This document shows, piece by piece, positions 1-64,000 of a DNA stretch of 64,000 nucleotides (its first letter is position 1; each line of letters begins with the position of its first letter). A model generated the notes under the pieces. That model made no database searches, had not been told where the DNA came from, and saw nothing but the letters and a program-made list of their open reading frames with translations. Origin of the DNA: Methanomassiliicoccaceae archaeon (lineage in GTDB: Archaea; Thermoplasmatota; Thermoplasmata; Methanomassiliicoccales; Methanomassiliicoccaceae); NCBI GenBank assembly GCA_963728405.1, contig CAVSJV010000005.1, positions 96,001 through 160,000 on the forward strand, written 5' to 3'. Both the position numbers and the translations under genes were made by a program.

Positions 1-627
1 GGCCAGGTCCAGTCCCTGGATGGGCAAGAGCCCGTAATTGTCCATGATATCGAAGATAGCTGGTGGCAGGAACGCGCACAGGAGGACCAGCGCCTGTCTC
101 TTGTACAACGAGTTGGCCCCCCTGGCCGAATCGATGAGGAGCATTATGGCGGCGAGCATGACCGCATAAGCGTAGGCAAGGTAGATCCAATACCACGGTC
201 CGGCCGCGCTTTGTAGGATCGACGGGCCGCCCTCCGCCACGCTGAAGTCGTATAGGAACAGATCGTGGAACGGGGCGGTGAACGCCATTAGCACGGTTAT
301 GAGCGGGACGACCGAGACGATGATACCGTTCAGCCTGGTAAGCCACGACCCCCGCCCACTGTGTTCGGTGAGCAGGGCGAATACCACAACACAAATGAAC
401 GGTGCAACTGTGAATTTAAGTTGCATCATGAGGACCTTTTCATCGAGGCCAGTGAGGAGGATATCGATGGCCTGAAAAAGGGACCACGCGGCGGTTAGCG
501 CGGTCAACGCTTGAAAATACTTGGTCTCCGGTAGTCCGGAAAACCGTCGGCTATAGAGGTATAGCGCAATGGCCATTGTTACGGCACTTAGCGGCAACCA
601 GACGATGGGGGTGTAAGTAAACGTCAG
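1..627 (-). CDS. N-terminal 7TM sensor region of a histidine kinase (HisKA_7TM-like), partial at window edge
   Basis: Manual minus-strand translation gives serial hydrophobic helices (LTFTYTPIVWLPLSAVTMAIALYLY...GPWYWIYLAYAYAVMLAAIMLL...YKRQA). Start codon uncertain; first in-frame ATG at 577. Confidence 0.65.
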   Translation of the reverse strand, partial: MTFTYTPIVWLPLSAVTMAIALYLYSRRFSGLPETKYFQALTALTAAWSLFQAIDILLTGLDEKVLMMQLKFTVAPFICVVVFALLTEHSGRGSWLTRLNGIIVSVVPLITVLMAFTAPFHDLFLYDFSVAEGGPSILQSAAGPWYWIYLAYAYAVMLAAIMLLIDSARGANSLYKRQALVLLCAFLPPAIFDIMDNYGLLPIQGLDLA

Positions 628-879
628 CGAACACCTGGCTGTGGTCTCATCGGGCCCTTATAATAATAGATTTATGTTCATAAAATCAAAAATGGTCCCT
701 CTTGACCCCCAATCACGCTGGTCACTGGTCCGAAAAAGATGATATGCCGACCTTGCCATCGTCCGAGCAACGCGGGGGATCACTCTTCTATCCAGCAGTT
801 AAAAAATATATGTTTTCGACATAGATCTTCGGTGACCTCTCCATAAAACGTTTAAATGTTCTTGGCGTTGAATAATTAG

Positions 880-2018
880 ATGATACTAACCGCTTTGTTG
901 AAGCTGCTACCTACACAGGAGCAGTATGCTCTCCTTCTCGAGACCATGGAGCGCTTCAATCAAGCGTGTAACAAAATATCTTCAATCGCTTTCCACGAGA
1001 ACAATATCAACCGCATCTCACTACAAAACAATGTTATTACGGTGTGAGGGAAGACTTCGGCCTATCTGCTCAAATGACCATTCTGGCCACGAGAAAGGTA
1101 GCCGACACTTATCGAACAGATATCGAGAGCATCCGCATACGTAACAAGTCTCGGCCTAAAGGCACAACGGAAGAACAACTGAAACGGCATAAGTTCAAAA
1201 AACACGGAGGAGTACAGTACGACATACGATGCCTCTCATGGAAAGGTGAGGATCGAATATCGATTCTGACCCTCAGGGGGCGGATCGAAATACCCTTGGT
1301 GTTCAGCGGCTATGATAAAAATTCCATCTTGATCAATATCCGGGGTGAGTGCGACTTGTTGTATCGAAAGAACAAGTTCTACCTTGCGGTTTGTTATGAG
1401 GCTCCAGAAGAATGTCATTATGTTCCAACTGGCTTCATGGGAGTTGATCTGGGTCGAAAGAACATTGCTTCCATGAGCGATGGAAATCTGTTCTGTGGCG
1501 AAGCTTGCGAGAGAACCAGGAAGCACTATGTGGAGCTAAGGGCCCTATATCGGTCAGTGGGTACAAAATCGGCCAGGAAGCATCTTGCCAGACTAGCTAG
1601 GAAAGAGTGCAGTTTCAAATCGAACGAGAATCATTCGATCAGCAAGAATTTAGTATCCCAAGCCAAAGGCACGGAGCGAGGTATTGCATTGGAAGAGCTA
1701 ACTTACATACCTCGTCAGAAGACGGCTAAAGGGGCTCGGGATGCTTCTTCAAAGTGGGCATTCAGGCAGCTATGCACGTTCATAGAATACAAGGCGAAGT
1801 TAGCTGGTGTGCCAATCGTCCTCGTTGATCCTGCATACACATCGCAATGTTGCAGCGTGTGCGGCTTCGTACACAAGGGCAATCGTAAGAGTCAATCAGA
1901 GTTTGTATGTTTAGAATGCGGTCACGAAGAGAACGCAGACGTGAACGCCGCGAAGAACATACAAGCAAGGGCTGCTGTCAATCAGCCTATAGTCGTCCGT
2001 CATGCCGCCGAGGCATGA
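880..2018 (+). CDS. tnpB: TnpB RNA-guided endonuclease (IS200/IS605 family, solo/IS1341-like), one frameshift at ~1025
   Basis: ATG at 880 gives MILTALLKLLPTQEQ...ETMERFNQACN and joins the 1044 ORF after a missing A in an A-run. RuvC residues GVDLG, IALEEL and NADVNAAKNI are intact; Zn-finger CSVCG/CLECG. TTTAAA promoter box at ~851. Confidence 0.9.
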
Positions 2019-2080
2019 AGTTGGAACGGCAAGCGTCCTCCACTGATGGACGCTGTTGATGCCTGGCCAACGGTATATCC
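1965..2080 (+). ncRNA. Putative TnpB omegaRNA / element right end, with guide at ~2061-2080
   Basis: Hairpin AGCGTCC (2032-2038) / GGACGCT (2048-2054) followed by GTTGAT, resembling IS200/IS605 right ends. An extra CATGCC/GGCATG hairpin overlaps the tnpB stop. 5' boundary is a guess. Confidence 0.6.
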
Positions 2081-2193
2081 CATCGTAGGCGCTCAGTCGG
2101 AATATTTGAACAAATTATTTGGTTTAATCCGCACACTTCGAGCTTCGATAGCTAAAAAGGATGATATACTAACTTTTGTATGGTCAGCTACAC

Positions 2194-2279
2194 GCGGGGG
2201 TAGTCAAGTTCGGCCAACGGCGCGGGACTTAAGATTCCGTCCTTAGTGGTTCGTGGGTTCAAATCCCTCCCCCGCACCA
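2194..2279 (+). tRNA. tRNA-Leu, anticodon TAA, encoded CCA
   Basis: Acceptor stem GCGGGGG/CCCCCGC, anticodon arm CGGGA-CTTAAGA-TTCCG, variable arm, T-loop TTCAAAT and terminal ACCA. AT-rich promoter box 26 nt upstream. Confidence 0.93.
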
Positions 2280-2676
2280 TATGTAGAACAGGTCTATTCA
2301 TGGAAAGATGTCACCCATCGATACGGTCGAATCGTCGGGGTCATCTATTGGGGATTTCCGGATGCGTCCGAGTCCGGCACTCTCGGCCCATAAATTGACG
2401 CAACCAGACCCCTTCGGGGCCGATCGCCATCCTTGTGTTTGCCGATGCAGGCGGTTCCGAGGGCCAGACATGGAAGAATAGTTCAAATAGGCGGCCCATG
2501 CCTAATTAACCAAGGGTCTGCCCTGCGACCATACCCTCTGACCATAATCTCTTGGGGGGCTTCGAGGGAAAGGTCATCGCCTTTCGGCAGGCAAGACTCT
2601 TAATGCCCATCGGAAAGATCAGAGGACCAAGCATCGCTAGCTCCCTGGCGCGGGCACTGGGTCACATGGACGGAAA

Positions 2677-3333
2677 ATGACTGGCAATGGGGCCGAAAAA
2701 AAGAAAAGGACCGAAAGAAGACTAGAGGTATTTGCGGCAGTGCTTTTGGCCCTAGCTACGATATCCTCGGCATGGTGCGTTTATCAGGCGAACCGGTGGT
2801 CGGGGACTCAGACCGTGGATTTCAGCAATGCTGCTGGACTCCGGCAGGAATCAATCCGGGCCGAGAACATCGCCAACACCCAGACCCAGATCGATGTGCA
2901 GGTTTTCCTTGAGTGGGTAAACGCTCGAGCCACTAACAATACCGTCTTGGCCGACTTCATCCAGGCGCGGTTCCGTCCAGAGTTCCTCCCGGCGTTCGAT
3001 GCCTGGATCTCAATGATCAACACGACCCCGGGCACATCCATACCGCCGGGAACGCCCTTCAGCCTCCCCGAGTATAAATTAGAGAACCGGACCAAGAGCG
3101 AGGAGTTAAGCAATTCCTCCCAGGCCTACTTCGCGCAGGCCAAGATAGCGAACCAGATAGGTGATGATTTCATCCTGACCACTGTGCTGTTCGCATCCGT
3201 TCTGTTCCTTTCCAGCATTCAGTCCCGATTTGATTCCCCCCAGCTGCGATCGATCCTTCTCCTCGTGGCCCTTGGCATATTCAGCATGGCCTTTGTGATA
3301 TTGCTGATCCTGCCGGTGAACGTGGGATTCTGA
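2677..3333 (+). CDS. Hypothetical membrane protein (1 N-terminal and 2 C-terminal TM helices, DUF4337-like)
   Basis: 218 aa ORF with hydrophobic segments flanking a soluble helical region. Confidence 0.7.
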   Translation: MTGNGAEKKKRTERRLEVFAAVLLALATISSAWCVYQANRWSGTQTVDFSNAAGLRQESIRAENIANTQTQIDVQVFLEWVNARATNNTVLADFIQARFRPEFLPAFDAWISMINTTPGTSIPPGTPFSLPEYKLENRTKSEELSNSSQAYFAQAKIANQIGDDFILTTVLFASVLFLSSIQSRFDSPQLRSILLLVALGIFSMAFVILLILPVNVGF

Positions 3334-3546
3334 ACGATGGGCGCCCTAAGGGAGAGTATGGCGGAGTGGGCCGCTGACACGACGTAGACGTATAGCAGAA
3401 TGATAAGGAGATTGAGGCGAGCATCTTTACCGTAGCTTGAGCATTATTTGCCTTATCTCGATCTATCCCAGAGCTCTTTGGTATGGCATCCAGGTGATCT
3501 TCCGTTGATCCGACAAAGATCAGGCTTTGAGCCTTTCTTCTTCCTC

Positions 3547-3753
3547 CTACAGAACATATGTTGCCTTGAATTCCCGTATCGTTAGTGGCTCGGCATACTC
3601 ATAGGCGTCATCAATGCTTTTTGTCAGATCAGAGATCCTGAACGCATCCGGGTTCTCCTTTGAGTCAAAAACATAAATGCCGCCGAAGTGCCCCGTGTCC
3701 TCATCATGAACATAATACTTCTGTAACGGGCCCTCGACCTCACGATACTTATC
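3547..3753 (-). pseudogene. 5'-truncated YdhR-like monooxygenase (dimeric alpha-beta barrel) remnant
   Basis: Manual translation DKYREVEGPLQKYYVHDEDTGHFGGIYVFDSKE...; no start codon before the upstream in-frame stop. Confidence 0.55.
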
Positions 3754-3904
3754 GCCACTTCCCCCGATCGGATGAGTATGTAACTCCTGATGGATGCGCC
3801 GTAATCCGCAACCCGATGGAAGCGAAACCCTGGGGGTCCGTTAAATAGCTCCGAGAATACTCTTAATTCCACAACGTCTGCACACCAGTGAGGAAGAATG
3901 GAAA

Positions 3905-4723
3905 ATGGCCGCCTTGGAGTTCTTGGAACGCCCGGAGGGGAGACTATCCTTTGAAGATGCAGGAGGGACCGGACCATTGGTCCTATGCGTTCCGGGCATG
4001 GGAGACCTCCGTTCCGTCTATCGTTTCGTCCTGCCCACTCTTACTCAAAGGGGCTATCGGGCCGTGGCCATGGATGTTCGGGGAATGGGCGATACCACTG
4101 TGAAATGGTCAGATTACTCTGAGGCGGCCATCGGCTCCGATATCATCGCCCTGATCGATCATCTCGATTCTGGCCCGGCCACGATCGTGGCCAACTCGAT
4201 CTCGGCCGGTGCTGCGGTCTGGGCTGCGGCCGAGGCTCCCCAGAGCGTCTCGAGTCTCGTGCTCATCGGGCCGTTCGTTCGGAACGTGCCGATATCGGCG
4301 TGGAAGAAGTGGTCCTTTATCCTAGCCCTCGCTCGCCCTTGGGGAGCCACCGTATGGGTGGGGTATCAGGCCAAGGCGCTCTACCCCTCGACCCCTCCCG
4401 GCGATATGGCCGATCACAGCAGGTCCTTGAAGGCGAACCTTAAGGAGCCCGGACGAATGAAGGCGTTCCAGCGGATGGCGGCGACCTCCCATTCTGCGGC
4501 CGAGGCCCGGCTCGATCGCGTGAGAGCACCAGTGATGGTCGTGATGGGCACGGCAGATCCGGACTTTACCAACCCCGTCGAAGAAGCGAATTATATTGCC
4601 AAGCGCCTCAAAGGTTCGGTCGTGCTCATCGATGGCGCTGGTCATTATCCCCAGGCTGAGGTGCCGGGCCCGTTCTCCGCCGCGCTCCTCGATTTTCTGT
4701 CCTCACAGGCATCTCGCCCATAG
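3905..4723 (+). CDS. Alpha/beta hydrolase
   Basis: DVRGMG motif, nucleophile elbow ANSIS, GTADP acid and GAGHYP histidine. Confidence 0.9.
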   Translation: MAALEFLERPEGRLSFEDAGGTGPLVLCVPGMGDLRSVYRFVLPTLTQRGYRAVAMDVRGMGDTTVKWSDYSEAAIGSDIIALIDHLDSGPATIVANSISAGAAVWAAAEAPQSVSSLVLIGPFVRNVPISAWKKWSFILALARPWGATVWVGYQAKALYPSTPPGDMADHSRSLKANLKEPGRMKAFQRMAATSHSAAEARLDRVRAPVMVVMGTADPDFTNPVEEANYIAKRLKGSVVLIDGAGHYPQAEVPGPFSAALLDFLSSQASRP

Positions 4724-5042
4724 CGCCGGTCTCGCAGACTGGGTGAGTAATTTTAGAAGACCGAACGACCGCGGATACGTGATATGGGACCACTGTGATC
4801 AGAATGGAATTATACGGGCCTCCATGAAATATTGATCAGAATGCCTTCAAATCATTCGCATCGAAACGGCCTTTGTGCAACATGGGGTGGCTATCTGTCC
4901 TGAAACGTGAAGCCGCCTGTTATGATCTTTATATCTGGCTCTACGATCCTATTTACAACTATTTAATTTATAATCATAAATATTATTTAGCCATTCAGAA
5001 TCCATTTTATACTCATCTCTGATGTTAAACCGGTAATAGAAA

Positions 5043-5330
5043 ATGGTCGCAGGAATGAGATTGGACGGAATGAACGTGATCACCGCGGACGCCTATATCT
5101 TGGGTGAGATCGAGGGGACCGAGATCGACACCGTGGCCTGGAAAGTGACCCATCTGAGGGTCGCGCTTACCGAGGAAACGGTACAGGAGTTCGGATTGAA
5201 GAAGCCGTTCCTGAGCTCCATCAGGATCTGCTTACCCACATCCTATGTGAACAAGTTTGGTAATGTGGTGACCCTGAACCAGAACCTCCAGGACTTAAAA
5301 GGCATCCCGGAGTGCAAGGCTCAGGCCTGA
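5043..5330 (+). CDS. PRC-barrel domain protein
   Basis: LDGMNVITADAYILGEIEGTEID..WKV pattern; TATA box upstream. Confidence 0.8.
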   Translation: MVAGMRLDGMNVITADAYILGEIEGTEIDTVAWKVTHLRVALTEETVQEFGLKKPFLSSIRICLPTSYVNKFGNVVTLNQNLQDLKGIPECKAQA

Positions 5331-6250
5331 GCCTGTGAGGTCCGATCGGACGGAAGCGTACCCCGGATCGAACAAAAGGCCGACAATAGGGTCGCGAGAG
5401 GGGGGAGCAAAGCTTGAGATCGTCGTCACCGATGATGCGAGCATCTCGATGGAAGTGATCTCGGGCCGTGCACTGAACGTGATCTCCATCCTACACCATG
5501 ATATGTGAACTGGTCAGTGTAGTCAAGACGGCCCACGACGGGGGACCTAATGCTCCGTCCTTGGTCGTTCGTGGGCCAGAATCCTTTCCCGATCCTAGGT
5601 GCCAGGTGCCTGGCCATTCGAACTTATTACCAGGGAGTTTGCATCAGGATCACATATTCCCGCGTTACATGCCGTCCTGTCATGCCGTATCGCTGCATCT
5701 TGCCGATCGAGACTTTTCAATAAAGATCAGTCTCCCGCCCATCTATTGAATAGGTTTCTAAGCGGGTTACCTCTTGATGGGGGCCTGGGTTTTGACAGTA
5801 CTGTCTGATCGATCAGCTCATCTTTCGAAAGATCCGTGCGAAGGCCATGAGCACCGCAGATCCTTCGGATGCTTTCTTTCGGGACACAGGTCAACAAACC
5901 TTTCCACGCCAGGACCTTTAGTTTAAGCTCAGCCGTTGTGCCAGAGGATCTCTCATTGTTGCATCGGAGTTAGCCTGTAGGTCCTCCCTCGATAATGATT
6001 CTATGAGATCCCCCTAGTGCCCATCGGGTCTCCCGCGAACAGTATGGTAGTTTCCTGCGAGAAGATAATTGTTTATTGAGGTCCAGGTGATCGTCATCTT
6101 TCATGTTCATCAGATCAAGGACTTAACATCCCGCCCTAGTGGTCCGTTGATCAAAAGTCCTCACACAAGAATTCTCAGTTCTACATAGTTTTCTTTATGG
6201 TTTCGTGGCAGCCGAATGGCTCATATGTGCACATCATCAAAGATGTATTG

Positions 6251-6550
6251 TTATGATGAAGCGACGATCTCACCATCGTAGGTCTGAAGAACTATCTTTT
6301 CGGCGATCCCGCTTTCTCTAAGCCAATCCCGGTAAGCTTGCGCACCTGGCTTACCAAGTAACTCGGATTCCCACTCTGCCACTGCTATCGTGGTATGTTG
6401 GTCTGAACGCATGAGTCGGTATCTAACAAAACCAGGTTGAGCTCGGAAGACTCTGACCCCATCTTCATCTATCCGTTGGAATAATTCAAAGGCCTCTGGC
6501 GAATATAGATCGATGTTCCATTTGGCAATCGTCACTCGGAGATATGTCAT
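6251..6550 (-). CDS. Antibiotic-biosynthesis-monooxygenase (ABM)-like protein
   Basis: QPGFVRY and WES motifs; GAGGG RBS upstream. Confidence 0.75.
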   Translation of the reverse strand: MTYLRVTIAKWNIDLYSPEAFELFQRIDEDGVRVFRAQPGFVRYRLMRSDQHTTIAVAEWESELLGKPGAQAYRDWLRESGIAEKIVLQTYDGEIVASS

Positions 6551-6977
6551 CGTTAACCCTCTCTGAATTGGGTTCGTTTAATCTTTCAAATTTTCGGCCC
6601 ATGGTCCGGAGCAAAGGATGTTGGTCAACGGCCTGGTAGCATCAAGAGGGTGGCCGTGTAGATTAACCCCGACCAGACTCCAACGAGCTGGTCAGGAGGA
6701 TCATATCAAAACGCTTTACTGTGCCCCCATCCTGGCCAGGGCAGTTATCGAAGCATGTCTATGGGCAACATGGGGTCGATCGGTGACCTTTGCGTAATCT
6801 TCGAAGAGCGGTTCGGGGTCTGAACATTTATCAATATTATTAAAAGCGTTCTCATCGGCTTCCTCCTTAACTACAGGCCTACGATGCTCAGGGCGATACA
6901 ATCTGGCCAAACGAGTAACAAGTATTATCTATCATGATTATGGTGGCTATAGAACTCTATCATAGGGTGAATGATAA

Positions 6978-7448
6978 ATGAAGATATTATTGGTTGAGGA
7001 TAGTGCCACTTGGGCCGAGCTGATAAATGAGTTGTTGAATGAAAATGGATCAGGTGTTGAGATCATTCACGCTGAGGATGGGCAAGAGGCTTTGAAAATG
7101 CTTTCCACTGGCTATTTGCCAGACATCATCATCTCCGATATGAGAATGCCTCGAATGGATGGACATGATCTTTTGATGGAAGTAAAATCGAACGCTTGTC
7201 TTCGTGCCATCCCCTTTATCATGCTCTCTTCTGCATCTTGCAGTAAGGAAATGATCGAGGATCATGGTTGCAAGGCGACATGCCATATCTCCAAATCATT
7301 TTTTATCGACCATAATCGGTCGCTCATGAGGTGTTTCAAGGAACTGATCATTATGACCGAACAGGAGCAATTTTTATCTGAGTTCACCTCACGGAGGGGA
7401 GAGAGAAGACGAGATGAATTGGACTTGTCCGATTCTGCCCAGAACTGA
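6978..7448 (+). CDS. Single-domain response regulator (receiver)
   Basis: ILLVEDS, IISDMRMPRMDG phospho-Asp, and ISK. Confidence 0.88.
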   Translation: MKILLVEDSATWAELINELLNENGSGVEIIHAEDGQEALKMLSTGYLPDIIISDMRMPRMDGHDLLMEVKSNACLRAIPFIMLSSASCSKEMIEDHGCKATCHISKSFFIDHNRSLMRCFKELIIMTEQEQFLSEFTSRRGERRRDELDLSDSAQN

Positions 7449-8817
7449 CTCGCCTCCAAATCAAGTAATGCGTCATGGCTCAACTCCAATCGATCCTCTC
7501 CAATATGGTGCGGAAATTCTGATTTTTTACAGAAATTTCTACCCTAAAAGAAATATTCACTGTTTTGATCGGCTATCGCCGCCGTTAACGTGTTATGAAA
7601 CCTAAGGCCGGATCAGCACCGGCAGACCGTTGGGACCGGCGGCCCTGGTGAACGTTAGGTCGCAGTTCGGATCACTCACAGAGGGTCTCTTGGTGCGACC
7701 AACGATCCACAGCGCGGGCAGGGAGCTTAGTGGCATTAATCTTCATGTTACCCTTGTTGATCAAGGCGATGACGGCGTCAAATATGCTTCCCTCCCTCAG
7801 CCCCATCGCGATATGGAGGCCGCGCAAATGATCGTCGGCATGTTCGTGATAGCAATCGATGCACGTCTCCATGTTACCCGTCTGTCCTGATCGACCTGCC
7901 CCATTGAGAAATGGGAACGAAAGCATGTAAGGATGCGTTGCCGGGCGTCCGAGGAGATTATACGGAAGGAACAATGCGGCCCGGATATTGGAGCAATTGG
8001 TATGAAGATCCATTTGTGCCCGCCAGGTCTCGGGCAATTATTATTTGAGCTGCTCATATACTAGGCTTTGGTAGGCCGGTCGATGGCGTACCGGTGGCCC
8101 CCCGTCCTGTGACAAGCTCCCCCTGTGGCGGTCGAGGGAACCGGGCACGGATGGGCCATTAGTGTGAACATAACTGAACTGGGAGCGGCTCGATATTTTG
8201 AAGAATCATAGTTCATGAATGAACGGGCTACGGAGGGAGCGGTGGGTTGGCGAGCAATAATCTGACGGATCACCACCGGCCCTATGCAAGGGCTGGCTAG
8301 GAGGTAGCCCCGCCCCCTAGAACAACTATTGAGAACGCATTGGGCTTATGGTTTGTACGCTTTTTAAGCGGATTTTTGGGTCGAAAACAAGCAATTATGG
8401 GCTTTTGGATGTGGTTCGCTGGGGTTATTGCCGTAGGGGGTCCTCATCCGAGATATCAATGATGGGGTCAGTAGCGCTCATCCAGCTGTGCGGGGATGTT
8501 TCATTTTCATTTTATTGAACTTAATTTGATGACACTTTAAAGACCCGCAGGGCGGACCGGAATCGCATCTCGATCGGTAGATGGTCTTCTCTTGCTCAGG
8601 GAGAAGGACGAGGATCATTTTCTCCAATCGGTCAATAGTCGAATATTGCGGGGCAGGAGAATTGGACCATGCTATACTTGTCGCCTCACTGAACACTTCC
8701 CTGTTCTCCTTGCCCAACGCCCCACCATGCTTGTTCCAACTATTCTCCTTTTTGATGTTGTCATTTCCCATGAGTCCTCACCTCTCAGAGGTCCTCTGGA
8801 TGGGGCGTCCGAGGAGC

Positions 8818-9103
8818 CTAGTGGCTGAACCTTGCTCCTTCGTCCAGGAAGTGAATGTCCGGCTTCCCTATCACTCCGGCCTCCTCCATCGTCATCTTCA
8901 GCTGGTCCGATCTGACGAACTTCTGGACCTTTTCCAGGTCTTCCATTTCCATCAGGATGAATATATCATTGGGATCGTTCTTCGAGCGGAAGATGTGCCC
9001 CCCCGTCGATCCTGCCGACTTGCGATTGCCGGCATCATCGTCGAAGCCCTTCCTCCATACCTCGTAATCCTTCACCTCATGTCTGAATCAGCACATGGAT
9101 CAT
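8818..9103 (-). CDS. Small dimeric alpha-beta barrel protein (cyclase-like), frameshift at ~9085
   Basis: MIHVLI-(shift)-RHEVKDYEVWRKGFD...MEEAGVIGKP; GGAG RBS upstream of 9103. Confidence 0.7.
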
Positions 9104-9230
9104 CGTATCGATCTCCTTCCCTTCCCGTGAGGCAAGCGGTTAGCCCTGATTGATGGGGCCCTAGATGCCACACTGTAAGCTAGGCATTGATTTTGAAATG
9201 CGGGATATTTGAATATTGGCATTGGTGAAC

Positions 9231-9368
9231 TTAGTTGACTGGATCCTGTGCGAACACCAGCCGGTTGTACGTGATGAACTTGTGCTGCGCCTCGCGCAGC
9301 ATCAAGTCGCTGCGCCGTGAGCGCAGCGCTTCGCCCAGCATTCGTTTCACGGCCGAGAACACGATCTC
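9231..9368 (-). mobile_element. C-terminal fragment of an IS5-family DDE transposase
   Basis: Manual translation EIVFSAVKRMLGEALRSRRSDLMLREAQHKFITYN matches the E-x2-FS-x2-KR...YN tail of IS5-type transposases. The rest of the gene is missing. Confidence 0.7.
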
Positions 9369-9486
9369 GAGCGATCAGGCCAGCGAAGATCATGCCGGAC
9401 CGGCCTGATCTAATTTTCCGGGAAGGAACGTATCCGGGTCCTCTCTCTTTTCTCCAAGGTTAGATTTAATAGCGGCTTTCGCTTCA

Positions 9487-10749
9487 ATGATTTCAGAGGA
9501 TGGTGCTATGGTCGAGGGTTTCATGAAGGCTCCCAAGGTCCTCCTGTTCGGGTACAACGGAGCGAACAACACCGGGGCGGAGGCTAAACTTCTGGCGACC
9601 ATAGCGGACATGCGCTCGCTGCTCGGCCCCTCCGCTCTCTTGACCGTACCGAGCCTGGATGTGACCAAGCTCCGCCGCTACATCAAGGAGGACGAGAATC
9701 TTAGGATCGTCAGGATCCCTACCATGTACAGGCGGACGGTCCGCCGGCTGGTGCGCGAGCACGACCTGACCGTTCTGGTCGAGGGCAGCTGCTATATCGA
9801 GACCTTCACCAAGGCCCTCCTGGACGCGTATCTGTCGGCCACCCGGTACGCCGCCGAGTTCGGAAAACCTTGCATCGCCTACGCGGTCGACTCGGGGCTG
9901 GTCTCGTCAGCCAGTCAGGAAAAGATCAGGGTCGACGCCAGCAAGACCGATCTCATCATCATGCGCACGTACGCCGGGGCGGAGCGCATGAGGAAATGGG
10001 GCGTCACCGCCCCCATCGAGGTGGCGGCCGACACCGCCTTCCTGTTCAAGCCAGACCCGTCCGACGCGGGCCTCCTCAAGCAGGAGCTGCCGTCGGCAGG
10101 GGTGGTGGGCATCGCTGCAGTGGACTTCCATCTCTTTCCCGTGGTCCCTCGTCTGTGGGGGCGCCGGGCCAGGTGCTACAAGTGGCCCTTCTACTTCTCC
10201 TGGACAAAGGAGAGGAGGGAGGCCGCGGCCCGACTGGCCCAGGACTTCGCCGAGCTTGGGGACTGGGCCGTGGAGAAGCACGGCAAGGCCGTCGCCCTCC
10301 TGTGCATGGAATCGGTGGACGACGCCCTGGCCCGTGACATCCTCGCCCGGATGAGGCATCGGGACAGGGCGCGCATCTTCTCCGCCAGCAAGTACAACGC
10401 CTCCCAGATGGCCTCGGTGCTTCGGGGATTGGACCTGCTCATCACCTCCCGCTACCACGCTGGGGTACTGTCCCTGGAAGGTCATGTACCTCAGGTCGCC
10501 ATCGCCCACGACGTCCGGCTGGCCGACCTCTATGACGAGATAGGGATGAAGGAGGAGTTCTTCTTCGAGCGTGATGCCACGTCCCTGTTCCCGATGGTAA
10601 GGGAGAGGGCGGAGAGGCTCCTCAATGACCCCGGTGAGGTCAGGGAAAGGCTGGCCACTGCGCATCGCGAGCAGGTGGCACGGGCCCTCCGGTCCCGCCA
10701 GCTGGTCGGCGAGTTCCTAAGGTCCAAAGGGTGGGATGTACGGATATGA
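9487..10749 (+). CDS. Polysaccharide pyruvyl transferase (WcaK/CsaB)-like protein
   Basis: GYNGANNTGAEA, ADTAF and SRYHA motifs. Start may be 9508 or 9523. Confidence 0.85.
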   Translation: MISEDGAMVEGFMKAPKVLLFGYNGANNTGAEAKLLATIADMRSLLGPSALLTVPSLDVTKLRRYIKEDENLRIVRIPTMYRRTVRRLVREHDLTVLVEGSCYIETFTKALLDAYLSATRYAAEFGKPCIAYAVDSGLVSSASQEKIRVDASKTDLIIMRTYAGAERMRKWGVTAPIEVAADTAFLFKPDPSDAGLLKQELPSAGVVGIAAVDFHLFPVVPRLWGRRARCYKWPFYFSWTKERREAAARLAQDFAELGDWAVEKHGKAVALLCMESVDDALARDILARMRHRDRARIFSASKYNASQMASVLRGLDLLITSRYHAGVLSLEGHVPQVAIAHDVRLADLYDEIGMKEEFFFERDATSLFPMVRERAERLLNDPGEVRERLATAHREQVARALRSRQLVGEFLRSKGWDVRI

Positions 10750-13481
10750 CCTCGGTCCTTCTCACCGGAGGGGCGGGTTTCATCGGCACCTACGTCGCCC
10801 GTTGGCTGATCGGCAACACCGACCGCTCCATCATAGCACTGGTCCGGGCCCAGGACGACGAGGCCGCGAAGCGCCGTCTGGCGAGAGCGTGGTGGGACTG
10901 GTCCGAGCTCACGGGCGCGATGGGAACCAGGATCGAGGTTTTGACTGGAAACGTCGAACGGGAGCATTTCGGCCTCGATGATCGAAGGTACGATGAGCTG
11001 GTGAGGAAGGTCGGCGACATCGTCCACGTTGCCGCCGACATCAGGCTCAATGCGCCCCTGGACGAACTGCGGAGGACCAACGTGGACGGTGTGAGGAACG
11101 TCCTCAAGCTCGCCAATGACGTGCATCGCGATCACGGTCTCGGCCGCCTCTCTCACGTCTCCACGGCCTACGTGGCCGGTCGACGCCAAGGTCCGGTCTC
11201 GGAGGAGGACCTGACCGACCGATATGGTTTCCTCAGCAACTACGAGCGAAGCAAGTTCGAGGGTGAGATGCTGGTCCGGGAAGCGAAACATCTCCCGACC
11301 TCGGTATTCCGCCCGGGGATGGTGGTGGGCAGCTCCGAGGATGGTCATGTCCGCACCTTCAACACCCTGTACTATCCTCTCCGCCTATATCTCACTGGTA
11401 AGCTGAGGGTCGTTCCCCTTTCACCGTCACAGAAGGTTAACCTGGTCCCGGTCGACCACGTTGCCGCGGCAATCGGTCGCCTGACCTTGGACCCCCGGGC
11501 AGAGGGGCGCACCTTCCATCTGGTCGGAGCGCCCGACGCGCTCCCCACCGTGAAGGAGGTGGTCGACCTCACCAGATCATGGGCCAGGGAGGAACTGGGC
11601 GTCGATCTCCCCCGGCCGATCTATTTTCCCGCGGCCATGGGCCTCATGGGACGAGGCTCCTCGGAGGACCTCAGCGTGCTCGCCCCCTACCTGCGGGAGC
11701 GCCGCGAGTTCCGAAGGGACAATGGGGACGAGTTGCTCGGCCCCTATATGGTGGACTGGCACGAGCTCCTTCCCCGTCTGCTGGAGTTCGGGACGTACAG
11801 CGGCTTCCTGCACCGGAGCGACCGGACGGTGCACGAACAGGTGCTGTTCCGACTTAAGAGCAGGCGGAGGCCGGTCCGCTTGCATGACATCGTGGGTGGC
11901 TCGGTGATCGCCCGCCCGGCCGAGGAGGTCCGGATGGAGATGCTCAAGGCAACCGCCGCACTCCGGTCGCGGGGGATAGGGCAAGGCGACCGGGTGGCCA
12001 TCGTCGGAACGAACAGTACCCGCTACCTCGTCCTGGACGTGGCCATCGGCCTGGTCGGCGCGGTGAGCGTGCCACTGTACTATACCAGCCCGCCCCGGGA
12101 ACTGGACGAGCTCATCGAGGCCAGTGGGGCTAAGCTGGTGCTGATCGGCTCCGAGGCGGTGCTTAAGATGGTCGGTGCGATGAGGTCGTCCGCGCCCGTT
12201 GTCTCCTTCTGCCGCTCCGTGCCCGAGGAAGCAGGAAAGCAGGTGATTCCCTGGGAGGAGTTCCTAGGGCGGGGTGGTGAGGGGTGCGATGGCTCCCCGG
12301 CGGGGTTCGGGGACGCGGCCACGCTGCGGTACACCTCCAGCACCACTGGGAAGGCCAAGGGGGTGTTGTTCAAGCACGAGCACCTGCGTTACATGGCCGA
12401 GTCCACGGCGTCCCTGCCACCATGGAAGACCCGCAACTCTGAGGTCTTCTACCTTTCCTTCCTGCCCATGAACCACGTGGTGGAGGGCATCCTCGCCACC
12501 TACTCTCCCTTCTACGCCCCGGCCGCGGTGAACCTCTACTTCCTGGAGGACTTCCGGGGATTACAGGACGCCCTGGTCAAGGTGAGGCCCACTGTGTTCT
12601 TCTCGGTCCCCCGGTTCTACGAGAAGATGAGGGACGGCCTGATGGCGAACGGCCTGGCAAGGAGATACCTGGAGAGGCCCGGTGGGATCAGACAGTGGGT
12701 GCTCGCACCCCTGATCAGGAGGCGGACACTGCGGGCCGCGGGCCTGGACCGTTGCGCCTACCTGATCTCCGGCTCCGGCCCCCTGAGCCCTGAGATACAG
12801 GCTTCCTTTCACCAACTGGGCATCGAGGTGCACAACGCCTACGGACTAACTGAAGCTCCCCTGGTCACCATCAACTACCCCGGCCGCAACCGGATCGGTA
12901 CGGTGGGTGAACCGCTTCCTTTGACCGAAGTGGCCATCGCCGAGGACGGCGAGGTGTTGGTCAAGGGACCGCAGGTGACCTGTGGTTACTTTGGCGACGG
13001 GGAGCAGCCGTTCCGCGATGGTTTTCTTCGCACCGGCGACATCGGCCGTCTCACCGCCGAGGGCAGTCTGGTCCTGGATGGTCGTAAGAAAGAGCTCATC
13101 AAGACCGCCTACGGGAAGTTCGTGAACCCCTTGAAGGTGGAGACGATGCTGCGCGACCTGCCCGGGGTGTTTGAGGCCATGATCGTGGGAGAGGGTCGCC
13201 CTTACTGTACCGCGCTGGTCTGGTCGGAGAAAGGAGCGTCCCCTGGCATCGACCGCCTTGTCGAGCAGCTGAACGCGCACCTGTCGCATCCCGAGCAGAT
13301 CAAGGCATGGGCGGTGCTCCCGAACACCCTATCGGTCGATGGCGGCGAACTCACCGCCAACATGAAGCTCCGGAGGCCGCGGGTGCTGGAGCGCTATGCC
13401 TCGGTGATCGAGGCCATTTACTCGGGGTCTGCGCCCCCTCACGAGGTGCTGCACCTGGGCAGGGCGGGGAGGAAAGTATGA
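10746..13481 (+). CDS. Fusion of thioester/fatty-acyl reductase (extended SDR) and long-chain acyl-CoA synthetase (AMP-binding)
   Basis: N-half: TGGAGFIG, HVSTAYV, YERSK. C-half: YTSSTTGKAKG, YGLTE, TGDIG, GRKKELI, NMKLRR. ATGA overlap with the upstream gene. Confidence 0.9.
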   Translation: MTSVLLTGGAGFIGTYVARWLIGNTDRSIIALVRAQDDEAAKRRLARAWWDWSELTGAMGTRIEVLTGNVEREHFGLDDRRYDELVRKVGDIVHVAADIRLNAPLDELRRTNVDGVRNVLKLANDVHRDHGLGRLSHVSTAYVAGRRQGPVSEEDLTDRYGFLSNYERSKFEGEMLVREAKHLPTSVFRPGMVVGSSEDGHVRTFNTLYYPLRLYLTGKLRVVPLSPSQKVNLVPVDHVAAAIGRLTLDPRAEGRTFHLVGAPDALPTVKEVVDLTRSWAREELGVDLPRPIYFPAAMGLMGRGSSEDLSVLAPYLRERREFRRDNGDELLGPYMVDWHELLPRLLEFGTYSGFLHRSDRTVHEQVLFRLKSRRRPVRLHDIVGGSVIARPAEEVRMEMLKATAALRSRGIGQGDRVAIVGTNSTRYLVLDVAIGLVGAVSVPLYYTSPPRELDELIEASGAKLVLIGSEAVLKMVGAMRSSAPVVSFCRSVPEEAGKQVIPWEEFLGRGGEGCDGSPAGFGDAATLRYTSSTTGKAKGVLFKHEHLRYMAESTASLPPWKTRNSEVFYLSFLPMNHVVEGILATYSPFYAPAAVNLYFLEDFRGLQDALVKVRPTVFFSVPRFYEKMRDGLMANGLARRYLERPGGIRQWVLAPLIRRRTLRAAGLDRCAYLISGSGPLSPEIQASFHQLGIEVHNAYGLTEAPLVTINYPGRNRIGTVGEPLPLTEVAIAEDGEVLVKGPQVTCGYFGDGEQPFRDGFLRTGDIGRLTAEGSLVLDGRKKELIKTAYGKFVNPLKVETMLRDLPGVFEAMIVGEGRPYCTALVWSEKGASPGIDRLVEQLNAHLSHPEQIKAWAVLPNTLSVDGGELTANMKLRRPRVLERYASVIEAIYSGSAPPHEVLHLGRAGRKV

Positions 13482-14077
13482 GCGCGCGACTGCGGCTGGC
13501 ATCGCTCTGGATGCCTCGCTTTATGATGGTCCGGGAGATCGAGAGGATCCGGTCAAGCACCGATGCGGCGCTGGACGACCTGCTGGCCGAGCACGCCCCG
13601 GGGTCACTGAAGGAAGAGCGAGAGGGGCCGTGCCGCCGGCTGGAGGAGCGGAGAGCGGCCATGGCCCGGGGCCACGAGAGGAAGGTCAGGGCATTGATCG
13701 AGGGGGTGGGCCGGGAACGGGCCATCACACTGGGGAGAGAGGCCCTGTTCCGCACCGGCCTGGCATTAGGAGAGGAGGCCAAGGGCCGTCTGGGGGTGAA
13801 GGATACGAAGAGCGACCTGCTACGGGCGGCGGGGGTGCTATACCGAATACTGGGCATCGAGTTCAATATGGTCGGCGGTCCCGAGGGTGACGGGATGGAG
13901 GTGTCCCGCTGCGCGCTGTCCCAGCACTACTCGCAAGAGGCCTGCATGATCCTGAGCGCGGTGGACGAGGGGACGGTCAGTGGCCTCAGTCCGCGGGCGG
14001 GCATGCTGTTCGAGGAGCGTATCACCGACGGATCCCCTAGGTGCGTGGCCAGGATCACTTTCCAGGAGGACAGATGA
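13478..14077 (+). CDS. L-2-amino-thiazoline-4-carboxylate hydrolase-like (V4R-related) protein
   Basis: C-terminal RCALS...C..LSAVDEG...GSPRC cysteine pattern; ATGA overlap. Confidence 0.65.
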
Positions 14078-15355
14078 GAGCGATCGTGGTCGGCTCGGGA
14101 GCTGGCGGGGCAACCGCCGCGCGAGATATGGTCATGAGAGGGATGGAGGTCGTAGTCTTGGAGGCGGGCGCGAAGTTCAAGCCGTTCACCCGTCGAGTGG
14201 GGTGGACCGAGCCCCTCCGCCGGGCCGGGCTGCTGGGAGGGGAACGAGAACGTTCCTAGGTTCCTCAGTGCCTACCGTACCGCGCGGTCGAGCGAGGAGC
14301 TGTTGCTCGTGCGGTCCGTGGCTGTGGGCGGGTGCACAGTGGTCTCCTGCGGGAACATGGTCCGGGCGGAGGGTGGCCTAAGGGAGATCGGGCTTGACCT
14401 CACCAAGGAGTACGAGGAACTGGAGAGCTGTATCAAGGTGAGAACGGTCCCCCAGGAGAGGTGGCGCCCTCTCACCATGGAGATGTTCAAGGTAGCACAG
14501 GAGATGGGGCTCGAGCCCATGGCGACGCCGAAGGCCGTGAACATGGACCGGTGCACCTCCTGCGGGCTGTGCGAGGTCGGATGCTCTACGGGGGCGAGAT
14601 GGGACTCCCGGCGGTTCCTGGGTGAGGCCGTGAGGGAGGGTTGCAGGGTGCACCCTGAGGCTAAAGTGAACAGGGTCGTCTTCGATGGGGGTAAGGCTGT
14701 CGGAGTGCAGGTGGAGCTGGCGGGGCGCTTAGAAACGGTCAGAGGGGATGCGGTGGTCCTGGCCGCGGGGGGCATCGGCACGGCCCAGATCCTGAGGGCA
14801 TCCGGTATAGCTCCCAGCGACACGCTGTGGGCCGATCTCGTCCTCACCATCGGTGGAATGGTCAAGGGAGCGAGGCAGCTGGAGGAGCCGCCCATGGTGT
14901 GGTTCGCCCAGCGGGACGGATATATCATCTCTCCATACTTGGACGTGCTCTCCCACTGGTTCCACCGCCCCTGGAGGGACGTGGGGCTCCGCGACCGGGC
15001 CGGAGTGATGATCAAGCTGGCCGAGGCGGCCAACGGTAAGGTGCGAGAGGACGGGTCGGTAGAGAAGCCGATCGACGAGGAGGATCGGGAGCGGCTGCAG
15101 AAGGCCGGTGACGAGGTCAGGGGGATGATGGAGAGGGCGGGGGTCCGGGCCCCCTATGTCGATGGCCTGCTCCACGGTGGCCACCTGGGAGGCACCGTGC
15201 CTCTCCGGAAAGAGGACGTCGACAGCATGCACCCGTCCATCCTGCCTGAAGGCTTGTGGGTGGCCGACCTCTCCTTACTTCCCCGCTCTCAGGGCCTTCC
15301 CACCATGTTGACCGCGGCGGCTCTGGCTCTGAGAGTATCGCGTCGGATCGCCTAG
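14074..15355 (+). CDS. GMC-family FAD oxidoreductase with CxxCxxCxxxC motif, frameshift at ~14250
   Basis: [11 protein letters not shown] motif, [35 protein letters not shown]; ATGA overlap. Confidence 0.85.
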
Positions 15356-16045
15356 ATATGGAGATCCTCCTGGCATTCTATCAACAAGAAGTGGAGAGCC
15401 CCATCCACCCCTCCAGCTCCTCGTCCAGCCTAAGGAAGCTTTGGTCCCCTAACGATATGAAGGGGTCGAAGCAATTGAACTCCAGTTTGCCGTAGTGGAA
15501 CTAGCCCACTATGTTCACCTCGTGTTCTTCGCCCTCAGGACCGGGGCCTGTGAAGGGTTTACCAAGCCGTGAGGTGCTGCAACCATGACCCGTCGATATT
15601 GTGAACAAAACAGTTCCCCTCGGTCAGGTGCTCCACTATTCCCAGATGCACTAGAACAAAAACGATTATCGCTCCGTTATGGTTGCATTAAGGGCACCGG
15701 TTCGGGGCCAGGGACCCCTTCGCCACCGTAGCCCATATAGGATTATTAGATACGAAAAGGAATATATATTATCTCCAATAATATATATGGTCCGCTTTGT
15801 TAGTGGCTCCAAATCCATCATTATTGACAGCTCCTGACGGAGGATCTTGATGAAAAAATGCTGTGAGGGCCATTTCGTTCTAAATGAAGAGGCTCTGGCC
15901 CACTTCATCTACTAATGAACGTTTGATCGACCGATGGTGTATCCCATCATCGATTGGTCAATATGGGTAGCATGCCCTCGACCATCCCATTAGATAGTTT
16001 CACCGGGAAATCTCCCATGCCCTTTCATTCAGTCCCTTTCCATCT

Positions 16046-16393
16046 TCAAGTCAATTGCTTTAGGTTATCGGCACAGCGTCTGGCACTGTTGGCACAGGTG
16101 CTGAAATAATTGTCCCTCGGGACGGTGTCGCACATCGTCGCACATGCCTCGCATATCTCTATCACCGAAGGAGCCAATCGCCTGAAATACGGGGACCCTC
16201 GAAGCATCATCTTCTCGCTCAGCTTGCTGGCTCCAGCACAGTCCATGAGCACGCCGAGCACGTCCATCTGAGCGAGCTCCCCGCCCCTATTGATCGCATA
16301 GAATATGGTCTCCTCGCAGATATCACGGCAGTCTCTGCAGCTCTCGATCGTCTTCTCCACATAGCTGATCTGCGTCTTGGTCATAGTAGCCAT
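16046..16393 (-). CDS. Cys-rich four-helix bundle copper storage protein (Csp3/DUF326-like)
   Basis: Repeated CxxCxxxC motifs (CRDCRDIC, CEACATMC) and a C-terminal CANSARRC. Confidence 0.8.
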   Translation of the reverse strand: MATMTKTQISYVEKTIESCRDCRDICEETIFYAINRGGELAQMDVLGVLMDCAGASKLSEKMMLRGSPYFRRLAPSVIEICEACATMCDTVPRDNYFSTCANSARRCADNLKQLT

Positions 16394-17354
16394 AGTTGCA
16401 TCTCTCCTGACAATGCCGATTCGCCCAGGTTTGAAGGGAGCTGAGGTTACAGGGCTAGATGTTCTGCTCTCCCTCATCAATGGTTATGATGCATCGGTGG
16501 ACGGGTCCAGCATTGGCCCACTGTCTTTACGGTTCATTTTTGACATGAACGCCTGCAAACTCTAGGGTAATTTTCCGAACCCGCGAGTATTTCTTATTTG
16601 TTATACTGTAAGCTCGAGAAGTCGGTCGATCGGTAATATTATCACGGGGCGAGGAGGAGCCAGACCTCCATTCGTCCTCCTGAGGGTTCCGGAGGTCCTG
16701 AACCCTTCTCCGGACTATGGTCAAGGGCCGTCGCCCATCGACCGCCCGCTCTTCTTCCTTGCCCTCTAGTCGATTCGTTCTTGATCCGGCCCGGTACAAT
16801 CGGGCCAGCTCCAGGTGTGGTAGCTATTGTAGGAAGCGTATCTGTTCTCGACCTGAGCTTCCGGCCCATTGCAGAGCGGTGACTCCCGGCCATCCTTTTC
16901 TGAGATCGTTCTACACAACGATGTATCCGAGTTTAGCTCGATACTCATTTGGCTCGTCATAATGCTGTTTGGTCGATCCCTCTTGCCTCAGAGACCTGTG
17001 GGCTTCCTTGAGATGGTGCTCCAGGATGATCATGGTAATGAGAGGTCGTTCAGTATGGTGAAGAGAAAAGTCAATATCTAAATCTGGTAAGGGGTGGGTT
17101 ACTATCTTGTCTGAGGTACCCCGCACAGGTAGGTAGATGGCATCAGCCTTGGAATGGGAGATGCAGTATTTCATCGATCTGGTGCTCATTGGATGTTGGT
17201 CCTTGAAAGGATCGCACGGAATCGAGAAGCGGGCGGGTCAGGCCAATGCTCCTCACCGGGCGATCTGGTCGCCGCGATGTAGGTCTTAGGCCTTCTCGCG
17301 AGCAAATCGATCCTCGGACACGGCCCGTTATATTTAGCCCGAGCGTGATGCTTA

Positions 17355-18575
17355 ATGGCGATGTCCACACCGAAGAAGGTCCTGTTTGTAAGCGGGTCCG
17401 TGGGGCTTGGGCACGTGGGGAGGGACGTGGCAGTGGCCAACCACCTCCGCGATCTCAGGCCGGGGACGGTGATACATTGGATGGCCGGTGATCCCGCTCG
17501 CCTCCATCTAAAGTGTCGGGGAGAGATGCTCGCCCCTGGCTCGAAGGACTTTGATCAGGGGACGGAGGTCCTGGAGAAAAGCGCTAAGGGGTATACCGCC
17601 GACCTCCTTGAGTTCACCACCGAGCTAATGATCTCATTCGACCGGAACGGCAAGCGGGTATGGGACACCATCGAGGATGGCGGCTACGATCTAGTAATTT
17701 ATGACGAGGCCTATGAGGTGGCGATCTACGCTGACCGGAACCAGGACAAGATCGACCGGGTGCCGATCGTCGGCCTGGTGGACTTCTTCGGCACCTATTC
17801 CGATCCCAAGGACCTGAGGGAGCACTGGGTCCGCTGGAAGAGGAATAGATACTGGATCCGTTACATCAAGAGGTCCATGCCGATACCTGACCTCTACCTG
17901 TTCTTCGGCGAGCTGGAGGACGTCCCGGACCAGAACCTCGGACTGTTCCTGCCCAATGCCAGGAGGCTCGCGTCCCGAGGGAAGATGCAGTTCGTTGGAT
18001 ATCCGCTGCAGTTCGATCCCCAGGAGATCGACCGGAGCGCCCTGAGGAAGAAATTCGGATATGGGGATGAGAAGGTGGTCCTGTGCACCGTAGGCGGTAC
18101 CGCGGTCGGGAGGCCATTGGTGGGGCTGTGCATAGATGCCTATCCTATCATTAAGGAATGCGTACCCGATCTGAAGGTGATACTGGCCCTGGGGCCCCAT
18201 CTCGAGAAGGAGGGGTTAGCGCTCCCTCCCGGCATCGAGGCGCTGGGATATGAGCCGTTGCTGTACGAACGGATGGCCGCGGCCGATCTGATCGTCTGCT
18301 CGGGAGGCGGCACCACTACCTTGGAGGCGACCGCTCTAGGCAGGCCGTTCCTTTACTTCCCCCTTCTGAACCACTTCGAGCAGCAGAAGATAGTCGCACC
18401 GAGGTGCGAGAGGTTCGCTGCAGGCGTAAGGATGGATTTCGCCCGAACCAACTCACGGTCGCTGGCAGAAGAGGTTACTCGGTGGATCGGCAGGGAGATG
18501 GAGCACAGGCCGATGCGATTGGACGGGGCAAGTCGGGCGGCCGAGATGATCCAGAAGCTCCTAGATCATTATTGA
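17355..18575 (+). CDS. GT-B glycosyltransferase (GT28-like)
   Basis: GLGHVGR, TVGGT, SGGGTTTLEA and HFEQ motifs. Confidence 0.85.
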   Translation: MAMSTPKKVLFVSGSVGLGHVGRDVAVANHLRDLRPGTVIHWMAGDPARLHLKCRGEMLAPGSKDFDQGTEVLEKSAKGYTADLLEFTTELMISFDRNGKRVWDTIEDGGYDLVIYDEAYEVAIYADRNQDKIDRVPIVGLVDFFGTYSDPKDLREHWVRWKRNRYWIRYIKRSMPIPDLYLFFGELEDVPDQNLGLFLPNARRLASRGKMQFVGYPLQFDPQEIDRSALRKKFGYGDEKVVLCTVGGTAVGRPLVGLCIDAYPIIKECVPDLKVILALGPHLEKEGLALPPGIEALGYEPLLYERMAAADLIVCSGGGTTTLEATALGRPFLYFPLLNHFEQQKIVAPRCERFAAGVRMDFARTNSRSLAEEVTRWIGREMEHRPMRLDGASRAAEMIQKLLDHY

Positions 18576-19135
18576 GGATGCGAATATCAACACGGGGTGA
18601 ATTCACCGGATGAATGGTCGCTAGCCCTGGGCCCATTACTTTGCAAGTATGGTCGGGGCAGGCTGTCGGAGGGCAGGGTTGATATCCACGCTCATTTGCC
18701 ATGAAGGCCGGCCAGATCGTCGAAGGGCCCAAAGAGCATCACTGAGATGCTCGCGGTTCTGGTGAACGCAGAACGGTGTACCGTGCAAAGCTACACCGAG
18801 ATGTGCAACATGACCACAGGTAGGGCCACTGCTCCCACCATCTGTCGCTCGCTATCCTTAATGATAGGTGGGGCGCGAGTAGTGGTTCTCCGAGTTCCTA
18901 AGAGGAGACCTTCAGGGTATTTCCTGAGAGGGGTGCCCCCTTTGCATCCAATTTCCTACGTAGGGAAGGTCTCCCCTTCAGCAGGTAACCCAACTATCGT
19001 AACTAGGATGTCCTTGGGCAAGTCCAGTACCGAATATATGCACTAACTGGCGGTGCCAAGGTTAGAACAATATGGTCTGCCCTTTCACCGCGGGGCACCC
19101 CATCCCGCAGACCCTTACCACCAGATATGAAGGCA

Positions 19136-19564
19136 TCATTTCCCATCTTCCACTATCAGGTGTTTGATGACATCCCCTCTTGAAACGATGCCTACCAGGG
19201 TCTCGCCCTCCATAACTGGAATGCTTCTCAGTTTGAACTCGACCATGTAGTCGACCACCGTTCCGAGATCATCCTCGGGGCCGACCGTTACGGTCGCGGT
19301 GTGCATTATCTCGGAGGCCTTCTCTGAGAAGGCCTGAAAATACCCGCTTATCCTGAACTCCGTTCCAGTACTGAATATCTTCATCAGGTCGAGTTTGGTG
19401 ATGATGCCCTTCATTGCCCCCTCGTGTACCACGGGGATCGCATTGTAGTCATACTTGACAAAGAGATCATGAACCTCTTCGATACTGGCATCAGTATCAA
19501 TGGTCACCACATTCTGGGTCATAATTGATCCGACCTTGATCTTCTCAATCCGCTTTTCGGTCAT
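19136..19564 (-). CDS. CBS domain pair protein
   Basis: Two CBS repeats (IPVV..GIITKLD; IPVM..GIVSRGD). Confidence 0.92.
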   Translation of the reverse strand: MTEKRIEKIKVGSIMTQNVVTIDTDASIEEVHDLFVKYDYNAIPVVHEGAMKGIITKLDLMKIFSTGTEFRISGYFQAFSEKASEIMHTATVTVGPEDDLGTVVDYMVEFKLRSIPVMEGETLVGIVSRGDVIKHLIVEDGK

Positions 19565-19853
19565 CGTGACATTTCATTACTATCATCTGGATTTTTAACT
19601 TAATGCCAGATAATTAGTGATCGGACGAAATTGTGGCACCCGACTCGCTAGGCAGTAACGGCTGTGCTAAGAACAATGGGCAGATGATCCCCCCAGGAAG
19701 CGCCCGCGGCGGCGTGGGAACATGCAGGATGATGGCCCCCCTGGTAAGTATGGGCATTCTGCAGGTATGGTCAAATCTTCAATGGCGGCGCGCGGCGACA
19801 GAGCATGGTGGAGGGGTGGAAACGGCCAATGCCGATGATCCCACTCCTCCTCT

Positions 19854-19907
19854 GGGACTTGAGATCCCGTCCTTGGTAGTTCGTTGGTTCAGATCCACCC
19901 GCACCAT
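19854..19907 (+). repeat. Degenerate direct repeat of the tRNA-Leu 3' half (att-like)
   Basis: GGGACTTGAGATCCCGTCCTTGGTAGTTCGTTGGTTCAGATCCACCCGCACCAT aligns to 2224-2280; about 47 of 57 positions by hand alignment. Confidence 0.8.
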
Positions 19908-20046
19908 CGGTGCAATGATGGGATCATCATGCACTTGAATGAAGCTCGATGGCCGTGTGCCAATGGGATAAAATAGAAAATGAGCCGAGGTTCCGGACGA
20001 TCGGCCCATTTGTTGGCCATATATTACGTGGCGGTCAAGAAAGATA

Positions 20047-20355
20047 TCATCGCCAAGTTATCCTCCTCTTCTCATCTCTTTTTTCGGCCTTTTTGATGCA
20101 ATCGGGGCACAGGGTGTTCCTTCTCTTCTCACCCTGGGCGAGGGCATAGAAAACAACGATGAATAGGCCGGTGAAGACCACCCCATAGAGGGAGAGAAGC
20201 GTTGGGGTCGTGGCCACCGTCCCAGTTGACAATCCCATCACTAACACCAGAGCGAATATAACGAACGCTGCAGCGGTCACCAACATCATGTATCGATACC
20301 GGTAGCTAACGCTCCTCGCGAAGCTATTTCCGCATTCGCTGCATTTTATTTCCAT
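20047..20355 (-). CDS. Small two-TM membrane protein with split Zn-ribbon
   Basis: CSECG before and CPDC after two hydrophobic helices. Confidence 0.65.
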   Translation of the reverse strand: MEIKCSECGNSFARSVSYRYRYMMLVTAAAFVIFALVLVMGLSTGTVATTPTLLSLYGVVFTGLFIVVFYALAQGEKRRNTLCPDCIKKAEKRDEKRRITWR

Positions 20356-20641
20356 GGATGGGAATTGTCTCGCCGATATTAGAGAATGTTCCAAACCAAG
20401 GTGGGATGATCTCTCCCCCATACTAATGATACGGCCATTACTATGGACGATCTGGATACGGACGCCCAAGAACTCGTAAGCTCCCATTCCCAGGTCGCCC
20501 CGATCCCCAGCTTCCGTGGATCTTCTTTGCCGGGACGCTCGTACCCGCCGCCCCGGCCGCCGCCAAGAGGGGCATGTAATGTTCAGGGTCGAAAGTGCGG
20601 CTCGTTCCCTCTTCCATTGCGCTCGACGCATCCTTGGGCGT

Positions 20642-21407
20642 TCACCCGTTCATCCGGGAGAAGATCTGGTCGAAGTTCTCCCTCGAGCCCTGCCTTAGTC
20701 CATGGGCCCTGCCCACAGCGATCTCGTCCTCGTCCTTCTCCAGGCCGACCAGCGTCGCTTTGGCCACCTCCTCGGGCGGGATACCCCGATCGGTCTGTCC
20801 CCTTCTTTTTCTTGCCCCCTTGTCCAGGTTGGTGTCGACCGTGGGCGGGATGACCTCGAAGACCCGGATGGAGGTGTCCTTCAGTTGGTGCCGCAGGGAA
20901 ATGCTGAAGGAATGAATGGCCGCTTTGGTGGCGCAGTAGATGGGCATGGAGGCGATGGGGACGAAGCCAAGGCCGGAGCTCACAGTTCACGATGGCCGCT
21001 TTATCTCTCTTGAGCAGGTCGGGAATGAAATGGGCGGCCAGGTAAACATAGGCCTTGAAATTGATGTCGATCTCGTCCTCCTCGTCGGCCTGCTGATTCC
21101 TCAAGAGGTCCTCGGTCCCCTTCCTCAGGTCGATCATCCGCTGGATCCCGGCGTTGTTGACCAGCACATTCATACGAGGAAAGTTGGAACGCACCCAGTC
21201 GTGAAGTCGCACTCTCTCATCCTCTCTGGACAAGTCGCTCCTTATAATGTTCAGTCCCGGCAGTTCTTCCTTAGCCCGTCTCAGGTTCACTTCCGACCGA
21301 GCACATACGATGACCTCGTTGTCGCGTTCCAGGAACGTCCTGGCCAACGCGAACCCGATCCCGGTCGAACCACCGGTTATCAAAATGGTGTTGCCGCTAG
21401 TTTCCAT
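20642..21407 (-). CDS. Short-chain dehydrogenase (DltE-like), frameshift at ~20985
   Basis: ITGGSTGIG and NNAGIQ, then SSGL..YCATK in the second frame. Confidence 0.88.
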
Positions 21408-21529
21408 AGGGCCCTCCTTGATGATCGGCCGTGCGAGATATGGCCTCAATAGATACGCCCCCTCTTTGAAGAAAGGGAGCGAAGCCCTGATCCTCTTTTA
21501 TTTGTCTGGGCATGATATCGATCCCCCCA

Positions 21530-22249
21530 TCATTCCAGCCCCCTATTTCCATATAGATTGCGGTGGGTGAGATCCACCAGGTCCCGGCGTACCCGGAGCC
21601 CCTTTGCCGGTGAGGACGCTGGATAGCCCAGGCGCAGGCCGTAAACGATCCGCAGGTGGTCAGGGATGCCGAGGGTCCTTTTTACCTCATCCTGCACCGA
21701 AACATCACCGAGGTCGCTCATGATGCGGACGCTGATCCCAAGGGACGTCGCCATAAGCCACATGTTCTCCATGAGGCAGCCCAGACTTACCAGGCCCAGC
21801 AGGTCACCCTCAGAATCGGGGGCTCTCCTTACAGGATCATAGATCACGATCAGAACGAGCGGGCTGCCAGCTATGGTCTGTTCCAGTCTATTGGCATGGC
21901 TCTTCTCCGCGACCTCACCGAACTTGGAGGGGTCGGCCCAGGACGGTGGGAGATCGGCGGCCAGAATGCCAACCTTCTTTCGCCGCAGTTCCTCTTCCGA
22001 GAAGGAAAGCTGCTCATAGTTCTCCCGGAGGAAGGTCTCCGAGACCGGGGATCTTATGCTTCCCAGCGTCTCCAGGACCTTCCGGTCATCGACCATCAGG
22101 ATCTCGAAGTTCTGCATGTTGTGGGCAGTGGGGGCCCACCGGCCCGATTCCAGGATATTTCTAAGGTCATCGAGGCCTATGGTGCGGTAAGGGTCGAAGG
22201 GGGTCCGGACCGATCGGCGGTCCCGAATGAGCCTGAGAACATCGTTCAT
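21530..22249 (-). CDS. Nitroreductase family protein
   Basis: RRSVR, APTAHNMQ, NMWLMATSLG, LGYP. Confidence 0.9.
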   Translation of the reverse strand: MNDVLRLIRDRRSVRTPFDPYRTIGLDDLRNILESGRWAPTAHNMQNFEILMVDDRKVLETLGSIRSPVSETFLRENYEQLSFSEEELRRKKVGILAADLPPSWADPSKFGEVAEKSHANRLEQTIAGSPLVLIVIYDPVRRAPDSEGDLLGLVSLGCLMENMWLMATSLGISVRIMSDLGDVSVQDEVKRTLGIPDHLRIVYGLRLGYPASSPAKGLRVRRDLVDLTHRNLYGNRGLE

Positions 22250-22457
22250 GGCGGTCGTATAATCATCGGAGCTCCTTAGGATAAAAAGAAGCGATGGGCC
22301 AGTGACCCACCTCCCCCTTTCTTCCGAACTTCGGCCATTTATTGGACTAACAGCCATTCCACGGGGGTAACTTTTTATGGTCCGAAATATTGAAGTTGTT
22401 GGTCCGACGATAGGTCGATGTCATATCTATCAATGGATATCTTTGAGGGAAGAAGAG

Positions 22458-22742
22458 ATGACGTTACCCGTGGAGGACCTCAGGGGCCTCGAAACGATCA
22501 GGACGCACAAAAGGCATGAGCGGATCGGCCAATTCATTGAGCAGCTCCTGTCGAAATATGGCAGGATGACCGCCCGGCAGATCCTTACTGCCTACATCGA
22601 TGAGAAATGGCCGTTCAAGACGGCCAAACCCCGCGTCGATGCGAACCAGATCAGCAAGCTGGTCAAGCAATATCCCAACATCGTCGCCGAGCCGAAGGAC
22701 CGGCGGCTGGCCTATCGGCTCAAAGAAAAGCCCGCCCCCTAG
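22458..22742 (+). CDS. Small basic hypothetical protein, possibly winged-helix
   Basis: 94 aa; MTARQIL...ANQISKLVK pattern; purine-rich RBS. Confidence 0.55.
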   Translation: MTLPVEDLRGLETIRTHKRHERIGQFIEQLLSKYGRMTARQILTAYIDEKWPFKTAKPRVDANQISKLVKQYPNIVAEPKDRRLAYRLKEKPAP

Positions 22743-23286
22743 CTTTATTTTATAACGGTCCAACGGCAGCGCAGCAATGATGGGTCCCTTCTCAGCGTAG
22801 AGATGGGAACCTTTGGCCTAGTCGATTTCTGAAAGAGGCATAGTTCGGGGATCCCTTTCGGCATGGAGGGATGTCCGTCCCCCTCCGAAAACGCGATCGG
22901 AAGACTTGCCCCGAGCCAAGGTCACGCTCTTTCTAAGGCTTCGTGGGCACCGCCCCTTCGCCGCTATGCTTTCTATTCATCCGGGCCCAGACCTGGTCTG
23001 GACCGATGTAGATGGATCGTATTTATTAGCTAATTCTCCGGCCATGTATAGGAACTGTATTTTGAAAGAGGCCTTTCCTTGGTATTTGCCAGATCGATGC
23101 CTGGCGCCCGAACGAGCGTCACGACGGGGCGCTGCAGGGAGGGGACAGTTGGCCGAGTTGAACAGCTCCATCGGCACCCCTGATCTACGAAATGGAGCAA
23201 GGAACCGTGATGGAGCACCGATATCTGGCATAAGAGGGCGATATGGCCTGGGCCACTGAAAGGGGATAGAGGTACGCGGAGGAGTA

Positions 23287-24497
23287 TCAGGTACGGGTCT
23301 CGTTGGCCACCCGGTCGTGCGCCATCTCCAGCGCCCTCACTGCCGGAAGCTCTCTCCCTGCTAGCATATCCAGGAACGCCCCCCCACCTGTGGAAACGTA
23401 GGAGATGCGATCTCTCAGCCCGTATCGGTCAATGGCCGATCCGGTGTCCCCGCCTCCCACCAGGGAAAAGGCCGGTGAGCGGGCGATGGCCTCGGCGACT
23501 GCGCGGGTCCCCTTGCTGAAGGGTTCCATCTCGAACACTCCCAGGGGTCCGTTCCACACGATGGTGCCGGCACCTTCTAGCTTAGAAACGAACAGGTCGA
23601 TCGTCTCGGGGCCAATATCCAAGGCCAGGCGGTCCGCTTCGATCCCACTTGACGGTACGGTCTCGATCACCGCCCCCTCGGCTTTCTGGTCCGCCGTCAC
23701 GAGGTCCACGGGAAGGAATAGTCGCCCCCCCACTCCCTCGTCCCCTTTGAGGATGCCCCGAGCTTTCTCGACCGCATCCGAGGGGACATCTGCCTTGCCC
23801 ACCTTCAGGCCCCTGGCCTTTAGGAAGGGTAGGGCCATCGCGCCCCCTATCAGCAGAGCATCCACTCTTCTAGCCAGGTGGGCGAGCACCTCGATCTTGG
23901 ATGTGACCTTCCCTCCCCCCATTACCGCCACCAGCGGTCGGCGGGGGGCATCCAGCGCCTTCTCAAGTGTTTCGAGCTCCCTCTTCATCAAGAGGCCGCC
24001 GCCCTTCTCCCCCACATATTTGGTCACCCCGACAGTTGGAGGCATGCTGGCGGTGGGCATTGGCGAAGGCATCGTCGATATAGACCTCGGCTAGGGAGGC
24101 TAGGCTTCGCGACAGCGTATCATCGTTCTCCTCTTCGCCGGGGTCGAACCTAAGGTTCTCGAGCATGACCACCGCGCCAGGGTGCATTTGCATCGCCGCA
24201 TCCCTCGCTCGGGGGCCGGCCACCTCATCAATGAAGGCAACCTCGGTTCCCAGCATCTCGGTGAGCCGCTCGGCCACGGGGGCCAGGCTCAGTTGGGGGA
24301 CCACCTTTCCTTTGGGCCTATCCAGATGAGAGATGATGATGACCTTGCTCCCCTTCTCTAGAGCTAATCGAATGGTGGGTAGGGCCGCCCGCATTCGGGA
24401 GTCATCCATAACCTCGACCCCCCTCCAGCGGCACGTTGAAATCTACACGCAGCAGCAGTCTTCTTCCCGCTATGTCCATCCGGTCCACGAATCTCAT
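23287..24497 (-). CDS. pgk: Phosphoglycerate kinase, frameshifts at ~24415 and ~24040
   Basis: RVDFNVP, SHLDRP, LENLRF, DAFANAHRQHAS, DIGP, WNGPLGVFE, GGGDT, STGGGA spread across three frames. Confidence 0.92.
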
Positions 24498-24593
24498 AGG
24501 CACACATAGGTCCTTTTGTGGGGAAGAGGAATAAAACAGTATGGAGGGGGCGTTCCCTCCCCCTCGCCAGGGAACGACCGTTGCGGGGGCCGA

Positions 24594-27500
24594 TCAATCG
24601 TTCGGGGGGCTCAAATCGAACTCCAACTGGTCACCTGGCGCTAAAGTGCGGACCTCTGCCCGGAAGCCGATCGAGATCGGGGCGATATCTTGTGACCGAC
24701 TGGACAATCTCAGTTTCTCGTGGTCGATCTCCACCTTTAACCGGTGGCGACGGTACATGATATCGAACTGTAATCGGTTAAGCTCCTTGGGGAGGGTGGG
24801 ATTGAACCGCAGGACCTCACCCCGGGCCTCCAGTCCGGAATAGCACCTCTGGATCATGTCCACTGTGCCGGCCATGGCCCCCAGGTGGATCCCCTCGTGG
24901 GTGGTTCCGCCCTGGGTGTCCGATATGTCGCTCTGAAGGGCCTCCCGGAAAAGATTCCACGATTCCTCCCGGTTGGATCTGGACAGCACCCAGGCGTGGA
25001 CCACCCGACTGAGCGTGGAACCATGAGAGGTTCGCGCCAAATAGTAATCGATGGTCTTGGAGATCATATCCTCCCCCAACCTATAGCCCAGGCGGTCGAA
25101 CAGTTCCCGCAGCTCGTCCTCGGAAAGCAAGTAGAACAGCATCAACACGTCCGCTTGCTTCGAGAGCTTGTACCGGTTGGGGGAATCACCATCCGCCTCA
25201 AGGATCCGATCTAGGCGCTGTATATTGCCATACTTGTTGCGATACTTCTCCCATTCCAGCTCTTTGAGCTTCTCGTAGCCCTGGAACTGGCTGATTATCC
25301 CGTCCCCGTGGAAGGGGACGAACATCTTACGGCTGATCTGTCTCCAGTGGTTCAGCTCCTCCTTGGTCAGCGAGAGGTCCGCCCACACGGCCTTGCATTG
25401 CTCCATGGGTAGCAGGTGAAGGGTATCCAGGGTCCGACACATCAGCCACATGACCATCACATTGGTGTAGGCGTTGTTATCGATGCCCGGCTCGGTCGCA
25501 TCCGGATACCTTTCGTGGTATTCGTCCGGACCCATCACCTTGCAGATCTCATAGCGGTCGATCGACTCATTGTACTTGGCCATGCTCGCCCAGAACCGGG
25601 CTATCTCGATCAGCATCTCCGCTCCGTAGAACGACAGGAAATCCAGGTCCCCGGTGACCTGGTAGTATTGCCAAATGTTGTATGCCACGGCCAGGTTGAT
25701 GTGCCGTTCCAGCTGCGAATTGTCCGTTATCCAACGCCCCGACAGGGGGTTCAAGTGCAGCACCTGCCCCTCCTCCCGGCCATCGCTGCCGCTCTGCCAT
25801 GGGAACATGGCACCGGCAAGTCCCACCTGTTTGGCCGCCCAGCGGGCCATGGGCAGTCGTCGGTAACGGTACAGGAGGAGGGAGCGAGGAATATCCGGGA
25901 TGCGAAGGTTCAGGAACGGGAAAATGAAGATCTCGTCCCACATGATGAGGCCCCGGTATGCTTCTCCATGCAGGCCTCGGGGGGAACCCCCACGTCCAGA
26001 TCGATGGAATGGATCGACACGGTCTGAAGCAGATGGAAGACGTGAAGGTTCAAGATTTGAGCCAGCTTTCCATGGTCGGCCTCCACGTTTATTTGGCACC
26101 GGCTCCACAGATTCTCCCACTCCTTCTCATGGCTTTGGCGTAGATTCTCAAAGCTCTCCGCGCGGTTCACCTCGTCGACGGCCTCCAGTAGGCTCTCCGA
26201 AATGGCCCTGTCCTTGGACGAGAAGACCGAAGCGATCTTCTCGATGCGTGTCGATCTCCCCGCCTTCAACGGTATTTTCAAATCCTGGCCGATGTAACCG
26301 AGCTCCTCGATGGTCCCCCGTTCCAGGTCGATGGGCCGGTTATCCTGGAAGACCCTGGTTCGGGCCGCCACGGCGATCTTGATGTGGGATTGTTTGGTCT
26401 CTCCTTGGATCCAGATCACCTCTCGACCGGAGGATCCGGCGATGACCTGCCCAAAATGGTGGTTGTTCAGCTGGCGATAGCGTTTAACAAGGGTATTATC
26501 CACCCTTCCATCCACAGCCGAGCGCAGCATGAGGGCCCCCGACCAGTTCTCCGGGGTGAGCGTAGTCTCCAGCCCGGCCAGGTGGGGCGAGTCCATGCTA
26601 ATGAAACGCCGCTGTTTGAGAAAGGTCCGGTGGCCGTGCTCATCGGTGAACCTCATGGTTCTGCTCAGCACGCCTTTTCGCATGTCCAGCTCCTGATGAT
26701 AATCTTCCAGCTCGACCCGGCTGACATCGAACCACTGGTCTTCTCCAAGGCGGAAGGAGAGGGACAGCCAGTTAGGGATGTTCACCATGCTCTCGTTCTC
26801 TATGGTGTGGTCGAAGATCTCGCTATCCAGTCGATTATAGACTCCTGCCAGGTACGTTCCAGGGTAGTGGGATTTTCCCGCCACCGATTCGGGCGCGGCC
26901 CCTCTGGTCGCAAAATAGCCATTGCCGACCGTACATAGGGACTCCCGCAACTTCTCCTTTTCAGGCACGAATCCCTCGTAGTCCAGGGTCCAGATCCCGT
27001 GGGTCGTCTCCCTATTAAAGAGCCCTACCAGGTCCTTCAGGAAAGTGTACACCTCCCCGACGTCGCTCAGGACGTGGCTTGCCCTGGTGGTCTGGCCCGC
27101 ATCCCCAACGAGTATGGTGATGCCCCGATCCCCGATGGCCCGGAAGGCATCCTCATCGGTCACATCATCCCCGATGTACAGGGGCACCACCCGGGAGCCG
27201 TTCATATGGAGCTTGTCCAAGAGGTACAGGACCACCTTGCCCTTATCCCAGTCCACGTTCGGGCGGAGTTCGAACACCTTCTTACCCCCCATCTTCTTCA
27301 GTTCGGGGTGTCGGTGGGCCACTTCATTGAACAAGGCTTCCAACCGGGGGACATCCCCATCATCGACCGAACGATAGTGTACGGCCATGGCGAACTTCTT
27401 CCGCTCTACCCAGGCCCCCTTTACCACCTCGACCGCCGTTTTGAGCTCCCTTTCCGTCCTATCGAGCGCGGGCAGATATTCCAGGCCCCGCTCCTGGTCG

Positions 27501-28592
27501 GGAGTGACCTCGCCTGGCCCCAATACCTCGAAACCATGGCTTCCTACGTAAGCCAGGTCGGGCAAGCCAACCATCTTCCGGACATCCTCGAGATCGCGTC
27601 CGCTCACCACCGATACACGGCAATGATGGGCCAGTTCTCGGAGGGCATCACGCATATTTTCCGACAGGATGGCCAGGGAAGGTTCGCTCACTATGGGCGT
27701 GAGAGTACCATCGTAGTCGAGGAATATCGCTGGCACTCCCTCCTGCAGTTGCCTGAACAGGCTCTCCTCCTCGACCAATGCAGAAGGCAATCCCCTCCTC
27801 AGCGCCATCGCCAATCGGGATCTCGGATAGGTCCTTGACCACCACATCGGCCCCGTGGTCCCTCAGGGCGCTCTCTTGGCCCACCCGGTCGACCCCGATC
27901 ACCACCGCGAAGCCACCAGCCTTCCCAGCTTCCACCCCGGCGAGAGCGTCCTCGATGATCGCTGACATTTCGGGGCTGACCTTGAGCCTCCTCGCCGCTT
28001 CTAGAAAGATGTCTGGGGCCGGTTTCCCCTTGAGCCCGAGCGCCTTTGCATCGATGCCGTCCACCACCGCGTCGAACAGGCCCGTCAGGCCTGCTTTCTC
28101 CAGCACCTTCTTGGCGTTGCGGCTGGCCGATATAAGGGCAACTCGAGTCCCCCTCGCTCTCAGCCTCCGGATAAATCTCAGGCTTTCTGGGTATGGTTCC
28201 ACCCCTTGGATCTCCAGCTGTTCAAGGAATAGGGCGTTCTTCCGGTTGCCTATCCCGTAGACCGTCTCTTGTTCCGGGGGGTCTCGGGGAGTCCCATCAG
28301 GTATCGAGATGTGCCGGGATTCCAGGAAGCTCCTGACCCCATCGTAACGGGGCTTCCCATCCACATAGCGAAGGTAATCGATATTTGTCTCAAAAGGGAC
28401 GAAAACCTCTCCGGACCGGGCCGCGCGCTCCCGCAGATAGCTGTCGAGCGTCTGCTTCCATGCGGCGGCATGGATGCTGGCGGTGTCGGTGACCACCCCA
28501 TCCATATCCAGGATGAACGCATCAAGGTCCTCCAGATCAATGGCGCCTCCTCCTTTCGCAATACACCTTCCTAATGTGGCCGTTCTTCCCAT
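24594..28592 (-). CDS. HAD (beta-PGM-like) + trehalose-6-phosphate phosphatase + GH65 fusion (OtsB1-like), frameshifts at ~27790 and ~25980
   Basis: DMDGV/GKPAPD (HAD), FLDYDGT/YIGDDVTDEDAF (TPP), GNGYFATRG, RGLHGEAYRG, GPDEYH and KQAD (GH65). Confidence 0.88.
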
Positions 28593-29182
28593 GTTCTGTC
28601 CGTCCGGCTCTATGTTTGAAGCTGACCGTCCTTATTTTTTTCCTAACAAAGCTCGTCGGGAGGGGTCTTGCCCATCGATGATCTGAAAAGCATGTTGACG
28701 AAGGGGGCCTCGGGAGCGTTGAGACACGCCTTCGCCCGGTTCCTCATCATCTTCAGCACAGTGATAACGTAAATGAGCGTCGGGAAGGCCGTCTGCGGGA
28801 CCAGATGATATCATTCATCTGGCCATCGTGGATCTGCCATATCTCCTTACTCTTAGCCAGGGAGATCATGGTCATGGATCTGGGAGACTCTCGATCATGG
28901 AACTGCGACCGGGGAAAAAGGACTGGGTCCATTTCCTTGGGGCGGTCGAAGCATGTTCCCCCCGATCGCTTTAAGCGATCGGCGATGCGGAGAATTATAA
29001 AGGATAGATAAGGCAACATTGGGCCGTTCGGTGCACTCCGGATGGAGAAAGATAATAACGGTCTTGCGCAGGACCGTCCCCTGCGACGTCCATCCATGCC
29101 GAGTAATGCCGTTCCGAAATGTTCTGAGCATGGAATGTTGTTCCATCGGATCTCACCCTATCGTGCTCCTATTGGAGAGTGC

Positions 29183-29314
29183 TCACTTGCGCTTTTCCTT
29201 TACCAGCTTCTTTTTGGCCCTCTTGTTCCCCGATGCGGCCAGCGTTTCAAGGCCGGCAAGCTTCTCCCCTTTCTCGTCCTTGCGCTTTTTCAGGTCGTTC
29301 TTCGAGATGCTCAT
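29183..29314 (-). CDS. 43 aa lysine-rich small protein
   Basis: MSISKNDLKKRKDEKGEKLAGLETLAASGNKRAKKKLVKEKRK; below the ORF-track size cutoff. Confidence 0.55.
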   Translation of the reverse strand: MSISKNDLKKRKDEKGEKLAGLETLAASGNKRAKKKLVKEKRK

Positions 29315-29570
29315 GAGTGGGAACTCAGTTATCCGCTACATAAGGGGGACTGTACTATTATCTGGGCTCTCCAGGGGTCGAACGGATCGACCCATCTCCT
29401 TCTTCCAAAATTATGGGCGATCGCCGGCGCTCAAGGCATTCTAGGATATCATTCGTCGGCCAGATGAATTAACTACTGGGACCGACGTTCCAATCTCCGT
29501 TGGTCCATCTTATCCGCGATGCTCAGGGGAGAGCGCATCGAGGCCAAGATCGAGCGTGGGGATGGGGATT

Positions 29571-32500
29571 ATGTCAGCGCCGAAGCAGCAAGTAGTGGTC
29601 ACCGATATCGGAGAGTACATCAACCAGCATTGCTGCGAAAGGAGCTTCAAACTGCGTCTGAACAAGGCCGAGGTCGCTCGGCGCTTCCCGTTCTACGCTA
29701 CCGTGCGCAGTCCCTTGAACCCGATCCTGGCGACCATGGGCCGTATGAGGGAGAACGACCTCGAGTCGGGCATGAGGGCGAGCATGCTGCTCCTCAACCC
29801 TCACGGCGAGAACGAGGAAGCGATCCGGATCAGCTGGGAGCAGTACCTGGACGCGCTGAACCGCACTCCCGCGGGACAGGACTGCTTTGCTCGCGAGGTC
29901 GAGATCGAGCGGCCCATCGGGCAGTTCGTCATCTCCGGTCGTATGGATTTCGTCACCCTCCGGTGGGACGGGGAAGTGCCGCACGTACGGATCGTGGAGT
30001 GCAAGGCCAGCCGGAAGGACAAGACCTATCACCGCGTCCAGCTCGCTGCCTACCGCGCCATGGTCTCGGAGATGATCGAGCAGGATGGCCTGGACATCGG
30101 CGGGAAGCATTTCGATGACGTTGTCCTAGAATCAGTGGTGGCGCGGATCGACGAGGCGACCAATGAAGTTCAGGACGCCCTCGCGCTCCCGTCCCTGGAT
30201 CTCGAGGAGGAGATCGGCGACCTGCGCAATCTCCTCTCCGCCCGGGGGCCGCTGTCCCGCATCTCGCGGACCGAGCTGGACGATCTTGGATACTGCCTCG
30301 AGTCGAAGTGTGATTCGTGCGTTCATTGCCCCATCTGCCTGCCGGAGAGCGCCCGGCAGCGCCGCCTGGAGCTATTGGGCCTGGAGCCTTCTACGGTCCG
30401 TCTGCTGACCGGAGCTGCGGTCCGGACGGTCGATGACCTGGCCGACCTGGACCCTAAGGGCTCGAGGGCCCTGGCCCTCCGAAGCACGGTCGGCTTCACC
30501 GCAGACCTGGACGACCTCGTGATCAGAGCGAGGGCGCGGCGCTCCACCCTCGCCGACAAGCGGAGCGGGGACTGGGGAGTCATGGCCAAGAGGCACTCCG
30601 GCCCCGGGCTGCTGCCGTCCCACGATGACGAGTGCGGCAACCGCCTCGTCCGGGTGTTCCTGAATATCGAGTACGATTACATCGAGGACCGGTTGGTTGG
30701 CATGGCCGCCCACGTCACCGACAGCGGCATGTCCCTTTACACCCGCATGCCCCGTTACGGTGAACCGGGAGAGTCGGACCCCGTGCCGAGGGAATGCGTT
30801 CCCAAGAGCGCCGTTGAAGGGCCTATGCGCGCGGTCGAGGTCGTCCGCATCATGGAACGGCCGTGGTCCGGAAATGCGAACGAGGACGACCAGGCCGAGG
30901 GCGCCATGCTCCGATCGTTCTTCGAACAGCTGGTCGACGCCATCGTCCGCATCGGCGGTACTGGTCTCCGGCCCCTGCACTTCTACACTTGGTCGAAAGG
31001 AGAGATGGACCATCTGATCGATTCGTGCTCCCGTGCCGGTGGCCCCCTCCTGCACAATCTGACCGAGCTGCTGGGCTGCCGCGCGGAGTGCCGAGCGGAC
31101 CTCGAGCAGATGATCTTCACCCCGCTGCGGGACGAGATCGAGGCAAAGGTCATGCTCGGTTACACCGGTCTCAGCCCGGTCATCGCCACGTCCCTTTCGT
31201 GGTTCGGGTTTCCCCGCTTCCACTGGGTCCGCGCTGTGAACGGTGTGCCGGTCGACCTGTCCTCGGCCTTCCGCCGGGACATCTTTGACTTTCGGACCTC
31301 CCTATACTTGGATGAGAAGGGCGAGTGGAGCGACCGCGATGATCCCTCGGCCACCAAGCAGTTCTTTGAGGTCCGCACCCACTTCAGCTCCGACGTCAAC
31401 GCTCCCTACTGGTACGCCATGTGGGGAATACTTCCTCAGGAGCGGACCAAGGACCACATGCTCCCGCGGGCCCTGGAGGACTACCGTCGCGGCGGAAGCG
31501 CTGAATTGATCTCCTCGTTCCTCGTCGCCAAGTGCCAGGCGCTGCGGTGGCTGGAAGAGAGATTGTACCAGAACTCCAAGATATCCAAGCCCCCGGTGCC
31601 GCTGGGCGACCTGACAAGCATTGAGACGCGGTTCGAAGGCCGCTACGACTGTCGTGGCGGCGTCGCTAGACTTCCTGCGGCTCGATCACCATGTCAAGAA
31701 GACCGAGTGGCTGATCGATAGCCTGCGCTCGCCCTCCGCTCGAGTTGCCCAAGGCTCCTGTCTCCCCCTCAAGGACATGTTCTTCTTCGAGGACGAGGGC
31801 AAGAGCTTTGCATGTGGGTCCCTCGATCTGGTACGGTTCTCCACCGACCCGAAGGTGTTCTTCTCGTCGTGCACCGTTGAGGAGGGGAGCTTCGTTCGCA
31901 TCGCACCATACTCCGGGGACGTGGACTCCGGCCAGACTGTCCGAGACCTGGTCTCTCTCGGGGTGACGGCCCACATCGAATTGCTCGACCCGGTCACCGG
32001 CGCGTTCAAGGCGTCGATAATCGGGAACTACGGAAAGGACGCGGCGGTGAGCCGTTACGTGCCACTGTCATTCCCCAAGCAGGTCGAGGACATGACGCTA
32101 GCGCTGGCGAGTGACAGCCTCGCGAACTTCGCCCGCGCCCGTATCGATAAGTGGCTTAGTAGGCACACCGACTCGCGGACCGCTCGCTGGTTCGATCCCG
32201 AAGCGCCTTCGGTCCCTGCTCGCGCCCCGCCCTCCACCGAATCCATGCGGGGATACGAGCAGGTGCTTCGCTCCATGAAGCTGCGGGATCACGGCTTGGA
32301 CGACATCCAGGTGCAGGCCTGTCTAGACGGGCTGTCATGCACAGTGCAGCTGCTCCTCGGTCCTCCCGGCACGGGGAAGACGAACACTGCCGCCGCGGCC
32401 GTGCTGCTCCGCCTGGCCGCCCGCCCCAGGAAGAAATTGTTCCTGCTATCGGCGAACACCCACACCGCGGTCAACGAGCTGACCGGGCGCATCCGCGAGG

Positions 32501-33702
32501 CACTCCCGTTCTTCCTCAAGGCCGCCGACGAGAACGGAGTGGAGCACCACACGGTCAGGGTGATGCGGCTCACCGGCGACACCCCCGAATCGGAAGAGGC
32601 GCTGGGGCTGTGGGACATGCCCCGCCTCCGGAAGGAGCTGGAGCAAGGGGACGTGGTCCTGTGCGGCAGTGTCAACGAACTGCTAAAGGTCGCGGAGAAG
32701 ATGTCGGAGTTCGAACCGTTCCATGTGGACGGCCTGATCATAGACGAGGCGAGCATGATGGTCTTCCCCGATTTCCTCGCTCTGGCCACACTGATCGCCG
32801 AGGACGGGGAGATGATGCTGGCGGGGGACCATATGCAACTCTCCCCCATCACGGCGCACGACTGGGAGCAGGAATGCCGGGAGCAGGTCGTCCGCCTCGG
32901 TCCGCACCAGTCCGCCTACCAGGCGATCAATAACCTGTGCTCCCGTTGCACGCCGGCATCGATCAAACGGTCGGCCTTGACCGTCACCTACCGCCTGACC
33001 CCGGAGCTCACCCACCTCATTTCCGGCGTCTACGAGGGCGAGGGCGTCACTCTCCGTTCGGAAAAGCGACCAGACCTCAAGGGGGCAGAGATCGCCTCAT
33101 TGAAGGACCTGTGGTCGAGCGGCGGGGTGTTCCTGGTCGTCCACGATGAAGCGCTGTCTCGCAAGAGCAATGAGTTCGAGGCGTCTCTCATCAGAGATAT
33201 CATGAGGTCACGAGGCGTTGCGGAGCACCAGGTGCCACCCCAGACGGTATCGATAATGACTCCTCACCGGGCCCAGAGAGGCCTGCTCCGGAACCTGCTG
33301 AACGATGAGTTCGGCTATCATCTCAAACTGATCGATACGGTGGAGCGATTGCAGGGCGGGGAGTGCGAGACCATCATCGTCTCGGGGACGCAGTCCGATA
33401 CCGGGGCGATAAGCAACAACGCCGAGTTCATACTGGACCTCAACCGCACCAACGTCATCTTCTCACGGGCCCAGGAGCGGCTGATCGTGGTCTGTTCGAG
33501 GAGCTTGCTGGACAGCATGCCTGCGGACATCGACGATTATGGCTCGTCGTGGCTGTGGAAGCACCTGCGTTCGGTCTGCGACACTACCGTTCTCCAGATG
33601 GATAGTTATGGGCACAACTGTCGAGATACGAGTGCCCGGGCGGTTCTGGAACGGTTAGTGAGAGGATGCACGTTAGGTCCTGGAAGTGGACCTGACCGGT
33701 GA
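29571..33702 (+). CDS. PD-(D/E)XK (RecB/Cas4-like) nuclease - SF1B (Dna2/Nam7-like) helicase fusion, TM0106-like; frameshift at ~31650
   Basis: GRMDFV, VECKAS, QLAAY, CDSCVHCPIC; GPPGTGKT, IDEAS, AGDHMQL, ERLQG, NVIFSRA. The C-terminal end is uncertain. Confidence 0.88.
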
Positions 33703-33752
33703 TCCCTGGGCGGGCTCGGCCGGGTTCTGTTTCTGGAGGTGAAAGCGAACGA

Positions 33753-35964
33753 TCAGTCGCCCGATGCCGCAGGAAGAACGATCACGAACCTAGCCCCCTT
33801 GGTGTGATCTCCGGGCACACGGTCCTCGACCCAAACCTCCCCCTCAAATTCCTCGACCAGGCGTTTCACCAGATATAGTCCCAGGCCCCGGCTCACCGGC
33901 TTGGTCAATCCCATCAATGATCGGTCGAAGATCTTGTCCTTGCGTTCGTCGGGAATACCCGGACCGGTGTCCTCGACGCTCACCCGTAGCCGTTCCGTCC
34001 CATCTTGGTCCAGTCGGTTCACCGAGATATTCACGGTGACCGGCCCGGAAGAGTGTTTTATCGCATTGCTGACAATGTTCGAAAAGGCATCCCGGAGAAG
34101 GCCGGAGGCCTGCGCCCAACAGTGGTCCAGTTTCTCAAGATTGATGATGACCTTCCGATCCGGCGGGTTCTCATAGGCTTCCTTGACCTCCCTGAGTATC
34201 CTGCATAGATCAATGGGTTGGGCCTTCTCCCTTCCCGCTTCCACCATCTTCAGGTCCCGGACATTGGCGATCAGCTCTGAGCTGTTGCCCAACACCTGTA
34301 GGGGACCGACGATGAGCTTTCGGTCCTTCTCGTCCAACTTGAGCCTCATCTCCGCAAGCTGCAGGTAGCCTAAGGCCGCGGTGTTGTAATTGCTGATATC
34401 GTGGGTGAGCAGATCGACATAGATCTCGGCCCTCGACTTGGCCTCCTCCAGGTCCTTTTCAAGCCGTTTCCGCTCGGTTATGTCGATGAAGATCGTGGCG
34501 AACTGACCCTTAATCGGCGAGGAGATGGAAATGAAAAAGTACCTGTCCATGGGAGCGAAATAGGTCTCCAGCGTCGCTGGCTTCCCGGTCACGCATACCT
34601 TGGAGTAGATGTCCAAGTAGGGAGGCTCGTCAGTGCCGTACAGCTCAGAGGCCAGTTTACCCGCGGCCTTGCTCTTGGTTATGCCGGTGATGCGCTCATA
34701 GGCGGGATTGACATCGAGGATGCGATAGTCGATGATCCTGCCCTTTTCGTCATAAACGGCGTCATGGAGTGCTATCCCTTCGTTGCTGGCATAGAACAAC
34801 GACTCGAACTTCCTTCGGGCATGGACCATCTCCTCCTCGGCCTTCTTACGTTCGGTGATATCGGTAAAGAACCCCAGAACGACCGGACCATCGCCCAGGT
34901 CCACGCGGGTAATGGCCGCTTGAAAAGGGAAGGTCGAGCCATCCTTTCGAAGCCCGCGGAGTTCCATCTCGGCCCCTGTTTTGCGGCCTTCCTCCATACT
35001 AAGGGCGAACTCCAAGGCTCTTTTTCGGTCCTCCTGGGCGATCTGCTCTATGAACGGGCGGCCATTTAGCTCTTCGAGGCTCCCATAGCCGAACATCTCC
35101 AGGTATCGAGGGTTGCCGAAGGTGGTCATCCCGTTACGGGACATGGCTATGGCCACGGGGGCGTTCTCGATGAGCGAGCTGAACCACCTCTCCCCGGCTC
35201 TCAACCCTTCCTCCATTTGTTTACGATCGGTGATGTCCCGGGCGATCCCGACCACGCCGATGGTCCGTCCATGGCGGTCGCGATACGGTGTCTTGGAAGT
35301 GAGAAAAGTACGGTAACCGCTAGGGGTCCGTATGCTCTCCTCCATCACCTCACCGATACCGGACCGCAAGATGCGGCGGTCGTTGACCATGGCGTTCCTG
35401 GCAACCTCGGGATCTAAGTTGATCTCGAGGTCGTTCTTTCCCATAACGTCGTCCAGTGACAAGCCGAACGCCTCCAAGGTGGCAGGGTTGACCATCAGGT
35501 AGCGGCCCCTTTGATCCTTGATGAAAATAGGATCACCAGCACCATCCAGAATGGCTTGAAGTCGTTCTTCTCTATCTCGCAGACTCTCCAATTCCTTTCG
35601 TTCGGTGATGTCCGCGGCAGTCGTGAACTGTCCCTCGAACCTTTCCATCAGCTCCCGCAACTGGCACTATGCGAAACTCGTAATATCTCGTGCCATCATG
35701 CATGGAGGACAGCTCTCCTTTCGAGGGCTCCCCTGTGATAATGGCCTCATTTCTAAGACCATCGATGGCGCTCATCAGGTCCGATCTATGATCGAGCTCC
35801 GACCAGGTCCCGCTCTCCAGCTCATCTCGGGCCAGGCCAAAAAGCCGAGCAGCGTCGGAGGTCACGAACCTGAACCGGCCGCTTAGGTCCTGGAAAAAAG
35901 CGAGGGTGGGGGTCGAGGCGAACAGCGATCGGAGGAGGGCGTCCTCCTCGATGCGCTCGGACAA
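33753..35964 (-). CDS. Multi-PAS cytoplasmic sensor histidine kinase, frameshift at ~35670
   Basis: Repeated DITERK PAS/PAC ends; THDISN H-box; NAIKH, DTGPG, GLGLYL. Confidence 0.9.
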
Positions 35965-36239
35965 CTCCGTCGGTAAAGGTTCCTTAATCGATCCTACTCT
36001 CAGGATTTGTCACTACTCCACCTCGTTAGCTTATCTTTTGTGCGCTCCATGCTCAAGTATGTTAGTTATTGTCTTGGTCATAAGGATGCTCGGCCGGTGC
36101 TCTTCAACTCCATGTTCTAAGACTGGGCTGGTCCTTTCACGCCTTTCTCGGAAGCAGCTCCGGCCTCCATCCTATGGCCGAAATGCACATTAGCGGCCGG
36201 GTTCCAGTTGCTCGATGAACCATCGGAATGGTGAAAACG

Positions 36240-36500
36240 ATGAGGTCGCAGCCAAAGGAAAAGGTCATGTGGGCAAGGTCATCGCCGCCGGCCTGGACCG
36301 CGTGGGACACGAGACCAGGTTTTCGGGCACCGGGACCCCCTCGAATCAGTGTAGGCGGCCACGGGATGGGGTGAACTGGTCGTTCTGGTCGTGCCGTTCT
36401 CCCAGATAAGTAGGGTGGCTGGAGAGATCGGCTCGAATGGCGATAGACACTGATCGATGCGACCAACGCCATAGGTCCGAACGGGGCCCTGGGACCCTTA
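36240..36500 (+). pseudogene. Decayed F420-dependent NADP oxidoreductase-family gene (N-terminal part)
   Basis: GKGHVG...GHE, then WGELVVLVVPF, then LIDATNAI, separated by frameshifts, with an in-frame TAG; truncated. Confidence 0.6.
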
Positions 36501-36590
36501 TCGTGCTCGGAGCAGACCGCGCCCCGGCGATCGTGTGAACGTTCCTTCGTGGGCGTGTTTTATTGCCATCGGTTGCTACTAGGCACAAAT

Positions 36591-36782
36591 ATGTGTGAGT
36601 CGGTGGTACTGCTCAAGGAGGACAAGGGGATTAGCACGATCATGCCCGATGCTGTCGCCATCGTTCCGGTCAGGGGCGGCCTCCGGTGCGTCAATGTCCT
36701 TGGCGAAACCAAGGACCTCGACCGGGTCCGCCTGTTGGAAATGGACCTGCTCCGGCATCGCGTCATCCTCGAGAGGGTGTGA
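36591..36782 (+). CDS. cooT: CooT nickel-binding protein
   Basis: MCES N-terminus, NVLGE, C-terminal DLLRH; 63 aa, directly upstream of cooC. Confidence 0.85.
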   Translation: MCESVVLLKEDKGISTIMPDAVAIVPVRGGLRCVNVLGETKDLDRVRLLEMDLLRHRVILERV

Positions 36783-37604
36783 ATGGCGCTGAAGGTCGCC
36801 GTGTCCGGCAAGGGAGGGGTGGGCAAGACCACCGTAGCCGCCATCCTGGCATCGCTGTATGCGCGGGAGGGCCGCAAGGTGATCGCCGTGGACGCCGACC
36901 CGGCCTCATCGCTCCCGGCCGCCCTGGGGGTGCCGGAGGCGGAGCGGGCCGGCCTGGTCCCTCTGTCGCAGATGCTCGACCTGATCGAGGAGAGGACGGG
37001 GGCCAGGCCAGGGGATGGTTCGGGCGGGTTGTTCTCGCTGAACCCCCGGGTCGACGACCTGGTGGACCGGTATGGCCTACGGGGACAGGAAGGGGTCCGG
37101 CTTCTCGTCCTGGGCACCATCAAGGGCCCCGGCACCGGCTGCTTCTGTCCGGAGAGCTCCCTGCTGAAAAGCCTGCTCCGGCACCTCGTCCTGGAGGACG
37201 ACCATCTGCTCATAATCGACATGGAGGCCGGGCTGGAGCATCTGGGCCGATCGACACTGCAGGGGGTCGATATCCTCCTGGTAGTGGCCGAGCCTGGCCA
37301 GCGATCGATCGACACCGCCGCGAGAATAGCGTCGATGGCCCGGGAGCTGGGGGTCAGGAACATCTACGCCGTGCTGAACAAGGTCTCCTCGCCGGAGCAG
37401 GAGGCCGAGCTGCGTCGTTTGCTCGGCGAAAGGTCCTTGGAATGTATGGGGGTGGTCCCCCTGGACGCGAGGATGGTGGAGGCGGACCTGGCCGGGAGGG
37501 CCACCATGGGCTCGGGGGCCGAAGGGGCGCTGGAGGCGGTGGCCCGGCTGAAGGAACGGATCGATTCGCATTGGGGCAATGATGACGCCAAAGGTTTGTT
37601 ATAA
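36783..37604 (+). CDS. cooC: CODH nickel-insertion ATPase
   Basis: GKGGVGKT, DADP, GCFC and DMEAGLEH. Confidence 0.93.
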   Translation: MALKVAVSGKGGVGKTTVAAILASLYAREGRKVIAVDADPASSLPAALGVPEAERAGLVPLSQMLDLIEERTGARPGDGSGGLFSLNPRVDDLVDRYGLRGQEGVRLLVLGTIKGPGTGCFCPESSLLKSLLRHLVLEDDHLLIIDMEAGLEHLGRSTLQGVDILLVVAEPGQRSIDTAARIASMARELGVRNIYAVLNKVSSPEQEAELRRLLGERSLECMGVVPLDARMVEADLAGRATMGSGAEGALEAVARLKERIDSHWGNDDAKGLL

Positions 37605-37627
37605 ATGATGCTGACAACTTGGACAGT

Positions 37628-39565
37628 ATGAGCGACGAGTACCCGGAGATCCTTTCTGTCGAGTGTCTAAGAGTCCCGCCCAAGCAGTTGAAGCCGGAGG
37701 AGGTGGACCAGAAGGCGGAGGACCGAACCCTGGACCCCTCGTCGCAGGCGGTGCTCAAGAAGGCCATGCGCGAGGGCACCGAGACGGTATGGGACCGTTT
37801 GGAGAGGCAGACCCCTCACTGCAAGTTCTGCTCGCAAGGCATATCCTGCCAGCGGTGCGCCATGGGGCCTTGTAGGATAATGGGTGGCGACCGCACCAGG
37901 GGCGTGTGTGGGAACGATGCCGATCTTATAGTGGCCCGAAATCTCCTTGACTGGGTGTCCATGGGGGCGGCCGCCCACTCCGATCACGGCCGCGAGGTCG
38001 TAGAGGCGATGCTCAAGGCCGCCCGGGGACAAGCTCCCGAATATGCGGTCTCCGACACGGTGAAGCTCAAGAAGATCGCCCAGGAGTATGGCATCGACAC
38101 GTCCGGACCGGTCAACAAGATCGCCGAGATGCTCGCATTGGCCATGCTCGAAGAGTTCGGTACCATAAAGGGCGAACTGCAGCTGATCAAGCGCGCACCG
38201 GCCGCCAATGTCGACCTCTGGAGGTCGATCAACATCCTTCCGCGCAGCATTGACCGCGAGATCGTCGAAGCGATGCACCGGGTGCACATGGGCGTGGGTA
38301 ACGAGCCCACCGGTGTGGTGATGCACGGCTTCAAGGCGTCGATGGGCGACGGATGGGGCGGGTCGATGATGGGCACGGAGATATCAGACGTCATGTTCGG
38401 GACGCCCGAACCGAAGCGTTCCAAGGTCAACCTGGGGGTGCTGAAGCACGACCAGGTAAACGTCTCGCTGCATGGTCACAACCCCATCCTATCAGAGATG
38501 GTCCTCCGGGCCGCCTCCCTCCCCGAGCTGCAGGCTAGGGCCAAGAGCGTCGGCGCCACAGGCATCAATCTCGTCGGGCTTTGTTGCACCGGCAATGAGC
38601 TTCTTCAGAGAAAGGGAATCCCGCAGGCCGGCAATCACCTGGACCAGGAACTGGTCATCACCACCGGGGCGCTGGAAGCGATGGTCGTGGACTACCAGTG
38701 CATCTTTCCGTCGTTAGCTTACACAGCCGCATGCTACCACACCAAGGTAATAGCGACCTCGCCCAAGGCCAACATGTCCGGGGCCGTGTACATGGAGATC
38801 AGCCCGGAGAACGCCTTCCAGCAATCGCAGCGCATCCTCGAGCTGGCCATCGACAACTATCCCAACCGGGTGAAGGAGAGGGTGTTCATCCCGGATAAGC
38901 CGGTCGACGTCATGGTCGGGTTCTCGGTGGAATCGATCGCCAATGCCCTAGGGGGTAGCCTGAAACCGCTGCTTGACGTCATCCTCTCCGGTAAGATCAG
39001 AGGGTGCGCGGGGATCGTCGGATGCAATAACCCCCACATCCGGCACGACGCCTCCCACGTGGCTCTGGCCAAGGAGCTGATCAAGCGTGATATCCTATGC
39101 GTGGAGACGGGGTGTGCATCGATCGCCTGCGCCAAGGCTGGTCTGATGCTCCCCGAGTCGATATCCCAGGCCGGGAAGGGCATACAGGAGGTGTGCGGCT
39201 CATTAGGCATCCCGCCGGTCCTACACATGGGCTCCTGTGTAGACAACACGCGCATCCTGAACCTGGTGGCCGAGCTGGCCCGCCTGGCCGGCGTGCGCAT
39301 CGATCAGCTTCCGGTGGCCGGGGCAGCCCCTGAGTGGTACTCTCCCAAGGCAGTATCGATCGCCGAGTACTTCGTAGGCAGTGGTGTGAGCACCGTGCTG
39401 GGAGTGATGCCCCGCGTCGGAGGAAGCCCTAAGGTGACCAAGTTGCTGACCGATGGCATCGAAAGCTCCATGAACGCCAAGTTCTGGGTGGAGCCTGATC
39501 CCAAGAAGGCGGCAGCTCTGATCTACGATCATATCGAGACGAAGCGCAAGGCGCTGGGATTGTGA
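37628..39565 (+). CDS. cooS: Monofunctional Ni,Fe carbon monoxide dehydrogenase
   Basis: CKFC...CQRCAMGPC...GVCG, HSDH, HGHNP, CCTGNE, DYQC, GCNN, TGCA, GSCVD, SPKA. Confidence 0.95.
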   Translation: MSDEYPEILSVECLRVPPKQLKPEEVDQKAEDRTLDPSSQAVLKKAMREGTETVWDRLERQTPHCKFCSQGISCQRCAMGPCRIMGGDRTRGVCGNDADLIVARNLLDWVSMGAAAHSDHGREVVEAMLKAARGQAPEYAVSDTVKLKKIAQEYGIDTSGPVNKIAEMLALAMLEEFGTIKGELQLIKRAPAANVDLWRSINILPRSIDREIVEAMHRVHMGVGNEPTGVVMHGFKASMGDGWGGSMMGTEISDVMFGTPEPKRSKVNLGVLKHDQVNVSLHGHNPILSEMVLRAASLPELQARAKSVGATGINLVGLCCTGNELLQRKGIPQAGNHLDQELVITTGALEAMVVDYQCIFPSLAYTAACYHTKVIATSPKANMSGAVYMEISPENAFQQSQRILELAIDNYPNRVKERVFIPDKPVDVMVGFSVESIANALGGSLKPLLDVILSGKIRGCAGIVGCNNPHIRHDASHVALAKELIKRDILCVETGCASIACAKAGLMLPESISQAGKGIQEVCGSLGIPPVLHMGSCVDNTRILNLVAELARLAGVRIDQLPVAGAAPEWYSPKAVSIAEYFVGSGVSTVLGVMPRVGGSPKVTKLLTDGIESSMNAKFWVEPDPKKAAALIYDHIETKRKALGL

Positions 39566-39706
39566 TGGTCATTGATTAAAAGATGAAGGAGATGGGTCAA
39601 AACAGACCGTAAGTAGCAAATCGCATCATACGTTCGAAGACTTCGCTTGCGGTCCTCTCGTCTACCTAAGCGAATTGGACGCTCGATCCGCCCTAGTGCT
39701 CATGGT

Positions 39707-40090
39707 CTATGACTTTAGGAACTTGATATATTCTAGAGTCTCATCCTTCTGGAAGGTCGCCAACATCTCCCTGATCGATCCCGCGGTGCCCCCGATCAAG
39801 AAGACATCCAGGCACTTACCGTCCTTCAGGTGGGAATGGACCTGGGTTTTTATGTTCCCCTGGTATTCGTGCCGGGCCTCGTCCAGACCATGGCCTTCCT
39901 GGGCATTATGTACCGCGATCATGATCCCTTCGACCTCGCCATCCATTTTCTCCCTCTCCTTGATCTCCGCCTCGGCAGAACGAAGACACACCCGTATCGC
40001 TTCGCTCCTGCCCGCCAGGCCCAGTAACTGTTGGAGCTTGTCCAGGTCCTCAATGTTCTTATCGGTCAAGGAAACACTGATAACAGTCAT
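39707..40090 (-). CDS. NikR-like ribbon-helix-helix metalloregulator
   Basis: VISVSL...RSEAIR RHH region; HSHL...C metal motif. Confidence 0.85.
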   Translation of the reverse strand: MTVISVSLTDKNIEDLDKLQQLLGLAGRSEAIRVCLRSAEAEIKEREKMDGEVEGIMIAVHNAQEGHGLDEARHEYQGNIKTQVHSHLKDGKCLDVFLIGGTAGSIREMLATFQKDETLEYIKFLKS

Positions 40091-40110
40091 GTTGCGCATG
40101 ATGTGGTAAC

Positions 40111-40155
40111 TGTTAATAGCATATTTATAAGACGCTGTATTGAAGTTAATAGTCA
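40111..40155. promoter_or_regulatory. Divergent promoter with two GTTAATAG operator-like boxes flanking a TTTATAA box
   Basis: TGTTAATAGCA at 40111-40121 and TTGAAGTTAATAGTCA at 40140-40155; both recur at 41736-41783. Confidence 0.65.
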
Positions 40156-40199
40156 TTGTTATATCTGTTGATATCTTATTGCATCAACGGTGGGAAAAA

Positions 40200-41549
40200 G
40201 TGGCTCTAAAAAGGAACACCAGGATATTCTTGTCAATAGTTCTCGTTGGCGTACTGGTGGTAGCCGGGACCACGGTCATGCTCTCCTCGAGCAGTTCATC
40301 GAAATCGGGTAAGATGAGCGTCGTGGCAAGTTTCTACCCACTTTATTATTTTTCATCAGAGATCGGGAAAGATCGTGTCGAGGCCAGCATGCTGATCCCG
40401 GACAACTCGGAACCTCATTCCTGGGAGCCAAGCCCTTCCGATATAAGAAAAGTGAACGATGCGGATGTGCTCGTGTACAATGGGCAGGGATTCGAGCCAT
40501 GGATGGATGCGTTCCTAGGATCGGCGGATAACCCGGACCTGGTCCTCGTGGACACCAGCAAAAACGTCTCTCTGCACATGTCCGTGGAGGTCCGTGAGGT
40601 GTACGAAGCGGCGATGGCGGTCCTGGGGACGGGAACAACCTCCGAGGTCACGGCAACGGCCTCCGCGGATTCTGCGACAACGGTGGACGCTAATGGCTTC
40701 ATCGCCGTTAATCTAGTACCGATCTCTGGAGGTAACGGGGGTTACATCAAGGTCCAGTCAATGGATGGAGGGGACCTCCGGTTCTTTGTCACCAATGCCA
40801 CCTCATTTACGATAACCTCGCCCGACGGAACCGAGGTGGCGTCTGAGCTTGATAATGGAAAGGTCAGCTGGTATCCCATGTTCAACGGTTCGAAATTCGT
40901 CGAACTGGAGGCTGGCACTGCCTACGATGTCTCCTTCGGGCCCAGCGATTCGGACGGCACCGGATTGATCATCGTTGCAGGTCAAGAGGGCAGCACCGAG
41001 GGAGGCGAGGAACACCACCACGGTCTGAACGATCCTCACTTCTGGTTAGATCCGCTGAGCGCAAAGGTCCAAGTGGACAACATCCTGCAGGCGTTCGTCC
41101 ATACTGATCCGGGGAACGCCACATTCTATGAGCAGAACGCGGCGGACCTGAACTCTCGTCTGGATGCATTGAACCAAGAATTCGTCGATGGTCTGTCCGG
41201 CCGGAACAAGAACGCCATAATCACCACGCATGAGGGCTTCGACTATCTCGCCGAACGCTACGGTTTCGAAGCATACGCGGCCATTGGCATATCGGCCGAT
41301 TCCCAGCCTAGCGCCCAGGACCTGGCAGACCTGGCCGACATGGTCCGGGAGCTCGATCTGAAATACGTATATTCCGAGCCCATATTCTCGGACTCAGTGA
41401 TGGAAACGATCGCATCGGAGACGGGGACGCAGGTGTTGGTCCTCGATGGCATTCACGGGAGGTCCGGGGTCCATGCGGGCATGGATTATTTCCAGATAAT
41501 GCGAGCCAATCTGGAGGCATTGAAGATCGGCCTAGAGGTCCCTTCCTGA
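40200..41549 (+). CDS. Metal ABC transporter substrate-binding protein (ZnuA/TroA-like) with large insertion
   Basis: N-terminal TM anchor; SFYPL, EPHSWEP, DPHFWLDP, THEGFDY. Confidence 0.9.
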   Translation: MALKRNTRIFLSIVLVGVLVVAGTTVMLSSSSSSKSGKMSVVASFYPLYYFSSEIGKDRVEASMLIPDNSEPHSWEPSPSDIRKVNDADVLVYNGQGFEPWMDAFLGSADNPDLVLVDTSKNVSLHMSVEVREVYEAAMAVLGTGTTSEVTATASADSATTVDANGFIAVNLVPISGGNGGYIKVQSMDGGDLRFFVTNATSFTITSPDGTEVASELDNGKVSWYPMFNGSKFVELEAGTAYDVSFGPSDSDGTGLIIVAGQEGSTEGGEEHHHGLNDPHFWLDPLSAKVQVDNILQAFVHTDPGNATFYEQNAADLNSRLDALNQEFVDGLSGRNKNAIITTHEGFDYLAERYGFEAYAAIGISADSQPSAQDLADLADMVRELDLKYVYSEPIFSDSVMETIASETGTQVLVLDGIHGRSGVHAGMDYFQIMRANLEALKIGLEVPS

Positions 41550-41735
41550 AACCTTTTCTTCTCCCCATAGGTCGCCTTCTCGGGTTATGTTCGAGCAACA
41601 ATATCGGGGACCGCCGGTCAAGAAAACCCGGTGGACGACCCAATAGCACAGCTGACCGTGTATTGTTAAGCACAATGCAGGACCTAGGTTAGTGAGCAAT
41701 GATCACAAATTGTTAATTACATTGACTAATTTATG

Positions 41736-41783
41736 TTGAAGTTAATAGTCAATATTAAAAATACCTGCAATTTGTTAATAGCA
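41736..41783. promoter_or_regulatory. Second copy of the operator-like boxes, upstream of the ABC ATPase
   Basis: Exact 16 bp (41736-41751) and 11 bp (41773-41783) matches to 40111-40155. Confidence 0.65.
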
Positions 41784-41943
41784 GAATCTTTATCCATTGA
41801 TAACATAAAGCAAGATCGTTATCTCGTGCAGATGGGAAGTAATGCTATGGATCGCCAATCCCGTGGCGGTTCCAGGTGGACTACGACCTCCTTACCACAA
41901 GGGTGGCATTATCGATCTAAAAACTCGAGACCGGCGGACAACC

Positions 41944-42720
41944 ATGACGGAAAAGATCGTAGAGGCCAAGGATGTCGTTGTCAAGTACAACGGCATAACT
42001 GTTCTTGATAGTGTATCGCTTGACGTCATGAAAGGGGATTTTCTCGGCATAGTTGGCCCCAACGGGGGTGGGAAAACGACCCTCCTGAACGCCCTCTTGG
42101 GTAACCTCAACGTCACGTCCGGGGAAATTAGGCTCTTCGGGACCGAGATTGGCAAGTTCAAGGACTATCATAAGATTGGCTATGTGGCCCAGCATGCCAT
42201 CCAGTTCGACCCCCTTTTTCCGGCCACCGTCGAGGAGATCGTGCGCTTGGGCTGCATATCCAGAAAGAGATTGGGGAGAAGATTGACCTCAGAGGATAAA
42301 ATTGCCGTCAGTAGGGCGATGGAGGTTGCCGGTATCGACAACATCCGGAACAGGAAGATAAGCGAATTGTCAGGGGGTCAAAAGCAACGCATATTCATCG
42401 CTAAAGCATTGGTCAAGAACCCCGAGCTCCTCATCCTGGACGAGGCGACCAGTGGATTGGACGTCTCTATTCAAGATCGTTTCGTGGGTCTGCTCAGGAA
42501 GCTGAGAGACGAGGCCGGGGTAACGATAATCACGGTTTCACACGATCTGTCCAGTGTTATGTGTCAGGCCAATAAGCTGGCCATCGTCAACAAGAAGCTG
42601 TTGCAAACAGAGATCACCGAGGGCATGGACCCTACCGAGGCGCTACGGGATGCATACGGTGAGCATTTCACGTTCGTCTTCCACAGGCATAGGGACGACT
42701 GTATCATCCATAGTGGGTAG
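41944..42720 (+). CDS. Metal ABC transporter ATPase (ZnuC-like)
   Basis: GPNGGGKT, LSGGQ, LDE and SHD. Confidence 0.92.
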   Translation: MTEKIVEAKDVVVKYNGITVLDSVSLDVMKGDFLGIVGPNGGGKTTLLNALLGNLNVTSGEIRLFGTEIGKFKDYHKIGYVAQHAIQFDPLFPATVEEIVRLGCISRKRLGRRLTSEDKIAVSRAMEVAGIDNIRNRKISELSGGQKQRIFIAKALVKNPELLILDEATSGLDVSIQDRFVGLLRKLRDEAGVTIITVSHDLSSVMCQANKLAIVNKKLLQTEITEGMDPTEALRDAYGEHFTFVFHRHRDDCIIHSG

Positions 42721-42728
42721 GTGAGAAA

Positions 42729-43601
42729 ATGACCTTTTCCCTCGATATGCTCTCGATGTTCGATTATGCCTTCTTCCAGCGCGCATTCATAGGCGGCATA
42801 TGTGCGGCTACACTATGCTCGATATTAGGAGTGTTCATAGTGCTGAGAAGAGCGGCCCTCATCGGGGAAGGTGTAGCTCACCTATCTTTCGGCGGAATAG
42901 CCCTCGGTCTTTTCTTGTCGATATATCCTTTGGACACCGCTCTTCTTCTGTCCTTGCTGGGGATCTTGGCCATCGCCTATATGCAACGGAAGAAGATTGT
43001 CTACTCGGAGATGGCCATAGGCATAATGATCTCCTTCGGCCTTGGGTTGGGCGCTGTATTGGCCAGCCTCGCTGGCGGGTTCAACGTGGACCTATTCTCC
43101 TACCTGTTTGGTTCAGTTCTGACAATCTCGAGCAACGATCTTCTTCTCATTATCGCCTTGTCCATAGGGGTGCTGGGGTTCGTCCTCCTGTTCTTTAACG
43201 AACTCATGCATATGACCTTCGATGAGCAGGGCGCCCGGCTGTCAGGGGTCCCCGTGCTCATCTTCGACCTTGCCTTCAACATCGTTCTTGCTTTCACGGT
43301 GGTGGTGTCCATAAAGATCGTCGGCTCCCTTCTGGTATCCGCCCTCCTGATCATACCCGCCTCATCGGCCATGCAGTTATCCAGATCGTTCCGTTCGACG
43401 GTGATGATAAGCATAGTGTTCGGCATGATCGCCGTGGTGCTGGGCCTGATATCGTCCTACATCTATGATATCGCAACGGGGGGCGCTATCGTCCTTATCA
43501 GTATCGGTATGTTCCTACTATGTGTACTACTGAAGAAGTTCATCGGGACGGACGAGCAGGCCAAGATCGAGTCGGACGATAGTACCACGAAAACAAATTG
43601 A
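42729..43601 (+). CDS. Metal ABC transporter permease (ZnuB-like)
   Basis: Multi-TM; AHLSFGG, YLFGS, VGSLLVSALLIIP. Confidence 0.92.
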   Translation: MTFSLDMLSMFDYAFFQRAFIGGICAATLCSILGVFIVLRRAALIGEGVAHLSFGGIALGLFLSIYPLDTALLLSLLGILAIAYMQRKKIVYSEMAIGIMISFGLGLGAVLASLAGGFNVDLFSYLFGSVLTISSNDLLLIIALSIGVLGFVLLFFNELMHMTFDEQGARLSGVPVLIFDLAFNIVLAFTVVVSIKIVGSLLVSALLIIPASSAMQLSRSFRSTVMISIVFGMIAVVLGLISSYIYDIATGGAIVLISIGMFLLCVLLKKFIGTDEQAKIESDDSTTKTN

Positions 43602-44015
43602 TGAAGATATTTGTTCTCAGGGCCCGTTCGGGCTGCAGAAGACGGTCGCACCCGATGATCGGCCACTTCCCGATATCCGAAATTATTGACCGGGCTCCGA
43701 TGCCCCCATCCTGTCGCCTTGATGGCATGCTCAAATTAGGATAAGGAGCTATTCAATGCCCGCCCCCCTCATCGCACCTTCGATCTGTTTCTATTCTGTC
43801 GCCCCTGCCATGGTCAAAGTCAGCGCCTGGACCGCTGTTGATCAAGATTTATTAAAATCCTACCTATAGGAAAAGTTTCGGGAAAACCACTATATACTGT
43901 AGCCAAAATCGAACCGGCGGAGCGTCCCTCGAAAGGAAAACGCTCCTCCATCCCGACGCGGCCCGTCTTGTTTGGTTCGACCGTGTCGCCGGAAGATGAT
44001 CAGGAGATTACATTA

Positions 44016-45407
44016 ATGCACATGAGGAAGACCGCGGTCGGTAAAGGCCTCGCTCGTTTCGAGGCAGCTTTTTCCGACCGGATCGACGGATGGCTCGCTC
44101 CCTTGGGGGAGCGGTGGAACGAACTTCAGATAAGGCTATACTCTGGCCTGTCGGAGGAGCCAGAGAGATCGAAGAAGGCGCAGCCCCGGGCCACCCTAGA
44201 CCCCGTCCACCTGTCTGAGCGAAAGGTCGTCATCTGCATCGAGGGCCTCACCAAGGTCTTCGGTCCGGAGCTCAAGACCTCGCTTGCGATGATGGACCGC
44301 GGGGCCACCAAGAATGAGATATTGGAGAGCACCGGTGGGGTGGTCGGTCTGAAAAGCATCGACCTAGAGGTGTACGAGGGCGAGATATTCGTCATCATGG
44401 GCCTGTCCGGATGTGGTAAGTCGACCCTGGAGCGATGTCTCAATCGCCTGGTCGAGCCGACACGGGGACGAATCATTATCAATGGTACTGAGATCACTAC
44501 TCTGGATGAGGTTGGACTGAGGGCTTTCCGTCGCCGCCACATCGGCATGGTCTTTCAGAACTTTGGTCTGCTGCCCCATCGCTCGGTGGTGGAAAATGTG
44601 GCCTTCGGCCTGGAGGTCCAGGGGGTGACCAGGGAGGGGCGGCTGGAGAGGTCGATGAATGCCCTGGCGCTGGTCGGTCTTAAGGGCTACGAGCATGTCC
44701 GTCCATCCACGCTCAGCGGGGGCATGAAGCAGCGCGTTGGTCTGGCCAGGGCTTTGGCCACCGATCCCGAGATTCTGCTCATGGACGAGGCGTTCAGTGC
44801 CCTCGACCCGCTCATCCGCAAGAACATGCAGGAGGAGCTGCTGGACCTCCAGGCCAAGGTGCACAAGACCATTGTCTTCGTCACCCACGACCTCGACGAG
44901 GCTCTGAGGATGGGCGACCGCATCGCCATCATGCGGGACGGGGTCATCGTCCAGGTCGGTACTCCGGAAGAGATCCTCTCCAAGCCCGCAGACGACTATG
45001 TGGCTAAGTTCCTGGATGGCGTCGACCGCTCTAAGGTCATGACCTGCGAGAATGTCATGAAGGCGCCCGAGCTGATCATTCCTCCGAAGACCGGACCACG
45101 TACCGCTCTCAAGATGCTCGAGGACATCGGCCAGACCACCGGCTTCGTGGTCGACCGGGACCGGGGCTTCATCGGTATGGTGAGGGCGGATGACCTCCTC
45201 AAGGCCGTGCCTGGGGAGAGAACAGTGGGCAGCATGGTCTCCTTGGTGAGGTCGGTAACTCCGAGCACTCTGGTGGAGGATCTGATCCCCATCCTGGTGG
45301 AGACGGACCATCCTATACCGGTGCTCAATGAGGCGAATCGGCTGATGGGGGTCATCTATCCGGCCTCGGTGATGGGCCGCATCCGTATGGGCGAGGTAGA
45401 AGCATGA
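44016..45407 (+). CDS. proV: Glycine betaine/proline ABC transporter ATPase with CBS domains
   Basis: GLSGCGKS, LSGGMKQRVGLARAL, DEAFSALDPLIR; AGGAG RBS at 44002. Confidence 0.92.
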   Translation: MHMRKTAVGKGLARFEAAFSDRIDGWLAPLGERWNELQIRLYSGLSEEPERSKKAQPRATLDPVHLSERKVVICIEGLTKVFGPELKTSLAMMDRGATKNEILESTGGVVGLKSIDLEVYEGEIFVIMGLSGCGKSTLERCLNRLVEPTRGRIIINGTEITTLDEVGLRAFRRRHIGMVFQNFGLLPHRSVVENVAFGLEVQGVTREGRLERSMNALALVGLKGYEHVRPSTLSGGMKQRVGLARALATDPEILLMDEAFSALDPLIRKNMQEELLDLQAKVHKTIVFVTHDLDEALRMGDRIAIMRDGVIVQVGTPEEILSKPADDYVAKFLDGVDRSKVMTCENVMKAPELIIPPKTGPRTALKMLEDIGQTTGFVVDRDRGFIGMVRADDLLKAVPGERTVGSMVSLVRSVTPSTLVEDLIPILVETDHPIPVLNEANRLMGVIYPASVMGRIRMGEVEA

Positions 45408-46237
45408 GCGCGGACAAGCTTCCGTTGGGCGATCTGGCCCAGGGGGCGGTGGACTGGATCGAGAACAATATGGGGTTCGCCCTGGACGCTCTATCCGACA
45501 TGTTCCGTTCGCTGTTCGGCGCGGTAAGCTCTCTGTTGGATAGCCTCCCCGCCCCGGTTATGGCGGTTCTCATCGCCTTCATAGCTCTGTTACTCACCCG
45601 GAAGGTCCTGCTCTCGGTCGGAGTGGCATTGGCTTTACTACTTATCGACAATCTCGGGCTGTGGGGCCTCTCTATGGAGACCCTCTCCCTGGTGCTCGTG
45701 TCTGCGGGAATGGCCATCCTGGTGGGGTTGCCTCTGGGCATAATGTCTTCCCGGAGTGACAGGCTCAAGGCGGTACTGAAGGTCGGCTTGGACTTCATGC
45801 AGACCATGCCCTCCTTTGTCTACCTGATCCCGGTGGTCATCTTCTTCGGCCTGGGCAACGTACCGGGGATCATCGCCACCATAGTGTTCGCCCTCCCCCC
45901 GGTGGTCCGGCTGACCGACCTGGGAATAAGGCAGGTGCCTCGGGAGTTGGACGAGGTCGCCGAGGCCTTCGGCGGCTCCAGGTTGCAAAAGTTGTTGTGG
46001 GTCCAGCTCCCCGTAGCCAAGGCTACGATCATGGCCGGGGTGAACCAGTGCGTGATGCTCTCCCTATCTATGGTGGTCATCGCCTCGATGATCGGGGCCA
46101 GAGGGCTGGGCCGTAACGTGCTCATTGCCATCCAGCGGGTGGACATCGGCCTTGGGTTCGAGGCCGGGGTGGCCATCGTGATCATCGCGGTCATACTGGA
46201 CCGCATCTCCCAGAGCATGGGAAGGAGCGTGGAGTGA
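45404..46237 (+). CDS. proW: Glycine betaine/proline ABC transporter permease
   Basis: DFMQTMPSFVYLIP, VQLP and MAGVNQ; ATGA overlap. Confidence 0.92.
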   Translation: MSADKLPLGDLAQGAVDWIENNMGFALDALSDMFRSLFGAVSSLLDSLPAPVMAVLIAFIALLLTRKVLLSVGVALALLLIDNLGLWGLSMETLSLVLVSAGMAILVGLPLGIMSSRSDRLKAVLKVGLDFMQTMPSFVYLIPVVIFFGLGNVPGIIATIVFALPPVVRLTDLGIRQVPRELDEVAEAFGGSRLQKLLWVQLPVAKATIMAGVNQCVMLSLSMVVIASMIGARGLGRNVLIAIQRVDIGLGFEAGVAIVIIAVILDRISQSMGRSVE

Positions 46238-46282
46238 CACTCATGGGCCGGCCCTGGCCGGCCATATTGGAGAGGAAAAAAG

Positions 46283-47164
46283 ATGAAAAAGAATGTTAGA
46301 AATATGGTAATGACGGGAGCGGCCGTCGTGGTCGCTCTGGTATTGATCAGCGTGGCCCTGTCCGGCTCTCCGGCCAGCGGCAAGAAATCCCTACAGTTCG
46401 GCTATGTGCTGTGGGACGGCGAGATCGCCAGCACCAACGTGCTGACCCTGGTGCTTCAGGAGGCAGGTTACGACGTGGACATGGTCAACGTGGACGCAGG
46501 CATCCTGTACCAGGGACTGGCCAAGGGTGAGCTTGACTTCACCACATCTGCCTGGCTGCCCGCAACTCAGAAGAACTACTGGGATGTCTACGGCGAGGAC
46601 ATAGACATGGTGGCTACCAATCTAGAGGGTTGCAAGATCGGCCTGGCCGTGCCCAGTTACCTCACTGAGGTGAACAGTATCGCCGACCTGGAAACCTATG
46701 CCGATAACTTCGGTGGACAGATCGTTGGCATCGACCCCGGAGCGGGCATGATGACTAACACCCAGGACGCCATCGATCAGTATGGGTTGAGCCTCGAGCT
46801 GGAGGCTAGCAGCAGCGCGGGCATGCTCGCCGAGCTGACCAGTGCCTACGATAACAACGAATGGATCGTAGTTACGCTTTGGTCCCCTCACTGGGCCTTC
46901 GACAAGTGGGACCTCAAGTATCTTGAAGACCCCCAGGAAGTTTTCGGCGGTGCCGAAGAGGTACGTACCCTGGCCCGTCAGGGCTTCCAGGCCGAACAGC
47001 CCGGGGCCTATGCCATCATCGAGCGATTCAACTGGACCCAGTCCGATATCCAGTCGGTGATGTTGGACATCTCCAGCGGCATGGATGAGAAAGTGGCGGC
47101 CCAGAAGTGGATCGACAACCACCGTAGCGTAGTGGAGGAATGGCTTCACGGAACCTCGACATGA
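46283..47164 (+). CDS. proX: Glycine betaine-binding protein (OpuAC/ProX-like)
   Basis: Trp-prism motifs LWDG, AWLP and WSPHW; GIDPGAG. Confidence 0.9.
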   Translation: MKKNVRNMVMTGAAVVVALVLISVALSGSPASGKKSLQFGYVLWDGEIASTNVLTLVLQEAGYDVDMVNVDAGILYQGLAKGELDFTTSAWLPATQKNYWDVYGEDIDMVATNLEGCKIGLAVPSYLTEVNSIADLETYADNFGGQIVGIDPGAGMMTNTQDAIDQYGLSLELEASSSAGMLAELTSAYDNNEWIVVTLWSPHWAFDKWDLKYLEDPQEVFGGAEEVRTLARQGFQAEQPGAYAIIERFNWTQSDIQSVMLDISSGMDEKVAAQKWIDNHRSVVEEWLHGTST

Positions 47165-47252
47165 ACGCCCGACCAAACCCCTTCCCTATTTTTCCGATGT
47201 CTTTTCATGTCATGACCACATCCGTACACCCAAATATCATGAGAGGCACAGA

Positions 47253-47891
47253 ATGATCAAGGCGACCCTGCTCATCCGCCCCCTAGATAGCTGGGCGGTG
47301 GACATATCTAATCGACTGAGGACCGCCATCCGGGTGGTGGACTGTAACATCGACCAAAATGGGGAAGTGAGCGGCCTGGTCGAATTCAGCCTGGACAATG
47401 CATCAAAGGGCTCCATAGTCGAGGGGCTGGCCAAGCATCCTGACGTTGGGGATGTTCACTTCTTCGAGGAGATGGGAGGTGCAATACTAGCCAGTCTGAA
47501 GGTGAAAAAGTGGATAGTACTAACCTCCATGTATCGGCTCAACTGCTATATCCAGGGCGCGCAGACCCGGAAGGATGGAGCAATTGAGTGGCGTCTCATG
47601 GTCGTAGACGAGGTCATGCTTCGTAAGGTCGTGCAAGATCTCGAGAAGGAGGGATGCAAGGTCAAGCTCGTTCGTAAGAGCAAGGTCAACGAGGCGAAGT
47701 TGCTAACCGGTAGACAGGAAGTGGTCATCGAGAAGGCGCTTGAAATGGGCTACTTCGACTATCCTCGCAGAGTCACCGGCCGGGAACTGGCCCGACGGTT
47801 GAACATCACCCAGTCCACCCTATACGAAACTCTCCAGGACTCTCAGAGAAAGATCCTGGAAGTATATATGCTGCGACGGCGGCTGGTCTGA
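47253..47891 (+). CDS. Bacterio-opsin-activator-type (HTH_10) transcription regulator
   Basis: LTGRQ...ALEMGYFDYPR...ELA. Confidence 0.88.
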   Translation: MIKATLLIRPLDSWAVDISNRLRTAIRVVDCNIDQNGEVSGLVEFSLDNASKGSIVEGLAKHPDVGDVHFFEEMGGAILASLKVKKWIVLTSMYRLNCYIQGAQTRKDGAIEWRLMVVDEVMLRKVVQDLEKEGCKVKLVRKSKVNEAKLLTGRQEVVIEKALEMGYFDYPRRVTGRELARRLNITQSTLYETLQDSQRKILEVYMLRRRLV

Positions 47892-48238
47892 GGTCCGGGA
47901 AAATTATTAAGTTCTATAGGTGGGAAGGGGCGATATGATGTTCGAGAGCACCGAACACCGGGGGCGAGTACGTTTGCTGCTCACTTCGCTCCCCATAGCG
48001 GGCAGCGCTCTAGCCTGTTAGATCCTCTACTTGCTCCAAGGCATCGATGCCATATTCTCGGCGGTAGTGATCCTATCTCTTGTCGTACTGTTCGTCATCT
48101 CGATGTATCAGGAGAACGGCGTTCTGGCTGGATGGGATAAAATGGGCCGAACCTCGCCGAATGACGTTGATCGGGACGATGGGTAAAAGGCACCCCTGCC
48201 CCAGGGGCCCATGGACGGGGCCTGATCGTCGTGGCTGC

Positions 48239-48973
48239 TCACTTCATGATCAATGAGGCGGCGTAAACGTAGCCCTTCGGCGCGATTGCCGTCGGATCGA
48301 AGGCGAACTCGACGTCCCGGCCGGCATGGGTCGCGGCCAGCCACATATGGCAGAGCGCGATGCCTACGTTGACCCGGTTCATACTGTCGGTCACCAGGGA
48401 CTTGGCGCTATGCGCATGAATGATGCCGTTCCCGCCGGTGAAGTACCATGACTGGTTGTTCATGCCGGAAGGAGCAAGGCGGGCCGGTTCGAGGATGTCG
48501 TCCAATCCCTTGATGTCGGTGATCTGGGAGATCGGCTCGCGTTTGAAATCCGCAATGCCAGAGCGATGGATCGGCTCCGTCGGCCTGCCAAACGCTATCA
48601 TGATGATGTATTCGAGGCCTTCCCCGCCCCTGACCTTCCTTATTGGTTTAGGACCGCCCTGCCAGCAACATCCGATGCCATTGGCCGAGAGGAACAGGTC
48701 CACCTGCTGAAGGAGGAATCCCGCGTTGGCCGCATAGCTCCCCCTTTCCTCTGAGAATATGGCCAGGTAGTGGGGGGCGGTCACTTTGAACATGCCTCGG
48801 ACATCATCCCCGTTCAGGAACCTCAGCTCGGTCTGGATCTCCGGGAACAGGGGTCTCAGGGTGGAGATGAACGATCTGATCTTGGATAGGGTGGCTTCGT
48901 CCAGTGGTGCGGCCTCGAACTTCCTGACCGACTTTCTCTTGAAGATGGCCTGGTAGATCTCTTCCTCGGTCAT
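48239..48973 (-). CDS. Nitroreductase family protein
   Basis: RKSVRKF and APSGMNNQSW. Confidence 0.88.
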   Translation of the reverse strand: MTEEEIYQAIFKRKSVRKFEAAPLDEATLSKIRSFISTLRPLFPEIQTELRFLNGDDVRGMFKVTAPHYLAIFSEERGSYAANAGFLLQQVDLFLSANGIGCCWQGGPKPIRKVRGGEGLEYIIMIAFGRPTEPIHRSGIADFKREPISQITDIKGLDDILEPARLAPSGMNNQSWYFTGGNGIIHAHSAKSLVTDSMNRVNVGIALCHMWLAATHAGRDVEFAFDPTAIAPKGYVYAASLIMK

Positions 48974-49061
48974 GATGTGGTCTCTGTCTGGCGCTATTGG
49001 CGAACGACCTATTTAGCATTCCTCGGTCATCAAAGCATATCCGTATTTTTCGAGATCTAGC

Positions 49062-49664
49062 TCAGGTGATCGGTTGCTCCGTCTCCGCGGGCGATGCCAT
49101 CAGGTAACCGCCGAGGGCCACCATCCACAGGAGGGCGGGGTAGACGATCATGCGCTCCGAGCCGCCATGGCCTATGGGGCCAAAGAGGTTCACGATATCG
49201 GCGTCGCCGAGTAACATTACGACCACAAAGGTCAGACCGATGATACCGGCGAGAGCCGATATGGCCTTCATGGGCCCCCTGACCAATTGGGCAGTAGCGA
49301 TGGCTTCACCGTTGAAGAACAGGAACGCTGCCAGGGCGAACAGACTATGGAGCCCTGAGGGGTTGTCCAACGATATGATCCCGGCACCGATCGCCCCGAT
49401 ACCGGCCAGGACGAATAGGGCCAGTGTTCCGACCTTCTGATGTGTCTGGTAGAACAGGTAGCCGCCAATGATGTTGAGCAGGCCGACGATGACCATGGAA
49501 GCGGTAAATATCGCTGCCGTCTCCTGGATCACGCCCAGATCACTGATGGCATTGTCATGCATGCTGTATCCGGGCGCCATAGACTCACCGATCATGAGGA
49601 ACAACAGGAACTGGGCAGAGAGCACGAAGAACAGGATGCCGGCAACGTGTCGAGATTGGCGCAT
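49062..49664 (-). CDS. DUF998-like membrane protein
   Basis: PGYS...ISDLG, LH, GGSERMIVYP; about 5 TM helices. Confidence 0.8.
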   Translation of the reverse strand: MRQSRHVAGILFFVLSAQFLLFLMIGESMAPGYSMHDNAISDLGVIQETAAIFTASMVIVGLLNIIGGYLFYQTHQKVGTLALFVLAGIGAIGAGIISLDNPSGLHSLFALAAFLFFNGEAIATAQLVRGPMKAISALAGIIGLTFVVVMLLGDADIVNLFGPIGHGGSERMIVYPALLWMVALGGYLMASPAETEQPIT

Positions 49665-49818
49665 AAATCGGACCGGACCGATATTGGGGAAATGGTAATT
49701 GAAAGTTAAGTTCTGGATCGTTTGCCGGTATCGCCGAACTCTTTGCCTTGGGCCCTTGAACGGGCAGGGAGGGGCCGACAACTTCTTGACATGCTCGCTC
49801 AACATACTCTAATGAGGT

Positions 49819-50988
49819 TTGAACGTGGATCAGGCCGCCACCGTATCGTTCGTTCAGGAGATCATGTCGGACTTCGCTCACCGCACCGGTCTGGAGTCCG
49901 CTATCGTCAAGGCAAAGCGGTACCTGTGGACGGACGCTTTCGCGGTGTGCAATTACCTATCGCTGTACCATCGCACCGAGGAAGAGCGGTTCCGGGTCCT
50001 TGCTCTCCGGCTGGTCGATCAGGTCCATAATGTACTGGGCCGCCATCGGGGGGACGATGAGCGGCAGGGATGGATCAGCGGTCTCGATGAGGAGGAAGGC
50101 GCCAGGCATCCTACCGTGGGCGGGCTGCGCATCGGAAAGAAGCTGAAGGAGCGGGGCAGGAGCGAGGCACCGGACCCCTTCCTTGAGTGGGAGCAGGACG
50201 GGCAATACTATCACTACCTGACCAAGTGGATGCACGCCCTGTCTCGCGTCAGTGAGGTCACCGGAGATCCCCGATATCTTCGATGGGCGATTGAACTGGC
50301 GCGAGGGACCCACCCTCGGTTCACCCACGCTACTCCAGCTCCCGGGGAGAAGAGGATGTACTGGAAGATGAGCATCGACCTGAGCTATCCACTGGTGACC
50401 TCGATGGGGCAACACGACGCCCTCGACGGCTATGTGACGTATTGCGAGCTTCGGCACGCCTCCGGGCGCTTCAAGGGCGCCAGTCTGCCGGACCTCGGGC
50501 CTGAGATCGAGGACATGGCAGGGATATGCCGTGAGGGAGGCTGGGCCACCGACGACGCTCTGGGGGCGGGAGGGTTGCTCATCGATGGGTGGCGAGTGGC
50601 CCAGATGCTCAACGATGGGGATCTCCTGGCCCTGCTGAAGAGGCTCACCAGCGCGTCCCTGGTGAGCGTGGGAGCGATCGCCGGAGACAGCGATCTCGAG
50701 GGATCGGCGGGACAGCGGCTGGCCTTCCGGGAACTGGGGCTGGCCATCGGTCTGGACGCGGTCGAGTTGCTGGGAGCGTGGCTAAATAAGGGGATGGAGC
50801 GGACCGTTGACGGGGTCCTGGCCGAACAGGTCGACCTCCTGCAGGGCTTCGCACCTCTGGCCAAAAAGGTGGAGAGGTTCTGGGCCGACCCCCGGAATAG
50901 GCTCGCCGCGACCTGGAAGGATCATGAGGACATCAACGCGGTGATGCTGGCCACCAGCCTTGCCCCTTCGGAGTTCCTGAGGATCTAG
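49819..50988 (+). CDS. Hypothetical helical protein
   Basis: 389 aa ORF with enzyme-like motifs RYLWTDAF, DGQYYHYLTKW and HEDINAVM. Confidence 0.8.
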   Translation: MNVDQAATVSFVQEIMSDFAHRTGLESAIVKAKRYLWTDAFAVCNYLSLYHRTEEERFRVLALRLVDQVHNVLGRHRGDDERQGWISGLDEEEGARHPTVGGLRIGKKLKERGRSEAPDPFLEWEQDGQYYHYLTKWMHALSRVSEVTGDPRYLRWAIELARGTHPRFTHATPAPGEKRMYWKMSIDLSYPLVTSMGQHDALDGYVTYCELRHASGRFKGASLPDLGPEIEDMAGICREGGWATDDALGAGGLLIDGWRVAQMLNDGDLLALLKRLTSASLVSVGAIAGDSDLEGSAGQRLAFRELGLAIGLDAVELLGAWLNKGMERTVDGVLAEQVDLLQGFAPLAKKVERFWADPRNRLAATWKDHEDINAVMLATSLAPSEFLRI

Positions 50989-51031
50989 CCCTTCGAGACT
51001 ACTTTCTTGTAGGTGGCGAGCCTACTACATC

Positions 51032-51574
51032 ATGATGAACCGCCTGTCCGATAGCCAGCATGAGCCGGAACTTGTTTCATTGAGGAACGAGGACCTGCCG
51101 AGCATCATTGCCTGGTTCGACCAACGGCTCGCCGAGCTGACCGTCGGCGAGCGCAACGAGCGCCACCTGATCGAAGAGGCCAAGGAAAACACCGCCAGCT
51201 GGTACGATCGGGGCGTTCATGCCCGGACCGGCCGCCCCCTCGAGCCCTCCTTCCGCCAGCATATCAGCAACCTCCTGGAGAACGAGGCCACCGGCCTGGT
51301 GGCCAAACTGAACGCCGATCAGCTGATCAACGACCTCTCTTCGATGGAGGGAGCCTTAGGCACCTCCGGACTGAAGCTGCAGGTGGAGCGGAGGCTCCGG
51401 TCGGAGATCGAGGGCTTGAGGCGTGACCTGCTGAAGGACGGCCGTTATCACCGAACATATGACGAGGCCATGGCGAGGATAGCCGCTCTGGTCAGAACGG
51501 CCCGGGGAGCCTGGGCTGACAATCATCTCAATATTCTGGAGCGCTACTTGGGCCGCGACCGATGGTGGCTCTGA
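51032..51574 (+). CDS. Hypothetical helical protein
   Basis: 180 aa ORF with GC3-rich codon usage. Confidence 0.65.
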   Translation: MMNRLSDSQHEPELVSLRNEDLPSIIAWFDQRLAELTVGERNERHLIEEAKENTASWYDRGVHARTGRPLEPSFRQHISNLLENEATGLVAKLNADQLINDLSSMEGALGTSGLKLQVERRLRSEIEGLRRDLLKDGRYHRTYDEAMARIAALVRTARGAWADNHLNILERYLGRDRWWL

Positions 51575-51647
51575 TACTCTGATACTCTGATATCATCATA
51601 TCATGTTATGATCTCCGGGTAATATCCTAGCGGCCCTCCCCGGTCCT

Positions 51648-53063
51648 TCAAAGTGCTCGTTCGGAAGGTTGCCCTCGCTGGTACGATAGCAATGCTCCGA
51701 TCATCGAAAGGAGGCCGCTCACCACAACGGCCAGAGAGATGGCCGCGGCCAGCTCACCCGACAGGGGGCCGCCGGCTATGACACTATAGTCCATCGAACC
51801 GATCAGCAGCGTCATCATGATGGTGGCCAGGGAGACCCCCAGCGCCATGCTCAGGTTGCGCAGGGTGGCCTGTACACTCGATGCCACTCCCGTTTTCTCC
51901 TTGGGAAGGGACACCATCATCTCGGTGTTGTTAGGGCTCTGGAACAGGGAGGAGCCGATACCCATAATGAAGAACGCTATCAGGGTCAGCGGAACGTTCA
52001 CGCTCAGGAATGCATAGGCCAGGAGCAGGAGGGAGGCGCCCCTGGTGATGTGTCCTAATGGCGCATAGTATGGCGAGTGCGTGCGGTCGTACATGCGGCC
52101 GGCCAGAGGCGAGCCGATCATCATGACCGCCGGCAACACCATGAAGATAAGGCCGATCTGCTCCGGGCGATAGTTGAGGACGCCTTCATAATAGAACGGC
52201 CCTAGTATGGTGACCATGCTCATTGATATGAAGAACATGGCCATGCTCAGCCCCGCCAAGGTGAAACGTCGGACCCGGAACACGGAGATGTCCAGCAGAG
52301 GATAGGCCGCCCTTCGCTCTCGGCGCACGAACAGGCCGAGGGCTGAAACGAAGAGTACCAGAAACACGAGGGCGTTGAAGGTCAGCGACCCCGTCTCGCC
52401 CACTATGCCTAGCATGAGGATAAGGAACATGATGGACGCGATCCACAGGCCAGCTCCGGCATAGTCCATGCGCAGGTGGTCTGAACAATGCTCCTCGATC
52501 TTCAGCATTTTTAGTGCTGCCGCCAGGGTGATGATCCCGATGGGGACGTTGATGAGGAAGATATATTGCCAGCCCAGGGTGCCGACGATGAAACCTCCGA
52601 TGGCCGGCCCGATCATCCCGGCCACGGCCACGGTGGACCCCATGAGGCCCATGGCCTTCCCCCGCTCCTGATGGCCGAAGACCTGGAAGATGATGGCCGC
52701 AGAGATGCTGAACAGCATTGAGGCTCCCAATCCCTGGATGAGGCGAAAGACGATGAGCCCGGGCATGCTGATGGATAGGCCACACAAAAGGGAGGAGGTG
52801 GTGAAGACACCGAGGCCGAGGGCGAACATCCTGGCCCGGCCGGTCCGCTCGGAGATCTTACCAGCAATGATCAGGAAACCGGTCTGGGCCACCAGATAAG
52901 TGGTCACCACCCATTGGGAGTCGGCGATGTTGACGTTGAAATAAGTTGTGATATCGGGTAGGGCGATGTTCACTACCACGGAGTCCAGGACTGACATGAA
53001 CACCCCGGCCAGGACGATGGTCAGGATGACATATCTGTTCCTGCCGCCTTCAACGCTGGTCAT
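51648..53063 (-). CDS. MFS efflux transporter (DHA2, 14-TM)
   Basis: DSVVVNIALP, GKISERTGR, FLINVPIG, SPNN. Confidence 0.93.
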   Translation of the reverse strand: MTSVEGGRNRYVILTIVLAGVFMSVLDSVVVNIALPDITTYFNVNIADSQWVVTTYLVAQTGFLIIAGKISERTGRARMFALGLGVFTTSSLLCGLSISMPGLIVFRLIQGLGASMLFSISAAIIFQVFGHQERGKAMGLMGSTVAVAGMIGPAIGGFIVGTLGWQYIFLINVPIGIITLAAALKMLKIEEHCSDHLRMDYAGAGLWIASIMFLILMLGIVGETGSLTFNALVFLVLFVSALGLFVRRERRAAYPLLDISVFRVRRFTLAGLSMAMFFISMSMVTILGPFYYEGVLNYRPEQIGLIFMVLPAVMMIGSPLAGRMYDRTHSPYYAPLGHITRGASLLLLAYAFLSVNVPLTLIAFFIMGIGSSLFQSPNNTEMMVSLPKEKTGVASSVQATLRNLSMALGVSLATIMMTLLIGSMDYSVIAGGPLSGELAAAISLAVVVSGLLSMIGALLSYQRGQPSERAL

Positions 53064-53218
53064 GAGGGATGCCGGAAGGGGGCAAGATCAAGGCCCAGTT
53101 AAATGTTCTGCCCGGTCATCGGTCGAAGGCCGATACGGTGTCCACATCAGATGGTCCGCCCCATCACTATACAACAGGCCCTTAATTGAAGTAGCCTGGG
53201 CCCATTCACTGTCCCACT

Positions 53219-53848
53219 ATGATGGAAGCTGCCCTCATCGTCCGCCTCCCCGATACTTGGGTCTCAGAGGTGTGCAACCGTCGCGATACGGTGATTCAGT
53301 TCCACCGGTGCATCCCCTATGGGGAGCATGGCGGTCGGAGCCTGATCGAGTTCAACGAGGGCGAGACCGAGGCCCGGGAGATGATCGCGGAGATCAGCAG
53401 GCATCCATCGGTCGAAAGAGTAGAGGTCTCCCGGAGCGACGGGGGCAAGATATCGGCCACCGTGGTGAACCGCAACTGCCGCGCAAGCCAGGTCCTGGCC
53501 TCCTCCGACTGCTTCCTGGTCTCGGCGCAGAGCCTGAGCGACGGGCGGGTGCGCTGGCGGCTGGTGACCGGACGGGAAGGCTCCCTTAAATCTCTGGTGA
53601 ACGCCCTTAGAGACTCCGGCTGTGAAGTTGAGGTGGAGCGGGTGCGGTCCATCAACGACGACAACATCCTAACAAAACGACAGGAGGAGGTGCTGGCCGT
53701 GGCCCTCCGAGAAGGATACTACGAATCGCCCAAGCGCATCTATCTGGTCGGCCTGGCTAAGATGCTTCAGGTAAGCCCGTCCACCCTCGGGGAGATACTC
53801 AAGCGGGCCGAGCGGACGGTCATCGACGATTACCTGAGCAGGCGCTAG
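53219..53848 (+). CDS. Bacterio-opsin-activator-type (HTH_10) transcription regulator
   Basis: LTKRQEEVL..ALREGYYESPKR. Confidence 0.88.
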   Translation: MMEAALIVRLPDTWVSEVCNRRDTVIQFHRCIPYGEHGGRSLIEFNEGETEAREMIAEISRHPSVERVEVSRSDGGKISATVVNRNCRASQVLASSDCFLVSAQSLSDGRVRWRLVTGREGSLKSLVNALRDSGCEVEVERVRSINDDNILTKRQEEVLAVALREGYYESPKRIYLVGLAKMLQVSPSTLGEILKRAERTVIDDYLSRR

Positions 53849-53953
53849 GGCCGGACATATCCGGAGCAATCATGATAGTTGGGTAGCCGTTATTCGGCTT
53901 CCTGGCCAGGAAGGTCGCCACATCGGCGCACAGGCCGGACCGGCCGTGAACCT

Positions 53954-54310
53954 ATGATCGTCGCTATACCTACAAGTGGAAACAAAGGCCTGGACGACCA
54001 ACTGTTCGGCCATTTCGGAAAAGCCCCTACCTTCACCATCACTGATCTGGTGACCGGCGGGCTCACAGTGATCGATAACACAAGCGACCACATGGGCGGC
54101 ACGGGGAGCCCTCCGGAGCTGATCAAGGCCTCCGGCGCGGATGCCGTGGCCGTCGGCCATCTTGGTGAGAAGGCCGCCCTGCGCTGTGCGGAGCTAGGCA
54201 TAACCGTTATTTGCGGCGCCAGCGGCAGGGTCAGCGAGGTTCTTGAGCAGCTGAGGAATGGCCAATTGGTCCCACCCTCCCGCGACAGCATGTGCAAGCA
54301 TAATCACTGA
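53954..54310 (+). CDS. NifB/NifX-family (FeMo-co-binding-like) protein
   Basis: VAIPT...HFGKAPTF; C-terminal CKHNH. Confidence 0.88.
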   Translation: MIVAIPTSGNKGLDDQLFGHFGKAPTFTITDLVTGGLTVIDNTSDHMGGTGSPPELIKASGADAVAVGHLGEKAALRCAELGITVICGASGRVSEVLEQLRNGQLVPPSRDSMCKHNH

Positions 54311-54490
54311 TCACTCTTATCGGGACGGGGCGCAGCCATAAAGCATGCGCATTATTCCTCCGTAGGCGTTGATTTCCCCCAAGATCTGCCCCGCCCCGTT
54401 AAGAACCTTTTTTTGGTCGATCCTTATCAAATACACAACAGTTTTCGACTAGGGCGATGGTCGATATCCACAGGTCCTCGATTTGCCCGA

Positions 54491-54937
54491 CTACTGGTCG
54501 GCCTTGGAGGTTCCTGGACTCTCCAGACAGCCGGAATAGCTGGCCCCTTTGGTCTCCACAAGCGCGCCGGCCAGGCACTTGGACATGGCTTCGGATATGG
54601 TTCCGGAGCAACCCGCATGGACCTTGATGTGTGCCGTCTCCAGGATGGCCGAGGCCTTCGGCCCTATATTGCCCGTCACCACTGTGTCCACTTTCTCATC
54701 CACGAGCGTTCTAGCACCTTTGAGCCCAGCGGCCGATCCCATGCCCTTCCCCCCATTCTCGATCACCTCGAGTTTGTCGGGGCCGCCCTCCGCGATGATG
54801 AAGTAGGTTGCCCGGGCCAGAGATGAGGAGACCTTGCTGTCCAGTGTCCTGCCGTCGGAAGTGAAGGCCACTCTGCACGGTCCTGACCCCCTCTGTTCTT
54901 TCTTATTGCTGATCCCCTTGTTCATCTTGTCCCTCAT
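54491..54937 (-). CDS. NifB/NifX-family protein
   Basis: VAFTS..LDS, ARATYF and GNIGPKA. Confidence 0.8.
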   Translation of the reverse strand: MRDKMNKGISNKKEQRGSGPCRVAFTSDGRTLDSKVSSSLARATYFIIAEGGPDKLEVIENGGKGMGSAAGLKGARTLVDEKVDTVVTGNIGPKASAILETAHIKVHAGCSGTISEAMSKCLAGALVETKGASYSGCLESPGTSKADQ

Positions 54938-55468
54938 AAAAAATATTGGATGGCTTAGTTATGAACCTTTCTCCTAACAGCGTTAATAACGGCGATGGGG
55001 ATTTTTCGAAACAGCACTGGCCGAGGCCCTCGGGTCCCTTAAAGGCGAGATCAGAAGTTTAGGGACGCTCTCAAGAGATCGAGCGAGAACCGGGGTGACC
55101 GCTGAAGCTTCGTTTCTCGCTCATATTGGGCCGTCCCTTAAATGGTACACCCAATCCGCCCCCCCAATGCATCTGCTCGCATGTGCTTACTGAGCGACCC
55201 CGGCCCTTTTTAGTGTCGGTCCTGATATCGCGAGGGCTCGGTCGGACCTCAGGACATGTGGCGTTGGCGCCAGAGGGCAGGGCGAGGACGGTTGGGCTCG
55301 TAGATCCTGAATGCTATGGCTTTCCTGCCGAAAGCGAGCTTGACCGCCAAGGTGGGCCGGGGCAGCTCGATCTCGGTGGTCATTCCGAACTGAGGGGGGT
55401 CCCACACCAAGACCCGACCCATGGTGACCCAGCACAAGGATTATTACCTCGCAGGCTAGAGAGGGGTC

Positions 55469-55962
55469 GTGGACGAGGTCGACATCGCCCTGTGCAGAAG
55501 CCTACTGAAGAACTCGCGTACGCCGTACTCTGAGCTCGGCAAGACGTTAGGGCTTACTCCGCAAGCGATCCACCGCCGGGTCCAGTCGCTCACCGAGGCG
55601 GGCATCGTGAAGGGCACGACGGCCTTCCGAGCATCCGGGCCTTCGGTCGGATGTGGGTCATGATATACGGGTGGTCCAAAGCCCCCTCGATGAACGATGT
55701 GGCCGAGAAGCTAAGGGTGAAACGGTCCGTCGCGGTCTTCCAGATCGCTAGCGGTAACTTCTCTATATCAAGCTCGGTACGGGACGCCACCGATCTCGCC
55801 CAGCTAGTGTCCTTCACCCAGAAGGCAGCGTCCCTTCACGATGCCCAGGTCGGTATCATGCCCACCCCGCCAGCCGCCCCGGGGGATGCGCTGACGTACC
55901 TGGACCTCCGGTTGATATCGGCCATGCGGGAGGATGCCCGGAAGCCGATTGCCGAAGGGTGA
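55469..55962 (+). pseudogene. Lrp/AsnC-family regulator, frameshifted (~55625) and truncated in its second HTH
   Basis: DEVDIAL...SRTPYSELG HTH; second repeat LTYLDLRLI..MREDARKP is cut short. Confidence 0.7.
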
Positions 55963-55994
55963 CCGGGAGAGACGCCAGGACGCGGTTCTCGGCC

Positions 55995-56795
55995 TTACCC
56001 CTTTAATAACGCTTTGGCTCGCTCATAGGAACGGTCCACGCAGTCCAGGGTGATGTGCTCTTCCTCCAGCTCGCCGCGCTCGAAGTTGAACACCTGGGCG
56101 AACTCGTCGACCTTTTGGTCGAACACGTCCTGGTCCCCCAGTCCGGTGGGGATCTTGAGTGCGAGCTTGTAGCCGGCCAGCTCGAACATCCACTTGATGG
56201 TCGACAGGTCGTCCTTGTCCACCCCCTTGGTGATCTCCATCTTGCTCATCAGCTCCCGCCAGTTCTCCGCCCACGCGGGGGTGAGGTAGAACACCCCGGG
56301 GTACCGTTTCAGAAGTCGGAGGTAGCCGTCAGTTCCACCTAGCACCGCGGCGATGCAGTCGTCCACCGGACGCCCCTCTCGATCGGATAATACTGTGATG
56401 GGGAGGTTCGCGATCTCCATCAGCGGCCCTACATCCTTGAACGCATTGCCGCAGAGGCCGTAGAACAGGAGGATGGAGCGGCTGACCCTTGCCACCTCGG
56501 AAATTGTCTTGGAGACCTCTTCGCGAAGGACCTTGGGGTCCTCGTGGAGCGCCATGGGCTTCATGAGCACCAGCAGAGTGAACTCCCGCTCCTCGACCGA
56601 ACCTATGTTCTCTGGCTCGATCAGCTCGACGGGTGGATGCCCTTTCAGGGCGTTCAGCTTCCTGACCAGATTGACGGAGTCGTCGGACCTGACCGCTATG
56701 ACCTTTTTGATGCTCTCGTCCTTACTCACGGCATAAACGATCTCATCCTCCAATATCGGACAGCCTATGATGCCGAGGACCATGTCAGAGGGCAT
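55995..56795 (-). CDS. DUF1638 domain protein
   Basis: CPILEDE, LHEDP, YGLCGN, DDCI, FYLTPAW. Confidence 0.88.
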   Translation of the reverse strand: MPSDMVLGIIGCPILEDEIVYAVSKDESIKKVIAVRSDDSVNLVRKLNALKGHPPVELIEPENIGSVEEREFTLLVLMKPMALHEDPKVLREEVSKTISEVARVSRSILLFYGLCGNAFKDVGPLMEIANLPITVLSDREGRPVDDCIAAVLGGTDGYLRLLKRYPGVFYLTPAWAENWRELMSKMEITKGVDKDDLSTIKWMFELAGYKLALKIPTGLGDQDVFDQKVDEFAQVFNFERGELEEEHITLDCVDRSYERAKALLKG

Positions 56796-56847
56796 TGGCT
56801 ACCCTCCTCTCACTAACTGGCCTGCTCCCTTCCTCAGGGAATCGGGG

Positions 56848-57599
56848 TTAGCCGGTCCTAATTTCGACACCATGTCCTCGGTGCAGCTCAGTGCCAGTGC
56901 TCCCCTCGCGGTCAGGGAGTAGCGATGCTTCCGGCGATCGAGCATGACTGTACTCTGCATCCACCAGTGTTCGCAGATGGAATTGCAGGTGCCCGGTCTT
57001 CAGCTCTACTGCCCGCCCCAGCTCGGATAGGCTGCGGTCCCCGCGGCGCAGGGCGGCAAGGACCTTGATGCGCCAGGCGTTCGCCAGGGGGTCCAGGACC
57101 GATTCCATCTCCTCAGCGGAGCACTGGAAAGCGGCCGGGTCCGTCCCCCTCTTCATATTGATCTCAGGGCCGAACCTTTCGGCCAGGCCTTCATAGACCT
57201 GGAGGATGGCCCGTACCCTACGCAGGGTCTCCACGGCCGTCTGAGAGCAGTCTCCGTCCTGGCAGGGCGAGCAATCGCCTTTGCATCAGCCCTTCGACCT
57301 CGTCCAATATCTTCCTTGCTCCGGGCAGATCGTCCCTCATGAACGAGCCGGCAGCCCCATCCACGGCCTCTCCGAGCTTTCGGAGACACTGTGCCTTAAG
57401 CTCGCATTCCGAGCTGTCACGAAGGGTGCTTGCATCGTTCTGGAAATGTTCGCCTCCCCTCCTCTCCAACCGCCATCCTCATCTGTTCCAGGAAGGCGCC
57501 TTTCAGGTCCTCGTAGCGAAGGCGCACCATATGGTCACTGAATGTGTTCAGCTCGCTCTTGAGCGATCTGATCTCGGCTAGGACATCTTGGCGGGTCAT
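56848..57599 (-). CDS. ArsR-type winged-helix regulator, several frameshifts
   Basis: PLANAWRIKVL...SELG...GHLQFHL; N-terminal part lies in two other frames. Confidence 0.75.
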
Positions 57600-57671
57600 A
57601 GTTATTGAATAGAAAAGTATTCATTACGAATATTTATGTATTCTCTTGGCCCTCCTATGAATGGTGAAACA

Positions 57672-58083
57672 ATGGTAGCACTACCTGACGCAGTATTCAA
57701 ATTGTTGAACGATCGCGCATCGACCAAGATCCTGGGAACGAGGACGAACAAGAACGATGTGCACATCATAAACTGTCGGCGGCGCTGGGGCGGTAGACCC
57801 AGAGACCATATTCGTCGGTGAGATCTTCATGAAGGCAACTGGAGAGAACCTTAACCTGGCGAAGAAGGAAGGCACCAAGGCCTCGCTTCTAGTAAGCAAG
57901 GGTCCCGAGTCGTATGAGGTCCGCTGTAGCATTAAGGACCACGTTACATCCGGTCCGATGTTCGATCAGATGAAGGAGACCTTCGCGGCGATGAAGTTCG
58001 ACCTCAAGGGACTGTGGCTCTTGAGGCCTGAAGAGGTCTGGAACGAGAGCCCGACTTGGGACTCCGGCCGTAAGATGGTCTGA
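57672..58083 (+). CDS. Pyridoxamine-5'-phosphate-oxidase-like FMN-binding protein, frameshift at ~57775
   Basis: KILGT...VHII, FMKATGENL, EEVWNESP. Confidence 0.75.
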
Positions 58084-58184
58084 GCCAGACCGTCTTTCTT
58101 TTTCATATTCCCGCCGTTCTCAAGCTCACGGGAAATGTGCGGGATGGTTTAACATTTATTGTAAAAGCCTGAAATGAAACGATC

Positions 58185-58544
58185 TCAGGCCACTATCGAT
58201 ATACCGACCACGCCGTAGCTAGCCAGCTCGATGGATGGATTGCTCTCTTGAAAAAGAAGCTCAGCGGCCCGGGAATGGGCGCGGTCAGGGACGATAACGA
58301 GCACCCTGCCACACGACTGGGCGGCCTCGTTGTAATGTTCAAGCGCGTCCGGCCGGGATAGGCTTTCGACGGACTCGACGAACTCGACATACAATGTCTT
58401 GCCGTCCTCGTCGGTTACCGTGATCACTCCCCACTCGATGTCACCATCCTCCTCGATGTCATGTTTGGTGATAACTCCGGGGGTCTCGGTCTGGATCATT
58501 TCCAGCCTCTGCTCAACGATTTCCTCGATGTCTATCCTAGGCAT
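58185..58544 (-). CDS. Acidic hypothetical protein
   Basis: 119 aa ORF with an alpha/beta pattern. Confidence 0.65.
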   Translation of the reverse strand: MPRIDIEEIVEQRLEMIQTETPGVITKHDIEEDGDIEWGVITVTDEDGKTLYVEFVESVESLSRPDALEHYNEAAQSCGRVLVIVPDRAHSRAAELLFQESNPSIELASYGVVGISIVA

Positions 58545-58640
58545 GCCTGGCTGCTCGGAACGCACGGTATAAAGCTGTTCCGGCCGCGGCCGGAAAGGAA
58601 GGCATTATTTAGATCGGGCCGAGGTGGATGGATCAGTCAC

Positions 58641-59267
58641 CTACGGGCCGGCTTGAACGGTGGTCTTAGGCGAGGTCTTCAGCATCTTCCGGACGCTGGC
58701 CACCCAGGCCTTCTTAATGGCCGGGAGCTTCTTTCCTTCCAGGAGGCCGGCCATGTACTGGATGAAGCTGGCTACCATCTCGTCGTTGACCTTCTCAACC
58801 TCATCGACCGGCTCCATGATGCTCAAAGAGACCATTTGGGCCAGGTACGCCTTCACCGCGAAATTGACGTTCCGGGATGACCGTTTTACGATCTCCATCA
58901 GGATCTTATCCTTGGTGGCCTGGAGCGTCAGGTTCAGGTGGATCTCCGGACCGAAGGGCATGAGCCCGGCCAATATGGAGTCGAACATCAAGGCGATATG
59001 ATCATCCAGGTCGCCGCTGATGACCTTGCGAAGATCGTCTCCATCTTCTTTCTGCCCGGTCCGGAAAGCGGCGATCAGCAACTCCTCCTTGCTCGGAAAC
59101 TTCTCCTCTATCTCGGCAACTGGGTGGCCCGCGGTCTTGGCGATATCGGCCATGGATGTCTTGGCGAAACCTTTCTGGGCAAAAACGGTAAGGGCTGCTT
59201 TCAAGATCTCCTGCGTATCATCCCTCTTCTTGGACCCGGGCATATCATCCGTTAATACTGTGGCCAT
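58641..59267 (-). CDS. TetR/AcrR-family regulator
   Basis: ILKAALTVFAQKGF..TSMADIA...FPSKEEL. Confidence 0.85.
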   Translation of the reverse strand: MATVLTDDMPGSKKRDDTQEILKAALTVFAQKGFAKTSMADIAKTAGHPVAEIEEKFPSKEELLIAAFRTGQKEDGDDLRKVISGDLDDHIALMFDSILAGLMPFGPEIHLNLTLQATKDKILMEIVKRSSRNVNFAVKAYLAQMVSLSIMEPVDEVEKVNDEMVASFIQYMAGLLEGKKLPAIKKAWVASVRKMLKTSPKTTVQAGP

Positions 59268-59326
59268 AATTGAACTTTAGTGCCGCTCAAGGATACTACC
59301 ATAAACCCTTCATCGGTTCTTTGCCC

Positions 59327-60453
59327 ATGCAGGATCCCGGATCAGGGGCCAAGGGGTCAGTTAGCATCGTTCTCCTGATCGCAACCGGAGCCGCCGCACT
59401 GGTGGCTGCGTTGATGAACAATATCCTGGTCTTCGTGTTGAGCTGTCTGGCCGGTTACATGTTGTTGCTGCCGAGCATCAAAGCCCGCAGGGCCCGATGG
59501 GAATATCCGAACATCTACAATCTACTCCTGCTCATTCTGGCGTACTTCTCCTTGGTCAGCGGCTTCTTGCTCACGGCTATAGGGACTAGGGGGACTATGG
59601 GCTGTGGTCTCTCAGCTGGTGGCCGGGGCTATGGTCGGTGGCATCGGCTTCTTGATGGCCTACGCTCTTCTCCGTAACGAGATCGAAGCGGGCCATGTGG
59701 CCCCCTTGGCGGTAGCGGGGCTAACTTTCTGTATCGGGCTGGCCATCGGAGCCTTATGGGAGATCATCGAGTTCATGCTTGACACAGTCCTCACCTGGAA
59801 CCTGCAGGGAGGACTGGCGGAGACCATGGCCGACCTGATGGCCGCTGCGGTTGGGGCTGGAGCGGTGGCGATCTCCGCGCTGGCATACATGAGGAACCCC
59901 CGCCCCTCGCTGTTCCATCGATTGCTTGAAGGAATGGCCGCCGGGACCCCTGGGATAATCGGGAGAAGGAACGATGCCGAAATGGTGCGCACCACTATCG
60001 CCAGGGGCGAGAGCGAACGGCTGGAGTTCAAGTCTTCCCTGCGGACCAATATGAGGACCGGGGAGGCAGACCGCCGCATGGAACACGCCGTGCTCAAGAC
60101 CATCGCCGGGTTCCTCAATTCGGACGGAGGGACCTTGCTGGTGGGGGTCAAGGACGACGGCGCGGTGCAGGGGGTGGACGTTCAGCACTTCGATAATCTG
60201 GACAAGTTCTACCTACACTTCACAAATCTGGTGGGAGGAGGCTTGGGGAAAGAGATCTTGCCATTCATCGATAGCAGGCTGGTCGGCATCGACGGGGTGA
60301 CCGTCGCTCGAGGTCACGTTGCCTTCGGGCCTCCCCCCGTCCTTCCTCAGAAATGGCAGCAAGGAAGAGTTCTATGTTCGCTCGGGGGCCTCGTCGATCG
60401 AGCTGCTGGGCCGAGAGCTTCTGGAATATGTCGATAACCACTTCGGCCGGTGA
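59327..60453 (+). CDS. Multi-TM membrane domain fused to a Schlafen/AlbA_2 domain, frameshifts at ~59590 and ~60310-60345
   Basis: LWEIIEF...ETMADL TM region; GESERLEFKSS, IAGFLNSDGGTLLVGVKDDG; C-terminal FYVRSGASS in a shifted frame ending at TGA 60453. Confidence 0.8.
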
Positions 60454-60463
60454 GCATGGAGAG

Positions 60464-62119
60464 CTAAACCTCGACCTTCTCCTTGACCGCCTCACGGAAG
60501 GCCTCCTCGTCCTCCAGGACATGGATGCGCTTTGGCTTGAGCTGCCCCAGGGAGCGGCCCTCCTTCATCCGGCGATCGATGTCCTGCTGAACCATGCTGT
60601 AGGCGTGGGCCTTGGTCACGACTATATCCAATCTGCCAAGCTCGTGGCCGATCGCCAAGGTATGGTTGGGGTCATCGCACTCGGTAAGCAGGTGGCGCAA
60701 AGTCTCTTTCTTGAACTTGGCCGTATCGCTGACATCATGGTCCGGGATGATCAGGAAGCATAGTCGGCCCGGCCGTCCCTTGATGTTATAAAGTTCCCAC
60801 CATCGGATGTTGTACGGGCGCTGCAGGGCCTCGTGGATGTGCCGGGAGTAGATTTTATTGCCCAGGAAGCACCCGCCCTCGTCCTGCACCTCGAAGTCCA
60901 GCGCTTCCACCTCGCGTCCCAGCACCTTGATGAGGGGCAGGGTGACCGTGACATCCTGCCCGTCCACGACCCCCCGATGGGTCCATGCGGGGTCCAAGAC
61001 CTCTATCAGGTCCCCAGTGGGGTATCGGACCAGAGGCAGGCACCCCCCGGGTCTGGTGATAATTAGCTCGCCCCGCAGCCCCTTGGTCCATTCGAACCAA
61101 GGAACTCCATCGACCTTCTGTCTCAGCCCCTCCTTGGCCTCGGCGACCTCGGCGGGGACGGCGATCTCAGGTATGATCGAGTTGAGGAACAAGCTCAGGC
61201 CGGCCTTGCCCGGGTCCAGCTGGGCTGCCAGTATGGGATTCTCGGTACTGCCGAAGACATCGTGGAATGCCATGCTGGGGAAGCTTTCCCGCAGGTCGTG
61301 CAGGTAGGGGGTGAGCGGTTCGGCATAGGTGAAGGCGATCCTGCATCGGGAGAGGGTGCGGGCCAGCCGCTGGTCGTCAAGCCCTCGGAGGTACAGCTGG
61401 CCGATCAACTTGGCCAGCGGTCCCGGCAGGTGGTAATCGCGCTTGAGCTTCTCCCGGACCACGCCCCTCAGGAACTCGGGGTCCTTGACCGTCCTGCCGA
61501 CGAAGTAGAATACCAGGGCCGCGCTGGCCATAACTGTCGATTCGATCGGCCTTTGATGCCCTTTTCATCGCCCGGACCAGGTCGGAGTCCCGGTTGAGAA
61601 GGGTGGTCAGCCTTTCGATCTCTGCCACATCACAGGTCCGGTCCAGGATCGCCCCGGAGACATTGGGAAATGCGCCGCCAAGGTTCCAGCCGATGTCCCC
61701 TTGTTTATACCGACGATACGGCAGAAAACAGCGAAGTCCTTGGCCACGCGATCGACATCAGATTGGCTATAGAACATCCGCTTGGGATTGCCGGTAGAGC
61801 CGGAGGTCTTGAAGGTGTGGTCCGGGGCCCTCAGGAGGCAAGCGTCCAGGCCATGAAGTTCGATGGCCTGATCCATCATCAAGTAGGAAGTGAGCGGGAC
61901 CTTGGAGAGGTCCTCCAGACGGGAGATCGCACCTATCCTTCCTTTGTAAACGGCAGAGCTTTCCGCACCTGCAACGATCTCGGAAAGGAGATCCTGGTGC
62001 CGGGCGAATTGCTCGTCGTACGAGATGAGCATGGGCTCGTCCATATGGCCTACATTGCGGTCAATGCCCTGCCCCTCTCCCTTCATAAGGGGGGTCATGA
62101 CCACATGGTAAATAATCAT
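60464..62119 (-). CDS. Phenylacetate-CoA ligase / GH3-like adenylating enzyme, frameshifts at ~61700 and ~61550
   Basis: TSGSTGNPK, FGSTE, LVRYPTGD, GQLKPKR. Confidence 0.75.
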
Positions 62120-62166
62120 CCTCTGTCTGGAATGCCAAGACGACTAACCACGGCCGTTGTCCTGGC

Positions 62167-63030
62167 TCACATCGCCCGGATCACCAGCAACCGCCACTCT
62201 GCCCCATGAAGGCCGAAGGAGCTCCAGTATACTTCCTTGTTGACCAGCTCTCCCGATGCTACGGACCGGTAATATTGATAAGTTCCGTGCCCTTGGGAGA
62301 CGAGGACGACCTGGTGCATGAATGTCAGGGTCTCGGTGTAGTTCTGATAGATGGGGTCAGTGAACAGGTTGCGTCCTATCTGACTCTCGTCGGTATCATA
62401 AAGCTCTGCACCGTCCGTTTGAAGGCAGGTGAACTGGAACGAAGTACCGGCAAGCTCCTCCCCCACAATATCTTTGAGCATCTCCTGGAGGTTAATGGTG
62501 ACCGAGATGCTGCCGACGAACTTGCCCCCTTGGTCAAAGACCGGGACCTGCATATCGGTGGCCTCGAAACCCTCGACCATGGTGAACACATCGCTCATCA
62601 CGGGCATGAGGGTCTCGTGTAGCCGGACGACCTGGGCCTGGCCGCCGATGTCCTCTCCCTCCGAGCTCTGGTATTTGGACGGTTCCGCGGCAACGATCCT
62701 TCCGTCGCTATCCACCGTTACTATGTCCACGCCATATGAAATATTCTCTAGCAGGCCGGTCATGATCGCTCTGGCCGCCGTGCCGTTAAGTCCCGTTGAC
62801 CTTAGGGAAACGCTCGCCTTGGTCAGGTTCTCATCCGCTTTGACCAGCTCCGACCAGGCTCGGGCCTGGATGCTGTTCAGCGCCTCGGTCATCTCCACTT
62901 TAGCTGTAAGATCGCTCTTTTCCTTAGCCGAGTTAGCGCTCTGCACGTACAACACGGTGAACCCGATCCCGGACATCACCAACAAAAGGACGAGCACAAT
63001 GGAAAATCCCTGGACCTTGGGCAGGTTCAT
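62167..63030 (-). CDS. Membrane-anchored Cache (dCache-like) domain protein with no output domain
   Basis: One N-terminal TM; VPVFD..GKFVG, YD.D.SQIGRN, W-RLLV terminus. Confidence 0.8.
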   Translation of the reverse strand: MNLPKVQGFSIVLVLLLVMSGIGFTVLYVQSANSAKEKSDLTAKVEMTEALNSIQARAWSELVKADENLTKASVSLRSTGLNGTAARAIMTGLLENISYGVDIVTVDSDGRIVAAEPSKYQSSEGEDIGGQAQVVRLHETLMPVMSDVFTMVEGFEATDMQVPVFDQGGKFVGSISVTINLQEMLKDIVGEELAGTSFQFTCLQTDGAELYDTDESQIGRNLFTDPIYQNYTETLTFMHQVVLVSQGHGTYQYYRSVASGELVNKEVYWSSFGLHGAEWRLLVIRAM

Positions 63031-63160
63031 TCTCTCACCGCCGGCCAACCGACGACCTTGATATTAATTTTTTACTTCACAATATTAAGATATGTTAGCG
63101 TCTGGCCAGAATATTCATGCCTCGGCAAATCTTTTCTACATTCATGGAGAGGAAGTAGGG

Positions 63161-63316
63161 ATGGACCCGGACGATCCATTCTCCGGAGAGGATGACGAAG
63201 GAGAACGAGGGGGCATCTGGAAGATCGTATTGATCATCCTGGCGATCGGGCTCGTTCTGCTGATCGCGCTGGGTCTCCTAAGATACTGGATGGTCAATTA
63301 CTATGGTGGTTGGTAG
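63161..63316 (+). CDS. Small single-TM protein
   Basis: Acidic N-terminus plus a hydrophobic helix; GAGG RBS. Confidence 0.55.
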   Translation: MDPDDPFSGEDDEGERGGIWKIVLIILAIGLVLLIALGLLRYWMVNYYGGW

Positions 63317-63324
63317 GGGTCTTC

Positions 63325-64000
63325 TCAGACCCCGTAGGTACGCTCCACCTTATCGTTCAGATAATCAAGGAACGGCTCGATGGTCAGTCCCTCTCCGGTA
63401 ACGACCTTCACCAGGTCGGCGGGGTCGTAGAGGTTACCTTTGGAGTGGATGTTATCCACGAGCCACTGGCGGACCGGTTTGAAGTCCCCCTTCCGGACCG
63501 ATGTTCTCCAGGTCGGAACATCTCTGTCGAGCTTCCTCAAGAACATGCCGCCATAGATGTTGCCCAGAGCATAGCTGGGGAAATATCCGAAGCTCCCGCC
63601 CGCCCAGTGGGTGTCCTGCATTACGCCCTCGGAGTCGTTCTCGATATTGACTCCCAGGTACTTGGAGTACTTCTCGTTCCAGGCGTGGGGTATCTCGTCC
63701 ACGGTGATCTTGTCGGCGAAGATGTCCCGCTCCAGCTCGAACCTTACGATGATGTGCAGCCCATAGGTCACCTCGTCGGCCTCGATCCGGATCTTGGACG
63801 GCTCGGTCGCATTGACCGCCCTGGTGAACTCGCCAAGGCTAGCGCCCGTCAGCGCCTTACCGGTGACCTTGCGAAGCTTCGGCAGCATGTAGCCGATGAA
63901 CTCCGGACTTCTACCAACCATGTTCTCAACGAACCGGCTCTGGGACTCATGGATGCCGTAGCTGGCGGCGCTTCCGATGGGTTGAAACATCCACCGCGCA
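63325..64000 (-). CDS. Carboxypeptidase M32, C-terminal part (partial)
   Basis: HESQSRF, IRIEADE, QDTHW, YFPSY. Confidence 0.93.
   Translation of the reverse strand, partial: ARWMFQPIGSAASYGIHESQSRFVENMVGRSPEFIGYMLPKLRKVTGKALTGASLGEFTRAVNATEPSKIRIEADEVTYGLHIIVRFELERDIFADKITVDEIPHAWNEKYSKYLGVNIENDSEGVMQDTHWAGGSFGYFPSYALGNIYGGMFLRKLDRDVPTWRTSVRKGDFKPVRQWLVDNIHSKGNLYDPADLVKVVTGEGLTIEPFLDYLNDKVERTYGV

Follow-up and report, generated by a model that had tools for sequence, protein, structure and literature searches.

Here, we report that a tnpA-less tnpB element of the IS200/IS605 type (784-2060) sits within a former tRNA-Leu(UAA) gene in the genome of a Methanomassiliicoccaceae archaeon. Coordinates are positions in the window, i.e., the whole 64,000-nt stretch of DNA analyzed, and all parts described are on the plus strand. 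The same element is present at the syntenic locus in two further species of the genus (G003 and G008), giving three species in total. The original prediction, made from the window alone, was that a catalytically intact solo TnpB lies inside a decayed tRNA-Leu gene and uses a tRNA-derived guide; this observation is partly confirmed, and the evidence for it is stronger than was apparent then. The interpretation offered with it, that the guide directs cleavage at tRNA-Leu alleles or guards an integration hotspot, is partly supported. We suggest, with a probability of roughly 0.6 and based on sequence comparisons, that the element is fixed, that its TnpB-omegaRNA would target element-free tRNA-Leu(UAA) alleles by TnpA-independent homing, and that the working tRNA copy differs from the guide in the seed.

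To the left of the element, positions 731-783 carry what is left of a tRNA-Leu(UAA) gene, namely its promoter, its leader, and its first 7 nt, with a TAM-like TCAC at the 3' terminus. The promoter (AAAAAGATGATAT, 733-745) and leader (together 731-771) are followed by the start of the acceptor stem, GCGGGGG (772-778), which is identical to 2194-2200 in the working tRNA. As originally described, the box GATGATAT (738-745) is separated from the heptamer by 26 nt, and the working tRNA has the same box, spacing, and heptamer (2160-2167 and 2194-2200). The composite GATGATAT-N26-GCGGGGG occurs twice in the window and in none of 100 shuffles; in the whole 2.73-Mb genome, it occurs twice, both times at this locus, and the reversed control does not occur. 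The likeness extends further: the 45 nt preceding each GCGGGGG (2149-2193 in the working copy) are identical at 26 of 45 positions without gaps, while 20,000 random genomic 45-mers gave a mean of 10.7 (standard deviation, 2.9; maximum, 24). Based on this leader comparison, the left fragment is a paralogue of the working tRNA leader. Moreover, GCGGGGG is the tRNA-Leu(UAA) form, the remaining Leu tRNAs of the genome beginning with GCAGGGG or GCGAGGG. The left fragment (731-771) is identical to the copy in G003 at 35 of 41 positions and to that in G008 at 23 of 41; the heptamer region is kept in neither G003 (7/12 identical) nor G008 (2/12).

The suggested comparison with empty sites bears out that a tRNA-Leu gene is interrupted by the element, the affected copy being a tRNA-Leu(UAA). 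Relatives that lack tnpB here carry one intact tRNA-Leu(UAA) with a leader matching the left fragment, and the junction in these genes reads GCGGGGGTAGTCAA|GCCTGGCCAACGGCG (...GTCAA|GCCTGGCCAACGGCG...), i.e., both flanks joined. This junction is exact in G015, G021, and G023 and contains the left and right flanks with no overlap or repeat. The split copy is collinear with the intact orthologues over the leader (26/45), the GCGGGGG heptamer (7/7), and the D-loop (13/13; 15/15 in G008). One observation counts against our preferred reading: the left flank is GCGGGGG-A-TCAC rather than GCGGGGGTAGTCAA, which requires the loss of 2 nt and one substitution.

A comparable layout is known from Caldiarchaeum subterraneum tRNA-Thr(GGU), in which a 5' fragment and a repeated ~1.9-kb mobile insert with a same-strand ORF precede a rebuilt working tRNA, and the rebuilt part extends to ~nt 27 of the tRNA; in the portion of their report available to us, Sugahara et al. 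2012 (PMC3293823) explain this layout by integrase recombination. On that model, a tRNA-targeting integrative element would have generated the 5' fragment and the rebuilt tRNA here, with tnpB as cargo, and an integrase element is indeed present at the G003 locus. The window shares with the Caldiarchaeum locus the order of 5' tRNA fragment, ORF-containing insert, and working tRNA; it differs in that the junctions here are IS ends, while there an integrase/att model applies and, in the available portion of PMC3293823, the ORF is not identified as TnpB. We consider an integrase-type event very improbable in the window: the two tRNA pieces, nt 1-14 and nt 15-29, meet without any overlap or direct repeat at the borders, the break points are IS ends (TAM on the left; ...TTGAT on the right), and no integrase was found between 731 and 2193.

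At the left junction, the TAM-like ATCAC (779-783) lies directly 5' of the element, where the intact tRNA has TAGTCAA. In the wider family, distinct left flanks end in TCAC in seven of eight cases and in TTAC in one; in the close clade, the flanks, as read by eye, are TTCAA or TTCAT, and the relatives' intact tRNA has GTCAA there. The left end (784-879), in which a TATA-like TTTAAAT (851-857) precedes the ATG by ~26 nt, is 75% identical to that of G003 and 57% to that of G008; its start was placed by eye from the spacing to the conserved TTCGGTGACC block, this spacing being 44 nt in the window versus 48-51 nt in the clade. In agreement with the original prediction, no family-type left-end hairpin was detected using an HMM from 30 family members; because this HMM matches just two of nine clade members, its silence in the window is weak evidence. 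The right end and 3' omegaRNA scaffold (2019-2060) have a sharp boundary and a conserved terminal hairpin in a CAAGC-hairpin-GTTGAT module (2030-2060). The same module terminates the element in relatives, in which the flanks diverge past ...TTGAC/T. The boundary on the right was set from relatives within the order and from those metagenome relatives in which the right end is readable. Among 51 distinct aligned right-end modules, six of the seven hairpin pairs show compensatory changes. Also as first noted, tnpA is absent, with only tnpB pieces between 784 and 2060; Y1_Tnp (PF01797) had no match in the own genome (93.75% complete), using a search for which the control was positive in 6 of 14 known genomes. 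Lacking both a TnpA and a detectable left-end hairpin, the element does not have the makeup of an autonomous IS200/IS605 transposon.

tnpB (880-2018; Pfam Cas12f1-like_TNB [PF07282], 1e-24) consists of two ORF pieces, 880-1047 and 1044-2018, that are joined in relatives, and the G003 orthologue is an intact 379-aa protein. The notion of a catalytically intact TnpB stands for the residues. The three RuvC acidic residues, D (codon 1446-1448), E (1692-1694), and D (1938-1940), are present, as are two CxxC pairs. The orthologue P0001 matches solved chains of Cas12f 9nzq (3.2e-24) and ISDra2 TnpB 8bf8/8h1j (4e-06), and its alignment places GVDLG, LE(N/E)L, and NADVNA on the catalytic motifs with D/E/D aligned. 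The protein thus has the C-terminal RuvC fold, D/E/D triad, and zinc-finger TNB insert of an IS200/IS605 TnpB. The notion does not stand for the ORF, which in the assembly is broken by a 1-nt deletion in an A run at 1025-1028 (A4; the frame needs one base more); all of the eight relatives have an uninterrupted ORF. A single 151-nt read contig (one DNA run; 9% of sampled words) spans 1065-1215 only and misses 1025-1028. Compared with G003, dN/dS is 0.14 (dS 0.54), indicating purifying selection on TnpB. Because of this strong constraint on the gene, the frameshift must be very recent or an error, and the system in the window is either freshly dead or mis-assembled.

Immediately 3' of the right-end hairpin, as first noted, lies GCCTGGCCAACGG (2061-2073). 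Together with the following TA, it makes up the predicted guide segment (2061-2075), a relic of the tRNA D-loop, which bears out the proposal that the guide is tRNA derived. The corresponding flank in G008 matches the consensus tRNA-Leu(UAA) D-arm at 15/15 positions, and the exact 13-mer occurs once in the genome of the window. Guide bases 1-13 are identical to those of G008 at 13/13 positions and to those of G003 at 10/13, while the following 60 nt are 29% identical to G008 and synonymous sites relative to G008 are saturated (pS 0.79); by simple arithmetic, a 13/13 match at an identity of 0.3-0.4 per site has a P of ~1e-7 to 1e-5. The homology ends 13-15 nt past the right end, about one guide length, and for the spacer (2076-2153), no homology was detectable with tRNA or, at 27-29% identity, with the spacers of G003 and G008. 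A point against the homing reading is that the tRNA match covers just 13-15 nt of the guide; cleavage by this TnpB would have to work with that length. A further likeness, to the anticodon-3'/variable arm, had been seen after the 13-mer, including ATCCCATCGTAGGCG, but this is at chance level. In local alignments of this stretch to the rest of tRNA-Leu(UAA), the observed score was reached by 787/2000 shuffles for the window, 596/2000 for G008, and 1163/2000 for G003, and the Rfam tRNA model has no match in 2058-2192; by these two measures, the anticodon arm, variable arm, and T-arm of the split copy are no longer recognizable. ARAGORN in intron mode called tRNA-Leu genes with introns of 248-2058 nt; these calls were false and were discarded.

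The locus is syntenic with G008 for gene X, the histidine-kinase genes, tnpB, and the tRNA and with G003 for gene X, tnpB, and the tRNA. Because the syntenic locus is common to three species, the arrangement is old. The element is absent from five other members of the genus in which the locus was compared (G001, G002, G004, G005, and G009), and no element-free allele of the window's own species was seen among the loci compared. By gene X identity, some of the element-free members are closer to the window than G008 is, and losses or repeated gains are therefore needed.

Conceivably, there were once two tandem tRNA-Leu(UAA) copies, and the IS that inserted into one of them in the distant past is now inert, in which case the guide would be a chance flank and the copy in the window a pseudogene. 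The frameshift at 1025-1028, the lack of tnpA in the genome, the undetected left-end hairpin, the decay of the left heptamer and TAM in G003 and G008, and carrier genomes that lack any target bearing a TAM would all fit such a fossil. We nevertheless consider it unlikely: the dN/dS of 0.14 and the intact ORFs in 8/8 relatives speak for a gene under selection, and a neutral flank is expected to decay like its surroundings, whereas the guide is identical to that of G008 despite saturated synonymous sites and a spacer at random identity.

A further 133 nt beyond the element, there is an intact tRNA-Leu(UAA) that has a promoter of its own. Its promoter (AAAAAGGATGATAT) and leader (2154-2193) are identical to the leader of the G008 working copy at 33 of 45 positions, and the tRNA itself (2194-2279), with an encoded CCA, was called by ARAGORN and scores 34.4 bits with the Rfam tRNA model (gathering score, 29). 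The working D-arm reads TCAA (2204-2207) plus GTTCGGCCAACGG (2208-2220) and departs from the guide sequence twice, at guide positions 2 and 4. The guide starts with GCCTGG, compared with GTTCGG in the working tRNA of the window and CCAA plus GCTCGG in that of G008. D-loop positions 2-4 vary also in element-free members of the genus (G001; G002, with GTCAGG; and G009, with GCATGG), so that the "escape" differences may be no more than ordinary drift of the D-loop.

The element entered the D-arm 3' of a TCAA-type motif; the tRNA promoter, leader, and first 7 nt are still present on its left and the D-loop (13-15 nt) directly on its right, at the very place from which the omegaRNA of a TnpB takes its guide. 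According to the homing model, which we favor, TnpB-omegaRNA would recognize TCAA plus GCCTGGCCAACGG..., i.e., the D-arm of element-free tRNA-Leu(UAA), and would cut element-free alleles, whether these lie on a sister chromosome copy or arrive on incoming DNA. With the occupied allele as the repair template, the cassette would be retained or spread without TnpA (non-restorative homing). The guide would stay constant over long times because the target is a conserved tRNA, and the working copy would escape via its differences at TAM-proximal guide positions. The predicted targeting of tRNA-Leu alleles is plausible for the ancestral allele, with a D-arm target of TCAA plus GCCTGGCCAACGGCGCGGGA. 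The exact TCAA plus 15-nt site is present in the tRNA-Leu(UAA) genes of 3 of 18 relatives and the 13-mer in 6 of 18. Elsewhere in the genomes of the three carriers, the 13-mer recurs 0, 1, and 2 times, never with a TAM and never in a tRNA. The suggested search of viruses for TAM plus guide found the 17-mer TCAAGCCTGGCCAACGG in three viral contigs, in none of them in a tRNA.

These viral matches bear on a domesticated host function, in which the system would cut incoming DNA with a tRNA-Leu(UAA) D-arm, such as virus-borne tRNA genes or elements with 5'-side att sites, or, by sub-cleavage complementarity, would bind promoter-proximal DNA of tRNA-Leu as a TldR-like regulator. A locus fixed across species, a degenerate left end, and conservation of both guide and protein are compatible with this idea. 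The tRNA locus in G003 is also an integration hotspot, with an integrase element (integrase, 3e-34) downstream of the tRNA and four att-type fragments that cover window-equivalent 2224-2280. However, these fragments hold the tRNA 3' half and lack the D-loop, which contradicts the proposed guarding of the hotspot against attP sites. Together with the lack of tRNA targets among the three viral contigs, a RuvC triad that is intact unlike in TldRs, and the contig of the window's own tRNA, which shows neither an integrated element nor an att repeat, this makes domestication quite improbable.

Compared with known systems, the element resembles solo-tnpB IS200/IS605 elements (IS1341-like; the ISDra2 TnpB-reRNA model) in the RuvC triad, the zinc-finger TNB domain, a right end forming the omegaRNA scaffold and its terminal hairpin, a guide drawn from the right flank, and a TAM at the left flank. 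For the model system, the consulted sections of PMC13565253 describe a reRNA with a guide of ~16 nt from the right flank and TnpA-independent homing. Unlike these elements, the one described here is fixed in three species at a single orthologous site, is flanked by a tRNA D-loop conserved far beyond its surroundings, and resides in a genome without TnpA, with no left-end hairpin detected. Like IStrons (a group I intron plus an IS605/IS607 tnpB), it is a TnpB element within an RNA or other gene that it does not kill, and TnpA-less IStron copies that retain TnpB are read as intron-like homing in the same sections of PMC13565253. Unlike in IStrons, there is no ribozyme; an Rfam scan of 600-2400 (E up to 10) returned the tRNA and two chance matches and no group I intron family, and the host gene is rescued in the window through a second tRNA copy and in G021 and G019 through an intron-like insert. 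Type V-K CRISPR-associated transposons use the TnpB-derived Cas12k with a dedicated guide to a tRNA gene (bioRxiv 10.1101/2021.02.06.429022, as far as accessible); here, Tn7 genes and a CRISPR array are absent, the nuclease retains its catalytic residues, and the insertion lies within the tRNA, not downstream. TldRs, as portrayed in the accessible parts of PMC10705468 and PMC13565253, are nuclease-dead, immobile, domesticated TnpB repressors with a fixed conserved guide adjoining a gene. In the window, neither loss of RuvC residues nor C-terminal truncation was found, D, E, D and the zinc finger being present, and the guide matches the tRNA body, not a promoter. Judged by titles and the beginnings of abstracts, the literature searched described neither a TnpB element whose conserved guide derives from a tRNA nor an IS end spliced via a bulge-helix-bulge.

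As a rule, each transposition gives a TnpB a new guide. Here, the guide has stayed constant on a tRNA sequence across species with saturated synonymous sites, which points either to TnpA-independent homing that has long been directed at a conserved host gene or to another use of the guide. In a sister clade (G021 and G019), the same kind of element is located in the T-loop of tRNA-Leu(UAG), which is rescued by an intron-like insert that fits archaeal bulge-helix-bulge geometry. We speculate, as a tentative possibility rather than a probability, that TnpB transposons of this lineage use conserved tRNA loops (TCAA plus D-loop or T-loop) as homing sites and thereby remodel tRNA genes. They would leave 5' promoter-bearing fragments, keep one guide length of the old tRNA, and force an immune working copy on the cell, either a duplicate with seed changes (window and G008) or the same gene rescued by the element's left end, which would supply both a replacement 3' exon and a 32-nt bulge-helix-bulge intron (G021 and G019). 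If so, TnpB elements would give rise to non-canonical archaeal tRNA introns as well as to split or fragmented tRNA genes, and they would be the archaeal equivalent of IStrons, dependent on the host splicing endonuclease. The origin of fragmented and intron-bearing archaeal tRNA genes has been a question since split tRNAs were discovered, and the three cases (this locus, the sister-clade T-loop, and the 2012 Caldiarchaeum locus) suggest a testable route to them from mobile RNA-guided nucleases. The intact orthologues would also suit assays, as they pair a natural TnpB with a target that is defined and conserved and with target variants that are naturally "immune."

A scan of genome contigs identified four loci, two of them close. 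The second tnpB of the own genome, beside tRNA-Pro(CGG), has no recognizable right end or tRNA-derived flank. In the wider family, the tRNA linkage of this arrangement was absent in the best 80 of 523 confirmed metagenome stretches (42-50% amino acid identity). Among these 80 loci, ARAGORN called two tRNAs, both on the strand opposite to tnpB, one overlapping the gene and the other 1.3 kb upstream.

The tnpB unit (784-2060) lies within a former copy of tRNA-Leu(UAA). Its left flank carries the acceptor heptamer GCGGGGG, which is specific for the UAA isoacceptor, and the 45 nt before it match the leader of the working tRNA-Leu(UAA) (2194-2276 plus an encoded CCA; the only tRNA in the window) at 26 of 45 positions (null maximum, 24 in 20,000). 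Two instances of the composite GATGATAT-N26-GCGGGGG are present in the window, against none in 100 shuffles, and the whole 2.73-Mb genome likewise has two, both of them at the tnpB/tRNA locus; the reversed control is absent. On re-check against the window, all coordinates of the original prediction were correct. Using ARAGORN on the fetched loci, we collected tRNA-Leu(UAA) from 18 genomes (own and 17 relatives) and obtained the consensus GCGGGGGTAGTCAA/GCCTGGCCAACGGCGCGGGACTTAAG, whose D-arm agrees with the element's right flank at 13/13 positions in the window and 15/15 in the relative G008. As originally predicted, an intact tRNA joins ~780 to 2061 in element-free relatives. The exact TCAA + 15-nt site is found in 3 of the 18 genomes and the 13-mer comprising guide bases 1-13 in six. 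As for the remainder of the old tRNA 3' of the guide, the alignment scores were reached by 787, 596, and 1163 of 2000 shuffles (window, G008, and G003, respectively) and Rfam found no truncated tRNA; the proposed resemblance to a variable arm is, therefore, at chance level. Thus, the original observation is partly confirmed, its main points holding apart from this resemblance, and the accompanying interpretation is partly supported.

The ends of the element were read from its relatives. Relatives from the order, like the metagenome relatives with readable right ends, share a right-hand terminus made up of CAAGC, a hairpin and (G/A)TTGAC/T, beyond which the flanks diverge; among 51 distinct aligned right-end modules, the terminal hairpin has compensatory changes at six of seven pairs. 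In the window, this module spans 2030-2060, and the guide consequently begins at 2061. On the left, the TAM was read from sets of near-identical family members with differing flanks. Distinct left flanks in the wider family end in TCAC (7/8) or TTAC (1/8), those of the close clade, by eye, in TTCAA or TTCAT, and the window has ATCAC at 779-783, abutting GCGGGGG. A search of the own genome for a Y1 transposase was negative, as was a search of the window for the left-end hairpin typical of the family, the latter being a weak test.

Three genomes carry the element at syntenic positions, namely that of the window, G003 (83% DNA identity over 731-2075) and G008 (70% over 824-2280); it was not found at this locus in G001, G002, G004, G005, and G009. 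The conserved order is gene X, a variable number of histidine kinase genes, tnpB, and tRNA-Leu(UAA). The window begins with the N-terminal 7TM part of one such kinase (1-597, minus strand; HisKA_7TM, 5.2e-39), which belongs to an array of paralogues (window 1-645 and upstream, G000:C5 ~92600-96645). Copy number in this array varies among relatives, with none in G003 and ~3 in G008 (L040, L043, and L047 compared). Identities to G003 and G008, respectively, are 85% and 56% for the relic promoter and leader, 85% and 68% for the CDS, 69% and 66% for the right-end scaffold, 10/13 and 13/13 for guide positions 1-13, 43% and 29% for positions 14-20, and 27% and 29% for the next 60 nt. Thus, in the distant comparison, no other part of the locus is as well preserved as the guide core, and homology stops about one guide length past the right end; for ISDra2, PMC13565253 gives a guide of ~16 nt.

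In the window, tnpB is divided into two ORF pieces (880-1047 and 1044-2018; Cas12f1-like_TNB, 1e-24). The G003 orthologue is intact (379 aa); when it is aligned to Cas12f and TnpB chains of known structure, all three RuvC motifs coincide, and the window's tnpB has the same RuvC residues. Of the relatives' ORFs, 8/8 are intact. At the frameshift site, the window reads CAAAAC versus CAGAAAC in G003, the homopolymer being one base short; the one sequencing run available contributes a 151-nt contig over 1065-1215, which lies outside this site. Between window and G003, dN/dS is 0.14 (dS 0.54); synonymous sites are saturated versus G008 (pS 0.79). Because tnpB is under such constraint, the frameshift has either arisen very recently or stems from misassembly. 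With a broken frame on one side and this constraint on the other, we regard it as unlikely that the element is a functionless fossil. A close TnpB (E up to 1e-40) is encoded in 10 of 261 genomes of the order.

For TnpB, it is established that the right flank supplies the guide and the left flank the TAM; a TnpA-independent form of homing is also described, whereby alleles lacking the element are cut and the occupied allele serves as repair template (PMC13565253). We suggest that the locus most likely functions in this manner: guided by tRNA D-arm sequence, TnpB would cut element-free alleles, which would be repaired from the occupied allele without TnpA. A tRNA D-arm is a target that does not drift, which would explain why an element that no longer moves has kept its guide constant. 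The cell would require an uncut working tRNA-Leu(UAA), one of which is present at the locus. The guide retains the ancestral D-loop, from which the adjacent working tRNAs differ (GTTCGG in the window; CCAA + GCTCGG in G008). These differences might represent escape from the guide; since D-loop positions 2-4 vary in element-free genomes too, we infer this only tentatively. Further 13-mer copies in carrier genomes lie in coding sequence and lack a TAM. The guide core of G003, GTTCGGCCAACGG (L039 reverse strand, tnpB right flank), departs from the ancestral form, GCCTGG, and is instead identical to the D-loop sequence (2208-2220) of the working tRNA-Leu(UAA) in the window.

Downstream of tnpB in G003 (L039 3500-11900), a tyrosine recombinase gene (Phage_integrase, 3e-34) adjoins the tRNA and is accompanied by four tRNA-Leu 3'-half fragments, marking the locus as an integration hotspot. 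The neighboring tRNA there looks degenerate (anticodon AAA, unpaired acceptor strands) and lies next to a run of N. The fragments bordering the integrase element correspond to window 2224-2280; because none of them starts before nt 31 of the tRNA, they lack the protospacer, and the proposed guarding against attP sites fails on this anatomy. A search for viral TAM-plus-guide targets returned three viral-contig matches, none of them a tRNA. Domestication of TnpB for defense or regulation is, in our assessment, improbable, and an integrase-type origin of the split tRNA, despite the recombinase in G003, very improbable.

An element of the same clade (63% amino acid identity to the window's TnpB) provides a second case, independent of the tRNA-Leu(UAA) locus. 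It lies after TTCAA in the T-loop of tRNA-Leu(UAG) in G021 (L041 4448-5818) and G019 (L042 5998-7366). The empty site in G022 (L161) has both flanks in common with the occupied locus and contains a plain gene, ...GTGCGTTCAAATCGCACCCCCTGCACCA. The occupied locus comprises a 5' exon ending ...GTGCGTTCAAA, a 32-nt insert, TCGCACCCCCTGCACCA, the remaining left end with tnpB and the right end, and ATCGCACCCCCT followed by unrelated sequence. Past the right end, the old 3' exon is kept for 12 nt only, as guide; the element's left end contains the insert and, in addition, a second version of this 3' exon. Judged from sequence, the insert fits a candidate bulge-helix-bulge intron at 59/60. By hand, the exon-insert junctions give a 5-bp T-stem, bulge CA/U, UUCA:GGAA (three pairs and an A-G mismatch), bulge AA/A, and GAACC:GGCUC (4/5 pairs); canonical cuts would yield a correct 7-nt T-loop. 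RNAfold retained the T-stem and the insert hairpin. No second tRNA-Leu(UAG) was among the matches listed for G021 (93% complete).

The known systems that come nearest are solo-tnpB IS605 elements, IStrons, TldRs, V-K CASTs whose homing guides are aimed at tRNA genes, and the tRNA-Thr locus of Caldiarchaeum (PMC3293823). In the latter, an 813-bp ORF 'b', named a putative recombinase in 2012, lies beside a rebuilt tRNA and is repeated seven times in that genome.

Outside the window, tRNA-Leu(CAA) (G000:C4:221965-222074; also L066 in G008 and L076 in G019) has a conserved 22-nt D-loop hairpin insert, GCCAGG[TCAATGATGA...TCATCGA]CCAAAGG; this gene was missed by ARAGORN, and by eye, we found no bulge-helix-bulge register in the insert. 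A second, distant tnpB (34% amino acid identity; G000:C5:441642-442763) shares its strand with tRNA-Pro(CGG) and stops ~270 nt upstream of that gene; we recognized no tRNA-derived flank at this tnpB. Of 16 tnpB matches in the own genome, 13 were examined, and two of these lie within ~300 nt of a tRNA.
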